Part shown: in pieces, positions 1 to 64,000 of the stretch | Position numbering within the stretch: position 1 is the stretch's first letter | Layout of the letters: each line of letters begins with the position of its first letter | Assembly (NCBI RefSeq): GCF_963921235.1 | Contig: NC_086108.1 | Coordinates: 65,412,001-65,476,000, forward strand | From: Mobula hypostoma | Taxonomy: Eukaryota | DNA length: 64,000 bases | Direction: 5' to 3' | The notes under the pieces: generated by a model | What the model was told of the DNA's origin: nothing | The model's input: the letters and a program-made list of their open reading frames with translations, nothing else | The model's database searches: none | Made by a program: the position numbers and the translations under genes

Positions 1-521
1 AAGCATTTAAATGAAGAAAATGTATATAAACGTGGCAACTCTGGTCATGAGTTAACCTCCCAGAATTTTTTGAGAGGATTTTGTATTAGCTGATCTATGT
101 GATGCCATTTTCACATTAGGAACACCACATGAAGTCTTGCTGTAGAATATCTCCTAACGTTTATACAAGGGCAGTCACTGGAGAAGGACGCACATTTCTG
201 ACAAGACTTTTTTCCTCCGAGAAGTTTTGTACCAATGTAAAAGAAAACAAAATACATAATTTTCTTATTATTTTTAAATTCAACATATTTTGAAATACTT
301 GTTTGAGAGGAGCACGGAATTGTCAACAGCAACACCTGGATTTCAGTGGATATTCCAGAAATTGTTGTGTAGTTTGTGGTATAATTTGCTCACATTAAAA
401 CAGCAATGGCAAAAATTCAGGCCATTTGATTAAGTTTGTGTTGCTTTGTTTTCTCATATAAGGAGCTTTAATTTCTGAGTTATGTGGAGTTTTAGTTTCA
501 TTTTCATTGATGTTTTTGTAG

Positions 522-651
522 GTTGATGGCGTAGACATTCAAGGATTTACTAACCAAGAAGCAATTGATGCTTTACGAAACACTGGAAAAACTGTCAACC
601 TTACCCTAGCCAGGAAGAAAAACATTAATGTCTACGAATCCTTTGAAAAGG
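522..651 (+). CDS. PATJ: PATJ/INADL internal exon, C-terminal half of PDZ3
   Basis: tttttgtag|...GAAAAGG|gtaatt; 130 nt, phase 0->1. Reads [43 protein letters not shown], similar to recalled human PATJ [33 protein letters not shown]. Confidence 0.92.
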
Positions 652-1159
652 GTAATTTATATAGTACTTTCAACTTGAATAAAATTTAACTGCTTATATA
701 AAATTCCAAATATATTCACTGTTACTTTTCTAGAGAGATTGATTTGGACAAAACAATTATCTTTTACATTAAGTTACAATAACCAGATATTGTTATTGCT
801 GGAAAAATAACCTAAAATCCCATATAATCATTGAATCATTGTCTCAAAAGAATAAATTTGACTTTGGCTTCCCTTCAAATAATTGATTTGTTGGGTTTGG
901 AAATTCTGCAGAAATGTGTCATTCTTTAAGATGTTACATTTGTTGAATTATTTTGGTTTTCTTATACTTGGAATAGAAAATATTTTGGAGTTCAGGAATT
1001 TTTTTTATTATTGTCTATAATGCTTTATTGTAAAATAGAATTGTGTAAACCCGTGGCTCTGATTTATCATTTGTTCTTGCCTAGCTTACGAACTGCATTC
1101 ACCCTTACCTAAGCAGATCCATTTATTTATGTGATGAATTAAGGAAGTATTCAAGTGTA

Positions 1160-2110
1160 ATTGAAAGCAGAAACTGCTGGCAGTGCTCAGATGTTATCTG
1201 TGGAAAGAGAAGAATTCATTTCGATTGGTGACCTTCACAACTGGGAAAAGCTAGAAAATAAGTTTTATGATGCAGCAAAAGGATAGAGAAGAAAAATAAA
1301 ATGATGGTGCCTGATGAAATGGAAGGAAGGAGAAATTCAATTTATAGAGGAAAAAGGGTTGGTAATGAGACAAGAAAAAGAACATTAGATAAGTATCAAG
1401 AAGCTGAAAGTACGAATAGCAGAACCATTATCTGAGGGATGCATGAAAGCAAACCTATCAGAAGTGGAAAGAACATAGTTGAGGAGCAGTCAACTATAAT
1501 ACTTTATACTTTATTGTCGCCAAACAATTGATACTAGAACGTACAATCATCACAGCGATATTTGATTCTGTGCTTTGCATAATGGAGAAGAGTCCACACC
1601 GGCAAAAGGAAAGTATAGGAACAGGTGTTGGATAGAGAAGCTGATAATAAGAGAAAATATTGGAATTCTAAAAAAGGGAATGGGGTAAGAAGAGGAGTAA
1701 AGTTAGTTGTGAAATGTAGTGAGTTCACTGGAAGATAGTTACTGGATGGTTTACAGAAATGAAGATAGAGAAACTGAGAAAGGAAATGGAAAAGTTTGAC
1801 ATGGGATGAAGAAATGAAGCTTAAAATTGGCAGTAATGTTGATAATCTGTTCCTGCTTGGTACAAGAGCAGGAAATATGCCAAGGAAAAGTTGGAGCAGA
1901 TCGGATCATGAGTGAAGCATAACTGCTCACCACCATAGCTTACATTGCTTAATCTTTTACTTGCAAGGTGTGAATGTAGTGAAAAGAGTAATTGTGCAAT
2001 GTAGGAACAAGTTCAGTCGGGTGGAGGATGATAATGTTTGCAGTAAACTTGGACTAGTTTGACCTCATTTCAAGAAAAGAACTGTGAGCCCTCGGACCGT
2101 TCTGTTTGAG
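1160..2110 (-). mobile_element. Old, degraded Penelope-like element remnant, interrupted by a short repeat end near 1497-1578
   Basis: Begins with an eroded copy of the PLE end (gcagaaactgctgg...atctgtggaaagaga) followed by a purine-rich 3'UTR-like tract. Boundaries approximate. Confidence 0.35.
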
Positions 2111-3196
2111 AAAAGAGGTTTCTGAGGGATTGGACACTTTTGTTTTAAATTAGAATGTTTGACTGGAAAATTTGTACCACTTAAATTGATGAATTTGAAA
2201 TGTTGCTGATTAAATGGGAAACAAAATGTATATAAAAAAGGAAGTGGCAATATAGAAAAAAATCCATGGGGCAAGAACAGAAACAAGCTGAAATAATTGC
2301 ATTTACCATTTAAACTTTTCCAAATTTTTTCAGTGGGTGTTTACCACTTTTGTTAACAATAGCGTAACTTGTGGTTTGGTCTATAATCCCTTCATTGAAG
2401 TTTATTGTATATTTAGTCCATTGTGCCCATATGGGCCGAGAATCGATTCTAGGTTAATTCTACATTGCAGATTTTGGTCTGGAGCCACCATATCTGTTGC
2501 TTATTAGATTGGATTATGGGGTTGCAGTGGTGCAGGGGGTGAGTGGAAGCTAAAGATGAGAAGTGCTGTACCATGAGTGATGTGGGAACAGAGGTACATC
2601 AGCACTTGTACCTGTATCTTACATTGAGCACACTTTTAATTTTGAGATTGCATGCTATATTTACACCATGATTAGTTTAAACACCACTTTCATAAAATAT
2701 AAAATTAGAGGTTCAGACCTTAACAAATAGAAATGGAGCAGATGTATTACAAATCAGTAGTTAATAAATTGACTTCATCTCATAAAAATTACAGCATTGT
2801 AATGGATTCCTCAAGATAATTGTGGGTACCATCTGAATTGCCCTGGAATTCAAATATGGCATCAAACAGTATTATAGATAAAAATGATATTTCATGGAAA
2901 CATGGAAATAAAAGGAAACACATCTGTTTCATTATGTATTATCATTGCTTATCTCTTGAATTAGCACATCTCTTTCCTTTAAAGAGAGAAATAATTTTTA
3001 AAATCATACAGCTTTTGTTTGCACCGTTAAGGCATCTTGCACCAAATAATATGCAGCAGAAAATGTTGCTCAGCAGAGATGTGATAAAGAATGCGAACGC
3101 GTATCAATATAAGATTATTCCAAGATAGTCCAATATGAAGAGATTCTTAATTTGGAAGATAAAAGTAAATATAATATTGTTTTTTTTTTACAACAG

Positions 3197-3301
3197 AATT
3201 AACACACATGACAAATGCACCCATCACTGAAAACAGCTTTTACTCTGCAGTTGAAGAGGAAGAAAATACATATGTAAAGAAGCAGGACTTCAAAATTGAT
3301 G
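3197..3301 (+). CDS. PATJ: PATJ exon, acidic PDZ3-PDZ4 linker
   Basis: Poly-T tract + caacag|; donor G|gtatgt; 105 nt, phase 1->1, open: (E)LTHMTNAPITENSFYSAVEEEENTYVKKQDFKID. Keeps frame between the neighbouring exons. Confidence 0.8.
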
Positions 3302-3519
3302 GTATGTGCAGTTTATCCAGATATATAAGTACAGGTATCACAGTGCAATATTAAGGAATACTGAAGGATGTACATGTACTTTTCCACAATTTATTATCAC
3401 AATTGACACTATTGATAGTACCAGCACACTGTCAGGATATGTCAAGAGCGCAAACAAAGCCACTTGAATTAACTTCCAATGGAATACAAGTCAGAAGTAA
3501 ACAAAAGAAGCTAACTTTA

Positions 3520-4330
3520 TCAGATTCAGATTTATTTATCACATGTATATTGAAACATACAGTAAAATACATTGCTTGTGTTAACAATGAACGCATTAAA
3601 AGTATACTGGAAGCAACTTGAAAATATCATGGCATAATCCAGAGCCAACATAGCATGTCTACAATGTTTAGCAGAACAATACAAGCAACAGCAACAATAA
3701 CAACAAAACAAAGCAGTAACAACAAAAGAAGCCCTTTTCTTACCCACCCATACGCACAGACAGGCCTCCATCCCCAGGACAGGCCATCATCGGACTTCCA
3801 GTCCTTGTCCCTGGACTCTCAAACAGTCAGACACTGGGCCTCCAAACTCCAGCAAAGAGCCCAGACTCTCAGGTACTGAGCTTCTGACTACCCCTGGACT
3901 TGCCAATCATGGGACTTTGACCTTCGGGTCTCTGATTACTCCAGAGCTCTCCAATTACAGAGCTTTGACCTTTGGGCCTTGACCCCAGGATTTGCCTATC
4001 GTGGGATTTTGCCCTGCAGGCCTTAATTTACAGCCTTGCTTGGATTTCAGACCCTGGGACTCACTGATATGGGAGGCACTGACCCTTGTGCCACCTGCCC
4101 GTGTGGACCTCTGACCCACGATTTGTCGACCTGAGGATCACCGGTCTCAGTCCCTGCCAACCCGATGTCTGGGTTTGCTGGCCTTTGACTGTGGAGCACT
4201 CCACATGGACTCCAAACATCAGCTTCTGCTAGTGACTCTTCATTTACTACCCCTGATATCTAACTGTCTCTTATCTCTTACTTAAAACTTAACCTGACCC
4301 CTAACTCCTTAAAACCATCGCTACAGACCT
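3520..4330 (-). repeat. Unclassified retroposon 3' region with degenerate internal short repeats
   Basis: AATAAA + (TCTGAA)n tail on the minus strand at ~3520; many ggact/gacc/ccag-type degenerate repeats at 3790-4210. Confidence 0.45.
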
Positions 4331-4769
4331 AATTTAATTAGTCATGCAGACAACACTCCCTTTTTTTTTCTATAGCAAAGCGGTCCAGCCATTGCTCTGA
4401 ATAGGACATTTTTACATGGCCTGAAAGCTTTATATTAGCGTCATATAAAAGAAAGTTCCAACTGCACAAAAACAAAGGCAATGTGCATGGGAGCATTTTA
4501 CTGCATGTGCACGTGTACAGCTTTGAGGGAATAGTGCATACAGATTATACATAAACTTCACGCAGGTGGTTTTGTTATTAGAAATAGATACAGAAGCACT
4601 AGAAAACTCTGAAACATTAAGAAATGTAATAGTGCTATCAATCTCATGGGAATTTCTGGCTCATGACTACTCATATTGAAGAAAGAGCATTTACAGTAGC
4701 ATTGAGAACCTTCAATTCCTTCACCGAGCGTTTGCAGAAATCCAGCCTGGACAACAGAAAGAGCTTAAA

Positions 4770-5190
4770 GCTCAAACTTCAAAGATCAGTTTATTATCAA
4801 AGTACCTATATGTAACTATATACAACCCTGAGATTAATTTTCTTGAGGGCATACACAATAACTAGTAGTAATACTATAGAATCATTGAAAGGCCACACCC
4901 AGTAGGACGGGCAAACAACCAATGCTCAAAAGACAAGAAAGTTGTGCAAGTACATAAAGGAAGAAAATAAACAAGCAAGCAAGTAATATTGAGAACATGA
5001 CATGAAGATGCCTTGAGTGAGTCTGTAGGTGATGAGACCAGTTCAGTGATGGGATGAGTAATGTTATCCTCCTCTGGTTCAAGATCCTGATGGTTGATGG
5101 ATAATAGCTGCTCCTGAACTGGTGGTGTGGGTCCTGAGGCTCATTTACATTATTCCTGATGGAAACACTGAGAGTATGGCCTGGATAGTG
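4770..5190 (-). mobile_element. Rex1/Babar LINE 3' fragment
   Basis: Similar to 12572-13420 and 61620-62155 (ggttcaaga..cctgatggttga..gctgctcctgaac..gtcctgaggc). Confidence 0.7.
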
Positions 5191-7051
5191 GACTACTCAG
5201 TAGCTATGTCCTGGCTCAGTTTGGCAAAATCTGCAGATCTCATATTGGCATTATCAACCAGCTCAGAGCCTACAGAACTAGGTTGTTAGCAAGTCACCTA
5301 GGGGGAGAAAAAAATAATTGTACTTGTAAGCAGGAATTTTATAAAATGGATCCAAAAATGAAATATGCATATAGAGTAATCACTCGTCTATAATTACTCG
5401 GATGTGGAGGGTTGAGACAGAGAGTTTTGAAGAGCCTAAATTGGAAATTTATTTGGTGAAATTGATACACTTTCAAGAAATTATATATTTATTGTCAACC
5501 CTGGCTGACTTATTATCAGTAATTACTGAGTGAGGAATTAGAGTTTCAGCCAGACCTGACTGGATAGTGTTGCTGTACTCTTTGAAGGCATCAGTTGACA
5601 ACTTTCATGACGGATTTATGTGCAAGACCCCAAAACAAAAGCTGATTTTTTTTTTGTTAATATTACATTTTCCATTGTAATATTTTCATTGTCAAATTCC
5701 AAAATTTGAAAATCATAGTCGGTAATATATCAGGGGTTTTTGATGGTTCACGTAGTGATTTGTCCATACTTTTTTCGTTAATCACAGGAATAGCCAAACT
5801 GATAATCTTAGGATTTTCAAAAAATTACAGAGACTTGGCACTTGAGGAACAAACACATATTTATATTTAAAATTTTATGAATCCTCATTTTGATTCTTGA
5901 TTGGGATATTAATCTTTTTTTCAGTTGTGTTTGCTGTAAGTTTACAAAGCAGAAGATTGTCTTCACAGATGACTTGGTGATATAGTGTTACCATCTAGTA
6001 AATGTAGTTTATTTACATTTTTGGAATGGTTTTGATAAACTTCTGAAACTTTAAAAAGCAGCTAAATGCATACACAGATTGTACATCAGATTGTTATGGC
6101 AATACAAGTTTTAAGATGGATCATTGGAGTTTGGACTGTTGCATTTTTGCTGGATCATTTGACAGACATCTGTTATTAAAGTACGTTTTTAATAGATAAG
6201 AGCATTTAAATTAGTACTATAAAACTTCCCAGTGTCCCAAAATATCTCATGACAAGACTGAAGTATAGGAGATCAATTTTTGTTAAATTTTACCCATCAT
6301 TATTAACCTCTTCTGTTTAAATATATCTATACAGAGATGAGCTAAAAACTGGTGGATGGTAGTTAATAAAGATAAGTAAAAATTAAACAAATATCACAGG
6401 ACTTGGGCTGACCTTTCACTGAAAGTAGCAAACAAAGTTGGTGTTAAGCCTTCTGTAGAGGCAAATAAAATTCTAGTGTATTTTTCAAAAGAACTTGACT
6501 TCAAATTTTCTCTTAAAGATTAAATCTACAATATTAATACATAAACTATCCAATTTCATATGGTCATATAGTATTTTAGAGGCTGTAGAGATGAACATCA
6601 CAGTGCAGCTACAGCACCATCACATGGTCGCAGCTTGCAACGACAGGTTCACTGGGATGAATTAACATGGGGATTTTAAATTATGGTAATTTTCAGAGGT
6701 ATTTTAGACCATAAGACATAGGAACAGAATTAGGTCATTTGGGCCATGGAGTCTGCTCTGCCATTAAATCATGGCTGATCTTTTTTTCCTCCCATCCTCA
6801 GCCCCACTTCTTGGGCTTCTCCCCGTAACCTTTGACGCCATGTCCAATCAAGAACCTGTCAAGCTCTGTCTTAAATACATACAACGATCTGACCTCCACA
6901 GCTACCTGCGGCAATGCACTCCACAAATTCACCGCTGTCAGGCTGAAAAGAATTCTCAGCATCTCAGTTTTAAATGGATGCCACTCTATCCTGAGGCTGT
7001 GCCCTCTTGTCCTAGACTCCCCTACCATGGGAAACATCCTTTCCACATCTA

Positions 7052-7166
7052 ACTCTCTTCCTTCAGTTAGTCCTGACGAAGGGTCTCGGCCTGAAACGTC
7101 GACTGCGCCTCTTCCTATAGATGCTGCCTGGCCTGCTGCGTTCACCAGCAACTTTGATGTATGTTG
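7052..7166 (+). mobile_element. PLE 3'-end insertion nested in CR1, 13-bp TSD
   Basis: Flanked by ctttccacatcta at 7039-7051 and 7167-7179; same family as the end of the PLE at 40737-42078. Confidence 0.85.
7069..7104 (+). ncRNA. Minimal type-I hammerhead ribozyme (PLE-associated)
   Basis: AGUC-CUGACGA-AGGgucucggCCU-GAAAC-GUC/GACU. All core nucleotides present; stem I AGUC:GACU; predicted cleavage after 7100. Confidence 0.75.
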
Positions 7167-8522
7167 CTTTCCACATCTACTCTGTTTAGGCCTTTCCACA
7201 TTTAAAAGTTTCAATGACATCCACCCTTGTCATCCTTCTAAATTCCAGTGAGTACAGACCCAGAGCCATCAATGTTCCTAGTATGATAACCCTTTCATTC
7301 TCAGAATCATCCTTGTGAACCTCCTCTGAACCATTTCCAATGTCAGCTTTTGAAATGTGGAGTGACATTTGCAAATTTCCAGTCCTCTGGCACCATGCCA
7401 GAGTCCAGTGATTTTTGAAAGATATTTACTAATGCCTCCATAGACTCTACTGCTACCTCTTTCAGAACCCTCGGGTACAGTTCATCTGGTCCGGGTGACT
7501 TAAGTACCCTTCTGTCTTTTAGCTTTTTAAGCACCTTCTCCCTTGAATAGTATCTGTACTCACTTCTCTTCCTTCATACCCTTCAACATGTGGCACACTA
7601 CTCGTGTCTTCCACAGTGAAGGTTGATACAAAATACTCATTTAATTCATCTGCTATCTCCTTGTCCCCTGCTATTATTTCCCTAGCCTCATTTTCTAGTG
7701 GTCCTATATCCACTTTCATCTCTCTTTTATATTTATATACTTGAAAAAGCTTTTGCAATCCACTTTGATATTGTTTGCTAGCTTGCTTTTATATTTCACC
7801 TTTTCCCTCCTAATGATTCTTTTAGTTATTCTCTGTAGGATTTTATAAGCTTCCCAATCTTCTGCCTTCGAGCTAACTTTTACTTTGTTGTATGCCCCCT
7901 TTTACTTTTTTGTTAGCTTTGGTTTCCCTTGTCAACCACAGTCGTACTCTCTTGCCATTTGAATATTTCTTCTTTTTTCGAATACATCTATCCTGCTTCC
8001 TCAGTTTTCTCAGAAACGCACACCATTGCTGCTTTGCTATCATCCCAGCCAGCATCTCCTTTCGATTTACTTCCACCAACTCCTCTCTCATACCAATGTA
8101 ATTTTATTTACTCCACTGAAATACTGTTACATTAGACTTTACTTTCTCCTTATCAAATTTCAAGTTGAACTCAATTAAATTGTGATCACTGCCTCCTAGG
8201 GGTTCTTTTACCTTAAGTTCCCTAATCACCTCTGGTTCATTACATAAAACCCAATCCAGTATAGCTGATCCCCTAGTAGAAACTGCTCTAAAAAGCCATC
8301 TTGTAGGCATTCCATAAACTGACTGTTTTGAGAACAATTACCAACCTGATTTTCCCAATCTACCTGAAAATTGAAATCTCCCATGACCGTCATAACACTG
8401 CCCTTTGACACGCCTTTTCTATTTCCTTTTTTCTATTTTAATGTTATATGTTGCTAATCAATGTCTCCATCCTTTTGTCCCTCTCTGATATTGTCTTCAG
8501 GCAAATGAATGGCTTTCATTTG

Positions 8523-8652
8523 AATTTGTAGTTTTTGTATTGTTTCATGTAACACCATGGTCATGAAAAAAGTTCTCATTTTTACTGTGTACTGTTCCAG
8601 CAATTATGGTCAAAATGACAATAAAAAGTGACTTGACTTGACTTGACTTGAT
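8523..8652 (+). repeat. Retroposon 3' end with (GACTT)n tail
   Basis: aataaaaagtgacttgacttgacttgacttga. Confidence 0.6.
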
Positions 8653-8879
8653 TTGAAGTCAACATCTTATCAGAGAAGATATCAACAAGCCCCCTATTTC
8701 CATTTATGCTGTAGTACCCTTTTCTCTTGCAAGCCTTAGCTTAGACTTAACCTTACTGGTGAATACACTGATTTAATGACAGTCTAACTGACTGTAATAT
8801 TACATAAGTAAAATATAAACATATGTTTATAATTAAAATAAAAGTATTTGAATTAATAATGTAAAAGGAGGTAATGCAC

Positions 8880-9672
8880 AGGAGGCATACAGTGGTGAGA
8901 CAGATCAGCTAGTTGAGTGGTGTCGCAGCAACAACCTTGTACTCGATGTCAGTAAGACCAAGGGCTTGATTATGGACTTCAGGAAGGGTAAGTTGAGGAA
9001 ACATAAACAAGTCCTCGTCGAGGGATCAGAAGAAGGAAAAGTGAGCAGTTTCAAGTTCCTGGGTGTCAGCATCTCTGAGGATCTATCCTCACCCAAACTT
9101 ATTCATGCAATTACAAAGAAGGCACTGTAGGGGCTATGTTTCATTAGAAGTTTGAGGAGAATTGGTATGTCACCAAAGATATTCGCAGGTTTCTACAGCT
9201 GTACCGTAGAGAGCATTCTAACTGGCTGCATCACTGTCTGGTATGCACAGGATTGGAAAAAGCTGCAGAAATTATAAACTCCGCCAGCTCCATAATGAGC
9301 ACTAGCCTCCCCAGCATTGAGGGTACCTTCAAAAGGCGATGCCTTAAAAAGGCAGCATCCATCATTAAGGACCTCCAGCACCCAGGGCTACTATCAGGGA
9401 GGAGGTATAGGAGCCCGAGGATCCACACTCTGTTTCAGGAGCAGCTTCTTCCCCTCTGCCATCAGCTTTCTGAATGGAAAATGAACCCATGAGCACTTCT
9501 TCAGTATTTTTACCATCTCTTTTACACTACTTATTTAATTTATCGTTTTGTATATATTTATTGTAATTTGTAGTTTATTATTATTATGTATTGCACTGTT
9601 CTGCTATCGCAAAACAACAAATTTCATGACATATGCTGGTCATAGTAAACCTGATTCTGATTTTGATTCTGA
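8880..9672 (+). mobile_element. Rex1/Babar LINE 3' fragment
   Basis: WCRSNNL..SKTK, FKFLGVSISEDL, CTVESILTGCITVWY, CLKKAASIIKD; (ctgatt)n tail. Confidence 0.85.
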
Positions 9673-9869
9673 AACCTTGAACACATTTCGTCATATAAAT
9701 AAGGTGATTAATCTTTACTAAATTCCATCGATAATCCTTCTTCTAAATTGTTCAGTAAATAAACTTTTCCTGGACTTTTATCTTATTTTAAGATATGTTC
9801 TCACATTTGTAACTTCTTGTTTTTGACTCTTGTACAAGTGGAAACTGTCTCTCTGTGGTCCAATTTATT

Positions 9870-11711
9870 ATAGAACATAGAAATTGACAGCGCATTACAG
9901 GCCCTTCGGCCCGCAATGTTGTGTCAACTATGTAACCTACCCTACAGACTGTCTAGAATTTCCCTAGTGCATAGCCCTCTATTTTCCTAAGCTCCATGTA
10001 CCTATTTAAGAGGCTCTTAAAAGACCCTATTGTATCCGCTTCCACCACCGCCGCTGGCAGTGCATTCCACACACCCACCACTCTGTGTGGGAAAACTTCG
10101 CACTGACATCCCTTTGGTACCTATTTCCAAGCACCTTAAAACTATGCCCCCTCATGTTAGCCATTTCATCCCTGGGAAAAAGCCTCTGGCTATCCACACG
10201 ATCAATGCCCCTAATCATCTTATACACCTCTATCAGGTCACCTCTCATCCTCCATCATTTCAAGGAGAAAAGTATACTCAACCTATTCTCATAAGGTATG
10301 CCCTCCAATCCAGGCAGCATCCTTGTAAATCTCCTCTGCACTCTCTCTATAGTATCCACATCCTTCCTGTAGTAAGGTGACCAGAACTGAACACAATACT
10401 CCAAATGGGGTCTAACTAAGGTCTTGTATAGCTGTAACATTACCTCACGGCTCTGGAACTCAATATCACGGTTGATGAATGCCAGCACACCATATACCTT
10501 CTTAACAACATTGTCAACCTGTGCAGCAGCTTTGAGTGTCCTATCGACATGGACCCCAAGATCTCTCAGATCCTCCACACTGCCAACAGTCTTACCATTT
10601 ATATTATATTCTGTCTTCAAATTGGACCTACCAAAATGAATCACTTCACACTTATCTGGGTTGAAGTCCATCTGCCACTTCTCAGCCCAATTCTGCATCC
10701 TATCGATGTCCCGCTGTAATCTCTGACAACTCTCCAGACCATGCACAACATTCCCAACCTTCGTGTCATCAGTAAATTTACTAACCCACCCTTCTACTTC
10801 TTCATCCAGGTCATTTATAAAAATCACGAAGAACAGGGTCCTAGAACGGATCCTTGAGGCACACCACTGGTCACTGACCTCCAAGCAGAATATGACCCGT
10901 CTACAATCACTCTTTGTACTCTGTGGGCAAGCCAATTCTGGATTCACAAAGCAAGGTCTTCTTGGATCCCATGCCCCTTTACTCTCTGAAGGAGCCTTGC
11001 ATGGGAAACTTTATCAAATGCCTTACTGAAATACATATACACTACACACATAAAAGTTGCTGGTGAACGCAGCAGGCCAGGCAGCATCTCTAGGAAGATC
11101 TCTAGAGATGCTGCCTGGCCTGCTGCGTTCACCAGCAACTTTTATGTGTGTTGCTTGAATTTCCAGCATCTGCAGAATTTCCTGTTGTTTGCGTACATAT
11201 ACACTACAACCACTGCTCAACCGTTATTAATGTGTTTTGTTACATGCTCAAAGAATTTAATCAGGCTCATAAGGCACGACCGCCCTTGACAAAGCCATGC
11301 TGACTATCCCTCATCAGATTATGTCTCTCCAAATGCTCATAAGTCCTGCCTGTCAGAATCTTCTGTAACAACTTGCCCACCAGTGATGTCACTGATCTAT
11401 AATTTCCTGAGTTATCTCTACTCCCTTTCTTGAACAAGGGAACAGCATTTGCAACCCTCCAATCCTCCAGTACTTCTGCCATCCCTATTGATGATGCAAA
11501 GATCATAGCAAGAGGCTCAGCAATCTCCTCCCTCAGCAGCCTGGTGTATATCTCATGCGGTCCTGGTCCTAACTTAATGCTTTTCAAAAGCTCCAGCACA
11601 TCCTCTTTCTTAATGTTTAAATGCTCAAGCATTTCAGTCCGCTGTAAGTCATCCCCACAATTGCCAAGGCCCTTTTCACTGGTGAATGCTGAAGCAAAGT
11701 ATTCATTAAGA
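9870..11711 (-). mobile_element. CR1 LINE RT fragment + 3'UTR
   Basis: FINDLDEEVEGWVSKFTDDTK, LYKTLVRPHLEYCVQFWSPYYRKD; (atagaac) tail. Confidence 0.92.
11047..11193. mobile_element. Palindromic PLE-end insertion, 15-bp TSD
   Basis: TSD tacatatacactaca at 11032-11046 and 11194-11208; 50-bp inverted arms 11044-11093 and 11102-11151. Confidence 0.85.
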
Positions 11712-12571
11712 ATAAAATGAGGGCACGTGACTAAAAGTTTGGTTAAAGTGGGTACATTTCAACGAGCATTTTAAAAGGAAGCAATGAAATCAGAGAAGCA
11801 AATTTAAGAAGAGCTTTGATTTCAGAGAGTTTCAGCTAATAGCGGAACAGTTAAATGAAGATAGCAAAATGGCCAGAATTGGCAAGAATTACCTTGGACA
11901 ACTGGAAAAGATTACTCTTGTTTTTCATCTTAAAAGCAAAGATGAAAATAATAATTGTAGGATATTGCTCTATCAGATGCAAATGTGGCTTTTAAACATG
12001 GGGATCAGAGTTTCTGCAAAGGGCAGAAAATGGGTGGCAGCTGGAAGCTGACTGCAAAAGTGAACTATCAGTAGTATGAAAGGCATGGATAAGGCTTTCA
12101 GTCATCAAGTTGCTAGAAGTGTTGGAGATAGTTGATGTAACAGGGCTTCAGACCAAATAACATTTCTTTAGCTACTGTTTTGAAATTTCAGCGGAAAGTT
12201 ATCTATGCTGAACATTATTAGAGGGAAAATGAGTCAGATTACTCACTTCCTAAATTTCTACGGAATCGTGAAACATTCTGTTCTATCTTCAATATTTTAT
12301 TCACTGTAAATATCTTTATGGAAACAAATTTGCTTGCATTTACTTTCTGTACAGTGATTCTCTTAAGCCCATTACAACAATAAACCCAGTATGCTAGAAT
12401 TAATAAAACATTAGCTCTGTGCGCTTGATTCTGGATCAATAGATTATCAATAGTCCATGGATCAATATTGGTAGCCTGTTTAAAATACAAAGAGTATACA
12501 TAATTTTGTGGAGACCCAGAGTGCACAGTGCTAAAGGTAGGCATAACTAGATGAAGATAAGTGAAGCATAG

Positions 12572-13420
12572 TTTAAAGTTCAAAGTAAAATTTATTATCA
12601 GAGTATATGTGTGTCACCACGTACAACTCTGAGAATCTTTTTCTGTGGGCATACTCAGCAAATCTGTAGAACAGTAACCAGGTTGTAAACATCAGTAACT
12701 GTAAATAAACTCTGCAAATGCAGATATAAATAAATAGCAATAAATAACGGGCATGAAATATAACACAAAATAACAATATAACATCCAACAATATAACAAG
12801 GTCTTTAAATGAGTGTAGTTCTCCCCTTTTGTTCAAGAGCCTGATGGATGAGGGGTAGTAACTGTTCTTGAACCTGGTGGTGTGAGTCCTGAGGCACCTG
12901 TACCTTCTACCTGATGGGAGCAGTGAGAAAAGAACATGACCTGGGTGGTGAGGATCTTTGATGATAAATGCTGCTTTTCTACAACAATGTTTTATGTGGA
13001 TGCGCTCAATGGTTTGAAGGGTTTTACCTGTGATGTACTGGGCCAAATCTACTACCTTTTGTAGGAGTTTCCGCTCAAAGGCATTAGTGTCCCATACCAG
13101 GCTGTAATGCAGCCAATCAGCACACTTTCCACTACACATCTATAGACGTTTGCTGAGGTTTTCGATGACATGCTGAATCTCCACAGACTCCTGAGGAAGT
13201 AGAGGTGCTGTCGTGCTTTCTCTGCAATTATATTTATATGATGGGTCCAGAACAGATCCTCTGAGATAGTGACACCCAAGAATTTACAGTTACTGACCCT
13301 CTCCACCTCTAATCCTGCAATGATTACTGGCTCATGGACCTCTGGTTTCCCTCTCCTGGTCCTCAATCATTTCCTTGGTCTTATTGGTATTGAGTGAGAG
13401 GTTTTTGTTATTATACCACT
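12572..13420 (-). mobile_element. Rex1/Babar LINE 3' fragment
   Basis: KFLGVTISEDL, CVVESVLIGCITAWYG, HPGHVLFSLLPSGRRYRCLRTHTTRFKNSYYPSSIRLLN. Confidence 0.88.
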
Positions 13421-13577
13421 TACAAAGTTTTCAATCTCAATTTCAATAGTGTTTCCAGCATGGCATTGATAGCCATTACTTTTATTCTGCCTAGATGAAT
13501 TTGTGTACTGTTAACTAATTTAGTAATTTTGTTTGAATCCTCTAAGCTAAATCTAATGTAACATTTTAAAATTTTAG

Positions 13578-13654
13578 GTACAGGACCTGCTGCAACACAT
13601 GAAGAATTAAAGAGCAAATGGGAAAATCGTTTGGGGGCAGAGTATGAAGTGATG
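13578..13654 (+). CDS. PATJ: PATJ exon
   Basis: attttag|...GTGATG|gtatga; 77 nt, phase 1->0. (G)TGPAATHEELKSKWENRLGAEYEVM resembles recalled human ENELKSRWENLLGPDYEVM. Confidence 0.92.
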
Positions 13655-14488
13655 GTATGATTTTCTAATTCCAGTTTTGCTGATAAAAACTGAGGATAAA
13701 AAAAAAATCAAGGAATGGTATTCATCAATCCATACTTAAATTTTATTTGCATGGAGAGAGTAAAATGTAGTTTTCATTTCCAAATTAAAAGAAATTACTG
13801 AAGTAAATAATGTTCTTTTTTTTGCATTGAGTACTCCTGACAGTACAAATAGCTTCCTTAGAAATTTAATAGGATTAATGAAATGTATTTCTGAACTATT
13901 TAGCATGGTTATGTAATTATAATAATGCAGTTTGTCACATTTTACAGATGCATTGAAATTTATGATGGACTTGATACATATTTATCTGTTATGTTTATTT
14001 GTGGATGAAATGGTGATGTTTAAATGTAGTTTGTAAGTGGGAAATAATTGTAGGTGAAAAGATTTCATATGCAGCTACTTCTATTGCATTTGTTAATATT
14101 TGTAGGGTATCTTTCTAAATTACCCAATCGAAAAGTACATTTTATGCTTGTCAGGTAGCCCATCAGTGTCAGCAGATTTTCTTGATCTAGTTGCGATATG
14201 TTTTTTTGAACTTCTACTTCATTTGTTGCTTTAAACATATTCTTTCTGAATGCTTTGCATCATGCAACAACCAAATTAATTGTTTTGATGATATCTCTGA
14301 GATATCTATGCTCACCGTTTGCTTCCTGTGGTGATTTGAGTTTTCTTTGCCCTCAATTCATCATCCTTCTCTCTTGCTGCAGTATATTTTGCCAAGTAGA
14401 CTCTGGTACCAACGTTCATTGTCATTCATTTGCTTCTGCCATCTCTTAATCTGCCTTCTGAAGATTAAAAAACATTAATCAGAAGAAG

Positions 14489-14811
14489 ATAGAAACATAG
14501 AAAATAGAAAAATAGAAAATAGGTGCAGGAGTAGGCCATTCGGCCCTTCGAGCCTGCACAGCCATTCAGTATGATCATGGCTGATTATCCAACTCAGAAC
14601 CCTGTACCTGCCTTCTCTCCATACTCCCTGATCCCTTTAGCCACAAGGGCCATATCTAACTCCCTCTTAAATATAGCCAATGAACTGGCCTCAACTGTTT
14701 TCTGTGGCAGAGAATTCCACAGATTCACCACTCTCTGTGTGAAGAAGTTTTTCCTAATCTCGGTCCTAAAAGGCTTCCCCTTTATCCTCAAACTGTGACC
14801 CCTCGTTCTGG
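14489..14811 (-). mobile_element. Young CR1 3' end
   Basis: RTRGHSLRIKGKPFRTEIRKNFFTQRVVNLWNSLP; (atagaaa)n tail. Confidence 0.9.
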
Positions 14812-15199
14812 ATATTAGAATATTATAAGATATTAGAAACAAAGTGTTTTTCAAGAAGATGTCAAGATTTTTATTTTCTTGTTGAGGAACAGAGATCATA
14901 CTAAATGCTTTGACGTGGAGAGATAGTGTCATAGGATAGGAACTCACTCAACAAATCAAATAATTGCAACATTGTGGAGTACCTTCCTTCTCTCCAAACA
15001 GAGCCCAACAATATATTTCATAACAGTTGAGAAAGTTTTCTCCATTCTAAAAATAAAGATTCTTAATTTTCTATGTTTCTATATTGCCTCTGTTAATTTA
15101 TGATCAGGATGTTAAACTGTATCATTAGAAACCATCAGATAGTTGAGTGAAACATGTGTTACATTCACTTCAATTCTCTTATTCCTTATTTGTAATCAG

Positions 15200-15256
15200 G
15201 TGCTTAATGTGGATTCTCGGATCTGTGATGATGAAGATATGCTGAAATATTTGAAG
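15200..15256 (+). CDS. PATJ: PATJ exon, start of PDZ4 region
   Basis: taatcag|...TTGAAG|gtaaca; 57 nt. VLNVDSRICDDEDMLKYLK resembles recalled human PATJ VATLDTQIADDAELQKYSK. This segment distinguishes PATJ from its paralogue MPDZ. Confidence 0.9.
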
Positions 15257-16339
15257 GTAACACAATACAGTGATTATAATGAGTGGGACTTCATTTGTTT
15301 CTAGGTTGGGGCTGGCAGCAGAATGTTAATTATTCTGGTGTGTTAGTTTGGCATAGCAGTGAAGTTTTTAGCTCTGTGTCACCACTTCTGTTACTTATTT
15401 TTTAAATTTTCTTAAGTGCCTGCAATGCTTCCACTGTTACCAGTGTTATTGTTTGTGAAGGGGTCATTGAGATGTTATTCCTTTTTTCCCTTGGCAATTT
15501 TTACTGAAATTATGAAATAGGATGAGTAAAATCTGGTTTAGAATGTTTTCTCTGCTGTTTGTAATTCAGAACATATGAACAGAATTGGGCCAATCAGTTC
15601 TTTATGCCTGTTTAACTATATAGTTGAACCAAGGTTGGTCTGTGTCTCAACTTATCTATTCTCTTGGTCAACACAAATCTGAGGATCATAGAAAGAGGGG
15701 AGAGATGTGGAGCAGGTAGAAAGTGCAATGTCTACTTTTCCATTTTTAATCCAAGCAAACACTTCATGATTTTACTCCTAAATAATCTCTTCCTAATTTT
15801 AAGACAATACTTATTTGTTCTCCATCTCCAACCAAAGAAATTGAATCCTATTGTCATTTTTATGCCAAAGTAGGGTGTTTGGTCAATCCCTGTCTCTCTG
15901 AGTTTTTCTGTGCTTCAAATATTATTTTTGTAATTTTTACTTAAATGCCGCAGTAACCTCTGCCTCAGGTTTCAGTGGTGAAGAACTCTGAACTCCAAAA
16001 TAAATTTTAATTTAAATCTCAACAAACTGTTCACTTTACAGCTCATGGTACAACAATCTTGCCAGTGAGAAGGATCCATTCTGGTAAAAGGTTTCATTAG
16101 TTGGGTAGCCAGTTTAAGCCTGCCCACTAAAAGCGGATAAACAATCTGACATCAGTAGAATCAAATCCTTAGATTCAGCCAGATGTGTTTCTGAACGTTT
16201 CAATAACACTCAAGCAAAAAATGAAACAAATATAATGTTAAAACTTAAAAATTTTAAACTGATAAAAATATTTAATAACATTCACTGTAACAGAAAAAAA
16301 ACAAGAATGCTGAAAAAATTGTTGTTTACAAGAAGTGTA

Positions 16340-18300
16340 GTTTCTTGCCTAATCCCTTGCAGTCATTCCCTGCCATTCAAATCATTATAGAAATCTTCAC
16401 CTCTTCTGACCTTGCACAAGGACTTTGAGGAAAGTCTCATTGTTAGTCATGGGATGATCACTATAATTACATGATCCCTCTTCAAATTCCCAGCTTGGAG
16501 CGGAACTTAACGCCAAGCTGCAAGCTACTAAAAGCACCTTCAGGATTTCCATGTTCACTTCATATGCAGTACTAAAAATTGTGTGGATTCATTTTAGTGA
16601 ATGCTGACAGTTTTATCTTCAGTATCTCACAGATAAATGTTATGATGATTAAACATAGCAGATCATGACAGCAAATCCAGATCGGAGTACATGTTTAACT
16701 ATCCAATAATGATCTCTGTTCTCGTGTCTTTTGGAGTTATAGCAGGTGCTTCGAAACACTGTTGAGGTGAACACCAATGTGTTTTTCCACAAAATTCTCC
16801 AAATGCACTATTAGGTGTGTGAATAAGCATCATCCTCCCCTGTGATGTTATCGGGTTTGCCGATGGCGAAGTTCTAAACTCAAACGAAGATCTTAAGTCC
16901 TATCCAATTTATGGGTACCTTCACTAAAGGGAGGTTGTACTGTAACTGTCCAATCTTCAAAGATTAGTTCACTTCCCTGTTTATCCCCCACGGTGAGGTT
17001 AATTGCCAATATCCATTATTTGAGTGGTGGGTCCCCCCCCCCTTATGAAAGGGGAGATAGTTCCAGCTAACAAAGTAATTTAAACACAGTTCAGTTATTT
17101 TCAGATTCAAATAACATTCTTAAAGCACATTTAAAACTCACAGAAAATTTCTATTTTAAAAAACATTTCCAAATTCTAAAACATACAGGAATCCAAAAAC
17201 ACAGCTGCATTTTCTATAAGCCATACCCACAAGCTGCGGATGAACCAGTCATCAGTCACAGAAACTGAAGGCAGAGGAATGTATCTAGTTCACCCAGTAT
17301 TTCTGTCATTCTTCTTGGTGTTTCTGGGCCATTCCTAGAAAGCCTGAACTGCTCTCTACAAATACACTGTTTCTCTGCCACTTGGGTAACTTCGCACATG
17401 TGTGATATTTTCTTGGATACATTTCAACGCAAATGGTCTAAAAGCTTCTAGAGGCAGAGATCACAGGCACCCACAATTAATGCTGCGAAGCTGCCTCCCT
17501 GAAGTGTACAAACCTTCCAACTACCAAAGGATCAGCTATTTGATGTGATAAATATCAAGCTTCCTTGAACAACTTAGCCAGTGTTGTCTAGATTGATACA
17601 AGCTCAATTAAATAATTCATTGTCTTATACTGCTCCTTATGAGCAATAAGCCCAGGTGCTGTGGGCCAGCTTCCCATTCCCTATAGATAGTGCTTGTTTG
17701 CAAAGCTGTCTTTATAACATCAAAAGGTCGGGGGGGGGGGTTAGATTTAAAAAAAAAGAAAAAGGAAAAAATATAACATCAAAATGATTATACTGCTTGG
17801 CATTTACATGAAGAACTGAAGATTTGCTCCTGTTTATGACAAGAAGCTAAACAAAGAATATTGGTTGGAAATTTAACTTACTCAAAAACAATGATGTTTA
17901 GAAGCTCATAGCTGTTGTATTTATAAAGCAGAGCTTGACAAAAAAAGCACAAGGCTTCCTTTCCCACGACAATGAATATTTGTCACATTTGTAGGTCAGC
18001 ACCCCCAACATAAAGCCTCCAATGGTAGGGCCACATTCCTGATGCAGACATTCTTCTTCAAGCTCCATTATGGCAGAAGTTTACCAGGAAGGCAGAAGAA
18101 ATGCTTCAATAATGTTTCAAATTCCCCCCTTAAAAAATGTAACATCTCCGTCAACCCATCGGAATCTGGCAGAGAAGGGTCAAACTTTGTCTCAGAACCC
18201 ATATGAAAGCCATTCTTGACACCAAGGGGTAGTGAAAGGAAAAGCAGATTATTGCTTCCCAAGGTATCGTGAGCACGAATTATCTATAAAAATCAGAGAA
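16340..18300 (-). mobile_element. Highly eroded Ty3/Gypsy pol fossil with integrase upstream of RT (Gmr1-like)
   Basis: Minus-strand peptide remnants in order: LGSN..LGVK..PDSDGLTE (INT core), IRNV..GC*P..KGSLVL, NYLIE..YHIK*LILW (INT C-terminus), KLDRT*DLRLSLELR..DAY, IFSTAYEVNMEILKVL..WEFEEGSCNYSDH (RT). Confidence 0.5.
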
Positions 18301-19255
18301 AAATTGAAAGTAAAGTATTTCTTCTTTGCTGAATTGCAGAGCCTTTCAGTCTGCCAGCAAAACTGACAAGGATTGCTCTCAGAGAGGGATACAGACAGAA
18401 TGAGTGAATGGATCCTTCTGTGGCTGTAATGAAATAGTTATTCTACATAGAATATTTTATTGAAAAAATTGCAGTTAGGATTATTGTGCTAGTCTGGAAC
18501 AATGAACTGATGATGTCAAATGGTTGAGCCGAAAACTGACAAAACTGATTGTTGTGAAGACTAAAGTGCCATTAAGATCACAACAACTATCTGAGTAAAT
18601 GAACAATGATTTTCCATTAGGAAAACAGTATGTTTCCATACAAATCTTTTTTCGTTTACATCATTATTTAATTGTATTATTATTACAATCATTTTAAGTA
18701 AGTGGTTCAAAACCAAAAGTTTGACTACATTCAGTTACAATATGTTTTTTTAATTGCAATTTCTACTCGGAAAAGAGGGGGGATTTACGTAATGGTGTTC
18801 ATTCCAAAGTGCTTAGCAGCTAATGAGAAAGGTCTGCAAACAGAGATTAAACAAATAAGGTACGTATATTTCAAATAGAATTAAAAGAATACATTCAAAT
18901 GCAATTAGAAGAATTAATATAAACTTGGATTCTTCAAAATGTCATGAGGGAGCTGTTATTTCCACCTTGTTAGCAGAATTGGTCTTTAATTAACATTGTC
19001 TCTGAAAGTCCTTGCAACCGTCCCTCAATACTGTAGTGTAGTTTGACTGATATTATGAACATAAGCTTCTATGGTAAGGCCTCCATCTGCTTGGCGAGAT
19101 TTCAACCCTAAATCAAAGTTGAAACATATATTGTTCTGTGGCTTCAGGTGTTCATATTGTTTATCAGCAGAAGGTGGTGCAAAAGAGATTGTTTTAAAGT
19201 AACTGGATGAACAAAGATAATTTTGCAATCAACCTTTTTTTCCGTTTAAACTTAG

Positions 19256-19390
19256 CTGTTACCAGCTCATACATTGAATCTTGGCGTGGAGCTGGACTCA
19301 TTTGATAGTCATCATTACATATCATCAATTGTGCCTGATGGACCAATCGGCCAATCTGGATTATTACAAGTACAAGATGAAATTTTAGAG
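19256..19390 (+). CDS. PATJ: PATJ exon, PDZ4
   Basis: cttag|...TTAGAG|gtatac; 135 nt. [45 protein letters not shown] resembles recalled human [30 protein letters not shown]... Confidence 0.95.
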
Positions 19391-19429
19391 GTATACCTTT
19401 ACTACAAACAATATTCATTACAATTTAAA

Positions 19430-19688
19430 ATTTATTTTTATTTAGAGATGTAGCATGGTAGCAAGCCATTCTGGCTGAAAGAGCATGAGCCAACCCATTG
19501 CACCTATGTTTCCAATTAACCTTCTAAGCCGTACATCTTTGGAATGTGAGAGGAAGCTGGAGCACCAGAATGAAACCCCGTAGTTAGAGGGAGAACGTGC
19601 AAGCTCCTTACAGACAGTGGTGGAATTGAATCCAGGTCATTAGTGCTGTAATAGCGTTACGCAAACTGTCACACTACAGGAGGCGCCC
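19430..19688 (-). mobile_element. V-SINE-like element
   Basis: tctttggaatgtgagaggaagctggagcacc...gaaaccc V-domain-like core; degenerate tRNA head at the right end. Confidence 0.65.
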
Positions 19689-19829
19689 ATCCATCACTAT
19701 TTTGGTTAAAATTAAACCTCCTTTTTGGACAAGTTTATTTTCTCATATAACAAGAACATGGGAATGGGATTAAGTAATCATTATAAAATAATTTTATGAT
19801 TTCATGTTTCTTAGCTTTTGAGGATGCTG

Positions 19830-20600
19830 GAGCATAGAACAGTGCAGTTCAGGAATGGTCCCTTAGGGCCATAATGTTGTGCTGAACTAGTTAAACTAAT
19901 AATTGAAAGCCAAACTAAACTAGTACCTTCTGCCTACACAAGTCCATATCACTCCATTCTCTGCATTTTCATCTACGTATCTAAGAGCTTCTTAACCTTC
20001 TTTATTAAATGTGTCTATTCTGTCACCCCAGCAGCATTTCCCAGGCACTCATCACTCTGTGTAAAAAAAAAAATAACAACAACAACTTGCCTCTCATATC
20101 TCATTTGAACTATCCTCCTGTCGTATTAAATGCCACCCTTTTCTAACCTTAGACTTGTTGACACTGGGAAACAGATACCAGATGTCGACTTAATCAGTGC
20201 CCATCATAATCTTATTTCAGGTCTTCCCTCAGCCTCCACCACTCCATTAAAAAAAACAACTTTAGTTTCTGCCTCTCGTTCAGGCAGCATCTTTGAAAGC
20301 CTCCACATCCTCTTATAATGCGGCAACCAGAACTGAATGTGGCCTGACCAGAGTTTTATAAAGCTGCAACATAACTTTGTGACTATTGAACTTGATGGCT
20401 CAACTAATAAAGGCAAGCTTGGGAAATGCCTTGACTAGTAAAGCCACTTTTAGGGAGCTGTGAACTTGGAACCCAAGATCCTTCTGCACATTATCACTGT
20501 TAAGAGTTCTGTTATTAACTGTGTGCTGTGTGCATTGAATTGCCCATAGTGCAATACCTCACACTAGGCCAGATTAAACTCCATCTGCCTTTTATTTGCC
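19830..20600 (-). mobile_element. Degraded CR1 3' fragment
   Basis: IQFWLPHYKR remnant; CR1-type 3'UTR. Confidence 0.7.
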
Positions 20601-20609
20601 TATAGATAA

Positions 20610-21132
20610 CCCCCTGTACCTAATAGTGTGGCCAATTAGTGTATGTTCATGGTCTTCTGGTGCTGTAGCCCTTTCACTTCAAGGTTTGCCATGTTGTGTG
20701 TTCAGAGATGCTGTTCTACCCTCCAGTATTGTAACGAGTGGTTATCTGAGTTATTGTCACCTTCTTGTCAGCTTGAACCAGTCTTGACATTCTCCTTAAC
20801 GAGGCATTTTTGCCCACGGAATTACTGCTCACTGGATGACTGCTGTTTTTCATACCGTTCTCTGTAAACTCTTTAGATGTTGTGCATGAAAATCCTAGGA
20901 AATCAGCAGTTTCTGAGATACTCAAACCACCCCACCTGGCACCAACAATTTGCCACAGTCATAGTTATTGATCACATTTCTTCCCCATTCTGATGCTTGG
21001 TCTGAACAGCAACAGAACCTCTTGACCATGTATGCATACATTTATGCATTGAGCTGTTGCCACATGATTGCCTAATTAGCTATTTTTAATTAACAAGTGT
21101 ACAGGAGTACCTAATAAAGTGGCCACTGAGTG
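20610..21132 (-). mobile_element. Tc1-like DNA transposon remnant
   Basis: Transposase HTH remnant SISETADFLGFS...RLVQADKKVTITQITTRYN; terminus cactcagtggccactttattaggtac with an internal direct-repeat copy at ~20615. Confidence 0.8.
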
Positions 21133-21160
21133 AGTGTGTGTGTGTGTATGTATATGCATA

Positions 21161-21231
21161 TACAGTACTGTGAAAAAGTCTTGGGTACATATATGTAGCC
21201 AAGTTGCCTAAGACATTTGCACAGTACTGTA
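21161..21231. mobile_element. 71-bp Tc1-type mini-MITE
   Basis: TA-cagtactgtgaaaaagtcttggg ... cctaagacatttgcacagtactg-TA inverted ends. Confidence 0.6.
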
Positions 21232-21954
21232 TTTGTCAACGTGAAGCAGAGATTAAGTTTGTAAATCTGCTGGGAGCAAATGATTTTGGGAATGGTGAGG
21301 GTGAGGCACTGTGAATGGAGGGGGGTGGGGGTGTAACCAGGCAAGGTAATTTGATTCCAAACAATTGGTTTATTGATCATTATAGAATGTCTTTCTGGTG
21401 CTTTCCACTCCCTTCCCTCTTCCTTCCCCTTCTCCAAGGATCCCTTATCTTGCCATTTGGCATACTTCATGTTCACATTCTTAATGTTCACATTCTTAAA
21501 TCAGAGGGTCTTACAATAATAAGTAGAACTGATTTCAGATTTTTGTGCTCTACTCATTATGATGCAGTTTGGCACCTGTTTAAGGTATTATTTTGACTTT
21601 TTCTCATGTTTGCCTTTTATTTTTGGTAAAGTTTATGGTGTGTAGTTAACTTTACTTGTATGTATGCAATTCACTTGACAGAATATATGTACATAGAGAA
21701 CTGTTGTGTGACTGATAGTGATGAGGACCTTGAGGTTGATTATTAAAAACAACTTAAATTCTGCTCTAAGTATTAACTGATGTAAAGGTGAATTTTGGCC
21801 AGTTACCATTTTATATTATTAATGAGTTATGGAGAGAAAAATTTAAAGAACATACAGTAAGCAAATTATGTAGGTAATTGAGGAGTATTAAGTGAAACAC
21901 TGCTGCAGTAGGAAAGTAGTTTATACAAATAAGGATGTACAAGAAATACTGCTC

Positions 21955-22795
21955 ATGCCTTCATTGATTGGCCTTATCTCAAACAATAACGAGGTGGCCT
22001 ACAGGGAAGAAGTCATCTCTCTGACATAGTGGTGTCAAGAAAACAACTTCTCCCTCAATGTCGCAAAAACAAAGGAGCTGGTTGTGGATTACAGGAGGAA
22101 TGGAGATGAGCTAACCCCTATTGACATCAATAGATCTGGGGTTGAGAGGGTTAACAGCTTCAAGATCCTCGGCATCCACATCACCGAGGACCTCGTGGTC
22201 TGTACACAGCGGATGTGTGGTGAAAACAGCACAACAGCGCCACTTTCACCTCAGATGGTTGAGGAGGTTTGGTATGGGCCCCCAAATCCTAAGAACTTTC
22301 TACAGGGGCACAATGGAGAGCATCCTGACTGGCAGTATCATTGCCTGATGTGGGAACTGTACCTCACTTAATCGCAGGACTCTGCAGAGAGTGGTGCGGA
22401 CAGCCCAGTGCATCTGTACTTGTGAGCTTCCCATGATTCAGGACATTTACAAGGACAGGTGTGTAAGAAGGGCCCGTAGGATCATTGGGGACCCAAGCCA
22501 TCTCAACCACAATCTATTCCAGCTGCTACCATCCGGGAAGTGGTACCGCAGCATAAAAGCCAGGACCAACAGGCTGTGGGACAGCTTCTTCCACCAGGCC
22601 ATCAGACTGATGAACTCACGCTGATTTAAGAGTACCCTATATTACATTGACTGTCCTATTTATTATATATTATTATAAATCACTATGATAGCACATTGCA
22701 CATTTAGATGGAGACGTAACAAAGATTTTTACTCCTCATGTATGTGAAGGATGTAAGAAATAAAGTCAATTCAGTTCAATTCAATTCAATTAATT
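21955..22795 (+). mobile_element. Rex1/Babar LINE 3' fragment
   Basis: SFKILGIHITEDL, FYRGTMESILTGSI, LFQLLPSGKWYRSIKARTNRLWDSFFHQAIRLMN; (caatt)n tail. Confidence 0.88.
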
Positions 22796-23050
22796 TCAAT
22801 GACCGTGTCCTGTAAGTGGGTTTAAAACAAAAGTTCTGGACCAGGTACCTAAATAAAAATTTCAGGTAATACATTCAGCCTCCTAAAGGGTTTAGTGAGC
22901 TACACCTCCACACAAGGCATTCAAAAATAGAAAATGCATTATGATATAGGAATTTATGCAAGTAGAACATCCAAATTAACTTTTTTAAATTCTGGATAAT
23001 AATTGTTTAAAACACCTTGGAGTAACCCTAATATTCACATTCTTTTTCAG

Positions 23051-23212
23051 GTGAATGGAAAGGAGTTGTATGGAAATTCATGCCGGGATGTAGTTTTATT
23101 TCTGAAAGACATGTCACCTCCATTTACTGTGGTCTGTTGTCGGCGACTGTTTGAAGAGGGAAATGAAATGCCTGTAGATGAATTCATTGCCATGGCAAAT
23201 GAAGCTTCTCAG
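23051..23212 (+). CDS. PATJ: PATJ exon, end of PDZ4
   Basis: tctttttcag|...TCTCAG|gtagag; 162 nt. [54 protein letters not shown] contains the PPFTxVCCRR motif. Confidence 0.93.
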
Positions 23213-24251
23213 GTAGAGTTTGGGGAGTTAAAACGGAAATATACTATATGTTTTGATCTATGGAATTACTCCATACTAATTCTTAGCAATTGGTTGAGAT
23301 ATTTGGGAGCTGAGTCAAAATTTTCCCTGGTCATGGTATCCATCGAGCCCATTCATTCATATGTACTCAAATGGTCATCTCAACTGATAAGTACTTTTTC
23401 TTCATGCAGTTATTCTTGAAGGCAGAGCCAATATATTTGCTGCATGAAAATAGAGTACTCCATAGCGATGAAAGTTTATTTTCTGTTGTAAAATAATTGA
23501 GAGCTGCACTAACTCTTTAGCTATCATTGTGTGTTGCTGTATTATTTATGTTATGAATGTATGAAAGGATATATCTATCACAACAACATAAGGAGTAAAT
23601 ATTTATGTTAAAAATATTTGAGAGTAGTTATGATGTCTTAAATGAATAATCCAACTTCACTTTTCTTTTTTAAAATGCAATTGGTGCCTTCTCTGCTTTG
23701 TTATATTCCCCATAAACCCCTTTAGACTCTGCCACATCTAAATTCTAGGGGATCAGCTATTCTGGATTGGGTGTTGTGCAATCAACCAGAATTGGTTGGA
23801 GAGCGTAAGGTGAAAGAAACCTTAGGGGAAATGATCGAATTCGCACTGAAATTTGAGAAGGAGAAGCTAAAGTCGGATCTATCAGTATTACAGTGGAGTA
23901 AAGGGAATTACAAAGGCATGAGGGAGGACTTGGCCAGGATTGATTACAAAAGAACAGCAATGTCTGGAATTTCGGAAGGCAGATGATATATACATCACAA
24001 GGAGGAAGAAGTATTCTAAGTTAAGATAACACAACTGTGGCTAACAAGAGAAGACAAAGCCAGCATAAAATCCAAAGAGAGTGCATATAATAGACCAAAA
24101 ATTAGTGGGAAGTTTGAGGATTGGGAAGCTGCTTAAAAACCAACAGAAGGCAACTAAAAATGTCATAAAGAGGGAAAAGATGGAATACTGAAGTAAGCTA
24201 ACCAATAAGGTTCGTCCATTGTCATCGATGAAGACCTCGACACCATTAGTA

Positions 24252-24388
24252 CTTTTTTACAAGGTTGAGTTGCTAGCTTGACGCTCAACCCAGCATGGAT
24301 GGAAAGCGTGCAAGGGAGCCAGCCAGATTCGAACTTGGGACCTCTCGTCCTGAAGTCCAGTACTGATGCCACCACGCCACCAGCCGGC
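24252..24388 (-). mobile_element. tRNA-derived SINE
   Basis: Minus strand GCCGGCTGGTGGCGTGGTGG (A box) ... GTTCGAATC (B box) ... gtAAAAAA tail. Confidence 0.8.
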
Positions 24389-24718
24389 TGGGTGATGATG
24401 TCAAGACTAGCGCTTGATTTGGATTTAAGTGAGGGAGAGTTGCGCAGCGTTAGCCTCACCCTTTCTTCCCAATTCCCATCTGGATCCAGTGGCAAAGCAA
24501 GAGTTGATACGGCTGGAGATGGGACTAGGCTCAGTGGATGAGCAGGATGACTTCTGTATCTTGTCGTGCTCTACACGTTCCATGATGCTTGCAGAGACTG
24601 CCTTCTTGACTGTTGGACCTTCCATCGGTCTCGTCCGCTCAATCCACCGGAGTCTGTCTTCACATGCTGGGATGGACATCTCCCTATCTCACCGAGGGTT
24701 TGAGACCCGTCAACTACC

Positions 24719-24901
24719 CTCACCTGGTTAAGCTGGCTTGTCGAAGCTGTTGCCCGGGGTGAGGCCGCTGTTGCATGCAAACAGCTACAAGGAGCCGCAG
24801 GTGAGAGCTGAGTGTCAGGTGGGAACCAAAGGTGGACTGACCGCCTTGAAAAGGACGCAACATGTTCTCCCACCAGAGGTGCTGCCCCTCCCTGACACCC
24901 C
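24719..24901 (-). ncRNA. Candidate HDV-like self-cleaving ribozyme
   Basis: P1 GGGGUG:CACCCC, P2 CUCACCUG:CAGGUGAG, P3 CGG:CCU (1 mismatch), P1.1 CC:GG, P4 GCUU-cgac-AAGC, J4/2 GCUUAA; begins at the element's 5' end. Confidence 0.5.
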
Positions 24902-26661
24902 ATACACCCCTAGCTAACCAATAATATTAAAGAGGATACAGAAAGTTTCTTCAGATACATAAAGTGTAAAAGAGAGGCAATATTGGGGGATATCGGACCA
25001 CTGGAAAACTATACTGGAGAGGTAGTAATGGGAACAAGGAAATAGTGGATGAACTGAATAAGTACTTTGCATTAGTCTTCACTGTGGAAGACACTAGCAG
25101 TATGTGGGAAGTTCCAGGCGTCAGTGGTCAAGAAGTGTGTGAAGTTACCATAACTAGTGTAAGGTCCTTAGAAAACTGAAAGGTCTGAAGGTAGATAAGT
25201 CACATGGACCAGATGGTGTACACCCCAGAGTACAGAAGGAGGTGGCTGAATACGTTGTGAAGGCATTAGTAATAATCTTACAAGGATCACTAGATTCTGG
25301 AATAGTTCCAGAAGACTGGAAAATTGCAAATATCACTCTTCTCTTCAAGAAGGGAGAGGGACAGAAGAAAGGAAATTATAGGCCAGTTAGTCTGACCTCA
25401 GTGGTTGGGAAGTTGTTAGAGTCCATTATTAAGGATGAGGCTTCGTGTACTTGGAGACACATGATACAGTAGGCTATAGCCAGCATGGTTTCCTCAAGGG
25501 AAAATCTTGCTGACAAATCTCTTGGAATTCTTTGAAGAAATAACAAGCAGGATAGACAACATCAACTGATTCTCTTTTGTAAACTTGGATTTTCAGAAGG
25601 CCTTTGACAAGGTGCCACACATGAGGCTGCTTAACAAGCTATGAGCCCATGATATTACAAGGAAGATCTGGCATGGATAAAGCAGTGGCTGATTGGCAGG
25701 AGGCAAAGAGTGGGAATAAAGGGAGCCTTTTCTGGTTGGCTGCCAGTGACTAGTGGTGTTCCACAGGGGTCTGTGTTGGAACTGACTCTTTTTACATGTT
25801 GTATCAATGATTTGGGTGATGGAATTGATGGCGTTGTTGTAAAGTTTGTAGGCAATACAAAGATAGGTGATGGGGCAGGTAGTTTTTAGGAAGTAAAGGG
25901 GCTACAGGATTTAGACGGATTAGGAGAATAGACAAAGAAGTGGTAGATGGAATACAGTGTTGGGAAATGTATTGTCATGCATTTTGGGAGGAGAAATGAA
26001 AGGGTTTTCTATTTTCTAAATGGAAAGAAAATGCAAAAATCTGAGTCGCAAAGAGACTTGGGAGTCCTTATGCAGGATTCCCTAAAGGTTAAATTGCAGA
26101 TTGAGTTTGTGGTGAGGAAGGCAATTGCGATTTTAGCATTCATTTGAAGAGGACTAGAATATAAAAGCAAGGATGTAATGTTGAGACTGGTGAGGCCTTA
26201 ATTGAAATATTGTGAGCAGTTTTGGGCTCCTTGCTGAAACTGGAGAGATTTCAAAGCTGGTTCACGAAATTCCTCCTCATCCCTATCCAGGATTGAACAG
26301 CTTGGTCAGACGAAGTGTGTTTGATGGCTCTGGGCCTGTATTCACTAGAATTCAGAAGAATGAGGGATGACCTCATAGAAAACTATTGAATGGTGAAAGG
26401 CCTTGATAGAGTGGATGTGGAGAGGATATTTCCTATGGTGGGAGAGTCTCACACCAGAGGACACAGCCTCAGAGTAGAGGGGCGTCCTTCGAGAACAGAT
26501 ATGAGGAGGAATTGCTTTAGTTAAAGAATGGGGAATCTGTGGAATTTGTTGCCATGGGCAGCTATGGAGGCCAAGTCTTTGTGCTCAGTATATTTACGGC
26601 AGAGGTTGATAGATTCTTGATTGGTCAGGGCGTGAAAGGACACGCGGAGAAGGCAGGAAAA

Positions 26662-27290
26662 AAGTCGGCGGGAGGAGAGAGAGGCAGTGTGCCGCGTGAG
26701 TGCAGCCCCCCGGTGAAAATTGATATTGTATCCGTTAAATAGGGGCCGTGGACAATTCTGATTTGACGGAGATGGAGGTGAAAGCACAGAGGAACATCTG
26801 GAAAAATTTCTGAAACGCTCGTTCGCTGCTGTTGTTACTGCACAGTCGGGAATCTTTCGGAGAGTAGGCCTCAAAATCCCAGGCTTTGCCTGCTGTTGGC
26901 GACTGAGATGGAGGTCGAATCGTTCGGATAGAGATGGCGCTCAGTACTCGGTGTCGGATTGCTGATCAGAGCTCAAAGTTTTCAGATGACTCAGAGTTGG
27001 ACCGTGCTCGGGTATGGCAGGGAGCGTTTTTCTTCCTTCTCCCGTCTGCGTGAGATGTGGGACATTTAAGAGACTTTGAACTTTTACTGTGCTCATGGAC
27101 TTCTTCATCAAGTTATGGTATTGTTGCACTGTTGTAACTATATGTTATAGTTATGTGGTTTTGTTAGTTTTTTCAGTCTTGGTCTGTCCTGTGTTTTGTG
27201 ATATCACACCGGAGGAAATATTGTATCATTTCTTAATGCATGCATTACTAAATGACAATAAAAGAGGACTGCGTGTCTTCATAATCTAAA
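26662..27290 (+). mobile_element. Young CpG-rich unclassified retroposon inserted in the CR1 3'UTR
   Basis: Interrupts the CR1 between aaggcagg and gctgagaggaaaaatgg; ends aataaaagaggactgcgtgtcttcataatct. Confidence 0.6.
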
Positions 27291-28515
27291 ATAGAGCTGA
27301 GAGGAAAAATGGATCAGCCATGATGAAATGGTGGAACAGACTCGATGAGCCAAATGGCCCAAGTCTCCTCCGATATCTTATGTTCTTTTGGTCTAAATTC
27401 ATTACTTGCAGGTGTTGGTATTCCCATATCCTTGATTCCTTGATGCTGTTGTGGTTGTGTGTTTGGGAGGTCCAGTCAGAGTAGCCATGTAACTGCAGTA
27501 TTTTAAGTGAATAAATGCTGAGGGCAGCAGATGAAATATAAGTCAAGCTGACTGCTTTGTAATGGATGGCATGAAAGTTCTTGGAGGTTATTGGTGATAC
27601 ACTCCTCTGGATAAACTGAGTGTATCATATTATACATCTGACATTTGCCTTGGAAACATGGATGACGGTATAACTGAGAACCCAGAAATACCATGCCTGA
27701 GTATTGTGTAGAATTTTGGTCTCCCTAACTAAAGCAGATATCCTTGGTGTAGAGCATGCAGTAAAGTGAATATGTTAGGCTTCTGATATTTAGAGCATAG
27801 AAATGTAAAAAGTGATCCCTGCAAAGTTCTATCTTTGCCATTTAATATTCCAGAAAATTTTGAGAATTGCACCTCTGTGATCCCATGTATTTAGCTTTAC
27901 AACTACTGGTTCTTATTAAATTCTACTGAGTTATTATTACATAAAATTTCATGATTTATGCTGGAGCTGTCTGATTCTGGAACAGAATTTGCTTTTTGGC
28001 TTATTTATTGAGCCATTGACTTGTTATGACTTCCTTGAAACAAAGGAATCAATTTCATCAGCATTACTATGAATCCAACATAAAGGACTACCAAAACTTA
28101 TGCCCAAACCACTTAGTGTAGAGCTGCATGATAAATGTTTCTGTTAGGGCTTGAGGAAACAAAATGACTTGCTGACACCTTTAGCCCTTACTAGAAAAAA
28201 CCTACACTTTTATAATCAGACGTGATTTTTAGGTACTTTATATTTTAAAATGATCTCAATTTCTGTTCTGTTTTGAAATTTATCCACAGAAGTAATGCTT
28301 TCACAAGCTGAATTTCATTCTTTTTTCCAATGTATATTTTCTCTGTGAGATACAGTAGATATTTGAGAAAGGTTTAAGTTTTTGTAATGCAGTTTATGTT
28401 AGATTTGTAACTAATGTTCTATGTATATTCAACCATCTGTTCTTTTCTAAAATCATTGTCGGCCCTATAGGAATCTGCTCCAGTCTCATTGAATATTTGT
28501 ACGGTCTATTTTTAG

Positions 28516-28581
28516 GTTTCAGAGAAGTATGAATTGATAAGGCCACCATCTCCATGGAATACTGAAAATTTTAGTCACCAG
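28516..28581 (+). CDS. PATJ: Probable PATJ cassette exon (22 aa)
   Basis: tatttttag|...CACCAG|gtaaat; 66 nt, phase 0->0, open: VSEKYELIRPPSPWNTENFSHQ. No recalled human equivalent. Confidence 0.6.
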
Positions 28582-29351
28582 GTAAATGTAGCTATTGAAA
28601 TGAGAATCAAATGGGATGTCCATATGTTGTGGACATAACACATTGTTTTTCTTTATAATATATAAAATATATATTCTATATAAAATATTTTGCTGTTGTC
28701 CCCATGATTTTCATGTCATCCTTAATTGTAAAATCTGTAAGCATACAAGAGCAGAGCTTGGTCTCTGCCTTTTTTAATGATGATCTTGAAACTATTGTAT
28801 GGGGACCAGTGGCTTTGGGTCTCACCAGTGGGCTACATCATTCAGCCAACAAAAATAATGTTGAGGACAAATTGTACTTTACATTTTGGCATCTCACAAA
28901 TTGTGTTTGACTGTTGAATGATATGCAGAGCATGCAGAATTATTGCAGCCAAAGGAACATCTGTTCTGAACTTAGCTTTACAGAGTATTGGTTTTGCACT
29001 GTATTGAATCTATACCAATTACACTGTGGTAATTTACACAGATGTGCACATGATTTTAATGTCACTGTAGCAATCCCAAATGAATAGTTTTGGCAATTAA
29101 AATTCAGAGAATTGGCCTTCATACAAATATGTTCACCATCTTTGACACAGATTGATGCAATGTTGGCAGAATTATGCAGACTTGCATAAAAATAACAGGT
29201 GTAGTACAATTGCAGTCTTAGTGGACAGAATTCGGTTATTAGAATGTCTGAAATACAGAACAGAAATCCTCTAAAATATTGTACTGATAAATTTGCTATT
29301 ATGATTTAAGAGAAATTAATATCGAAGTCATAAGTTAATATCTTTTTAAAG

Positions 29352-29483
29352 GTGGACATGGATACTGAGACAAATTCAGAACAAGATGAAATTGGGGAGC
29401 TGGCATTCTGGACATCAGATGTAAAAGTAATTGAGCTGCACAAAGGTTCAAAAGGTTTAGGTTTCAGCATCCTGGACTATCAG
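29352..29483 (+). CDS. PATJ: PATJ exon, start of PDZ5 (GLGF loop)
   Basis: ctttttaaag|...TATCAG|gtattt; 132 nt. VDMDTETNSEQDEIGELAFWTSDVKVIELHKGSKGLGFSILDYQ. Confidence 0.95.
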
Positions 29484-29841
29484 GTATTTTTCAATTTGTA
29501 TAATGTACTCCTTTAACAATTGTCTAAACACCATTCCTTGCAGATTGCAACAGATTTTTGTTTTTAACATAAGTTTTCATATATATTTGATAGACTAAAA
29601 ATGTTTTTCCAAGTGGTGACTGTAAGATGAGAAAATTGTGATAATGGAATAATTTTAGTACAACAATGGTTATATCTCCATAAGTACTAATAACAATTTA
29701 GCAGTGGCATTTATTTATTTTGTGATTGTTTTGTAAATTTTGGTTGTACAACTTTTAGCTTTCCCTTTCTCTAAAAGCTATTTTGAATCATTTTCATTTG
29801 CTTGATCAGTAACAGTCCAAAACACAACCTATCATATCTAG

Positions 29842-30142
29842 GCATCTGTTAGTCTCGTGAGACCATGGATTTGCGCCTAGGAAAGTTTCCAGGGCGCAGG
29901 CCTGGGCAAGGTTGTATGGAAGACTGGCAGTTGCCCATGCTGCAAGTCTCCCCTCTCCACGCCACCGATGTTTTCCAAGGGAAGGACACTAGGGCCAATA
30001 CAGCTTGGCACCGGTGTTGTCACAGAGCAATGTGTGGTTAAGTGCCTTGCTCAAGGACACAACATGCTGCCTCAGCTGAGGCTCGAACTAGCGACCTTCA
30101 GATCACTAGACTGATGCCTTAACCACTTGGCCACATGCCAAC
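29842..30142 (-). mobile_element. tRNA/CORE-type SINE with RTE-like tail
   Basis: Minus strand TGGCCAAGTGGTTAAGG (A box), GTTCGAGCC (B box), tgtgtccttgagcaaggcacttaacc core; imperfect TSD acaaYctatcatatMtag at 29824-29841 and 30141-30158. Confidence 0.8.
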
Positions 30143-30439
30143 AATCTATCATATATAGTCACATCAATTAATAAACTCACAGGAGGAGATGATGTTAAGA
30201 CCATCAAGCCTGTGTGGTAGTAGTCCAGCAGCTGATGACTGGGCACCAAGGCAAGTATCTACAACCAACTTCAGTAAAAATAACAAGGTTTCTGAAGTTC
30301 TTGCTATCATGGAATTTATTTTTATGCCATTTCAATTCACTTCACATGATTTCTAGAAGTGGCTGAGAGAACTAGATTTAGAAAGTGCTTTGGGATCTGA
30401 CAACATTTTGACTGTAGCATTGAAGACCTTTACCATAGA

Positions 30440-32888
30440 AATGGAGCGGGAGATTGCGGAGTGAGTTGGACTTTATGCGCCAGTTTTAAAAAAGCGAGCA
30501 GGGCTGTCAGGACATGTCTGTGGAGCAGGAGATTGTGGAGTGAGATGGAGACAGTTCCTTGTGGGCTTTACACACCAATTTTAAAAAGTGACTCGGGCCT
30601 GTCAGGACTTGTTGGCAGAGCTGAACGTTGCTTGGTTTAATAGTAAGTTAGCAAGGGTCAATTAAAAAGAAGTGAGGTTTAGGCAGAGTGACCATTGTGG
30701 GAGCAGTGATTGTTGGAGTGGATAGTGTTAGGGTGGTCATGCTTTGGCTCAATGAGTGTGTGTGAGAACAGGCGCAGGCTGGAGTTTAAGTTTGAGAAGT
30801 TAGAAAGTATAACGTGATGTTAGGGTGGTAGGTCAAGCAGTAGAATGCTCCTCCTATGAGGTGCAGGATTTCAGGGTAGCTATGGTTGCCCTGATGACTA
30901 CATCTGTAGGAAGTGAACCCAACTTCAGCACGACTAACAAGGTCAAAGGACTGGAGCTGGATACACTCAGGATGATCTTGGAAGCTGAGAGTTTCATAGA
31001 TGAAACTTTTATTGAGGTAGTCACATCCAGAGTGGATGCTTCAGATAGTATATTGGTGACCACCAGGAGAAGTAAAGGGAGTAAGCCCTCACTACTGGTT
31101 TCCCCTGTGGCTATTACTCTCGGCAACAAGTATACTCCCTTGGATACTGCTGGGGGTGGCGGGGGGAGGGGGTTGCCTATCAGACCTCAGCAGCAGCAGC
31201 CAGGCCATTGAGACTGCAGTTCGCTCTGAGGCTCAGCATGGAAGGGTAAAGTCAGGCAGATCATTAGTGACAGGAGACTTGATAGTTAGGCGGATGGACA
31301 GCAGATTCTGTGGCTGCGAAAGGGAAACCAGGATGGTGTATTGTCTCTCCGGGGCTATGGTCCAGATGTCTCAGAGCGGCTGCACGAGGTCACAAGGTTC
31401 TCAATAGGGAAGGTGAGCAGCCAGAGGTAGTGGTGTACATTGGCACCAATGACGTGTAGAAAGGGGGAAGAGGTTCTGCGCAGTGAGTATAGGGAGTCGG
31501 AAGAGGCTGAAGGCTGAAGAGCAGGATCTCCAACGTAGTAATCTTTGGATTACTGCCAGTACCATGCACAAGTCAGGGCAGGTGTTGTATGATGGTGCAA
31601 ATGTATGAATGGCTGAGGAAGTGGTGCAGGAGGGAGGATTTCAGACAACCGGATCATTGGGATCTATTCTGGGGAAGGTATGACCTGTACATAAAGCACA
31701 GGTTACACCTGAACCTGAAAGCAACTAATATCCTTGTAGGCAGGTTTGCTAGAGCTGTTGGGGAGGATTTAAACTAAGTTGACAGGGGAGGTGGGAACTG
31801 GAGTGATAGGTCTGAGGATGGGACAGGTGGCACATAAGTTGATGTATTGTGTAGTGAGACTGTGAGGAAGGACAGGCAGATGATAGGGCAAAATTGCAGT
31901 CAGTAGCATGTGGGCAGAATCAAAAAAGGTGACAAATACAGGACTTAAGGTGTTATATTTAAGGCACACAGTATAGGGGATAAGGTGGTGCAATTAGAGA
32001 TTGGCAGCTATGACACTGTGGGCATTACTGAGTTGTGGCTAGAAGAAGATCATAGTTAGGAGCTTAACACCCAAGGAAATGCCTTGTATCTAAGGGTCAG
32101 GTGGGTAGGCAGAGGGGGTGGGGTGGCACTGTTGTTAAAAAAATGAAAGCAAATCCTTAGAAAGAGGTGATATAAGATCAGAAGATGTGGAATCCTTGTG
32201 GGTACAGTTAAGTATATGGAAGGATAAAAAGACACTAACGGGAGTTATATGCAGGTCCTCGAACAGTAGCCAGAACGTGTAATACAAATTTCAACAGGAT
32301 ATGGAAAAGGCATGTAATAAGGGCAATATTATGATGGCCATGGGGGATTTCAAAACACAGGTAGATTGTGAAAATCAGGCCATCCATTATCCACTCTCAC
32401 CTTTCCTTTACTCCTTATATATCTGAAATCCATCAAGATGGATTTTTAGAGCAGCTTGTGGTTGAACCCAATAGGGAAAGGCAATTCTGAATTGGGTGTT
32501 TTGTGTAATGAACCATATTTGATTTGGGAGCTTAAGATAAAGGAACCCTTAGGAGACAGTGATAGAATTTACCTTGCAGGTTAAGAGGGAGAATATACTG
32601 TCAGATGTATCAGTGTTACAGTGGAGTGAAGGGAATTACAGGGGAGTGAGAGAGAAGCTAGCTAAAGTTGATTGGAAGGGGACACTAGCAGGGATGAATG
32701 AGGAACAGCAATGGCTAGAGTTTCTGGGACCAATTCGGAAAGTACGGGATAGATACATCTCAAAGATTTTTAAAGCTTTAAAAACCAACAGATGGCAACA
32801 AAAAAAACACAAAGAGAAAAAAGAGGAAATATGAAGATAAGGTAGACAATAATACCAGAAGTTTTTTTTTTCAGATATATAACGAGTA
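30440..32888 (+). mobile_element. CR1 5' half (5'UTR repeats, ORF1 zinc finger/SGNH esterase, APE), degraded
   Basis: LVTGDLIVR, HIGTND, DHWDLFWGRYDLY, IXELWL, MGDF motifs; continues at 36295. Confidence 0.85.
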
Positions 32889-35800
32889 AACATAGAACAT
32901 AGAATAGTACAGCACAGTACAGGCCCTTTGGCCCACAATGTTGTGCCGACCCTCAAACCCTGCCTCCCATATAAGCCCCCACCTTAGATTCCTCCATATA
33001 CCTGTCTAGTAGTCTCTTAAACTTCATTAGTGTATCTGCCTCCACCACTGACTCAGGCAGTGCATTCCACGCACCAACCACTCTCTGAGTAAAAAACCTT
33101 CCTCTAATATCCCCCTTGAACTTCCCACCCCTTACCTTGAAGCCATGTTCTCTTGTATTGAGCAGTGGTGCCCTGGGGAAGAGGCGCTGGCTATCCACTC
33201 TATCTATTCCTCTTATTATCTTGTACACCTCTGTCATGTCTCCTCTCATCCTCCTTCTCTCCAAAGAGTAAAGCCCTAGCTCCCTTAATCTCTGATCATA
33301 ATGCATACTTTCTAAACCAGGCAGCATCCTGGTAAATCTCCCCTGTACCCTTTCCAATGCTTCCACATCCTTCCTATAGTGAGGTGACCAGAACTGGACA
33401 CAATACTCCAAGTGTGGCCTAACCAGAGTTTTATAGAGCTGCATCATTACATCGCGACTCTTAAACTCTATCCCTCGACTTATGAAAGCTAACACCCCAT
33501 AAGCTTTCTTAACTACCCTATCCACCTGTGAGGCAACTTTCAGGGATCTGTGGACATGTACTCCGAGATCCCTCTGCTCCTCCACACTACCAAGTATCCT
33601 GCCATTTACTTTGTACTCTGCCTTGGAGTTTGTCCTTCCAAAGTGTACCACCTCACACTTCTCCGGGTTGAACTCCATCTGCCACTTCTCAGCCCACTTC
33701 TGCATCCTATCAATGTCTCTCTGCAATCTTTGACAATCCTCTACACTATCTACAACACCACCAACCTTTGTGTCGTCTGCAAACTTGCCAACTCATCCTT
33801 CTACCCCAACATCCAGGTCGTTAATAAAAATCATGAAAAGTAGAGGTCCCAGAACTGATCCTTGTGGGACACCACTAGTCACAATCCTCCAATCTGAATG
33901 TACTCCCTCCACCACCACCCTCTGCCTTCTGCAGGCAAGCCAATTCTGAATCCACCTGGCCAAAGTTCCCTGGATCCCATGTCTTCTAACTTTCTGAATA
34001 ATCTACCGTGTGGAACCTTGTCAAATGCCTTACTAAAATCTATATAGATCACATCCACTGCACTACCCTCATCTATATGGCTGGTCACCTCCTCAAAGAA
34101 CTCTTATCAGGCTTGTTAGACACGATCTGCCCTTCACAAAGCCATGCTGACTGTCCCTGATCAGACCATGATTCTCTAAATGCCTATAGATCCTATCTCT
34201 AAGAATCTTTTCCAACAACTTTCCCACCACAGACGTAAGGCTCACTGGTCTATAATTACCCGGACTATCCCTACTACCTTTTTTGAACAAGGGAACAACA
34301 TTCGCCTCCTTCCAATCCTCCGGTACCATTCCCGTGGACAACGAGGACATAAAGATCCTAGCCAGAGGCTCAGCAATCTCTTCTCTCGCCTCGTGGAGCA
34401 GCCTGGGGAATATTCCATCTGGCCCCGGGGACTTATCCGTCCTAATGTATTTTAACAACTCCAACACCTCCTCTCCCTTAATATCAGCATGCTCCAGAAC
34501 ATCAACCTCACTCATATTGTCCTCACCATCATCAAGTTCCCTCTCATTGGTGAGTACCGAAGAGAAGTATTCATTGAGGACCTCGCTCACTTCCACAGCC
34601 TCCAGGCACATCTTCCCACCTTTATCTCTAATTGGTCCTACGTTCACTCCTGTCATCCTTTTTTTCTTCACATAATTGAAGAATGCCTTGGGGTTTTCCT
34701 TTACCCTACTCGCCAAGGCCTTCTCATGCCCCCTTCTTGCTCTTCTCAGCCCCTTCTTAAGCTCCTTTCTTGCTTCCCTATATTCCTCAATAGACCCATC
34801 TGATCCTTGCTTCCTAAACCTCATGTATGCTGCTTTCTTCCTCCTGACTAGATTTTCCACCTCACTTGTCACCCATGGTTCCTTCACCCTACCATTCTTT
34901 ATCTTCCTCACCAGGACAAATTATCCCTTACATCCCGCAAGAGATCTCTAAACATCGACCACATGTCCATAGTACATTTCCCTGCAAAACCATCATCCCA
35001 ATTCACACCCGCAAGATCTAGCCTTATAGCCTCATAATTTGCCTTTCCCCAGTTAAAAATTTTCCTGTCCTGTTTGATTCTATCCTTTTCCATGATAATT
35101 ATAAAGGCCAGGGAGCGGTGGTCACTGTCCCCCAGATGCTCACCCACTGAGAGATCTGTGACCTGACCCGGTTAATTACCTAGTACTAGATCTAGCATGG
35201 CATTCCCCCTGGTCGGCCTGTCCACATACTGTGACAGGAATGCATCCTGGACACACTTAACAAATTCTGCCCCATCTAAACCCTTGGAACTAATCAGGTT
35301 CCAATCAATATTAGGGAAGTTAAAGTCACCCATGATAACAACTCTGTTATTTTTTGCACCTTTCCAAAATCTGCCTCCCAATCTGCTCCTCTGTAACTCT
35401 GCTGCTACCAGGGGGCCTATAGAATACCCCCAGTAGAGTAACTGCTCCCTTCCTGTTCCTGACTTCCAGCCATATTGACTCAAAAGAGGATCCTGCTACA
35501 TTACCCACCCTTTCTGTAGCTGTAATAGTATCCCTGACCAGTAATGCCACCCCTCCTCCCCTTTTTCCGCCCTCTCTATCCCTTTTAAAGCACTGAAATC
35601 CAGGAATATTGAGAATCCATTCCTGTCCTGGTGCCAGCCAAGTCTCTGTAATGGCCACTACATCATAATTCCATGTATGTATCCAAGCTCTCAGTTCATC
35701 ACCTTTGTTCCTGATGCTTCTTGCATTGAGGTACACACATTTCAGCCCTTCTACCTTACTGTCTTTACACCAGTTATTCTGCTTCTCTTTCCTCAAAGCC

Positions 35801-36294
35801 TCTCTGAATGTTAGATCTGGCTTTACTCCATGCACTTCTTTCACTGTTCTATCGCTCTGGGCCCCAGCCCCCTTGCAAATTAGTTTAAACCCTCCCGAAC
35901 CATGCTAGCAAACCTACCTGCAAGGATATTGCTCCTCCTCGAGTTCAGGTGCAACCCATCCAATCTGTACAGGTCCCACCTTCCCCAGAAGAGATCCCAA
36001 TGATCTAAAAATCTAAAACCCTGCTCCCCGCACCAACTCCTCAGCCACGCATTCAACTGCCATCTCCTCCAATTCTTTCCATCTCTGTCACGTAGCACTG
36101 GCAGCAACCCTGAGAACGTCACCCTTGAGGTCCTGTTCTTCAGCCTTCTGCCTAATTCCTGAAACTCACACTTCAGGACCTCATCCCTCTTCCTGCTTAT
36201 GTCGTTGGTCCCAACATATATCACTACTTCTGGTTGCTTTCCCTCTTGTACCAGGATGTCGTGCACCCGGTCAGAGACATCCCGGACCCTGGCA
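32889..36294 (-). mobile_element. Young, near-intact 5'-truncated CR1 (partial ORF1 esterase + complete ORF2 with ~4 frameshifts and 1 stop)
   Basis: ORF track segments 35880-36266 (VGTND esterase), 35347-35844 (YLNARS/AITETWL APE), 34093-34911, 33879-34088 and 32953-33726 (RT to C-terminus); (catagaa) tail. Confidence 0.95.
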
Positions 36295-38378
36295 AAGGAA
36301 AGGTGAGAGTGGAAAATTACTCTGGAGAGGTAGTAATGGCGAACAAAGAAATAGCAGATGAACTGGAGAAGTATTTTGCATCAGTCTTCACTGTGAAAGA
36401 CATTATCAGTATACCAGAAATTCAAGAGTGTCAGAGGAGAAAAGTGAGTGTGGTTGCTTTTACAAGGAGAAGATGTTTGGGAAACTGAAAGGTCTGAAGG
36501 TAGACAAATCAATAGAACAGATAGAGTACACCATAATGTTCTGAAAGAGGTAGCTGAAAAGATTGTGAAGGCAGCAGTAATCACTAGATTCTGGAATAGT
36601 TCTGAAGGACTGGAAAATTGCAGGATGTCACTCCATGCTTTAAGATGTGAGGGAGAATTCAATGGCTGGGAAGATGGAGTCCATTATTAAGGATAAGGTT
36701 TTGGGGTGGTTGGAGGTGAATGACAAAGTAGGCCAAAGTCATCATGGTTTCCTTAAGGGGAAATCTTGCCTGACAAATCTGTTGGGATTCTTTGAGGAAA
36801 CAACAGGCAGTATAGACAATGGAGAATTAGTGGATGTTGTTAACTTGGATTTTCCGAAGTCCATTGACAAGGTGCTGCACATGGGGCTGTTAACAGGAAT
36901 GGGTATTACAGGAAAAATACTAGGATGGGTAGAGCATTGGCTGTCTGGCAGGAGGCAAAGAGTTTGGAATAAAGGGGGCCTCCTCTTTTTGGCTGCTGGT
37001 GACTAGTGGTGTTCCGCCAGGGTCGGCATTGGGACTGTGCCTTTTCATGTTATATGTCAACAATGTAGATAATGGAATTCATGGCTTTGTGGCCAGGTTT
37101 GCAGATGGTACAAAGATAGGTGGATGGGCAGGTAGTGCTGAGAAAGCAGGAGGACTGCAGAAGGACTTGGAATAGATTGGATAAATGGGCAGAGGAGTGG
37201 CAGATGGAATATAGTGTAGGGAAGTGGATGGTCATGGACATTGGTAGAATGAATAAAGGTGTAGACTATTTTCCAAATGGGAAGAAATTGAAAAATCAGA
37301 GGTGTAAAGGGATTTGGGAGTGCTTCTGCAAGATTCCCTAAAGGTTAACTGCAGGTTGAGTCAGTGGTAAGAAAGTCAAATGTAATGTTAGCATTCATTT
37401 TGGCAGGACTGGACTATAAGAAAAAAGGATGTGATGTTGAGGCTTTATAAAGCATTAGTCAGACGACTCTTGGAGTATAGTGAGGAGTTTTGGGCCCCTT
37501 GTCAAAGAAAAGATAGGTTGGCGGAGCAGGTTGACAAGAATGATTCTGGGAATGAAAGAGTTAATGTATGAGGAACGTTTGATGGCTTTGGGCCTGGAAT
37601 CACTGGAGTATAGAAAAATGAGGTGGGGGGAAATCTCATTGTGACCTGTTGAATATTGCAGTCTTTGATAGAGTGTATGTGGAGAGGATGTTTCCTGTAA
37701 TGGGTGAGTCTAGGACCAGAGGGCACATCTTCAGCATGGAGGGACCTCTATTTAGAACAGAGGTGAGAGGGAATATCTTTAGCCAGATGTTATGAGGAAG
37801 CAGTTCATTGGTTTGGTAAGTGAGACAGAAGACATTGATTGCAAATAAGCACTTAAATTATTTATTTACAAAGAGTAAAATATTTAACCAAACATCTAAG
37901 TCCCTTCAAGTTACACAACTACAAAATTAAAATTGTGTGGGCACTTGGGGATGAAAGAAAAGAGACCAGGCCTCTCGCATGTGCTATCTTTATACTCCTG
38001 ATGTGCCTGAAACTGGACATTGGTGCCATGGCACACAAGATAGCCAATGGGAAAGAGCTGCTTGTTCAAACAGGCCAGTTGATAACCGGCACAGTAGAAG
38101 CAGCTTTTGAACAACAAGTAAACTAACCTCCCACGTGACACCAGAGGCTGGTGAATCTGTGGAATTCATTGCCACAAGTGACTGGAGGCCAAGTCATTAA
38201 ATGTATGTATGGGAGAGGTTGATTGGTTCTTGGTTAGTCAGGGCTTCAAGGGTCACGGTGAGAAGGCAGGAAAATAGGATTGAGAGGGATAATAAGTCAG
38301 CCATGATGGAATGGTAGAGCAGAATTGATGGGCTGAGTGGTCTAATTCTGCTCCTGAGTCTTATGGCTTTATGGTCTA
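36295..38378 (+). mobile_element. CR1 3' half (continuation of 30440-32888)
   Basis: HGFLKGKSCLTNLL, GVPPG, FADGTK; 3'UTR ends ttatggtct. Confidence 0.88.
37788..38140 (-). mobile_element. Solo LTR (353 bp) with 5-bp TSD
   Basis: CCAGA|TGT...ACA|CCAGA; TATAAA and AATAAA in the expected order on the minus strand; host CR1 resumes cleanly. Confidence 0.8.
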
Positions 38379-38671
38379 ACTAGCCTTGCTTACTAGCGAA
38401 GCTTGCCATGTTCTTAAATGGCAGGCGTGGCCCAAGGGTCCTGCATACCTGCTTGAATTTGTTACGTTCTGCTGTCCTTGTATAAAGTGTTCCACAACAG
38501 TTTTAGCATGGGCAATTTAATGTAATGCATTTCCTGCCTATGTCGATGTGCACAAATAGCAAACACAATCTGATAGACCATTTGCTGGTTATTAGTGTTC
38601 TTGGTCATTAGCAAAGTGTTGGATGATCTTGTCAACTCTATCACTGAACAGTACTCACTGCTAAATGAAAA

Positions 38672-38885
38672 TAAAAACACTGTAGATGCTGGAAATGTGA
38701 AACAGAAACAGGAAATGTTGTAAACACTCAGAAGGCTGCTCCACATTTCAGGAAAGAGAAGCAATCAATTTTTCAGATATATAACTCTGTCAGAAATGTG
38801 ACAAAGGTCTTGGACCTGACTGTTTCTCCTTACACAGATGCTGACTGCCTTGTGTGTGTTTTAGTATTTTCTGATTTTGTTTCTG
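38672..38885. mobile_element. Old inverted pair of PLE ends
   Basis: ctgtagatgctggaaat...aaacagaaac on the left, mirrored by cacagatgctgactgcc...attttctgattttgtttc on the right. Confidence 0.55.
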
Positions 38886-39613
38886 CTCACCAGTTTTTTG
38901 TATAGTTTTAATTTCAGAATTTGTTGCAGTCTCGGTTCAAGCATGGCAAAAAATGAACTGAATTCGGGAGGGAAGTTGAGTATGATTGCCCATGCAACAT
39001 TTGACCAAGTGTGGTACCAAAGGAAATTGAAGGAAAACTGCACTGACTGAAACTATACCATACATTCAGAAGGATTATCCAGCTCACCCTCATCCTTGCA
39101 AGAGTTCCTCAGGGCAACTTCTTTGACTCAGCCATCTCTTTTGGTTTGTCAATGGCTTACCTACCTTTCACATGATCTGTTCATGCTCACAGCTTTTCAC
39201 AAAATGTGTGGCCATGTGCACAAGTCAGTTCCTGGTGGTATTTTGACATGAATTGACTAGTGCTAAATTTCATTCATGCCACTGATGTGCCAACATGAGA
39301 AAGGTTAACGCGTTTGTTAGGGGAATCCTGTCTGACTAATTTGACTGACTGCTTCAAAGAGGTAACAAAATGTGCAGGGCAGTCACTGTCAATGTAGTTT
39401 TTAATGGACTTCACTGAGGCCATTGATGTGGTCTCAAATTGGAGTCTGGTCCAAAAGGTTAGAGCCCATGGAATCCAGGGCAGAGTGATAAATAGAATCC
39501 AAAACTGGACTGGTGATAGGATAGGGGAATGCTGGGGAGTTGATTTTATATTTGCATGTCTGTGACCAGTGGTGTACCATAAGAAGTAGTGCTGGGTCTC
39601 TTTCTGTCATATA

Positions 39614-40705
39614 CAATGTAATCTGGTTAATTGGGCCATCGGTTAATTGGGGCACCTGATTATTTGGGATAACTCTTAAAGAACAAAATCCAATCAAAAA
39701 AAAACCTGGATTTCCTTTGTTTATTTGGGGCACGATGCCGCTTAATTGTGACAGAGAACTGATGCCGAACAGTCTCTAACTGACGTCAGTGAATCAGAAT
39801 CAGAATCAGGTTTATTATCAACGGCATGTGACATGAAATTTGTTAACTTAGCAGCAGCAGTTCAACGGAATACATAATCTAGCAGAGAGAAAATTAAAAA
39901 TAAATAAAATAATAATAAATAAACAAGTAAATCAATTACATATATTGAATAGATTTAAAAAACATGCAAAAACAGAAATGCTGTATATTTAAAAAAAAAA
40001 GTGAAGTAGTGTCTAAAGATTCAACGTCCATTGAGGAATTGGATGGCAGAGGGGAAGAAGCTGTTCCTGAATAACTGAGTGTGTGCCTTCAAGTGAGTGC
40101 ACTTGTGTGGCTGTTAGACACTACACCATGCTTTGACAGTTTTTTAAATAGTGTCATTTATGTTTGTGTTCCAAATGCAGTGGATTTTTGTCACTGATAG
40201 TAAGACAATTCAGGACTGCTCACTGTGGTTTCAAGCATTCAGGCTTCGAGATGCCTTAAATGGCCGAGAGCAAAAAGAAAAGATTTCACTACTTCAACAA
40301 GTTAGGAGCTACATAGAAGTTGAAGGTAATGACAGTCATCTGGAATGCTACAATGAAAATGAAGATTTGGAGGATAAAAGCATTGTATGAAGACAGTATG
40401 AAGATATTTTCACTAGGTCACAGCACTGATTTTGTTCATTTGCAGTCACTCAAAAAAACAGCAGCATACACTGGATGAATTCTTCTGACAATAACTATAG
40501 GAACTAATAGACAATTTTATAGTACTGTACTGGTATTGATAGTATTCTACTTTGTTCTGTATTTCATCTAAATACATAATTTGTTACTAAGTTAAATGGT
40601 AATTTGTTTTTTTAAATACCTTTTTAACTATTTCCATGAAACTTCAGTTATTTGCGGCAGCTGCTTAATTGATCATGATGTGTCTCAATTAACTGGAATC
40701 CACTG
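39614..40705. mobile_element. Tigger/pogo-like non-autonomous DNA transposon
   Basis: TA-caatgtaatctggttaattggg ... ctcaattaactggaatccactg imperfect ~22-bp TIRs. Confidence 0.55.
39792..40092 (-). mobile_element. Rex1/Babar 3' end nested in the DNA transposon
   Basis: (aatcag)n tail; gatggcagaggggaagaagctgttcctgaa matches the end of 8880-9672. Confidence 0.75.
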
Positions 40706-40736
40706 AGTATTGTTGGTTTAGATATGAATGTAGTTT

Positions 40737-42078
40737 TATATTCACTTTGCCTCCAACTTCCACCCTGCCCTCAAATTTACCTGGTCCATTTCTGACACTT
40801 CCTTTCCCTTTCTCGACCTCACTGTCTCTATCTCCAGAGTTGGCTTATCCACTGATGTCTATTATAAACCAGCGAACTTTCACAGCTACCTGGACTGTAT
40901 CTCGTCCCACCTTGCTACTTGTAAAAATGCCATCCCCTTCTCTCAATTCCTCCATCTCCACGGCATCTGCTCTCAGGATAAGGCTTTTCGTTCTAGAGCG
41001 AAGGAGATGTCTTCCTTTTTCAAAGAAAGGGGCTTCCCTTCCTTCACCATCAACGCTGCTCTCAACTGCATCTCTTCCATTTCATGCACGTTTGCTCTTA
41101 CCTCATCCTCCTGCCATGTTATCAGGGATAGGGTTCTTCTTGCCCTCAGCTACCACTCCACCAGCCTCCGCATCCAACGCATAATTCTCCGAAACTTCTG
41201 TCACCTCCAACTGGATCCCACCACCAAACACGTCTTTCTCTCCCCTCATTTTCTCCTTTCTGCAAGGACCTCTCCCTACGTGACTCCCTTGTCCGTTTGC
41301 CCTCCCCACTGATCTCCCTCCTGGCACTTATCCTTGCAAGCGGAACATGTGCTACACCTGCCCCTTCTCCCTCGCTACCATTCAGGGCCCCAAACAGTCC
41401 GTCCAAGTGAGGCAATATTTCACCTGTCAGGCTGTTGGAGTCATATACTGTGTTTGGTGCTCCTGGTGTGACCTCTTGCATATTGGTGAGACCCGAAGTA
41501 GATTGGGAGACGGCTTCACCGAGCATCTACGCTCCGTTCGCCAGATCAAGTGGGATCTCCCAGTGGCCGTCCATTTTAATTCCACTTCCCATTCGCATTC
41601 TGACGTATCAGTCCACGGCCTCCTCCACTGTTGGAATAAGGCCACACTTAAGTTGGAGGAGCAACACCTTGTATTCCATTTGGGTATCCAACCTGATAAC
41701 ATGAACATGGATTTCTCAAACTTCTAGTAATGCCCCCCCCTTTCCATTTCCCATCCCCTTGTCCATCTCTCATGTTATCTCCTTGCCTGTCCATTGTCTC
41801 CCTCTGCTGCTCCTCCTCTACCCCCCCCCGCCATATCTTTCTTCCATGGCCTTCTGTCTCTTTCACCTGTCAGCTTCCCAGCTCTTTGCTTCATCCCTCC
41901 CCCTCCAAGTTTCACCTATCGCCTGGCATTTGTCTGTCCCCTCTCCCCACCTTTCAAATCTACTCCTCAGCTTTTTGTTCCACCAGTCCTGCCGAAAGGT
42001 TTCGGCCTGAAACATTGATATTCTTTTTCATAGATGTTGCCTGGCCTGCTGAGTTCCTCCAGCATTTTGTGTGTGTTT
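40737..42078 (+). mobile_element. Penelope-like element (Neptune-type): RT C-terminus + Cys linker + GIY-YIG endonuclease + pLTR end
   Basis: FHPALKFTWSISDTSLPFLD, MSSFFKERGFP, CYTCP..FTC..VIYCVWCSWCDLLHIGETRSRL..EHL; degenerate hammerhead CUGcCGA...GAAAC at 41989-42016. Confidence 0.9.
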
Positions 42079-42626
42079 TAGGTATTATGATTAGTAGGGT
42101 TGAAGATGACGTCAAGATTGGCTGTGTTGATAATGACTGGGATAGTCTTAAGCTGAGGAAGATATTGATAAGTTGATGAAATTGAAGATGTTATTTAATT
42201 TTGATGTCTGCAAGGCATATTGGGAGGACTAATTACAGTTGGACAGGTAGAATAAAAGGCTCCAAGGATTATTCTGGAACAGAGGGACCTTGGCATACAT
42301 CCATGACTCACTGAAGGTGACAGCACAGCAAGCTAGGATGGTGATAAAAATGTGTGGGTTGCTGGCCTTCATTAGCTAGGGACTTGAATTTATGAACAGG
42401 GAGGTTATTGTTCAGCTTCATAAAACATTGGTTAATTTGTTTGTCACATCAGATAAAAATAACCAAGTACAATACTGTATCTTTGCTCAATTTAATTTGA
42501 TTAAAACAATCTCCTTTTTATTTGCTATTCCTGAAGCAATATCTCACACAATGTTCAGCACTTTTTATGATCTTCCATTGCTATTACTGTGGATTTTTTG
42601 AATTCTTCATGACAATTCTCAAAATA

Positions 42627-42925
42627 GAGATATAGAGAGATACGGTAGAGAAGCAGGCCCTTCACACCACCAACAATCAGACACCCATTTACACTAATTC
42701 TACGTGAGTCCCATTTTTCATTTCCCCCACACACTCAACAACTCCCCCAGATTCAATTACTGATCTACAGATGAGGGGTAATTAACTTACCAACCCATAT
42801 GCATTTAGCGTGTGGAAGAAAATTGGAGTGTTCAGATGAAAGCCATGCATTCACCTGGAGGGCATACAAACTCCACATAGAGAGCAATGGCAGCAGCTCT
42901 ACTAGATGAGAATCTGTGCCACCCA
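42627..42925 (-). mobile_element. V-SINE-like element, degraded
   Basis: tgtggaagaaaattggag...acaaactccacata core, similar to the 19430 and 55016 copies. Confidence 0.55.
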
Positions 42926-44219
42926 TTAGTCATTGAGAGTCTCCCTGAATTTTCAATGAAATTAATCAAAAATTAAGCATCTTGCTACTTTGCCTCATTA
43001 GGTTTCTACATATAGCAGATCTTCAGCAACTTAAGAACCAGCTCACTAGTGTCTTAGTCCATTATGCAGGACCCATTAATGCGACAAAGCGAGCTGCATA
43101 TGCATCACCTGCAGTGTGTGCCCTGTTTGTGAAAAGGGAACATGTAAGTTATTGTTCTTGAAGAAATTATTGTTTGCATTCTAAGGTGTTCACCAAAAAT
43201 ATTATGCAGCAACATTATTCCATTGTATAGCAATCTGCCAAATTTAAATACTGACATAAATGAGTCGACTGGGAGGAAGCTCACTAATTATATTTGTAAT
43301 GCTTGCATTGTACTGTTAATGGACGGTGCATTAACACTGTAAGAAGATTTTTTTTGTGATAATGCCTGAAGATCCTAATTTCATACACTATTCTTGTGTA
43401 TTCTTAAATCTGAGGCTGCAAATTAGAATTAGAATTTGCAAAGACATGTGTCACAAAGGGCAATAAAGGCAACCTAAGAATTGAAAGGAAATATTGTTAT
43501 CTTTCTCTGGTTTCTGTGGATAGTTATTTTAATACTTAGATTTTCTGGCATAGAAAACTGTGACCCACACCAATGTTTTCATGGAATCTTGCAGGTAATG
43601 TATTGGGTAAAACTGATTAGATTTGAAAGATACTGGTTTTCATCTTAGACTTCTAATAATACAAATTTGATTCTAACCAGCTGAGTTGTCCAAAATCCCA
43701 GAATGTCAAGTGTCACTGGGTTGTTACATATTGAGCCAAGATCTTTTTTCCATTCTTGGGGAAAGAATTTGATTTCTCACATCTGCTTTTAGTTTATTGT
43801 ACAAAAAAATGCCAAGAAATTGGATTACATCGTACTATTTATCTGTGCTTTACATGATTCAATTTCAATTAAAAAATATTCAGTTACAAAGAAAAAAATT
43901 AAAGATTCATTGCATGTTTTAAGATGTCATGGACTTCCTTCTAAGTTATTTGTGCATCTAAAGTGTCTTTGCACAGATGTACTTAGTTAAGTGCATATCT
44001 GGTTGCAACTTTAATGAATTGAACACATGGTAAGCTGGGTGATAGTTTGGGACATTTGTACAGAAGCAGATTGTCACAAGAATTGTGAGGACTGCTTCAT
44101 CATTACAGAAAAAAAGTCAGATATCTTTTGCTTTGGTGAGTAACCCTTTGTTCTTTTGTAATAAATACTTGTAAATTGTATGAACTCCCTCATGTTGCAT
44201 ACCCCAACTATATCCATGG

Positions 44220-47200
44220 ATCTGATGGCTTTGTGGCCAGGTTGGCGACAATAAATATAAATGGAGTGGCACGTAGTTTTGAGGAAGCAGGGAGTTTACA
44301 GAAGGACTTAGGCAGATGTGGAGAATGGGCAAAGAAGTGGCAGGTGGAATTATAGTGTAGGGTCGTGTATGGTCATGCACTTTGGTAGAAGGAACAGACA
44401 AAACAATAAGAAAATCCAGAAATTAGAGGTGCAAGGAAGTTTAGGAGTCCTTGTGCAGGATTCCCTGGAGGGTAACATGCAGGTTGAGTTAGCGGTAGAG
44501 TAATAACAAAGTACAGCACAGAAGCAGGACCATTGGCCCATCTAGTCTATGCCAAAGCTATTTAAACTGTCTGCACCTAGATCACAGCCCTCCATATCCC
44601 TACTATTCATGTACCTATCCAAACTCTTAAATGTTGAAATCGAGCTTGCATGCACCACATGAGCTGGCAGCTCATTCCACATTCTCATGACCCTCTGAAT
44701 GAAGAACTTTCCCCTCATGTTCCCCTTTAACTTCTCACCTTCCACCCTTGGCCCATGAACCACCCAACCTCAGTGGAAAAAGTCTGCTTGTATTTATCCT
44801 AGCTATACCCCTCATAATTTTGTATACCTCCCTCAAATCTCCTTTCAGTCTTCTGTGTCCTAAAGAATACATTCCTAACCTATTCAATCTTTCCTTATAA
44901 AGCAGGTCCTCCAGACCCAACAACAGTACCTGTATTCTTTTTCCTACCACACTCCTCGGTGCTCTCTCGTTCACTGTGTAAGACTTACCCTGGTTGGTGC
45001 TACCGAAGTGCAAAACCTCGCGATTATCTGCATTAAATTCCATCTGCTATTTTCCAGCTGATGCAGGTCCTTCTGCAAGCCATGATAGCCTTACTCACCG
45101 TCCACAACACGCCCGATCTTGGTGTCATCTGCAAATTTGCTGATCCAGTTAACCACATTATCATCCTGATCTTTGAAGTATACAGTAAAAAATAAAGGAC
45201 CCAGCACCGATCCCTGCGGCACACCACTAGTCACGGGCCTTCAGTTAGGGAGCCCATCCTCTACTACCATTCTCTGGTTTCTCCCACGAGGCCAATGTGT
45301 ATTCCAATTTACTACCTCATACTGAATGCCAAGCGCCTGAACCTTCTTGGCCAGCCTCCCATGTGGGACCTTGTCCAATGTCTTACTAAAGTTCATGTAG
45401 ACAACATCACTGCCTTGCCTTCATCCACTTTCCCGGTAACTTAGGATTCTCTTTCACCTTGTCTGCCAGAACAATTCATGCCTTCTTTTAGCCTTCCTGA
45501 TTTCTTTCTTGAATGTTCTCTTGCATCTCTTGTACTTCATAAGCACCTCATTTGTTCCTACTTGCCTATACTTGCTATGCACCTCCTTGTTTTTCCTCTT
45601 AACCAGGGCCTCAATATCTCTTGAAAACCAAGGTTCCCGACACTTGTTATCTTTACCTTCTATGATGATAGGCTCATGCAAGCTTTGTACTCTTAAAATA
45701 CCACTTTTGAAGGCCTCCCACCTTTGCCAGAATACAGCCTCTCCCAATCCACACTTGCTAGATCATTTTTGATACCATCAAAATCGTCCTTTCTCCAATT
45801 TTGAATCACAATCAACGGACCAGGCCTATCTTTTTACATATTTAATTTGAAACTAATGGTGTTGTGGTCACTAGATGCAAAGTGTTCCCCCACACAAACT
45901 TCTGTCACCCGCCCTGTCTCATTCCCTAATAGCAGATCCAGTATCGCGTGCTCTCTCATTGGGACTTCTACATACTGATGAAAGAATCTTTCCTGAACGC
46001 ATTTGACAAACTCTATCCCTTCTAGTCCTTTTACAGTATGGGATTCCCAATCACTATGTGGAATGTTAAAGTCACCTATTATAACAACCTTACAACGGTC
46101 TGCGATCTCTGTACAAATTTGTTCCTCTCAATCCTTAGGGCTGTTGGGTGTTCTGTAATTATAGTTCCATTTCTTATTTCTCAGATCCACCCATAACGCC
46201 TCACTAGACGAGTTCTCCAGTCTGTCCTGACGGCACACTGCCGTGACATTTTCCCGGACCGGTAACACCACCCTTCTCCCTTTAATCCCACACACTCTGT
46301 AAAGTCTAAGACAATGGAATTCCCGACTATTGAGCTACTAGCAACCAAGATTCACTAATGGTTACAACATCATAATTCTAGTTGGTGATCCATGCCCTGA
46401 GTTCATCTGTCTTACCTACGATACTTCCTGCATTTAAATATACGCAGCTCAGGACAATAGTCCCACCATGCTCAACCTTTTGATTCTGGACTTTGTCTTG
46501 AGAGCTTGCCAGTATCTGCCTCTGCAAACTCTCCATTTACTGTTCTGGCACTCTGGTTCCCAACTCCTTACAACTCTAGTTTAGACCCTGCTGTGCAACA
46601 TTAACAAACCTTTTCACTTGGATATTAGACCCCCCCCCCAGTTCAGGCACAAACCATCCTTTCTGTACAGGTCCCACCTTTCCTGGAAGAGAGCCCAGTA
46701 AACAAAAAATCTTATGTCCTCCCTCCTACACCAGCTCCTTAGCCACATGTTAAACTGTATAATCTTCCTAGTTCTGGTCTCACTAACACGTGGCATGGGT
46801 AGGCATCCTGAAGGTCCTGGCCCTCAACTTTGTTTCTAACTCCTTGAGTTCCCTATGCAGAACCCCGTCACTCATCCTACCCATGCCATTGTTCACCCTC
46901 CCACTTAAGTATGCTGAGGACTCAACCTGAACTGTCCCGGACCCTGGCACCTGGAAGGCAACGTACCATCTGGAAATCTTGTTCTTGCCCACAGAACCTC
47001 CTGTCCGTTCCCCTAACTAACAAATTCCCTATCACCACAGATCACCTCTTCTCCCCCTTCCCTTCAGAGCCACAGAGACCTGAACTCTGTGACTTTTCTC
47101 TGTTTGGTCATCTCCCTAACCCGCCCCCCCAACCCCACCCCAAACAGTATCCAAAATGATGTGCCTGTTGTTGAGGGGATGGCCACAGGAGTACTCTGCA

Positions 47201-48310
47201 GTAGTTCCTTAACTCCTTTCCCCTTCCTGATTGTCACCCATTTTCCTGTGTCCTGCTCCTTGGATGTAACTACCTCTCCATATGTCCTATCTATCACCCT
47301 TTCAGCCTCCCAAATGATCGAGTTCATCCAGTTCCAGCTCCAACCCCTTAACACGGATTGTTAGAAGCCGCAGCACTTCTCGCAGTTGTAGTCGTCAGGG
47401 ATACCTGAGGTTTCCCTGCATTCCCATATCCCACAAGTGGAGCGTTCAGCTATCCTGCCTGGCATCTCTACAGCCATAATTGAGCAGATATAATGAGCGG
47501 AAGGGGGAGAAAAGACCTTAACCTGCAGCTTTTCTTTTCTTTGTTTTCTCTGACTGAAGCTTCTCTTCACCGAAGCCTCAAAGAGTTGAAGCCTCAAGAT
47601 CACCACTCTGACTGTGTCCACTCCAACGACAGTCTCAGTGCTTGCTCTGCCTCTTTTAATTTGCACTTGCTTATCAATCCCAAATGTGAATTGGTCGCTG
47701 GTTATAGCTCAATTACTCTGCCGCGATCCGCTGCTGCCTTTTTCTACTTGGGCAGTGGACCTGAGTGAGATCCCCTTTTTTCAAACTTACAGTGTTCAGA
47801 TTGGTTGTTCGTCAAAGCTTCAGCAGGTAAGGAAGGTAAATGCAACGTTAGCATTTATTTTGAGAGAACTAGAATATGAAAGCAAGGGTGTAATTCTGAG
47901 GCTTTACAAGGCATTGGTCAGCCCACACTTGGAGTATTCTGAGCAGTTTTGGACCCAATCTGCTGGCATTGCAGAAGGTCCAGAGGAGGTTCACAAGAAT
48001 GATGCCAGGAATGACAGAGGATTTGGAGAAGATGTTTTCTGTTTAGAACAGAGATGAGAAATAATTTCTTTAGCCAGAGGCTGATGAATCTATGGAATTC
48101 ATTGTCACAGATGGCTGTGGAGGCCAAGTCACTGAGTATATTTAAAGTGGAGCTTGATAGGCCTTAATTAGTAAGGGTGTCAAAGGTTATGGTGAGAAGA
48201 CAGGAGAATGGATTTGGAAGGGATAATGAATCAGCCATGATGGAATAGCAGGGCCGACTCGATAGGCCAAATTGCCTAATTCTGCTCCTATATCTTATGG
48301 TCTTCTGGTC
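44220..48310 (+). mobile_element. CR1 3' fragment (host), split by an antisense CR1
   Basis: LGVLVQDSL..MQVE at ~44450 resumes as VRKVNATLAFI..LYKALVSPHLEY at ~47825. Confidence 0.75.
44500..47820 (-). mobile_element. Internally deleted CR1 including 5'UTR and ORF1
   Basis: ORF1 CxxC (STCGIWE..DDYNCEKC), esterase WALFQERWDLYRKDG, APE and RT remnants, GKFFIQRVMRMWNELP end. Confidence 0.85.
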
Positions 48311-48899
48311 CAATCTTGTAACACTACCCCAGCCTCATCTTCCATGACACTCCATTCCAATCATCACCACAAACTGGATGTAGACCCTTTCCAACATCAC
48401 AATCTGCAGATTAAACAGTCTCCAAGAGCAAACCCTACTCCCTCCACTCCTTGCTCACTGACTGATGCCCTGGACAAAAATTATCCTCTGCCCTGCAAAC
48501 CCTAATTTAACGGATTTTCTTTGTGTGATGCACCAACAAATGAAGGCTGTTGGAAAATGTATGGGCCACTTAAACTTTCGGGACACTTAAACTAATTCTT
48601 AATTGGTTGTTGTGTGTGGAATGCATTGCACAACAATGCATCTTTGAATTTCTGGTCCAATACATTTTAGGGTCTAAAGTTGATCTGCAAGTTAAAAACA
48701 ACCAAATTCTGAATCTGAGTTGGATTTCAGAATGCATCACTTATCAGTTGTGACTTGTTAGCTTGCATATGATCCTCATGCCCTATTTGATCCATGTGCT
48801 AGTCAGGGTAGTGACAGGTTGATAAGGCAAAAGAATGTGGGACTGAAGAGCTAGTGCATTTTTCAGCCACTTGGACCATTGAGATCTCTTCTGAAGCTG

Positions 48900-49645
48900 A
48901 GGTGACTGATACACAAGAGATAGGTCGCTTCTGAACTGGCGTGGGTCCAATGTTCTTGTGGGGAGGTTCACTAGTTCTATTTGGTAGGGATAACTAGTCT
49001 AACAGAGGGATAGAACTGAAAATGGTAGTGTATCAGATACAAGCACATCCAATAGGCAGTCCGGTCAGGGTAGGAAGAGGAATATGGAAGGTCTGATGGA
49101 CTAAAGTGCATTAATTTAATGCCAGAAGCCTCCCAGGTAAGGCAGGTGAACTCAGCATGGATGGGCCACACTGGATTGTGATACTATAGCTATTACAAGA
49201 ATACAACTGGGGACTGGTAGCTCATGTTCTGCATATTAATTCTTCTAGTGTAAGAGAGGAAAGGGATTTGCAGTATTGACGGGGAGGGATCATTGAGCGA
49301 GGATATCCTCTGGGTAATGCCCAGCAAAGCCTTATGGGTAGAGCTTTGAAATAAAAGCTAGGCGATCACTATGATGCCATTATACTGTAGACCCCTCCCC
49401 CATAGTGACTAGGAATTACAGGACTATACAAAGAGATGTGAGAATTATAAGGTTGTAATATTTTAACTTCCCTAATATTAGTTAGAATCATCTTAGTGCT
49501 ATAGGATTGGATGGGGCAGAATTTATGAAATGTGTTCAGGAGAGTTTTATGAGGTAATAATGTTGATGGTCCTACATGAGGATTATGGTTGGCATAGGTG
49601 TTGTGGGCCAAAGGGCCTGCTTCTGTACAGTATATCTGTATGACA
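48900..49645 (+). mobile_element. Old internally deleted CR1
   Basis: LKCINLMP / FNFPNI / LDGAEFMKCVQE remnants joined to the CR1 tail ggccaaagggcctg. Confidence 0.6.
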
Positions 49646-50689
49646 GCTGGTAAAACTAATCATTAATTTCCTGTTATGAATTTGACAGCGAATGACTTGT
49701 TATCTCTGCTGTTAATCTACACTAAAAGTCTTCAAATGAAGTGAATAGGGCAAAACTGCAATGAAATGTTGAAAAAATTGTTGATTTTCAATCAACAAAT
49801 ATCTATACTGGGACATTTAACTGTTATCTTTTTTGAGACCTGTATTTTTATGTATTTTAATATTATGCAATCATTTAACTATTGTATAAGATACAATATT
49901 CTGAATGGATTTAAACAAACCATAACAAGAACAAATACAGTACATTTTCTCTTTTGTTCTGGTCTAAGTACTACAAAATTAAAAACATCTGGAAATTAAG
50001 AAACAGTTTAATTTAAAAACATACAAAACTTACTGAAATTGCAATGAGGAAGATGTCATTTTTAATGCAAGGTCCCTTTGTATTATTGCCAAAATAGTTA
50101 AAGATTTGCAAAGGTCACATTGTTTTACAATAATTTATTAACTGGATAGACTTCAGTCACTGTCACAAAATGAGCTAAAATGTTGACAGCGTTATTGAAG
50201 CATCTAAAACTTTCTCTGTTGCAAGAAACACATTCTTATATGTTAACAATGCAGTATAAAATTATTTTAAAATCTGGTATCAATCCAAGATTGATATTGA
50301 AAGTTTTTGCCTATACTTTTCTCTCTCTATTCAGACATTTGAACATAATGGTATATCAGAATGGCAGACATATCACTTAAGGGTGATATATGAATATTTT
50401 GATGTTTATTATAAATAATCTGTTGTATTCCTAAATGTTTACATTGTTAAACATTTGCAGCTTGATCATAGTGATGAGGCAAGCTACACAGCTTGACTTA
50501 GTCACTTTGTTGATTCAATTATTTTAAAGAGAAAATTAAAATTTCTGCTATTTAAACCTATTTTTTTGGTGCAACCCTGTTGTGGTGCTATGTTTGGCCT
50601 TTCGGACTTTTTCTTCACGTTTGCAATAAAGACATTTAAGAACATGAAGAACTCAATATCTCTTTAGAAATAGAAAATAACCCATCATG

Positions 50690-52135
50690 GGAAGTTACAG
50701 ATATGATTCATTTTCATTTGAATTGCTACTAAAAGTCTGCCATAATTGGTTGCATTGAGTTGTTCTCCAATCTTGGCAATCCATTTGCAAGCGTTTTGTC
50801 ACCATATAAAGAGACGTCATCAGTGCGCTGTTCATTTGTGGTGTGTCCTTCGATTGCTTGGCCTTTATATACTTATCAATCAGTTGAATGGTCGTGATTA
50901 CAGAATTGTGATGTAGAGAGAGGGTCGACTCTCTGATTGGATGCATGATGACCTGTGTGCATTGTCTGGAATTTTTCCTGCATTGATTTATAAATGGGAT
51001 CGAAGTCTACATGTCTGTTTATAGAATTGTTGGCGGAAAACCATGCTTCTAGGAATTCTCTTGCATGCTGCATGTTTGCTTGTACCATGACTTTCACTGA
51101 TACGCAGTTGAATTTGTGCCCCTCTCGGTCTTTGTGGGTAGTGACAAGGGAGAGCTGATCATGCCACTTCACAGCCAGCTGATGTTCATGGGTCTTTGTG
51201 GATAGTTTTCTCCCAGTTTGGCTGATGTAATATTTGATGCAGTACCCGCACTGGATTTTGTAGACCAGATTGGTCTTGTCCAATAGCTTGGCTTGTTCTT
51301 TGAGTCTGCAGAGTACTCAACGTTGCTGTTGGCTTGTGCATGACTGAAATTCTCTGTTCTTGGAGCAGTCAGGCTGTCATTTCTGAGATACTTTGAATGT
51401 ATGGAAGGACAACCCGTTCGGTCACTTCCTGGATGGTGCGTTATTGACCTTGTAGGCATCTTCATATGAAGTTGCGTCGGTATCCATTTCGTGTGAATAC
51501 TTTGAAGAGATGTTTCTCCTCAGTGTGTCTCTGCTCTTTGGAACAAAGTTTTGATACTGCTCTTGTGTGCATTTAGATCGTTACTGTGATAGTTTAGGAC
51601 CTGATCTGTATGTGTTCCCTTCCGATAAACAGATGTTTCTAATGTTCTGTGTTTCTACTGACAAGCATGTCTAAGAATGCCACTTTTCCCCTCGGTTTCT
51701 GTTTCCATCCTGAACTTAATATCATTGAACACATCGTTGACTAGTTTACAAGTTCTTTCAACTTCACTGTGTTTTAATATAACAAAGGTATCATTGACGT
51801 AATGGACCCAAATTTTAAGGATTATAATTGGCAACACCATATTTTCTAACTTTTGCATGATGGCTTCCACTATGACCCTGGAGATAGGGAACCCATTGGT
51901 GTCCCTTTCAGCTGTTTGTAAAGTGTGCTGTTAAATTTAAAGTAGGCACATAAGCAGAATTCTACCAGTTTGTATATGCTACCTTTACTTGCTCTCCCAT
52001 CATTTGGTTCTTCATTGGTGAGTAGTTCTATTAGAGTTTCTTTCCTAGGCTAAGATCAATAGAAGTGAACAGATAGATAATGGCTAAAGAGATCGTTGAT
52101 TTGCCATCACCTATGTTGATGTTGTTCAGGAATCT
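50690..52135 (-). mobile_element. Penelope-like element (Poseidon-type): RT + GIY-YIG
   Basis: GFPIS, IWVHYVNDTFVI, TNLVYKIQCGYCIKYYISQTGRKL..HEH..REFLEAW..SINR; degenerate hammerhead CUGAUGA at 50823-50817. Confidence 0.88.
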
Positions 52136-52344
52136 CGTATGGTGACAAAATATTTGCAAAGGTCACAGAACAACTCAACCCAACCATCAACCACCCGAGT
52201 TACACATTTTTCCAAGTTATTTTTGCCATAAGTTTTATTAAAGATCCTGCAAGAATATTTATTAGCAAAACTTTAAAGAATTAACTGAAGTGATGTGGAA
52301 CATTTTTCACAATAATCAACATGGTTAATGCATGGGGAGGGGGA

Positions 52345-52566
52345 ATATCGACTCAGACCTTGAGAGGCCTGCGTTGGGCATTTTCATGCCTTACAAGGTG
52401 TAGATTGGAAGTCTGTGTGGGGCGCCACTCCTTGCACAGACACTAGAGCACTGTGTGGTTAAGTGCCTTGCTCAATGACACAAACACACTGCTACAGCTA
52501 AGGCTCGAACTGGCGACCTTCAGATCAGTAGAAGAACGCCTTAACCACTTGGCCACGTGCCCAACA
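52345..52566 (-). mobile_element. tRNA/CORE-type SINE (same head as 29842-30142, different tail)
   Basis: TGGCCAAGTGGTTAAGG, GTTCGAGCC, tgtgtcattgagcaaggcacttaacc. Confidence 0.8.
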
Positions 52567-55015
52567 CCATGAAATTTATGCATGAAAGCCTGGAAATATT
52601 AAGTCGTTGCAACACAACTAATCAGTGTAGGTAAGGTGTAACCAATCAATTTTGTATTTTTTTTACCACAGAAAATGCTCTTCTTTTAATACAGATGAAC
52701 TTTGCATGTAACTGCATGTTGCCAGATGAAATGCTGCCTTTCTGTAAACAGATATTTTCTCCAGACCCTAGAGACGGTGATTGACACCAGCTGTCTATGG
52801 AACTTATGTACTTTCCTTTTTTATTTTCCAGCTGCATGATAAAGTATTACATTACCTGAAAGAAACATGTAAAAATTATTTGCAAGCCTTATTAAAAATG
52901 TTTTTTGAGAAACTTCTTCACTGTTTTCTTTCTCTTGAAAATTATTGCAGAACCAGAACTACTTTAATGAATTTTCTATAGATTGTAGCCTGATATGTGT
53001 TTTACTACTTAGACAATTTCTAAAGCACTTTGTTGTACAATTACAACAGACTGCCTTGATTTTTCAATTGTTTTACCTTGGGCTTTAAAGTCAGTAATGG
53101 GAGGTGCAATCAGTAATTGTTAACGGATGGAATTTCCTGGATTGCACATACGATGGTGAATTTCTGCATCAATTCTTCACCTCCTGGTATTTTTTTGTAA
53201 CACAAATTGCTGGAAGTGTAGGCAATAATAGAGCATCTGGAACTTGCTGAAAAAATGAGAGCAAGAAATTTTAACGCCTGACTTTAAGGAGAGAGAAATA
53301 GGAAAGGGAAGAAGTAGGGTGCATTAAAAGCAAATTAGTAGGAAAGTGAGGAAAGAGAGCAGATTGGGGGAAGCACAGAGGGGTAAAAAGAAAAAAAAGT
53401 AACCTTTTACAAAGCACCAAGATTTTAGAAAATTGTAAGCATAATTGCTAACTGCTGGCATGAGACTTTACAGTTCCAATTGTTCTCAGTCTTAGCTGAA
53501 AGACTGAGTGACATGCTAGGAACATAAATCTTATCATTAAAGGGATCTTTGCATCATTAAGTTTAACTTTGTACCTCTCTGTTGCAATTTTGATTTGTTT
53601 AAGTGCAGTAATTGCTTTAAACGTTATGTTGGTGTTCTCAAATAAAAGACTCAATGGGCTGAATGGCCTAATTCCACTTCTATGTTTATGGTCTTATGGT
53701 CAATTAGCAGCACATATCATTCTGCATTTTCTGCAGGTCTACAACTCTCTCATACTTCCTTTGCCTCAGGTTTCAGTGTTATTTTACTTGCTTATAACTG
53801 TAAATGCTAAACTTCTCTTTTTCCTCTCCATCAAATTCTGGGCAAATATGTTGACATGTTGAATGTTCATTTCAAAGTCAGTAACTCAGTTGAAGGAAGG
53901 ATAATTACAGTTCATATCATTGATGGAACTTAGTTTATCTGAAAAGCATTATTTTGTGCACAGAGAGAGAAAAAGAAAATTAATTACAATAACTTTAAAA
54001 CTTAAAAGTTTTTCAGTACTTTTACTGTAGAATATGAAGTTTTACTTTGGAACATCAAGATCATGTTTCACATTTACAGCAAAAATTTGGTGTTAAAGAT
54101 AACTTTTAACAGAGATTTTTAAGCATTGTCACCTTTTATTCCAAATATTGGATTGAAAGTTTGAACAATGTTTCTTTGTGGCATCAAAGTACAATGAAAT
54201 TCTAGTATTTCGACTGACAAGAAAAATTACAGTGAAACTTCAATATACTTTTCCTGATTGATTATTATTCTATTATGGTCATGAATTCAGTCTGAGTGTG
54301 AACTGATCATAAGTCTTTATAACGAATTGACCACAGGTTTCCAAAATTGTTTCCATTATTTTGGGGTTTGGTGAGATGCTGGGACAGGATTGGTGCCAGT
54401 GATAAGCAGGGACTCAGGCCTGCTCTTGTATTATACAAAATGAGTATAATATGAGGTAGTGAACATAGGTGAGCCCAAGTGAAAGTCAGTAAATGTAGAT
54501 TCTTCACCTGTCCTTTCTAGAATATTCTGTAACATTTGATCTGTGTATATAAAGAGCTTTTTTTGCATAGTTTTCTCAGTCGTGAGTCTATTCAAGTTCT
54601 AACAGCCCCTTGATTTTTGTTATCTTTGGTTTCTCCACTTTGAACCGATCACTTGTTTTGTTGCTGCAGGCCTTTTAACAGTAATGTTGAAATTAATTCA
54701 CAGTTTTGAAAGTCATGCGTTGAATGGCATATTGTTCAGTGCAAGATTATTAATGAGCAGCTTGAGAAGGAGGTGATGTTGATCACATAGAACCCACTTG
54801 GCTGAAAGTGTGTTTAAAAGTTCGTGTGGACAAACTGTTGTTGCTGAATTGGGGGGAAAAAAAAGCTGCAGAAATATCCTCAGTTGCACATTTGGCAGCT
54901 TGGTAATGCATGAAAATCTACACCAGGCAGCACAGTATGTTGTGTAATTGATAGGTATGGTTTTTGTAGATTGTAATTTGCATAAGAATGGTTTGACCCT
55001 GTTGTATTTCCTGGT

Positions 55016-55272
55016 TTATTTTATTTATTTAGCGATTCAGCACAGTAACGGGCCCTTCCAACCCAATAAACCTATGCCATCCAATTGCACCTTTGTGACT
55101 GTTAACCCACTAACCCGTACGTCTTTGGAATTTGGAAGGAAACTAGAGCACCTGGAGGAAACCCATGCGGTTACAGGGTGAATGTACAAACTCCTTACAG
55201 AGTGGTAGAATTGATCCTGGGCCGCTGGTGCTATAAAGTAATGTACTAACTGCTGCGCTGTCATGCTGCCCC
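55016..55272 (-). mobile_element. V-SINE-like element
   Basis: Minus strand gggtttcctccaggtgctctagtttccttccaaattccaaagacgt V-domain core. Confidence 0.75.
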
Positions 55273-55948
55273 AGTTCATTTGCACAGAAATCTTTATAGA
55301 GTAAAAAAAGTTATCTCTTCAGAGTAATATATCAGATCATCAACATAGTGTATCTCAGAATTTAACAATATCTGCAAGCCACTGGATCTGAAACACTGAG
55401 CGTAATAGAGTAGCAAGATACTTCTATGCTACATATGGCAGGTTGCCAGTGTCAGCTTTCATCATATAGAGTGGTTTGGAATGAAGGGCATGTGCTCTTC
55501 CCAGATGAGAAATTTGATCAGATAGTTGTTGCAGAGCATCTTTGGTATTACTAACCACTTTCTGAATCTGCCTTGCCACTTTATTCTTCTAATTTTTTTC
55601 ATAACAGCAAAGTCCTGACAGAAAATCTTTTCTTTTCTTAGTTGGAGATATTATATGATAGAAGGTAAAAGAAAATGAAAGATACATTTTATTCAATTAT
55701 TTTTGAGTAAACATTCATTTATTAGTGTTACTCATTGGGGAAGCCAATGTTTAAAAAAAAATCATGAGGCGGATTGATTAACAAATTGCAGAGTATAGAA
55801 ATGTAGAATGGTTATGGAACAAAAATCAGCCATTTAGCCCTTCATTTTGTGCTGTCTCCACCAAACCATTTCCACTAGTTTACCAGCAACACACTTCAAA
55901 GTTGCTGGTGAACGCAGCAGGCCAGGCAGCATCTCTCGGAAGAGGTGC

Positions 55949-55984
55949 AGTCAACGTTTCAGGCCGAGACCCTTCGTCAGGGCT
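55949..55984 (-). ncRNA. Minimal hammerhead ribozyme, GUU triplet
   Basis: AGCC-CUGACGA-AGGgucucggCCU-GAAAC-GUU/GACU; one stem I mismatch. Confidence 0.6.
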
Positions 55985-55991
55985 TCAGTTC

Positions 55992-56025
55992 GTCCTGACG
56001 AAGGGTCTCAGCCTGAAACGTCGAC
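55992..56025 (+). ncRNA. Minimal hammerhead ribozyme, GUC triplet
   Basis: GUC-CUGACGA-AGGgucucagCCU-GAAAC-GUC/GAC; predicted cleavage after 56022. Confidence 0.7.
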
Positions 56026-57189
56026 TGCACCTCTTCCTAGAGATGCTGCCTGGCCTGCTGCGTTCACCAGCAACTTTGATGTGTGTTGCTTGAATTTTCA
56101 GCATCTGCAGAATTCCTGTTGTTTCCACTAGTTTACTAGCCTTGTTTGTGTTGTCCTTCAAATTTTACTTCACAATTTCTTTATCCATTCTCTTGCAGGA
56201 TGGTGGATTTTAACTCCACCGCATCTGCTTGTATTCCAGATTACAAGATTCTTCTTCCTCATTTCACTCTTAATTATTTTCCTCCTTATTGTATACCCAT
56301 GATTTCTAGTTGCTGACCCCTCTGTTGAATGGGTACAATCTCCTTCTATCCTCTCTAGACTTGTCACTACTTCATCTACTTGTATCAAATTTCCCCTCAT
56401 CCTTAACATGAAAAAGTCCTAGCCCCTTATATCTTTGTTGTCCCTTACCTCAGGAGCTGTTCTTGTACTTCTTTCTGAACCTCTTTCTAATACCTTTGCA
56501 TCCTCCTTAAGTTGTGTCATCCAGGATTGAAAACAACATTCTAGCTGAAGCCAGACCAGCATTTGATCAAAGCTCAGCTTGATTTTCCTGCTTTTATACT
56601 GCATGCCCCTACAGTACAATATTGATGTGTTGGTAACGTGGGCAGAATAATGGCTGGAAAATGAGATTAGTGTAGGTAGATTTTGGATGCCTGGCATGGA
56701 CATGATGGCTAAGGGATTTGGATTCATGATAAAGTGAAGAATTCTATATGCCTTATACGCACTTTCACAACCTGCCTCTGTCACTTATACTGATTTGTAC
56801 GTGTGTGCCACCAGATTCCTCCACTCTTCAACGTCCTTTTGAATTAGGTTTGTTATTCTAAACTGCCTCTCCTCACTCTTCCTCCAAAAATATATCACTC
56901 ATATTTGCCTGTCTTAAAATTCAGCTGCCATGCATCTGCCCATTCCACCAGCCTTTTGATAATCTGCTACACTATGTCAATATCCTCTTCCAAGTTCACA
57001 GTACTGTTGAGTTCTGTGACGTTCACAGAAAGTGAAATTCAGGCTTTCAGTCACAAGCCTATACAAGTAATAAATGTTTTAAAAAACACGGTGATTCTAA
57101 CATGCAGCTCTGTGGAATGCCTACTATTCAATTTTCCTCTATTCCGAAAAACAACTTTTTTCTATGACTGTGGTCTGTTATGTTGCCAG

Positions 57190-57385
57190 TCACAAATAAG
57201 GGAAAATCTGCAGATCCTGGAAATCCAAGCAATATACACAAAGAGCTCAGCAGGCCAGACTGCATCTATGGAAAAGAGTAAACAGTAGATGTTTCAGGCT
57301 CCCAGCCTTCGTCAAGACTGGGAAAAAAGGCCCCCCCCCGCCACCATTTCCTCCAGCATTGTGTGTGTGTGTGTGTTTGTGTATT
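57190..57385. mobile_element. Older PLE-end insertion with a short inverted segment
   Basis: Minus-strand PLE end with mutated hammerhead uUGACGA-AGGC..GCCU-GAAAC-AUC (57283-57320), then + strand ttcctccagcattgtgtgt; imperfect TSD ttaYgttgcc. Confidence 0.6.
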
Positions 57386-57469
57386 ATTACGTTGCCCGTT
57401 TGGATTTGTCAACAATCATGTGGTTGATTTAAACGGCCTTTGTCATTATTTGCTGTTTCACTGTGTATA

Positions 57470-57531
57470 AATGAAGAATATTCAAGAACAAAAATATTAT
57501 GAATGAAGAATATTCAAGAACATAAATATTA
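57470..57531. repeat. Tandem duplication, 2 x ~32 bp
   Basis: aatgaagaatattcaagaacaWaaatatta occurs twice. Confidence 0.85.
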
Positions 57532-58557
57532 CAAAAATAATCATTTTTAAAGAATGGTATACTTATGTCTTATGTGGAGTAATGAGAGTATTTAAGAATG
57601 CATTTGTATCATTTTAATTGATAATTCTGTTTTTCACTGTGTTTATTATATTGTCAAATATACCAATGCCAATTTCAGTCATGACTGGTCAGGAGCTGTA
57701 TACTTTAACTTAATACTACTGTTGGCTGGGGGGAGGATGGAATTCTGACCACAATATATTTTGTCAATCAATCCTCACTAAGTTTTCATGAGGATTTGCT
57801 TTCATCCTCTAGCATGGCTTCTTTTTAAAGCAGGCAACTTTTACTGCAAGACAGGGCATGGATCCAGAATAGGCAGGGCCTTGCTTCTTCACGTCCTCGG
57901 CTGTGGTTGCTTCTTGGTCAGAGTTTGCAGCCAGCGGCGATTTATTTCAGCTGATTTATTAACTTTAATCTCCATTATTTTGCAATGCAAAAATCTTAAT
58001 GAATAAATTTATTTAATTTTTGAAATAGAATTTTATAGTTCATTCTCAGCTTTACATAATTTTCCTTGTGTGTGATGTACAAAATCACTTGGACATTGCT
58101 GTCCTGGCCTTTCAGATTGATTGTGGTGATGAATGGGAGGAAGCTGACAACTGTGCACTTCCCCTTCCCCTTCCCCATCCCCATCTAGCCCTAAAAAAAG
58201 TTTTTTTTAATGGTGCGTTACGGTTAAAGGCAAATTGAATGTGAGCTCTGCATTGTCTATCATTAACACTGTTCAAATAAAGTGGCATTTCAGTTTTGAA
58301 TGTATTTTCTTTAAAGCTGTTTAACTTTGATTAATAAATGTTGGTTGACTTTCTCAGAGAAGAATGCAAACTAAACCTCTGGCAAATAGAATTTTTCCAA
58401 GTAATATTTCCGGATTAAAAGTTATATTATAATTTAAATGCTTGTGGGATTAATGACTGTGATAGGTTTGTGTGCTGCATACCTTTGTCTAAGCTTGCTA
58501 GGGATCTTTCTTTGTTTAATCTAATCTACTTCTTATGGTCTCTGGCTCCCTCTGCAG

Positions 58558-58767
58558 GATCCTTTAGATCCCACACGCACTGTTATTGTTATCCGCTCTT
58601 TGGTGGTTGGTGGGGTTGCTGAATGTGATGGCAGGGTGCTACCTGGTGATCGGCTCATCTTTGTCAATGACCAAAATCTAGAGAATACTGCTTTGGCGGA
58701 AGCTGTTCAGGCTTTGAAAGACGCTCCACCTGGCAAGGTCCGCCTTGGCATCTGCAAACTAATGGTG
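58558..58767 (+). CDS. PATJ: PATJ exon, remainder of PDZ5
   Basis: ctctgcag|...ATGGTG|gtaagc; 210 nt. [70 protein letters not shown] continues directly from ...SILDYQ. Confidence 0.95.
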
Positions 58768-60866
58768 GTAAGCACCAATGTTGCTCGTGAAATGTATCCA
58801 TTTGATAACGTCATAATTTGAAGCAATCTCAAGCTCTTGGAAACTCTGCAAAAAAAAGCACTAAATTTATTTATTTTACAGTAGAAGTATAAATTTTGTT
58901 CCTCAACATAAATGTTACATTTTTTTTGTATTATGCCACAGGTTTTCAACAAATGTATTTGATTTAAATCTAATATGGGTTGATATAGCTGAATATTTCA
59001 TTGCAAAATAATCTAAAAAGTAAATTAGTAATACAGATTTCTCATCTTTAAGAAGCCTGTCTTATACATTTGAGCACAAAAGTTAGAAAAATGAGCAAAT
59101 TCATTTTACGTAAGTCCATGAATTTTATTGAAATTGTTTTTTTTTTGCCATTAGACATAATGTGTTTGTGTTTATGTCGTGTGTGATAATCCGTCATCCT
59201 GTAACTAAGCTGCTATGGTAGGTTTGTATGTGATTTTGTTAAACAGCATAGGCTTCATATTAGATGCTTTTGTTGCTGTCTTTGGAATTTGCAATGTCAC
59301 TATTGAGGGAAACCAATAATCATGCATTTCATAGGATTTGTATAGATATGTCATCGATCCTGTAAATTGATCTATTTTGAAAAGGACTTTATGGAGAAGA
59401 ACACAGGAGTATAAAATTGATGAAAGACGTGGCACGATGACAAAAACATATGGCGCTTCACATAATGTTGAGAGGAGGCAGAGCAAGTTAATAGTTCTTT
59501 ATTAAAGAAGCAGTGTCCTTAGCTTAATAGGTGAAGTCAAAAAGTCCAGTAACTGTTTGTTAATAACTGTGAAGGCCTTAAATCAATTAGTGCTCATATC
59601 CAGACTTGACAATTTAGGAGAGTGTGGATGCACTGGATATCTATCAGAATGAAGCACAATATAAGGAGAAATGATTTTCTCTTCATTAGAGAATTTCTGA
59701 GAAGATTTGTTTTTAAAAAAACTATTTACTATGATAAAATGATTGGTAACCAGGAGATAGATATAGATTCAAGAACATTAGCGAAAGAACTAGATGAGAT
59801 TTTCTTTTTTTTATGTATCGATTCATTTTAGTTTAGAATGGACCATCTGGATTAATGATGAAGTAGGTATGGTTATATTCAAATGAAGATTCTACACATA
59901 GTTGTAAAGAAAAAAATACTGTAAGGCTGGTTGGAATGCAGAGAAGAACTGAAAAGCTAAGCTCATTGTGCAGTCTTTTTCAAAAGCATACACAGACACG
60001 ATGGGGTGAATGATGTCCAGCTGTGCTAAAAAGTTTCAAGAAAATCTCCTGCCTCTCTACAAAACCCTACAGTACATCAGTTACTATATATTCTGTAGAA
60101 TCTTACCCCATTTCTCTGCATCCATGGCACTATAGAAGAAGTTCTCAGACGTGATATGAAGCAGGTTTTCGCTCAATATCTTTATAAGTAGCTTCAGAAT
60201 GGATCAGAAGCAAGAATTGGGTTGAGCTAGTTTACCTTCTCCTAACAGAGGTTGACTGTAATTCTCCTATTATTGCTTTTTGTTAAAAATGAATTCTTGT
60301 GTACTACGTAAGGAGTCAGTATAGCTTTGCATGCCCCAGATTAATAACAGGCTATGCTTTGGTTCATTGTTACATGGGAATCCTTTTTTTAAATAAAGTA
60401 CAACGAAGGTTCATAACATTGTTATTGATGCATAGGCAATTCGACTGAATATGATTTCTTTAAAGACTTGAATGATTGTCATATTTAATCAACACAAATG
60501 ACATGAACATTGAGATGAATAGCAACAAAATCAAATAAGAAAGCTTATTAGAGGCATAATAATGTCTCTACATGTACAATATATTGTCAGCTACATATAC
60601 TAATGAGAATATTTTGTCTATACATGTGACCGTACTGATCACCTTTGAATAATAAGTTGATGTCTTTATCGAGGGAACCATATCTGAGTATAAATGTTAT
60701 ATAGATATTTCATTGCTCTTTTTACATTTGTTAATATCCTTGTGCACTACTGGAATTTGTAGAAATAATTGAGACTAAACGAAAAATAGTTTTAAAAAAA
60801 AACCTTTTGCTGAAGATATGGTAGTAAACGCTCATTTAATTTGAAAATAACACACTTTTTTTCCAG

Positions 60867-60986
60867 ATTGACGCAAATGAAAATAACATTTCAGACTTTG
60901 CTGGCTCAGTTGCCACAAGAGAAGATATAAAACATGATTCAGATATATTAAATTTAGCTTACTCTACAAACCTGCCTGTGCCCCAT
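60867..60986 (+). CDS. PATJ: PATJ exon, linker after PDZ5
   Basis: ttttttttccag|...CCCCAT|gtaagt; 120 nt, phase 0->0, open: IDANENNISDFAGSVATREDIKHDSDILNLAYSTNLPVPH. Confidence 0.75.
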
Positions 60987-61619
60987 GTAAGTGCATTTAA
61001 TATTAGTCCAGACTTGTTTTTAAAGTATTTCTGCGTTGGTATTTATGATGCACGTCGGAAGTGTTGTGGTTGTTAATGGACTACTAATCTGGGGGTTGCA
61101 CCCCTCCTTTGATCTGGGGATGTGAGCCAATTGCCATAACTGAAACAGGTAATTCATGAAATAAATCTGAAATAAATTGCAGCAGCAACCTGCAAATTGT
61201 TTGATAATCATTAAAATATCTCATTCACTAATGAACTTAGAAAGAAGACATTTTTTCCAAACCGTAGAAATGCAGTTATCCCAACTGCCAACTGTAAAGG
61301 CATTGCAAGATAGTCAGTATCAAAAGGTATCATAACATGCAACAAAAGCTAACTCAATTGACCACTTGGCATCAACCAAAGCACAGGAATTTACAAAGAC
61401 ACAACAGTTCCAAATGACTATCCAAAGTCTTTGTCACTTTGGACACCTGCTATACTGCAAGAATGTCTTGAAAACTAGTTGCATGTATGAATCAATATCT
61501 TTGACCCCACTATTATCATCGTCCTTGTATATTTTCATTCTGACCAATTGAGAAAGCCAACAAGAGGTACATATTGATGTACATTCAGAGGGAAGGCCCT
61601 CTAAAGTCCTTAATATGGA

Positions 61620-62155
61620 TTCAAAGTTCAAAGTAAATTTATTATCAAAGTACATATATGTCACCATATACAACCCTGAGGTGCGTTTTTTTTGCAGGTG
61701 TGCTCAATAAATCTGATAACCATAATAAAATCAATTAAATACCACACCCAATAGGGTGGACAACCAGTGTGCAAAAGAAAGCAAGCAGCAAATACAAAGG
61801 AAAAAAGAGAAATAATAATAATAAATAAATAAACAATAAATATTGAGGCCATGAGATGAAGAGTCCTTGAAAGTGAGTCCACAAGGTTACGGGCACAGCT
61901 CAATGATGGGCCAAGTGAAGTTGGGTGAAGTTATCCTCTCCGCTTCAAGAGCATGGTGGCTGAGGGGTGATAAACCTGGACCTGGTTATATGAGTCCTGA
62001 GGCTCTTGTACTACCTTCCTGATGGCAGCAACAAGGAGAGAACATTCCCTGGGTTGTGGGAGTTCCTGAAGATGGATGCTACTTTCCTGTGACAACTCTC
62101 CATGTATACATGCTCAATGGTGGAGAGGACTTTACCCATGATGGACTGGGTTGTA
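61620..62155 (-). mobile_element. Rex1/Babar LINE 3' fragment
   Basis: ttcaaagttcaaagtaaatttattatca tail shared with 12572; ttcaagagc..tgagtcctgaggc..cctgatggcagc. Confidence 0.8.
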
Positions 62156-62794
62156 ACCTAAGTATGAATTATTTTTAAATATTCCGTTTCTAAACATCAT
62201 GAATTATTTTAGTGTCAGCAAAGAAGCCTGCTGCCGAATGCAATTGAACTCATTTCCTCAGCTGATAAATCACCATTTAGAAGAAGTATGGAGGGCAATG
62301 CTGAGGTGTACAGAGGAATGCACTCGTGTTGAGGACTTCAATATCCAAGACATTTGCAACTTGGTGGATCAATGCTGTTAAGGATCCTGCCATTTACTTG
62401 ACTCAAAGAGTAACATTTTGTGCTTGTCTGAATTAAACTCTAACTGCCATTTCTTTGACTATACTGTAGGTCCAACTGACCTACAGTATATCCTTTGACA
62501 ACCTTCTTCACTGTCCATAACTCTTTCAAATTTTGTGTTGTCTGCAAACTTTCTAATCAGTTCACATTTTTGAACAGATCATTATACTGTATGTTACAAA
62601 GAGCAGAGGTTCCAAAACTGATCCCTGATATTAGTTATCAGAAAGAGAAACAATAGACCTTTACCATTGGCACAGATTCTCTTTAGGAAATGACGAAGAA
62701 TCTTATGTATAATGCTTTAAAGCATTTCTCTTTCCTCAGTCTACATTACTGTGCATTGAAAAGAATCATGGCTCCATAACTCATTAAAGAACAG

Positions 62795-63055
62795 ACAAAA
62801 TTAGGAACAAGAGAGGCTCACTCAACCCCTAAGTTTCTCCACCATTAAGTAGGATCATGGTTACTTACAGAGTCTATTTACATTGGCTAGTTAATGTACT
62901 AACCTGTACACCTTTGCGAGATGGGATGAAACCAGCACATATAAGGAAAGCACATGGTCACAGGGCAAACGTGCAAGCTCCACAAAGACAGGAGCCAAGG
63001 CTGGAATTGAATCCAGGTTTCTGTAGCTGTGAAGCAGCAGCTCTATTACTTGTGT
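62795..63055 (-). mobile_element. V-SINE-like element
   Basis: ggtcacagggcaaacgtgcaagctccaca..ggaattgaatccagg, similar to the 19430 copy. Confidence 0.6.
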
Positions 63056-63174
63056 CATTATACATCCCTTGCAAACTCCACGCAGGTAGGACCTGAGGTT
63101 GATTTTGAACCTGGGTCCCTGGCTTGGTATGAAGAATTTAAAATAAAATGTCGAATTTAGATTAGTAGACATTC

Positions 63175-63550
63175 TGAGGAGGCCTCCATCGGTCTGAGTT
63201 GACCATGGATATTGTGTCCTAGCTGTTTAGATATGCAAGCCTGGGCAGTACGATATGGAGAGCAAAATGTTGACCATGTAGCAAGCTCCCTCCTCACACA
63301 ACTGTTGAACCCAAAGGAATGGCAGAGACCGATATAGTTTGGTACCAGCAGCATTGCAGGAGTTGCCAGCTAGCATTGAATTCAATGTAGGACTGTCTTA
63401 GGGACTCCTGCTCCAGATTGTTCCCTTGGGGTTTACACCTGAAGCCATCCCCATGAGTGGGAATAGCCACAAGGCAGTGGAGGTTTGAGATCAGAGTTTT
63501 TCTTCTCCTAGGTGAGCTGCCAGTCACGGCTGACGAACCCCCATCTGCCC
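63175..63550 (-). mobile_element. RTE-derived short non-autonomous element
   Basis: Minus strand starts gggcagatggg..ctaggagaagaaaaactctgatctcaaacc (RTE-type 5' motif); 3' part shared with the tail of the SINE at 29842-30025. Confidence 0.6.
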
Positions 63551-64000
63551 AAAATTAATGCATAGATATTAATGCAGGGGTAAATACTTGCGTTTCAGAT
63601 AAACGCAACCTCCAGGCTGAGACTCCCGATTGAATTGAATGGGAACTGTTCCCCAGCGTAATACTGAGGAATCTCAGCATGACACTGATCAATTTTCACA
63701 CTCCATGTGAACTCCAGTGGCAGAGTGGAGTGATGAATGTTACCAGCATTTGTGTCTCAGCACAATCCAGGTGCATGGTAGATTTGTGCAAGTCCAGGAC
63801 TTGCTCATCATATAATGGGTGCATGATTGAATGTTATGATTAATTAAGTTCCATGGAGCATTGTTCTGGTTAAAATAGGTTATTGTTACAATTTTATTTG
63901 AAAGAACTGAATGATTTTTCTTTGTTTTAAAGCCAAGGAATAAATATATTCTTCTACTTAAGTGAACTAAAACTGACAATAATATTTCTTCCTATCGTCA

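Follow-up and report, generated by a model that had tools for sequence, protein, structure and literature searches.

Does the short repeat on the minus strand of the window, by which we mean the whole 64,000-nt stretch of Mobula hypostoma DNA analysed here, begin with an HDV-like ribozyme, and does that ribozyme carry a hairpin inside its L3 loop? A preliminary description, made from the letters of the stretch, had proposed both. In the accessible text of the literature, HDV-like ribozymes are placed at the head of R2, R4, RTE, L1Tc/ingi and baggins elements (Ruminski 2011, as cited in PMC6765202 and PMC5786205; Eickbush 2013, PMC3774820).

The element and its insertion site

The strings quoted in the preliminary description all lie where it had placed them, and the 13-bp TSD that it reported is exact (Table 1). 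The insertion sits in an old LINE, which from its protein motifs we take to be of CR1 type; empty sites are present in the CR1 copies L083, L265 and L315 and at 7360-8276 of the window, where the two flanks share 13 nt. The element was rightly described as lacking an ORF. Its proposed length of ~570 nt is that of plain copies of its family, called A below (~560-575 nt, ending in (AAC)n and flanked in many copies by TSDs of ~7-13 bp), and not that of the window copy, at 703 nt. The latter differs from the family A majority at 5.9% of non-CpG sites and is 89% identical to the autonomous parent L322 over element positions 1-521. ARAGORN found no tRNA gene in the stretch of its SINE head.

An exon-like stretch at ~23045-23200 (plus strand) resembles a multiple-PDZ protein chain (E 0.002), with no Pfam match there. 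As the element is antisense to it, the insertion probably lies within an intron and would not be read on the strand of the host gene. Elsewhere in the window, long broken LINE frames and a fragment of another kind lie at 32953-36380 (minus), 10255-11758 (minus) and 40693-41727 (plus); a reverse transcriptase (RT) is confirmed at 34093-34917. From their motifs we take these to be CR1-like LINEs and a Penelope-like fragment.

Table 1 Features of the element in the window, with positions counted from the first letter of the window
Feature	Position	Strand	Basis or remark
TSD, 5' side of the element	24912..24924	.	exact 13-nt direct repeat
TSD, 3' side of the element	24196..24208	.	exact 13-nt match to 24912-24924
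Whole element, 703 nt	24209..24911	-	parent 5' UTR, tRNA-type SINE head, parent-type 3' tail
HDV-like ribozyme fold, predicted cleavage 5' of G1 (24910)	24717..24910	-	sequence, descriptor, covariation
P1, 5' strand (first GGGGUGU)	24904..24910	-	copy starts; constrained folding
J1/2, long	24808..24903	-	closed by the 10-bp P1.2 stem (24900-24891 : 24819-24810)
P2, 5' strand	24797..24807	-	family top U is C here, pair next to P3 lost
P3, 5' strand GGC	24794..24796	-	partner GCC 24765-24763
L3, 28 nt	24766..24793	-	U20, C21, C22, G25, then insert
Extra L3 hairpin, 6-bp stem, 7-nt loop (predicted)	24767..24785	-	in A and its parent, in B, and in C (5 bp); not in R
P1, 3' strand (family ACACCCC, UCACCCC here; pair 7 broken)	24756..24762	-
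P1.1	C21-C22 : GG 24755-24754	-
J1.1/4 (GCAA) and P4	24734..24753	-	family P4 6 bp, of which this copy has lost two
J4/2	24729..24733	-	candidate catalytic C 24732; A77 to U here (24730)
P2, 3' strand, one bulged C	24717..24728	-
Remainder of parent 5' UTR, ending in the parent (CAT)n repeat	24390..24716	-	match to parent L322
tRNA-type SINE head and short body, between UTR and tail	24253..24388	-	related free SINE copies L073, L013, L014
A-box-like and B-box-like motifs	24379-24369; 24334-24326	-	simple pattern
3' tail, resembling the parent 3' end	24209..24252	-	88% to L322 positions 4332-4381
Old CR1-type LINE hosting the insertion (element antisense to it)	24925..25500, resumes 23700-24195	+	RT-like match 25185-25430, empty sites

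A deleted family and its autonomous parent

Family A yields 3910 first-look candidates in the 3.48-Gb genome when queried with the 5' 226 nt, and the 40 candidates scored are 90-93% identical. Exact matches to a 32-nt pattern from the tail number 405, and its reversed control has 0. A degenerate endonuclease motif (69 matches) led to L319 and L322. The latter is a 4.07-kb copy with an 11-bp TSD, APE and RT domains (PF03372 and PF00078, on broken frames), a stop codon adjoining the tail, and the tail of family A. It matches family A positions 2-518 at 93%, then continues into (CAT)n, further UTR and the broken APE and RT frames. Such a layout, one ORF with apurinic endonuclease and RT followed by a short 3' UTR, is that of RTE elements, and the parent appears to be of this type; it is 28% similar (E 3e-51) to an ORF of the same genome bearing DUF6451, which we take to be an RTE marker.

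The parent is itself a repeat. A stretch found only in the parent gives 572 first-look candidates, with family-A sequence upstream in 29 of 30 loci; the L3 insert is covered in 23 of the 30, and the parent majority differs from that of A at 4 of 518 positions. Since the parent shares both its 5' UTR and its tail with family A, the sequences identify this family as a form of the parent that has lost its interior, the two ends meeting inside the (CAT)n repeat. The ribozyme-headed short deleted element that the preliminary description had supposed thus has its source: both ends match and the ORF is deleted. An 11-bp hairpin lies at the junction, its arms derived from the two ends of the parent; when 388 windows of L322 were ranked by how well they pair with the tail, the junction arm fell outside the top 6, and it is not energetically exceptional there. 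Altogether, family A has the properties of a bipartite non-autonomous LINE (SIDE), with ends matching an autonomous element, dispersed copies, TSDs and a simple-repeat tail.

Other searches for a partner gave nothing. Among 30 DUF6451 loci and 20 longer regions, 0 shared the tail or the 5' end, and the HDV descriptor found no fold in the 20 longer regions; the sample of 30 loci taken by the tail pattern held 0 autonomous copies. One locus, L061 (G000:C36 ~131.599-131.602 Mb, minus strand), has an uninterrupted 1018-aa APE-RT frame with DUF6451, and its UTR end carries a motif resembling the body of the SINE in the window copy. The 3' part of the family presumably resembles marsupial MAR1. In the assembled contigs of sequencing runs, which by their nature are unable to show an RNA start, the sequence occurs in several organisms, including 2 contigs of 151 nt in a freshwater metatranscriptome.

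Position of G1 and the 5' ends of the copies

The 5' end contains two GGGGUGU repeats, each able to pair with ACACCCC, and the preliminary description had taken the second (24901-24896) as the 5' strand of P1. Its 3' strand, CACCCC, stands, while its 5' strand moves to the first repeat. The second GGGGUGU is one arm of P1.2, and forcing it into P1 costs ~11 kcal/mol for both the family majority and the window copy; the first would form P1 because the second is sequestered in the J1/2 stem. P1 is consequently 7 bp in the family, and 6 bp plus a U-U mismatch in the window copy, where 6 bp had been given.

The starts of the copies agree. When 30 copies were selected on the 3' tail alone, 17 were seen to begin at positions 1-4, 3 at positions 5-10, 2 at positions 11-15 and 8 further in, and 0 of the 30 share a common upstream sequence. 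From these starts and the folding cost of the second repeat, G1 is 24910, in the first GGGGTGT. The copies do therefore start at G1, the check proposed at the outset, once G1 has been moved. In the window copy a single additional base (24911) separates G1 from the TSD, instead of the 10 nt first described. In two samples the base preceding G1 is usually T or A (23 of 24 and 11 of 13), as would be expected if it were added without a template.

Cleavage at the second repeat (24901), the first being an upstream duplication, would account for the equal pairing of both repeats with ACACCCC, for the 2 of 30 copies that begin at positions 11-15 and for a third repeat in a few copies (L004, L361). We consider it very improbable as the main site, though some minor cutting there is conceivable: it would break P1.2, at the cost just given, and would strip the first repeat from each new copy, yet 17 of 30 have it, and the two related families B and C and the parent retain both. 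A start at G1 = 24910 is also mirrored in family R, a further autonomous family, where 33 of 40 matches begin within query positions 20-25 (G1 = 21); the rule that the element begins at G1 is thus seen twice, in A and R, with different P1 letters. As a side observation, L004, L361 and L237 carry an additional tandem copy of their own first 9-20 nt at the 5' end.

A nested double pseudoknot at family level

In aligned copies, the fold of family A has P1 GGGGUGU:ACACCCC, an 11-bp P2 with a bulged C, P3 GGC:GCC, L3 reading UCC..G, P1.1 CC:GG, J1.1/4 GCAA, a 6-bp P4 and J4/2 GCUAA. At family level the five helices P1, P1.1, P2, P3 and P4 follow the nested double-pseudoknot order. The core residues G1, U20, C21, C22, G25, G38-G39, C75 and A78, chosen after the HDV descriptor in the accessible text of PMC6326823, are present in the family. 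In the alignment of A, B and R, U20, C21, C22 and G25 are invariant and positions 23-24 vary. The candidate catalytic C is conserved in 78 of the 80 A-type copies and in all 24 copies of the parent, and A77 in 78 of 80 A-type copies; the J4/2 rule C-N-R-A holds for the family CUAA (78 of 80), and the window copy, with CUUA, departs from it. P1.2 has a pair probability of 0.93-0.98 in the family majority, and its pairs are maintained in families A, B and C.

Several elements drawn from the window copy alone had to be redrawn. P1.1, between a CC and the GG downstream of CACCCC, was correct, as was the long self-pairing J1/2, which P1.2 closes. P3 was not CGG:CCU with a mismatch, but a perfect GGC:GCC. 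P2 had been placed rightly and drawn too short. P4 had been given 4 bp, which is what two G>A changes have left here of the six. The candidate catalytic C of J4/2 stands; its context, read as GCUUAA, is GCUAA in the family and GCUUA in the window copy, through a private change of A77.

The window copy has five core lesions (P1 pair 7, the P2 top pair, two P4 pairs and A77), that is, four broken pairs across P1, P2 and P4. Judged by these changes it is likely slow or dead as a ribozyme. The core is fully intact in 6 of 15 copies selected by their tail, in 4 of 15 chimeras and in 2 of 13 copies of the parent; so few are expected of decaying repeats, and the intact ones are not proof of past activity.

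A strict HDV descriptor, which the family majority and 25 of 30 loci pass, gave 0 matches on both strands of 30 dinucleotide-shuffled windows. A looser one, which the window copy passes, gave 3 matches in 30 shuffles against 2 in the real window, the second at +18446 being at this chance rate. Taken over the family, the HDV-like fold is genuine and not a product of chance. Rfam had no match at gathering level over the window; on the window copy it returned chance miRNA and scaRNA matches alone, with no ribozyme, and the family does not reach the gathering thresholds of the HDV, CPEB3 and HDV-F-prausnitzii models.

Related families and covariation

Families B (123 matches to one motif) and C (918 candidates) are 75-80% like A, ~500-540 nt long and have tails of their own; one C locus runs on into an endonuclease frame. 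Across 22 complete ribozymes, from A (7), its parent (2), B (2), C (10) and the window copy, 96.4% of 980 cells pair, against 39-51% when the partner strand is slid; A, B and C are related, so these cells are not independent events. In P4, 3 of 6 pairs changed on both sides among A, B and C. Doubly changed pairs (4) are no more numerous than shuffling would give, since 141 of 500 shuffles reach that count, while the paired cells and the score do exceed the shuffles (0 of 500).

Family R (L214-L243), autonomous and RTE-type, has a canonical HDV-like fold in its first 290 nt, with a 209-nt J1/2. Its GUGUGUG start pairs 7 of 7 with its own CACACAC, P3 is GCC:GGC, L3 has 7 nt and J4/2 is GCUAA, unchanged. 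Between R and A, 5 of 7 P1 pairs and 1 of 3 P3 pairs (the middle one, C-G in R) differ on both sides. R was tabulated separately (29 of 30 loci, L230 being excluded as rearranged) and its pairs were not counted on the joint alignment, where R is off by one column past the gap. Rfam found no ribozyme in family R, with chance miRNA and scaRNA matches only. The covariation asked for at the outset is accordingly present in P1 and P3 (A against R) and in P4 (A, B and C), and none is found in P1.1 or the L3 stem. Positions that vary are the known free ones: L3 23-24, J1.1/4 and position 76, the last given as free (G76) in the accessible text of PMC6326823. The core pattern had 0 matches in metagenome contigs and 0 in viral contigs, and therefore no distant homologues were available for covariation.

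R was considered and rejected as the parent of A: it has a related UTR motif and tail, yet no blastn match. A second autonomous relative, family Q (L274-L313), shares UTR positions 234-506 at 71-78%. The ribozyme fold is absent from Q, whose 5' region is GC-rich and exists in several alternative versions, possibly a captured promoter in place of the ribozyme. In another RTE-type family (L315, L320, L321), a stretch like P2-P3-L3, with a CPEB3-like loop, lies upstream of an endonuclease motif; the 3' strand of P1 seems, by eye, to be missing in the three copies.

The hairpin in L3

HDV-like ribozymes tolerate large inserts in J1/2 and P4, and L3 supplies active-site residues. In family A the insert in L3 is discrete: the 21 nt after G25 are UA and the 19-nt hairpin, and against R they form one clean gap of ~20 columns. 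U20, C21, C22 and G25 keep their spacing because the hairpin follows G25, at the 3' side of L3. L3 measures 28 nt in A and B, 26 nt in C and 7 nt in R, while HDV and CPEB3 have 7-8 nt (accessible text of bioRxiv 10.1101/2022.09.22.508989), the typical length from which A, B and C depart. The additional hairpin of the preliminary description is thus borne out as an insert of three related lineages, the fourth (R) having the canonical loop.

Selection on the stem is harder to judge. All 30 family C loci contain a 17-nt version of the insert, four pairs being retained in 26 and five in 24; one base is missing from each arm, and the loop is still 7 nt, having changed from UGCAUGC to AACAYGC. From the sequences, this balanced loss of a pair together with a changed loop is the best evidence for a selected stem. 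Between A and B, 1 of 20 insert positions differs, against 46 of 253 in the background, which weakly indicates conservation above background; other J1/2 stretches are equally conserved. A palindrome in the loop, GCAUGC, was weighed as a kissing site by analogy with the L3 dimers of CPEB3 (accessible text of bioRxiv 10.1101/2022.09.22.508989) and is not favoured, being lost in family C.

It is somewhat unlikely, though a serious alternative, that the ribozyme is active and the insert a neutral or mildly harmful hitchhiker, kept by descent or as another structure such as an extended P3. None of the 6 stem pairs changed on both sides, the outer four being invariant and hence uninformative on pairing. 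In a pseudoknot-free ensemble the hairpin has a probability of 0.31-0.45 and P3 of 0.36, an alternative P3-L3 fold reaching -9.3 kcal/mol; and R has the same core without the insert. Set against this are the persistence of the insert in three lineages ~20-25% apart and the way family C dropped one base per arm and changed its loop at constant loop length. On the whole we lean towards a hairpin that forms in the active fold.

We think it improbable that the insert silenced catalysis, leaving the pseudoknot as a stable 5' cap or protein-binding structure, and that an internal promoter, or an exonuclease that stalls at the fold, fixes the 5' end. Such an outcome would agree with the ribozyme-less, GC-rich 5' region of Q and, in the accessible text of published work, with an argument that the fold rather than necessarily its activity protects template RNA (PMC11331408) and with findings that changes in L3, which builds the active site, reduced the activity of R2 ribozymes (PMC3414825, PMC3774820). 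Yet C75, A78, U20, G25 and P1.1 are constant in A, B, C and R while adjacent free positions drift, as selection on catalysis would lead one to expect.

We give an even chance to the full reading, in which the HDV-like ribozyme of a vertebrate RTE sub-lineage is active and bears in its catalytic loop L3 a stem-loop under selection. If so, L3 would be a new peripheral-domain position for the HDV-like class, missed by any descriptor that limits L3 to 7-8 nt, and thousands of copies in three families, together with autonomous parents, would carry such a ribozyme. A lineage-wide hairpin would offer a new engineering site, and descriptor searches would undercount ribozymes of this kind in vertebrate genomes. 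The set of families, with the hairpin in A, B and C, a canonical loop in R and no ribozyme in Q, makes the L3 question directly testable, R being a natural control.

Chimeric copies with an internal SINE head

The window copy belongs to a class in which the family-A 5' UTR is followed by a tRNA-type SINE head and a variant tail (L141-L170, L026, L013, L246-L267 and window 24209-24390, minus strand). The junction pattern has 311 matches; family A lies upstream in 29 of 30 loci and 1 of 30 begins at the SINE head. The heads are of two types (22 and 7 of 30, with 1 left unassigned), and the junctions between UTR and SINE show, by eye, more than 10 different strings. Where TSDs were found, in the window, L026, L246, L262 and L266, a single one encloses the whole chimera. 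Of 30 copies in which the base following the arm departs from the majority, chimeras account for 7 and plain loop variants for the other 23.

Our best guess from these sequences is recurrent template switching at the (CAT)n arm, from a SINE RNA to the UTR; alternatively, a small number of master copies may have undergone slippage. The class could be a source of new SINEs. The window copy is not itself a SINE, as defined by a small-RNA head at the 5' end: its 5' end is a LINE UTR and the tRNA-type head is internal.

Proposed mechanism

We hold with good confidence that the locus is a decayed copy of a two-ended RTE-type element, whose HDV-like ribozyme, with a predicted L3 hairpin, would in intact copies cut immediately 5' of G1 (24910). 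What the sequences show directly is their pattern, the parent, copies that begin at G1 and the compensation; the other steps are carried over from work on HDV and R2. The element would be read through from a host promoter, and the nested double pseudoknot would form with the first GGGGUGU as P1. C75 would act as general acid, as in the biochemistry of HDV and R2, freeing the RNA from upstream sequence and leaving a compact 5'-OH end. The protein of the parent would then recognise the common 3' tail and insert a copy beginning at G1. The L3 hairpin would most likely be a peripheral stem that is tolerated and under selection, pointing outward from the active site.

Comparison with known systems

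Like the HDV-like ribozymes of retrotransposons, the fold predicted here has a nested double pseudoknot, the core residues, a long structured J1/2 and an element 5' end at G1. It differs in its 28-nt L3 with a stem-loop, in its doubled P1 5' strand and in its vertebrate-type host. The closest Rfam model is RF02682, HDV-F-prausnitzii, the sole match on copy L007 (partial, E 3.9). The letters of J1.1/4, the P4 base and J4/2 are alike, GGCAACGG...CCGGCUAA; the score is 13.2 bits against a 44-bit cut-off and the model omits the long J1/2 and the L3 insert, so that we claim no membership.

Bipartite non-autonomous LINEs include RTESINE1/2, WALLSI3 and Bov-A (Kojima 2018, PMC5786205), the SIDEs of R2 (PMC3414825) and RIME, NARTc and SIDER (PMC4035085), and for SIDEs and NARTco the accessible text reports assayed ribozymes. 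Family A resembles them in having only the 5' and 3' ends of its parent, with no ORF, a TSD and the extreme 5' end of the parent kept. It differs in that A, B and C have the ribozyme with the L3 hairpin in common, and different tails. Compared with the SINE order of Kojima, the chimeric subset of A is reversed, its tRNA-type head lying downstream of the ribozyme.

As far as their accessible text goes, PMC6765202, PMC5786205, PMC3774820, PMC3414825, PMC6326823, PMC9901934, PMC4035085, PMC11331408 and bioRxiv 10.1101/2022.09.22.508989 show that RTE elements have ribozymes at their 5' ends, that non-autonomous RTEs of bipartite structure exist and that SIDE ribozymes have been assayed. In the same portions of text we found no hairpin in the L3 of an HDV-like ribozyme, the nearest remark concerning altered L3 spacing in the jewel-wasp R2 (PMC3774820); one may already be drawn in Ruminski 2011, Webb 2009 or Webb and Luptak 2011, or in figures and supplements. 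The families also bear on a suggestion by Kojima, in the accessible text of PMC5786205, that bipartite RTE elements keep their 5' ends because of the ribozyme, and provide a test of it. Altogether, ribozyme-headed bipartite elements are already known and the class of this element is ordinary; the L3 hairpin specific to its lineage is the variant feature.

Follow-up and report, generated by a model that had tools for sequence, protein, structure and literature searches.

A young palindromic insertion of Penelope-like element terminal modules, with a hammerhead motif in each arm, in a PATJ intron of a ray

An intron of PATJ in the ray Mobula hypostoma carries a palindromic insertion with a hammerhead motif in each arm. 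We conclude that this palindrome is very probably the by-product of one retrotransposition of an abundant, endonuclease-positive (EN+) Penelope-like element (PLE) of the Neptune/Nematis type, its inversion being rebuilt at each insertion and its ribozymes travelling as passengers. The single locus matters little, being one of very many PLE stubs and probably inert; its value is that of a clean, dated specimen of a head-to-head PLE insertion, empty in one relative and shared in another. Positions given below are those of the window, the whole stretch of 64,000 nucleotides that was analysed, in which an earlier note had picked out this insertion from the letters alone.

Structure of the insertion

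A perfect 15-mer target site duplication (TSD), TTTCCACTAGTTTAC, encloses the 238-bp insert, with its left copy at 55869-55883 (+) and its right copy at 56122-56136 (+), as the earlier note had described. In a control for chance, 2 of 2000 random 238-bp intervals of the window were flanked by a 15-bp repeat, both of them overlapping the PATJ-intron insertion itself, and the flanking repeat of the remaining 1998 was never longer than 9. The left copy corresponds to the single copy present at the empty site discussed below (run X11, record 10).

The two inverted arms (55885-55983 and 55992-56090) pair at 94 of 99 positions and are separated by an 8-nt spacer (55984-55991), so that the arms of about 99 bp and their separation stand as first read, with five mismatches now placed at 55895, 55937, 55953, 55965, and 55982. 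Folded as RNA, the palindrome forms a hairpin of -208.4 kcal/mol (z = -26), and none of 200 shuffled sequences was equally stable.

Alignment with a related copy at 7061 in the same window gives a more exact description of the parts. The left portion (55884-55984, minus strand) is an inverted, tail-less copy of a PLE 3' terminal module, whose outer end is equivalent to position 56090, one of two positions at which the 3' ends of the family cluster. The right portion (55983-56121, plus strand) is a direct copy of the same module, 5'-truncated just upstream of the hammerhead. The copies meet head to head at 55983-55984, two bases that fit both arms (2-nt microhomology), and most of the apparent spacer derives from the sequence that precedes the hammerhead in the direct arm. 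Beyond the paired region, the right arm has 31 further unpaired bases (56091-56121, plus strand), which are the PLE tail; this extension occurs on the direct arm only and ends near the second 3' end cluster (56124), as read from the alignment and from the clusters of loose ends in runs X1, X5, and X9. The claim that PLE insertions often have inverted 5' portions is thus supported here by an adjacent, inverted, 5'-truncated copy.

Hammerhead motifs

The conserved hammerhead elements (CUGANGA, GAAA, an NUH triplet, stems I and II, and a loopless palindromic stem III) can be read in both arms, with a changed triplet and a stem I mismatch in the left one. On the plus strand, 55992-56025 is a minimal type-I hammerhead with the triplet GUC and a predicted cut after 56022; its core consists of stem I GUC/GAC, CUGACGA, a 3-bp stem II with a 7-nt loop, GAAA, the loopless ACGU of stem III, and GUC. 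Stem I has 3 bp in this motif versus 4 bp in the copy at 7061. The minus-strand motif (55949-55984) has an intact core, ACGU included, but is decayed: a CpG transition at 55953 made its triplet GUU, and a second change, a C.A mismatch at 55982, breaks stem I. GUU is a slower NUH triplet. Across the family, the same CpG changes account for 5-8% of the summed depth in X1. The minimal type-I hammerheads with loopless stem III, GUU on the minus strand and GUC on the plus, that the earlier note had reported therefore hold on motif reading, apart from the mismatch in the minus stem I.

One should not rely on the core pattern by itself. The bare pattern has five matches in the window against a shuffle mean of 2.4, and 13 of 100 shuffles reach five; Rfam gives no hammerhead match in the window, either at the gathering level or at E values up to 10. 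Our identification therefore rests on stems I and II together with the PLE context, and the minimal loopless form may fall outside the Rfam hammerhead models. MicroRNA-like Rfam hairpin matches (E up to 10, far below thresholds) were discounted, since the palindrome itself would produce them. When two identical short motifs were co-folded at minimum energy, the catalytic dimer fold appeared in none of three trials, which is weak evidence for helices as small as these.

The element family

Judged by sequence, the arms derive from the 3' terminal module of a Neptune/Nematis-type PLE, a module that comprises the hammerhead and an optional tail of about 34 nt; the clade assignment is made by linker motif. 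Besides the PATJ-intron palindrome, the window holds two young and two old members of the family. The first young copy (7039-7179, plus strand) is a plain, direct, tail-less insertion flanked by a 13-bp TSD; its one hammerhead (core 7073-7096) is intact. The second (11032-11208) is again head to head; its TSD is 15 bp, its arms match at all 50 of 50 positions, only the direct arm has a tail, and there is no hammerhead; its centre, near 11100, lies about 45 nt further 3' than that of the PATJ-intron palindrome. This second palindrome sits inside a CR1-like fragment and has a nearly loopless centre and a 2-nt junction deletion.

The first of the old members (40737-42077, plus strand) is a decayed PLE 3' part, in which frames for the RT end, the linker, and GIY-YIG (40737-41727) are followed by an older terminal module (41985-42077, 76% identical). 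Pfam has no match in the decayed PLE frames of the window, and their identity is therefore drawn from homologues. A representative library returned 2547 matches to the frame, and the ray homologues carry GIY-YIG; among the eight long homologues scanned, GIY-YIG was found in all eight, RVT_1 followed by GIY-YIG in six, and a CX2-5CxxC linker in all eight. The linker is also present in P0007 and in the window ORF at 41284, and in the excerpted text of PMC8557442 this linker, placed before GIY-YIG, marks Neptune and Nematis. The link to an ORF with RT and GIY-YIG runs through this older relative (76%) and not through the young subfamily itself, whose autonomous partner was not seen.

The insertion thus combines a module linked to an RT and GIY-YIG ORF, an inverted 5'-truncated copy, a one-sided tail, and a TSD, as do EN+ PLEs, and the PLE origin proposed at the outset is well supported. 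The family of terminal modules is also very abundant: 77,014 contigs of X1 match the interval 55400-56700 (1.3 kb), nearly all of them on the insert.

The other old member (57204-57318, minus strand) is a terminal module with tail, 73% identical, in the same PATJ intron and 1.1 kb downstream of the insertion; it opposes the orientation of the direct arm and could pair weakly with that arm in the pre-mRNA. A second, more distant decayed PLE-like endonuclease frame (50876-51519, minus strand; 25% to P0008) probably belongs to another clade. Unrelated to the PLE family is a weak 79-bp inverted repeat (21157-21235, 70%) whose ends resemble CAGTACTGTG and which may be an old MITE.

Origin of the palindrome

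Among the 24 loose-end rows shown of 943, the 3' ends of the family form two clusters in X1, X5, and X9, one at 56089-56091 and the other at 56124; the stretch of about 34 nt that separates them makes up the PLE tail. The two window palindromes agree in that the inverted arm begins at the first of these clusters or close to it and the direct arm finishes at the second, and both show 1-3 nt of target microhomology.

Joints between arms were also collected from contigs, of which the 15 best-supported of 375 are shown, and the table is biased, its reference arm ending near 55976-55982. In each of the 15, an inverted arm meets a direct one, no two joints share the point of contact, and in none have both cores survived; a copy with the same centre as the PATJ-intron palindrome would not show up in this table. 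In 13 of the 15, one arm ends at 55976-55982, a few bases from the upstream edge of the hammerhead, and nine of the 12 shown joints that have extra letters end at 55973-55981, with no more than three such letters. Two apparent patterns in this table should be set aside. The asymmetry between a long inverted arm and a short direct arm was rejected, as short contigs across a junction give an identical reading on the two strands, and a joint that resumes exactly at 56023, the predicted cleavage site, is one row of 15 and not evidence for cleaved templates.

We propose that an endonuclease-positive PLE would have cut the PATJ intron with a 15-nt stagger in a single event. Reverse transcription starting at the tail end would have produced the direct copy, reverse transcription starting at the upstream, tail-less end the inverted copy, and two short copies of the 3' terminal module would have been laid down head to head. 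The two motifs stand back to back because each copy happens to extend slightly beyond the hammerhead, and the inversion is most likely rebuilt at each insertion, since the centres of the window palindromes and the joints shown all differ. As to the way in which the arms were primed and joined, we put at about even the chance that both strands of the target served as primers, at the two RT start sites, and that microhomology then joined the cDNA ends.

For the priming step only, a fold-back origin of the inverted arm, either by self-priming on an antisense template or by the RT switching to its own cDNA, is a serious competitor that falls somewhat short of an even chance. The palindrome at 11 kb is what one would expect of it, being almost loopless with fully identical arms, both of which carry a minority T at the position equivalent to 56078 (about 27% of the summed depth in X1); identical arms would, however, also be expected from two RNAs of one source locus. 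Junction palindromes of rotifer Penelope elements are likewise read as self-priming in the excerpted text of PMC3846280, but fold-back alone leaves unexplained why the outer end of the inverted arm falls at the tail-less cluster, as it does in both window palindromes, with 3-nt microhomology to the target.

It is possible, if on the unlikely side, that the stubs are copied from a SINE-like, non-autonomous PLE RNA of about 140 nt that starts just upstream of the hammerhead. A dimeric PLE protein would start reverse transcription from the two nicked strands of the target, using both RT start sites and giving one arm with a tail and one without, the cDNA ends would be joined by microhomology, and a double-hammerhead palindrome would result where both cDNAs reach the 5' end of the RNA. 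A template beginning at the upstream edge of the hammerhead is hinted at because 13 of the 15 joints shown in the biased table have one arm ending there, as have both arms of the PATJ-intron palindrome; a further hint at this reading is that the outer ends of both window palindromes fall at the two end clusters. Directly upstream of stem I, at 7052-7072 and at 57319-57330 (minus strand), there is a pyrimidine tract ending in AG that resembles a 3' splice site, and an intron of Drosophila virilis Penelope ends at the 5' edge of helix I (PMC4209133); such a tract could explain why arms stop at this edge. If the short-RNA reading is true, many young, datable ray palindromes would record how PLE head-to-head inversions form.

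Very unlikely, in our assessment, is a suggestion of the earlier note, that the whole palindrome is a mobile unit of its own, here taken as a non-autonomous one moving as a hairpin RNA or as a PLE-copied, MITE-like element, with hammerheads serving both strands. The TSD does lie cleanly around the entire palindrome, and two of the three young insertions in the window are palindromic; but the two palindromes that are readable end to end, both in the window, differ in their centres, and the one at 11 kb is without a hammerhead. Some joints have summed depths of 86-331 against 12-18 for the flanks, which could mean amplified junctions, contig depth not being copy number, whereas all 15 of the shown joints differ from one another, and in a 99-bp hairpin neither the ribozyme nor the region where reverse transcription starts would be accessible. 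With the centre of the second palindrome different and the junctions variable, a separate mobile unit is not supported; nor are paired ribozymes as a designed feature, since the 11-kb palindrome lacks hammerheads and the left motif of the PATJ-intron copy is decayed.

The PATJ intron and its transcript

Ten exons of PATJ were mapped, all on the plus strand, and the exon at 23 kb matches ray inaD-like (PATJ) proteins (six matches among nine candidates), best of all that of Mobula hypostoma at 98%. The insertion lies in a GT..AG intron of this PATJ/inaD-like gene (29484-58557, plus strand, about 29 kb), between exons ending ...LDYQ and starting DPLD..., and 2.4 kb before the acceptor; exon mapping thereby bears out the location given earlier. 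At the insertion site, no additional exon is seen in the closest named PATJ protein. Two 120-bp copies of another repeat, 87% identical to each other, occur in the same intron (30024-30143 and 52445-52566).

Because the insertion lies in a plus-strand PATJ intron, the GUC motif is sense in PATJ pre-mRNA, and there is one sense motif per strand, which confirms that a transcript through the site would contain one hammerhead. Since the arms stand head to head, transcription of either strand also yields the antisense arm before the ribozyme. The sense hammerhead, made after its own antisense arm, would be expected to zip into the 99-bp duplex. In equilibrium folding, which ignores proteins, forcing only helices I and II to form within the palindrome costs 53.3 (plus) or 62.3 (minus) kcal/mol, as compared with 5.7 kcal/mol in the right arm alone, and this computed opening cost supports the masking by a duplex of about 99 bp that was predicted at the outset.

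The sense hammerhead would also be left without a nearby partner on the same strand, and would be decaying. Motifs on opposite strands cannot form the required intramolecular dimer, and no intact motif on the same strand is closer than about 49 kb, where one lies in another intron. The sense hammerhead is thus predicted to be unlikely to cleave PATJ pre-mRNA: the duplex masks the ribozyme, the antisense motif is no dimer partner, and the nearest intact partner is so distant. We infer that the ribozymes are probably passengers without function.

Intronic inverted repeats are general candidates for use by ADAR or Dicer. By analogy, the duplex is a plausible candidate substrate for editing or dicing, though incidental editing would not itself be function, and the family may seed many short, near-perfect intronic hairpins that are candidate editing substrates. 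Among the listed runs that contain the stretch, none is on record as RNA. X9, guessed to be an RNA run, lists the kinds of difference that the DNA run also has, and A>G is not among its rows; its contigs drop rare variants and pool all copies, so that this listing bears on editing in neither direction.

Presence in relatives and age

Four of the 24 listed sequencing runs (X1, X5, X9, and X11) were used for comparison over 55400-56700. Record 10 of X11 (organism C) joins 55868 straight to 56122, so that the site is empty there and the target is present once. In records 15 and 22 of X5 (organism B), the inverted end is attached to the left flank and the tail to the right one. Contigs of X1, possibly the window's own source and thus not independent, likewise tie both ends of the insertion to the flanks. 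Compared with the window, the flanks of organism B show 14 differences in 1113 bases (1.3%) and those of organism C 26 in 710 (3.7%).

The insertion is therefore true and young, being present at 1.3% flank divergence and absent at 3.7%, and it persists in two related organisms. We date it between the splits of organisms B and C, as it is present in the one and its site is empty in the other, and the five differences between the arms agree with this. Near the insertion, about 115 bp of the window (56204-56318) correspond to about nine bases in the empty-site contig of X11, which reflects either a deletion there or another insertion here.

These dates bear on the scarcely probable reading that the insertion was co-opted as a regulatory RNA in PATJ pre-mRNA, whether as an editing or dicing substrate or as a conditional ribozyme affecting splicing. 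It would be transcribed within the intron, the arms, with their 42 adenosines, form an almost perfect duplex, and two related organisms share it. It is, however, too young to be present where flanks differ by 3.7%, its arms have drifted at 5 of 99 pairs, among them the cleavage triplet and stem I, and neither the exon structure of the closest named PATJ protein nor incidental editing speaks for a function.

An assembly artefact, namely a fold-back chimera, is extremely improbable. Perfect-looking palindromes can be artefacts, and the centre is spanned by none of the 32 listed pieces (of about 132,000), so that the centre itself rests on the window sequence; but the arms differ at five positions, the TSD has a matching empty site, and an independent organism, that of X5, has both ends of the insertion on the corresponding flanks. 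This way in which the earlier reading might have failed is thus unlikely to apply.

Comparison with known systems

LINE-1 twin priming yields an inverted 5' segment, a TSD, and junction microhomology, as in the ray palindrome. Twin priming inverts the upstream part of one RNA, with arms that are largely non-overlapping, whereas both ray arms cover the same 99 bases.

Head-to-head units of inverted pLTR, tail, and TSD are an insertion pattern of EN+ PLEs in the excerpted texts of Arkhipova et al. 2013 (PMC3846280) and Craig et al. 2021 (PMC8557442). These share with the ray palindrome a direct repeat with an adjacent, inverted, 5'-truncated one, a 30-40-bp tail at one end, a TSD around the unit, and a palindrome at the junction. 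They differ in that the ray palindrome keeps no ORF (238 bp in all), its family is very abundant, and its host is a ray; its TSD is 15 bp, as compared with 8-10 bp in the rotifer PLE examples of the same two excerpts. Structure, one-sided tail, and TSD have therefore already been described for PLEs, and what is new is the family member in a ray, no description of this terminal-module family having been found in the literature searched. How head-to-head PLE inversions form is called undefined in the excerpt of PMC8557442.

Non-LTR retrozymes are, in excerpts of Cervera and de la Pena 2020 (PMC7229834) and Li et al. 2026 (10.64898/2026.07.22.740005), tandem units on the same strand with a hammerhead in each. 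They resemble the ray units in being short, non-coding, hammerhead-bearing, PLE-derived repeats, dispersed monomers being common, but we reject this class here, as the ray units are inverted, with one sense motif per strand and no same-strand tandem.

Pairs of minimal hammerheads on opposite strands, 100-700 bp apart, have been described (PMC4209133). Their loopless palindromic stem III and dimer-dependent architecture are those of the ray motifs, whereas the ray cores are only 14 bp apart (55980 and 55995), and stem II has 3 bp in the ray versus 7-8 bp in the Schistosoma motifs (PMC4209133). Minimal PLE hammerheads are inactive as monomers and have low dimer activity in vitro (PMC4209133; excerpt of the review PMC6765202).

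A mechanistic parallel is Poseidon of Anolis, for which the excerpted text of Frangieh et al. 2024 (PMC11167929) places the tail between two RT start sites and has both target strands nicked and extended in vitro. In that excerpt, uncleaved RNA is the main insertion substrate, and the hammerhead cleaves only with the element's protein; the origin of inverted copies is not among the results it gives. Poseidon belongs to another clade, the ray ORF relative having the Neptune/Nematis CX2-5CxxC linker, but in both systems, as far as that excerpt describes Poseidon, the tail is bounded by two adjacent RT start sites, and the hammerhead precedes them by about 100 nt.
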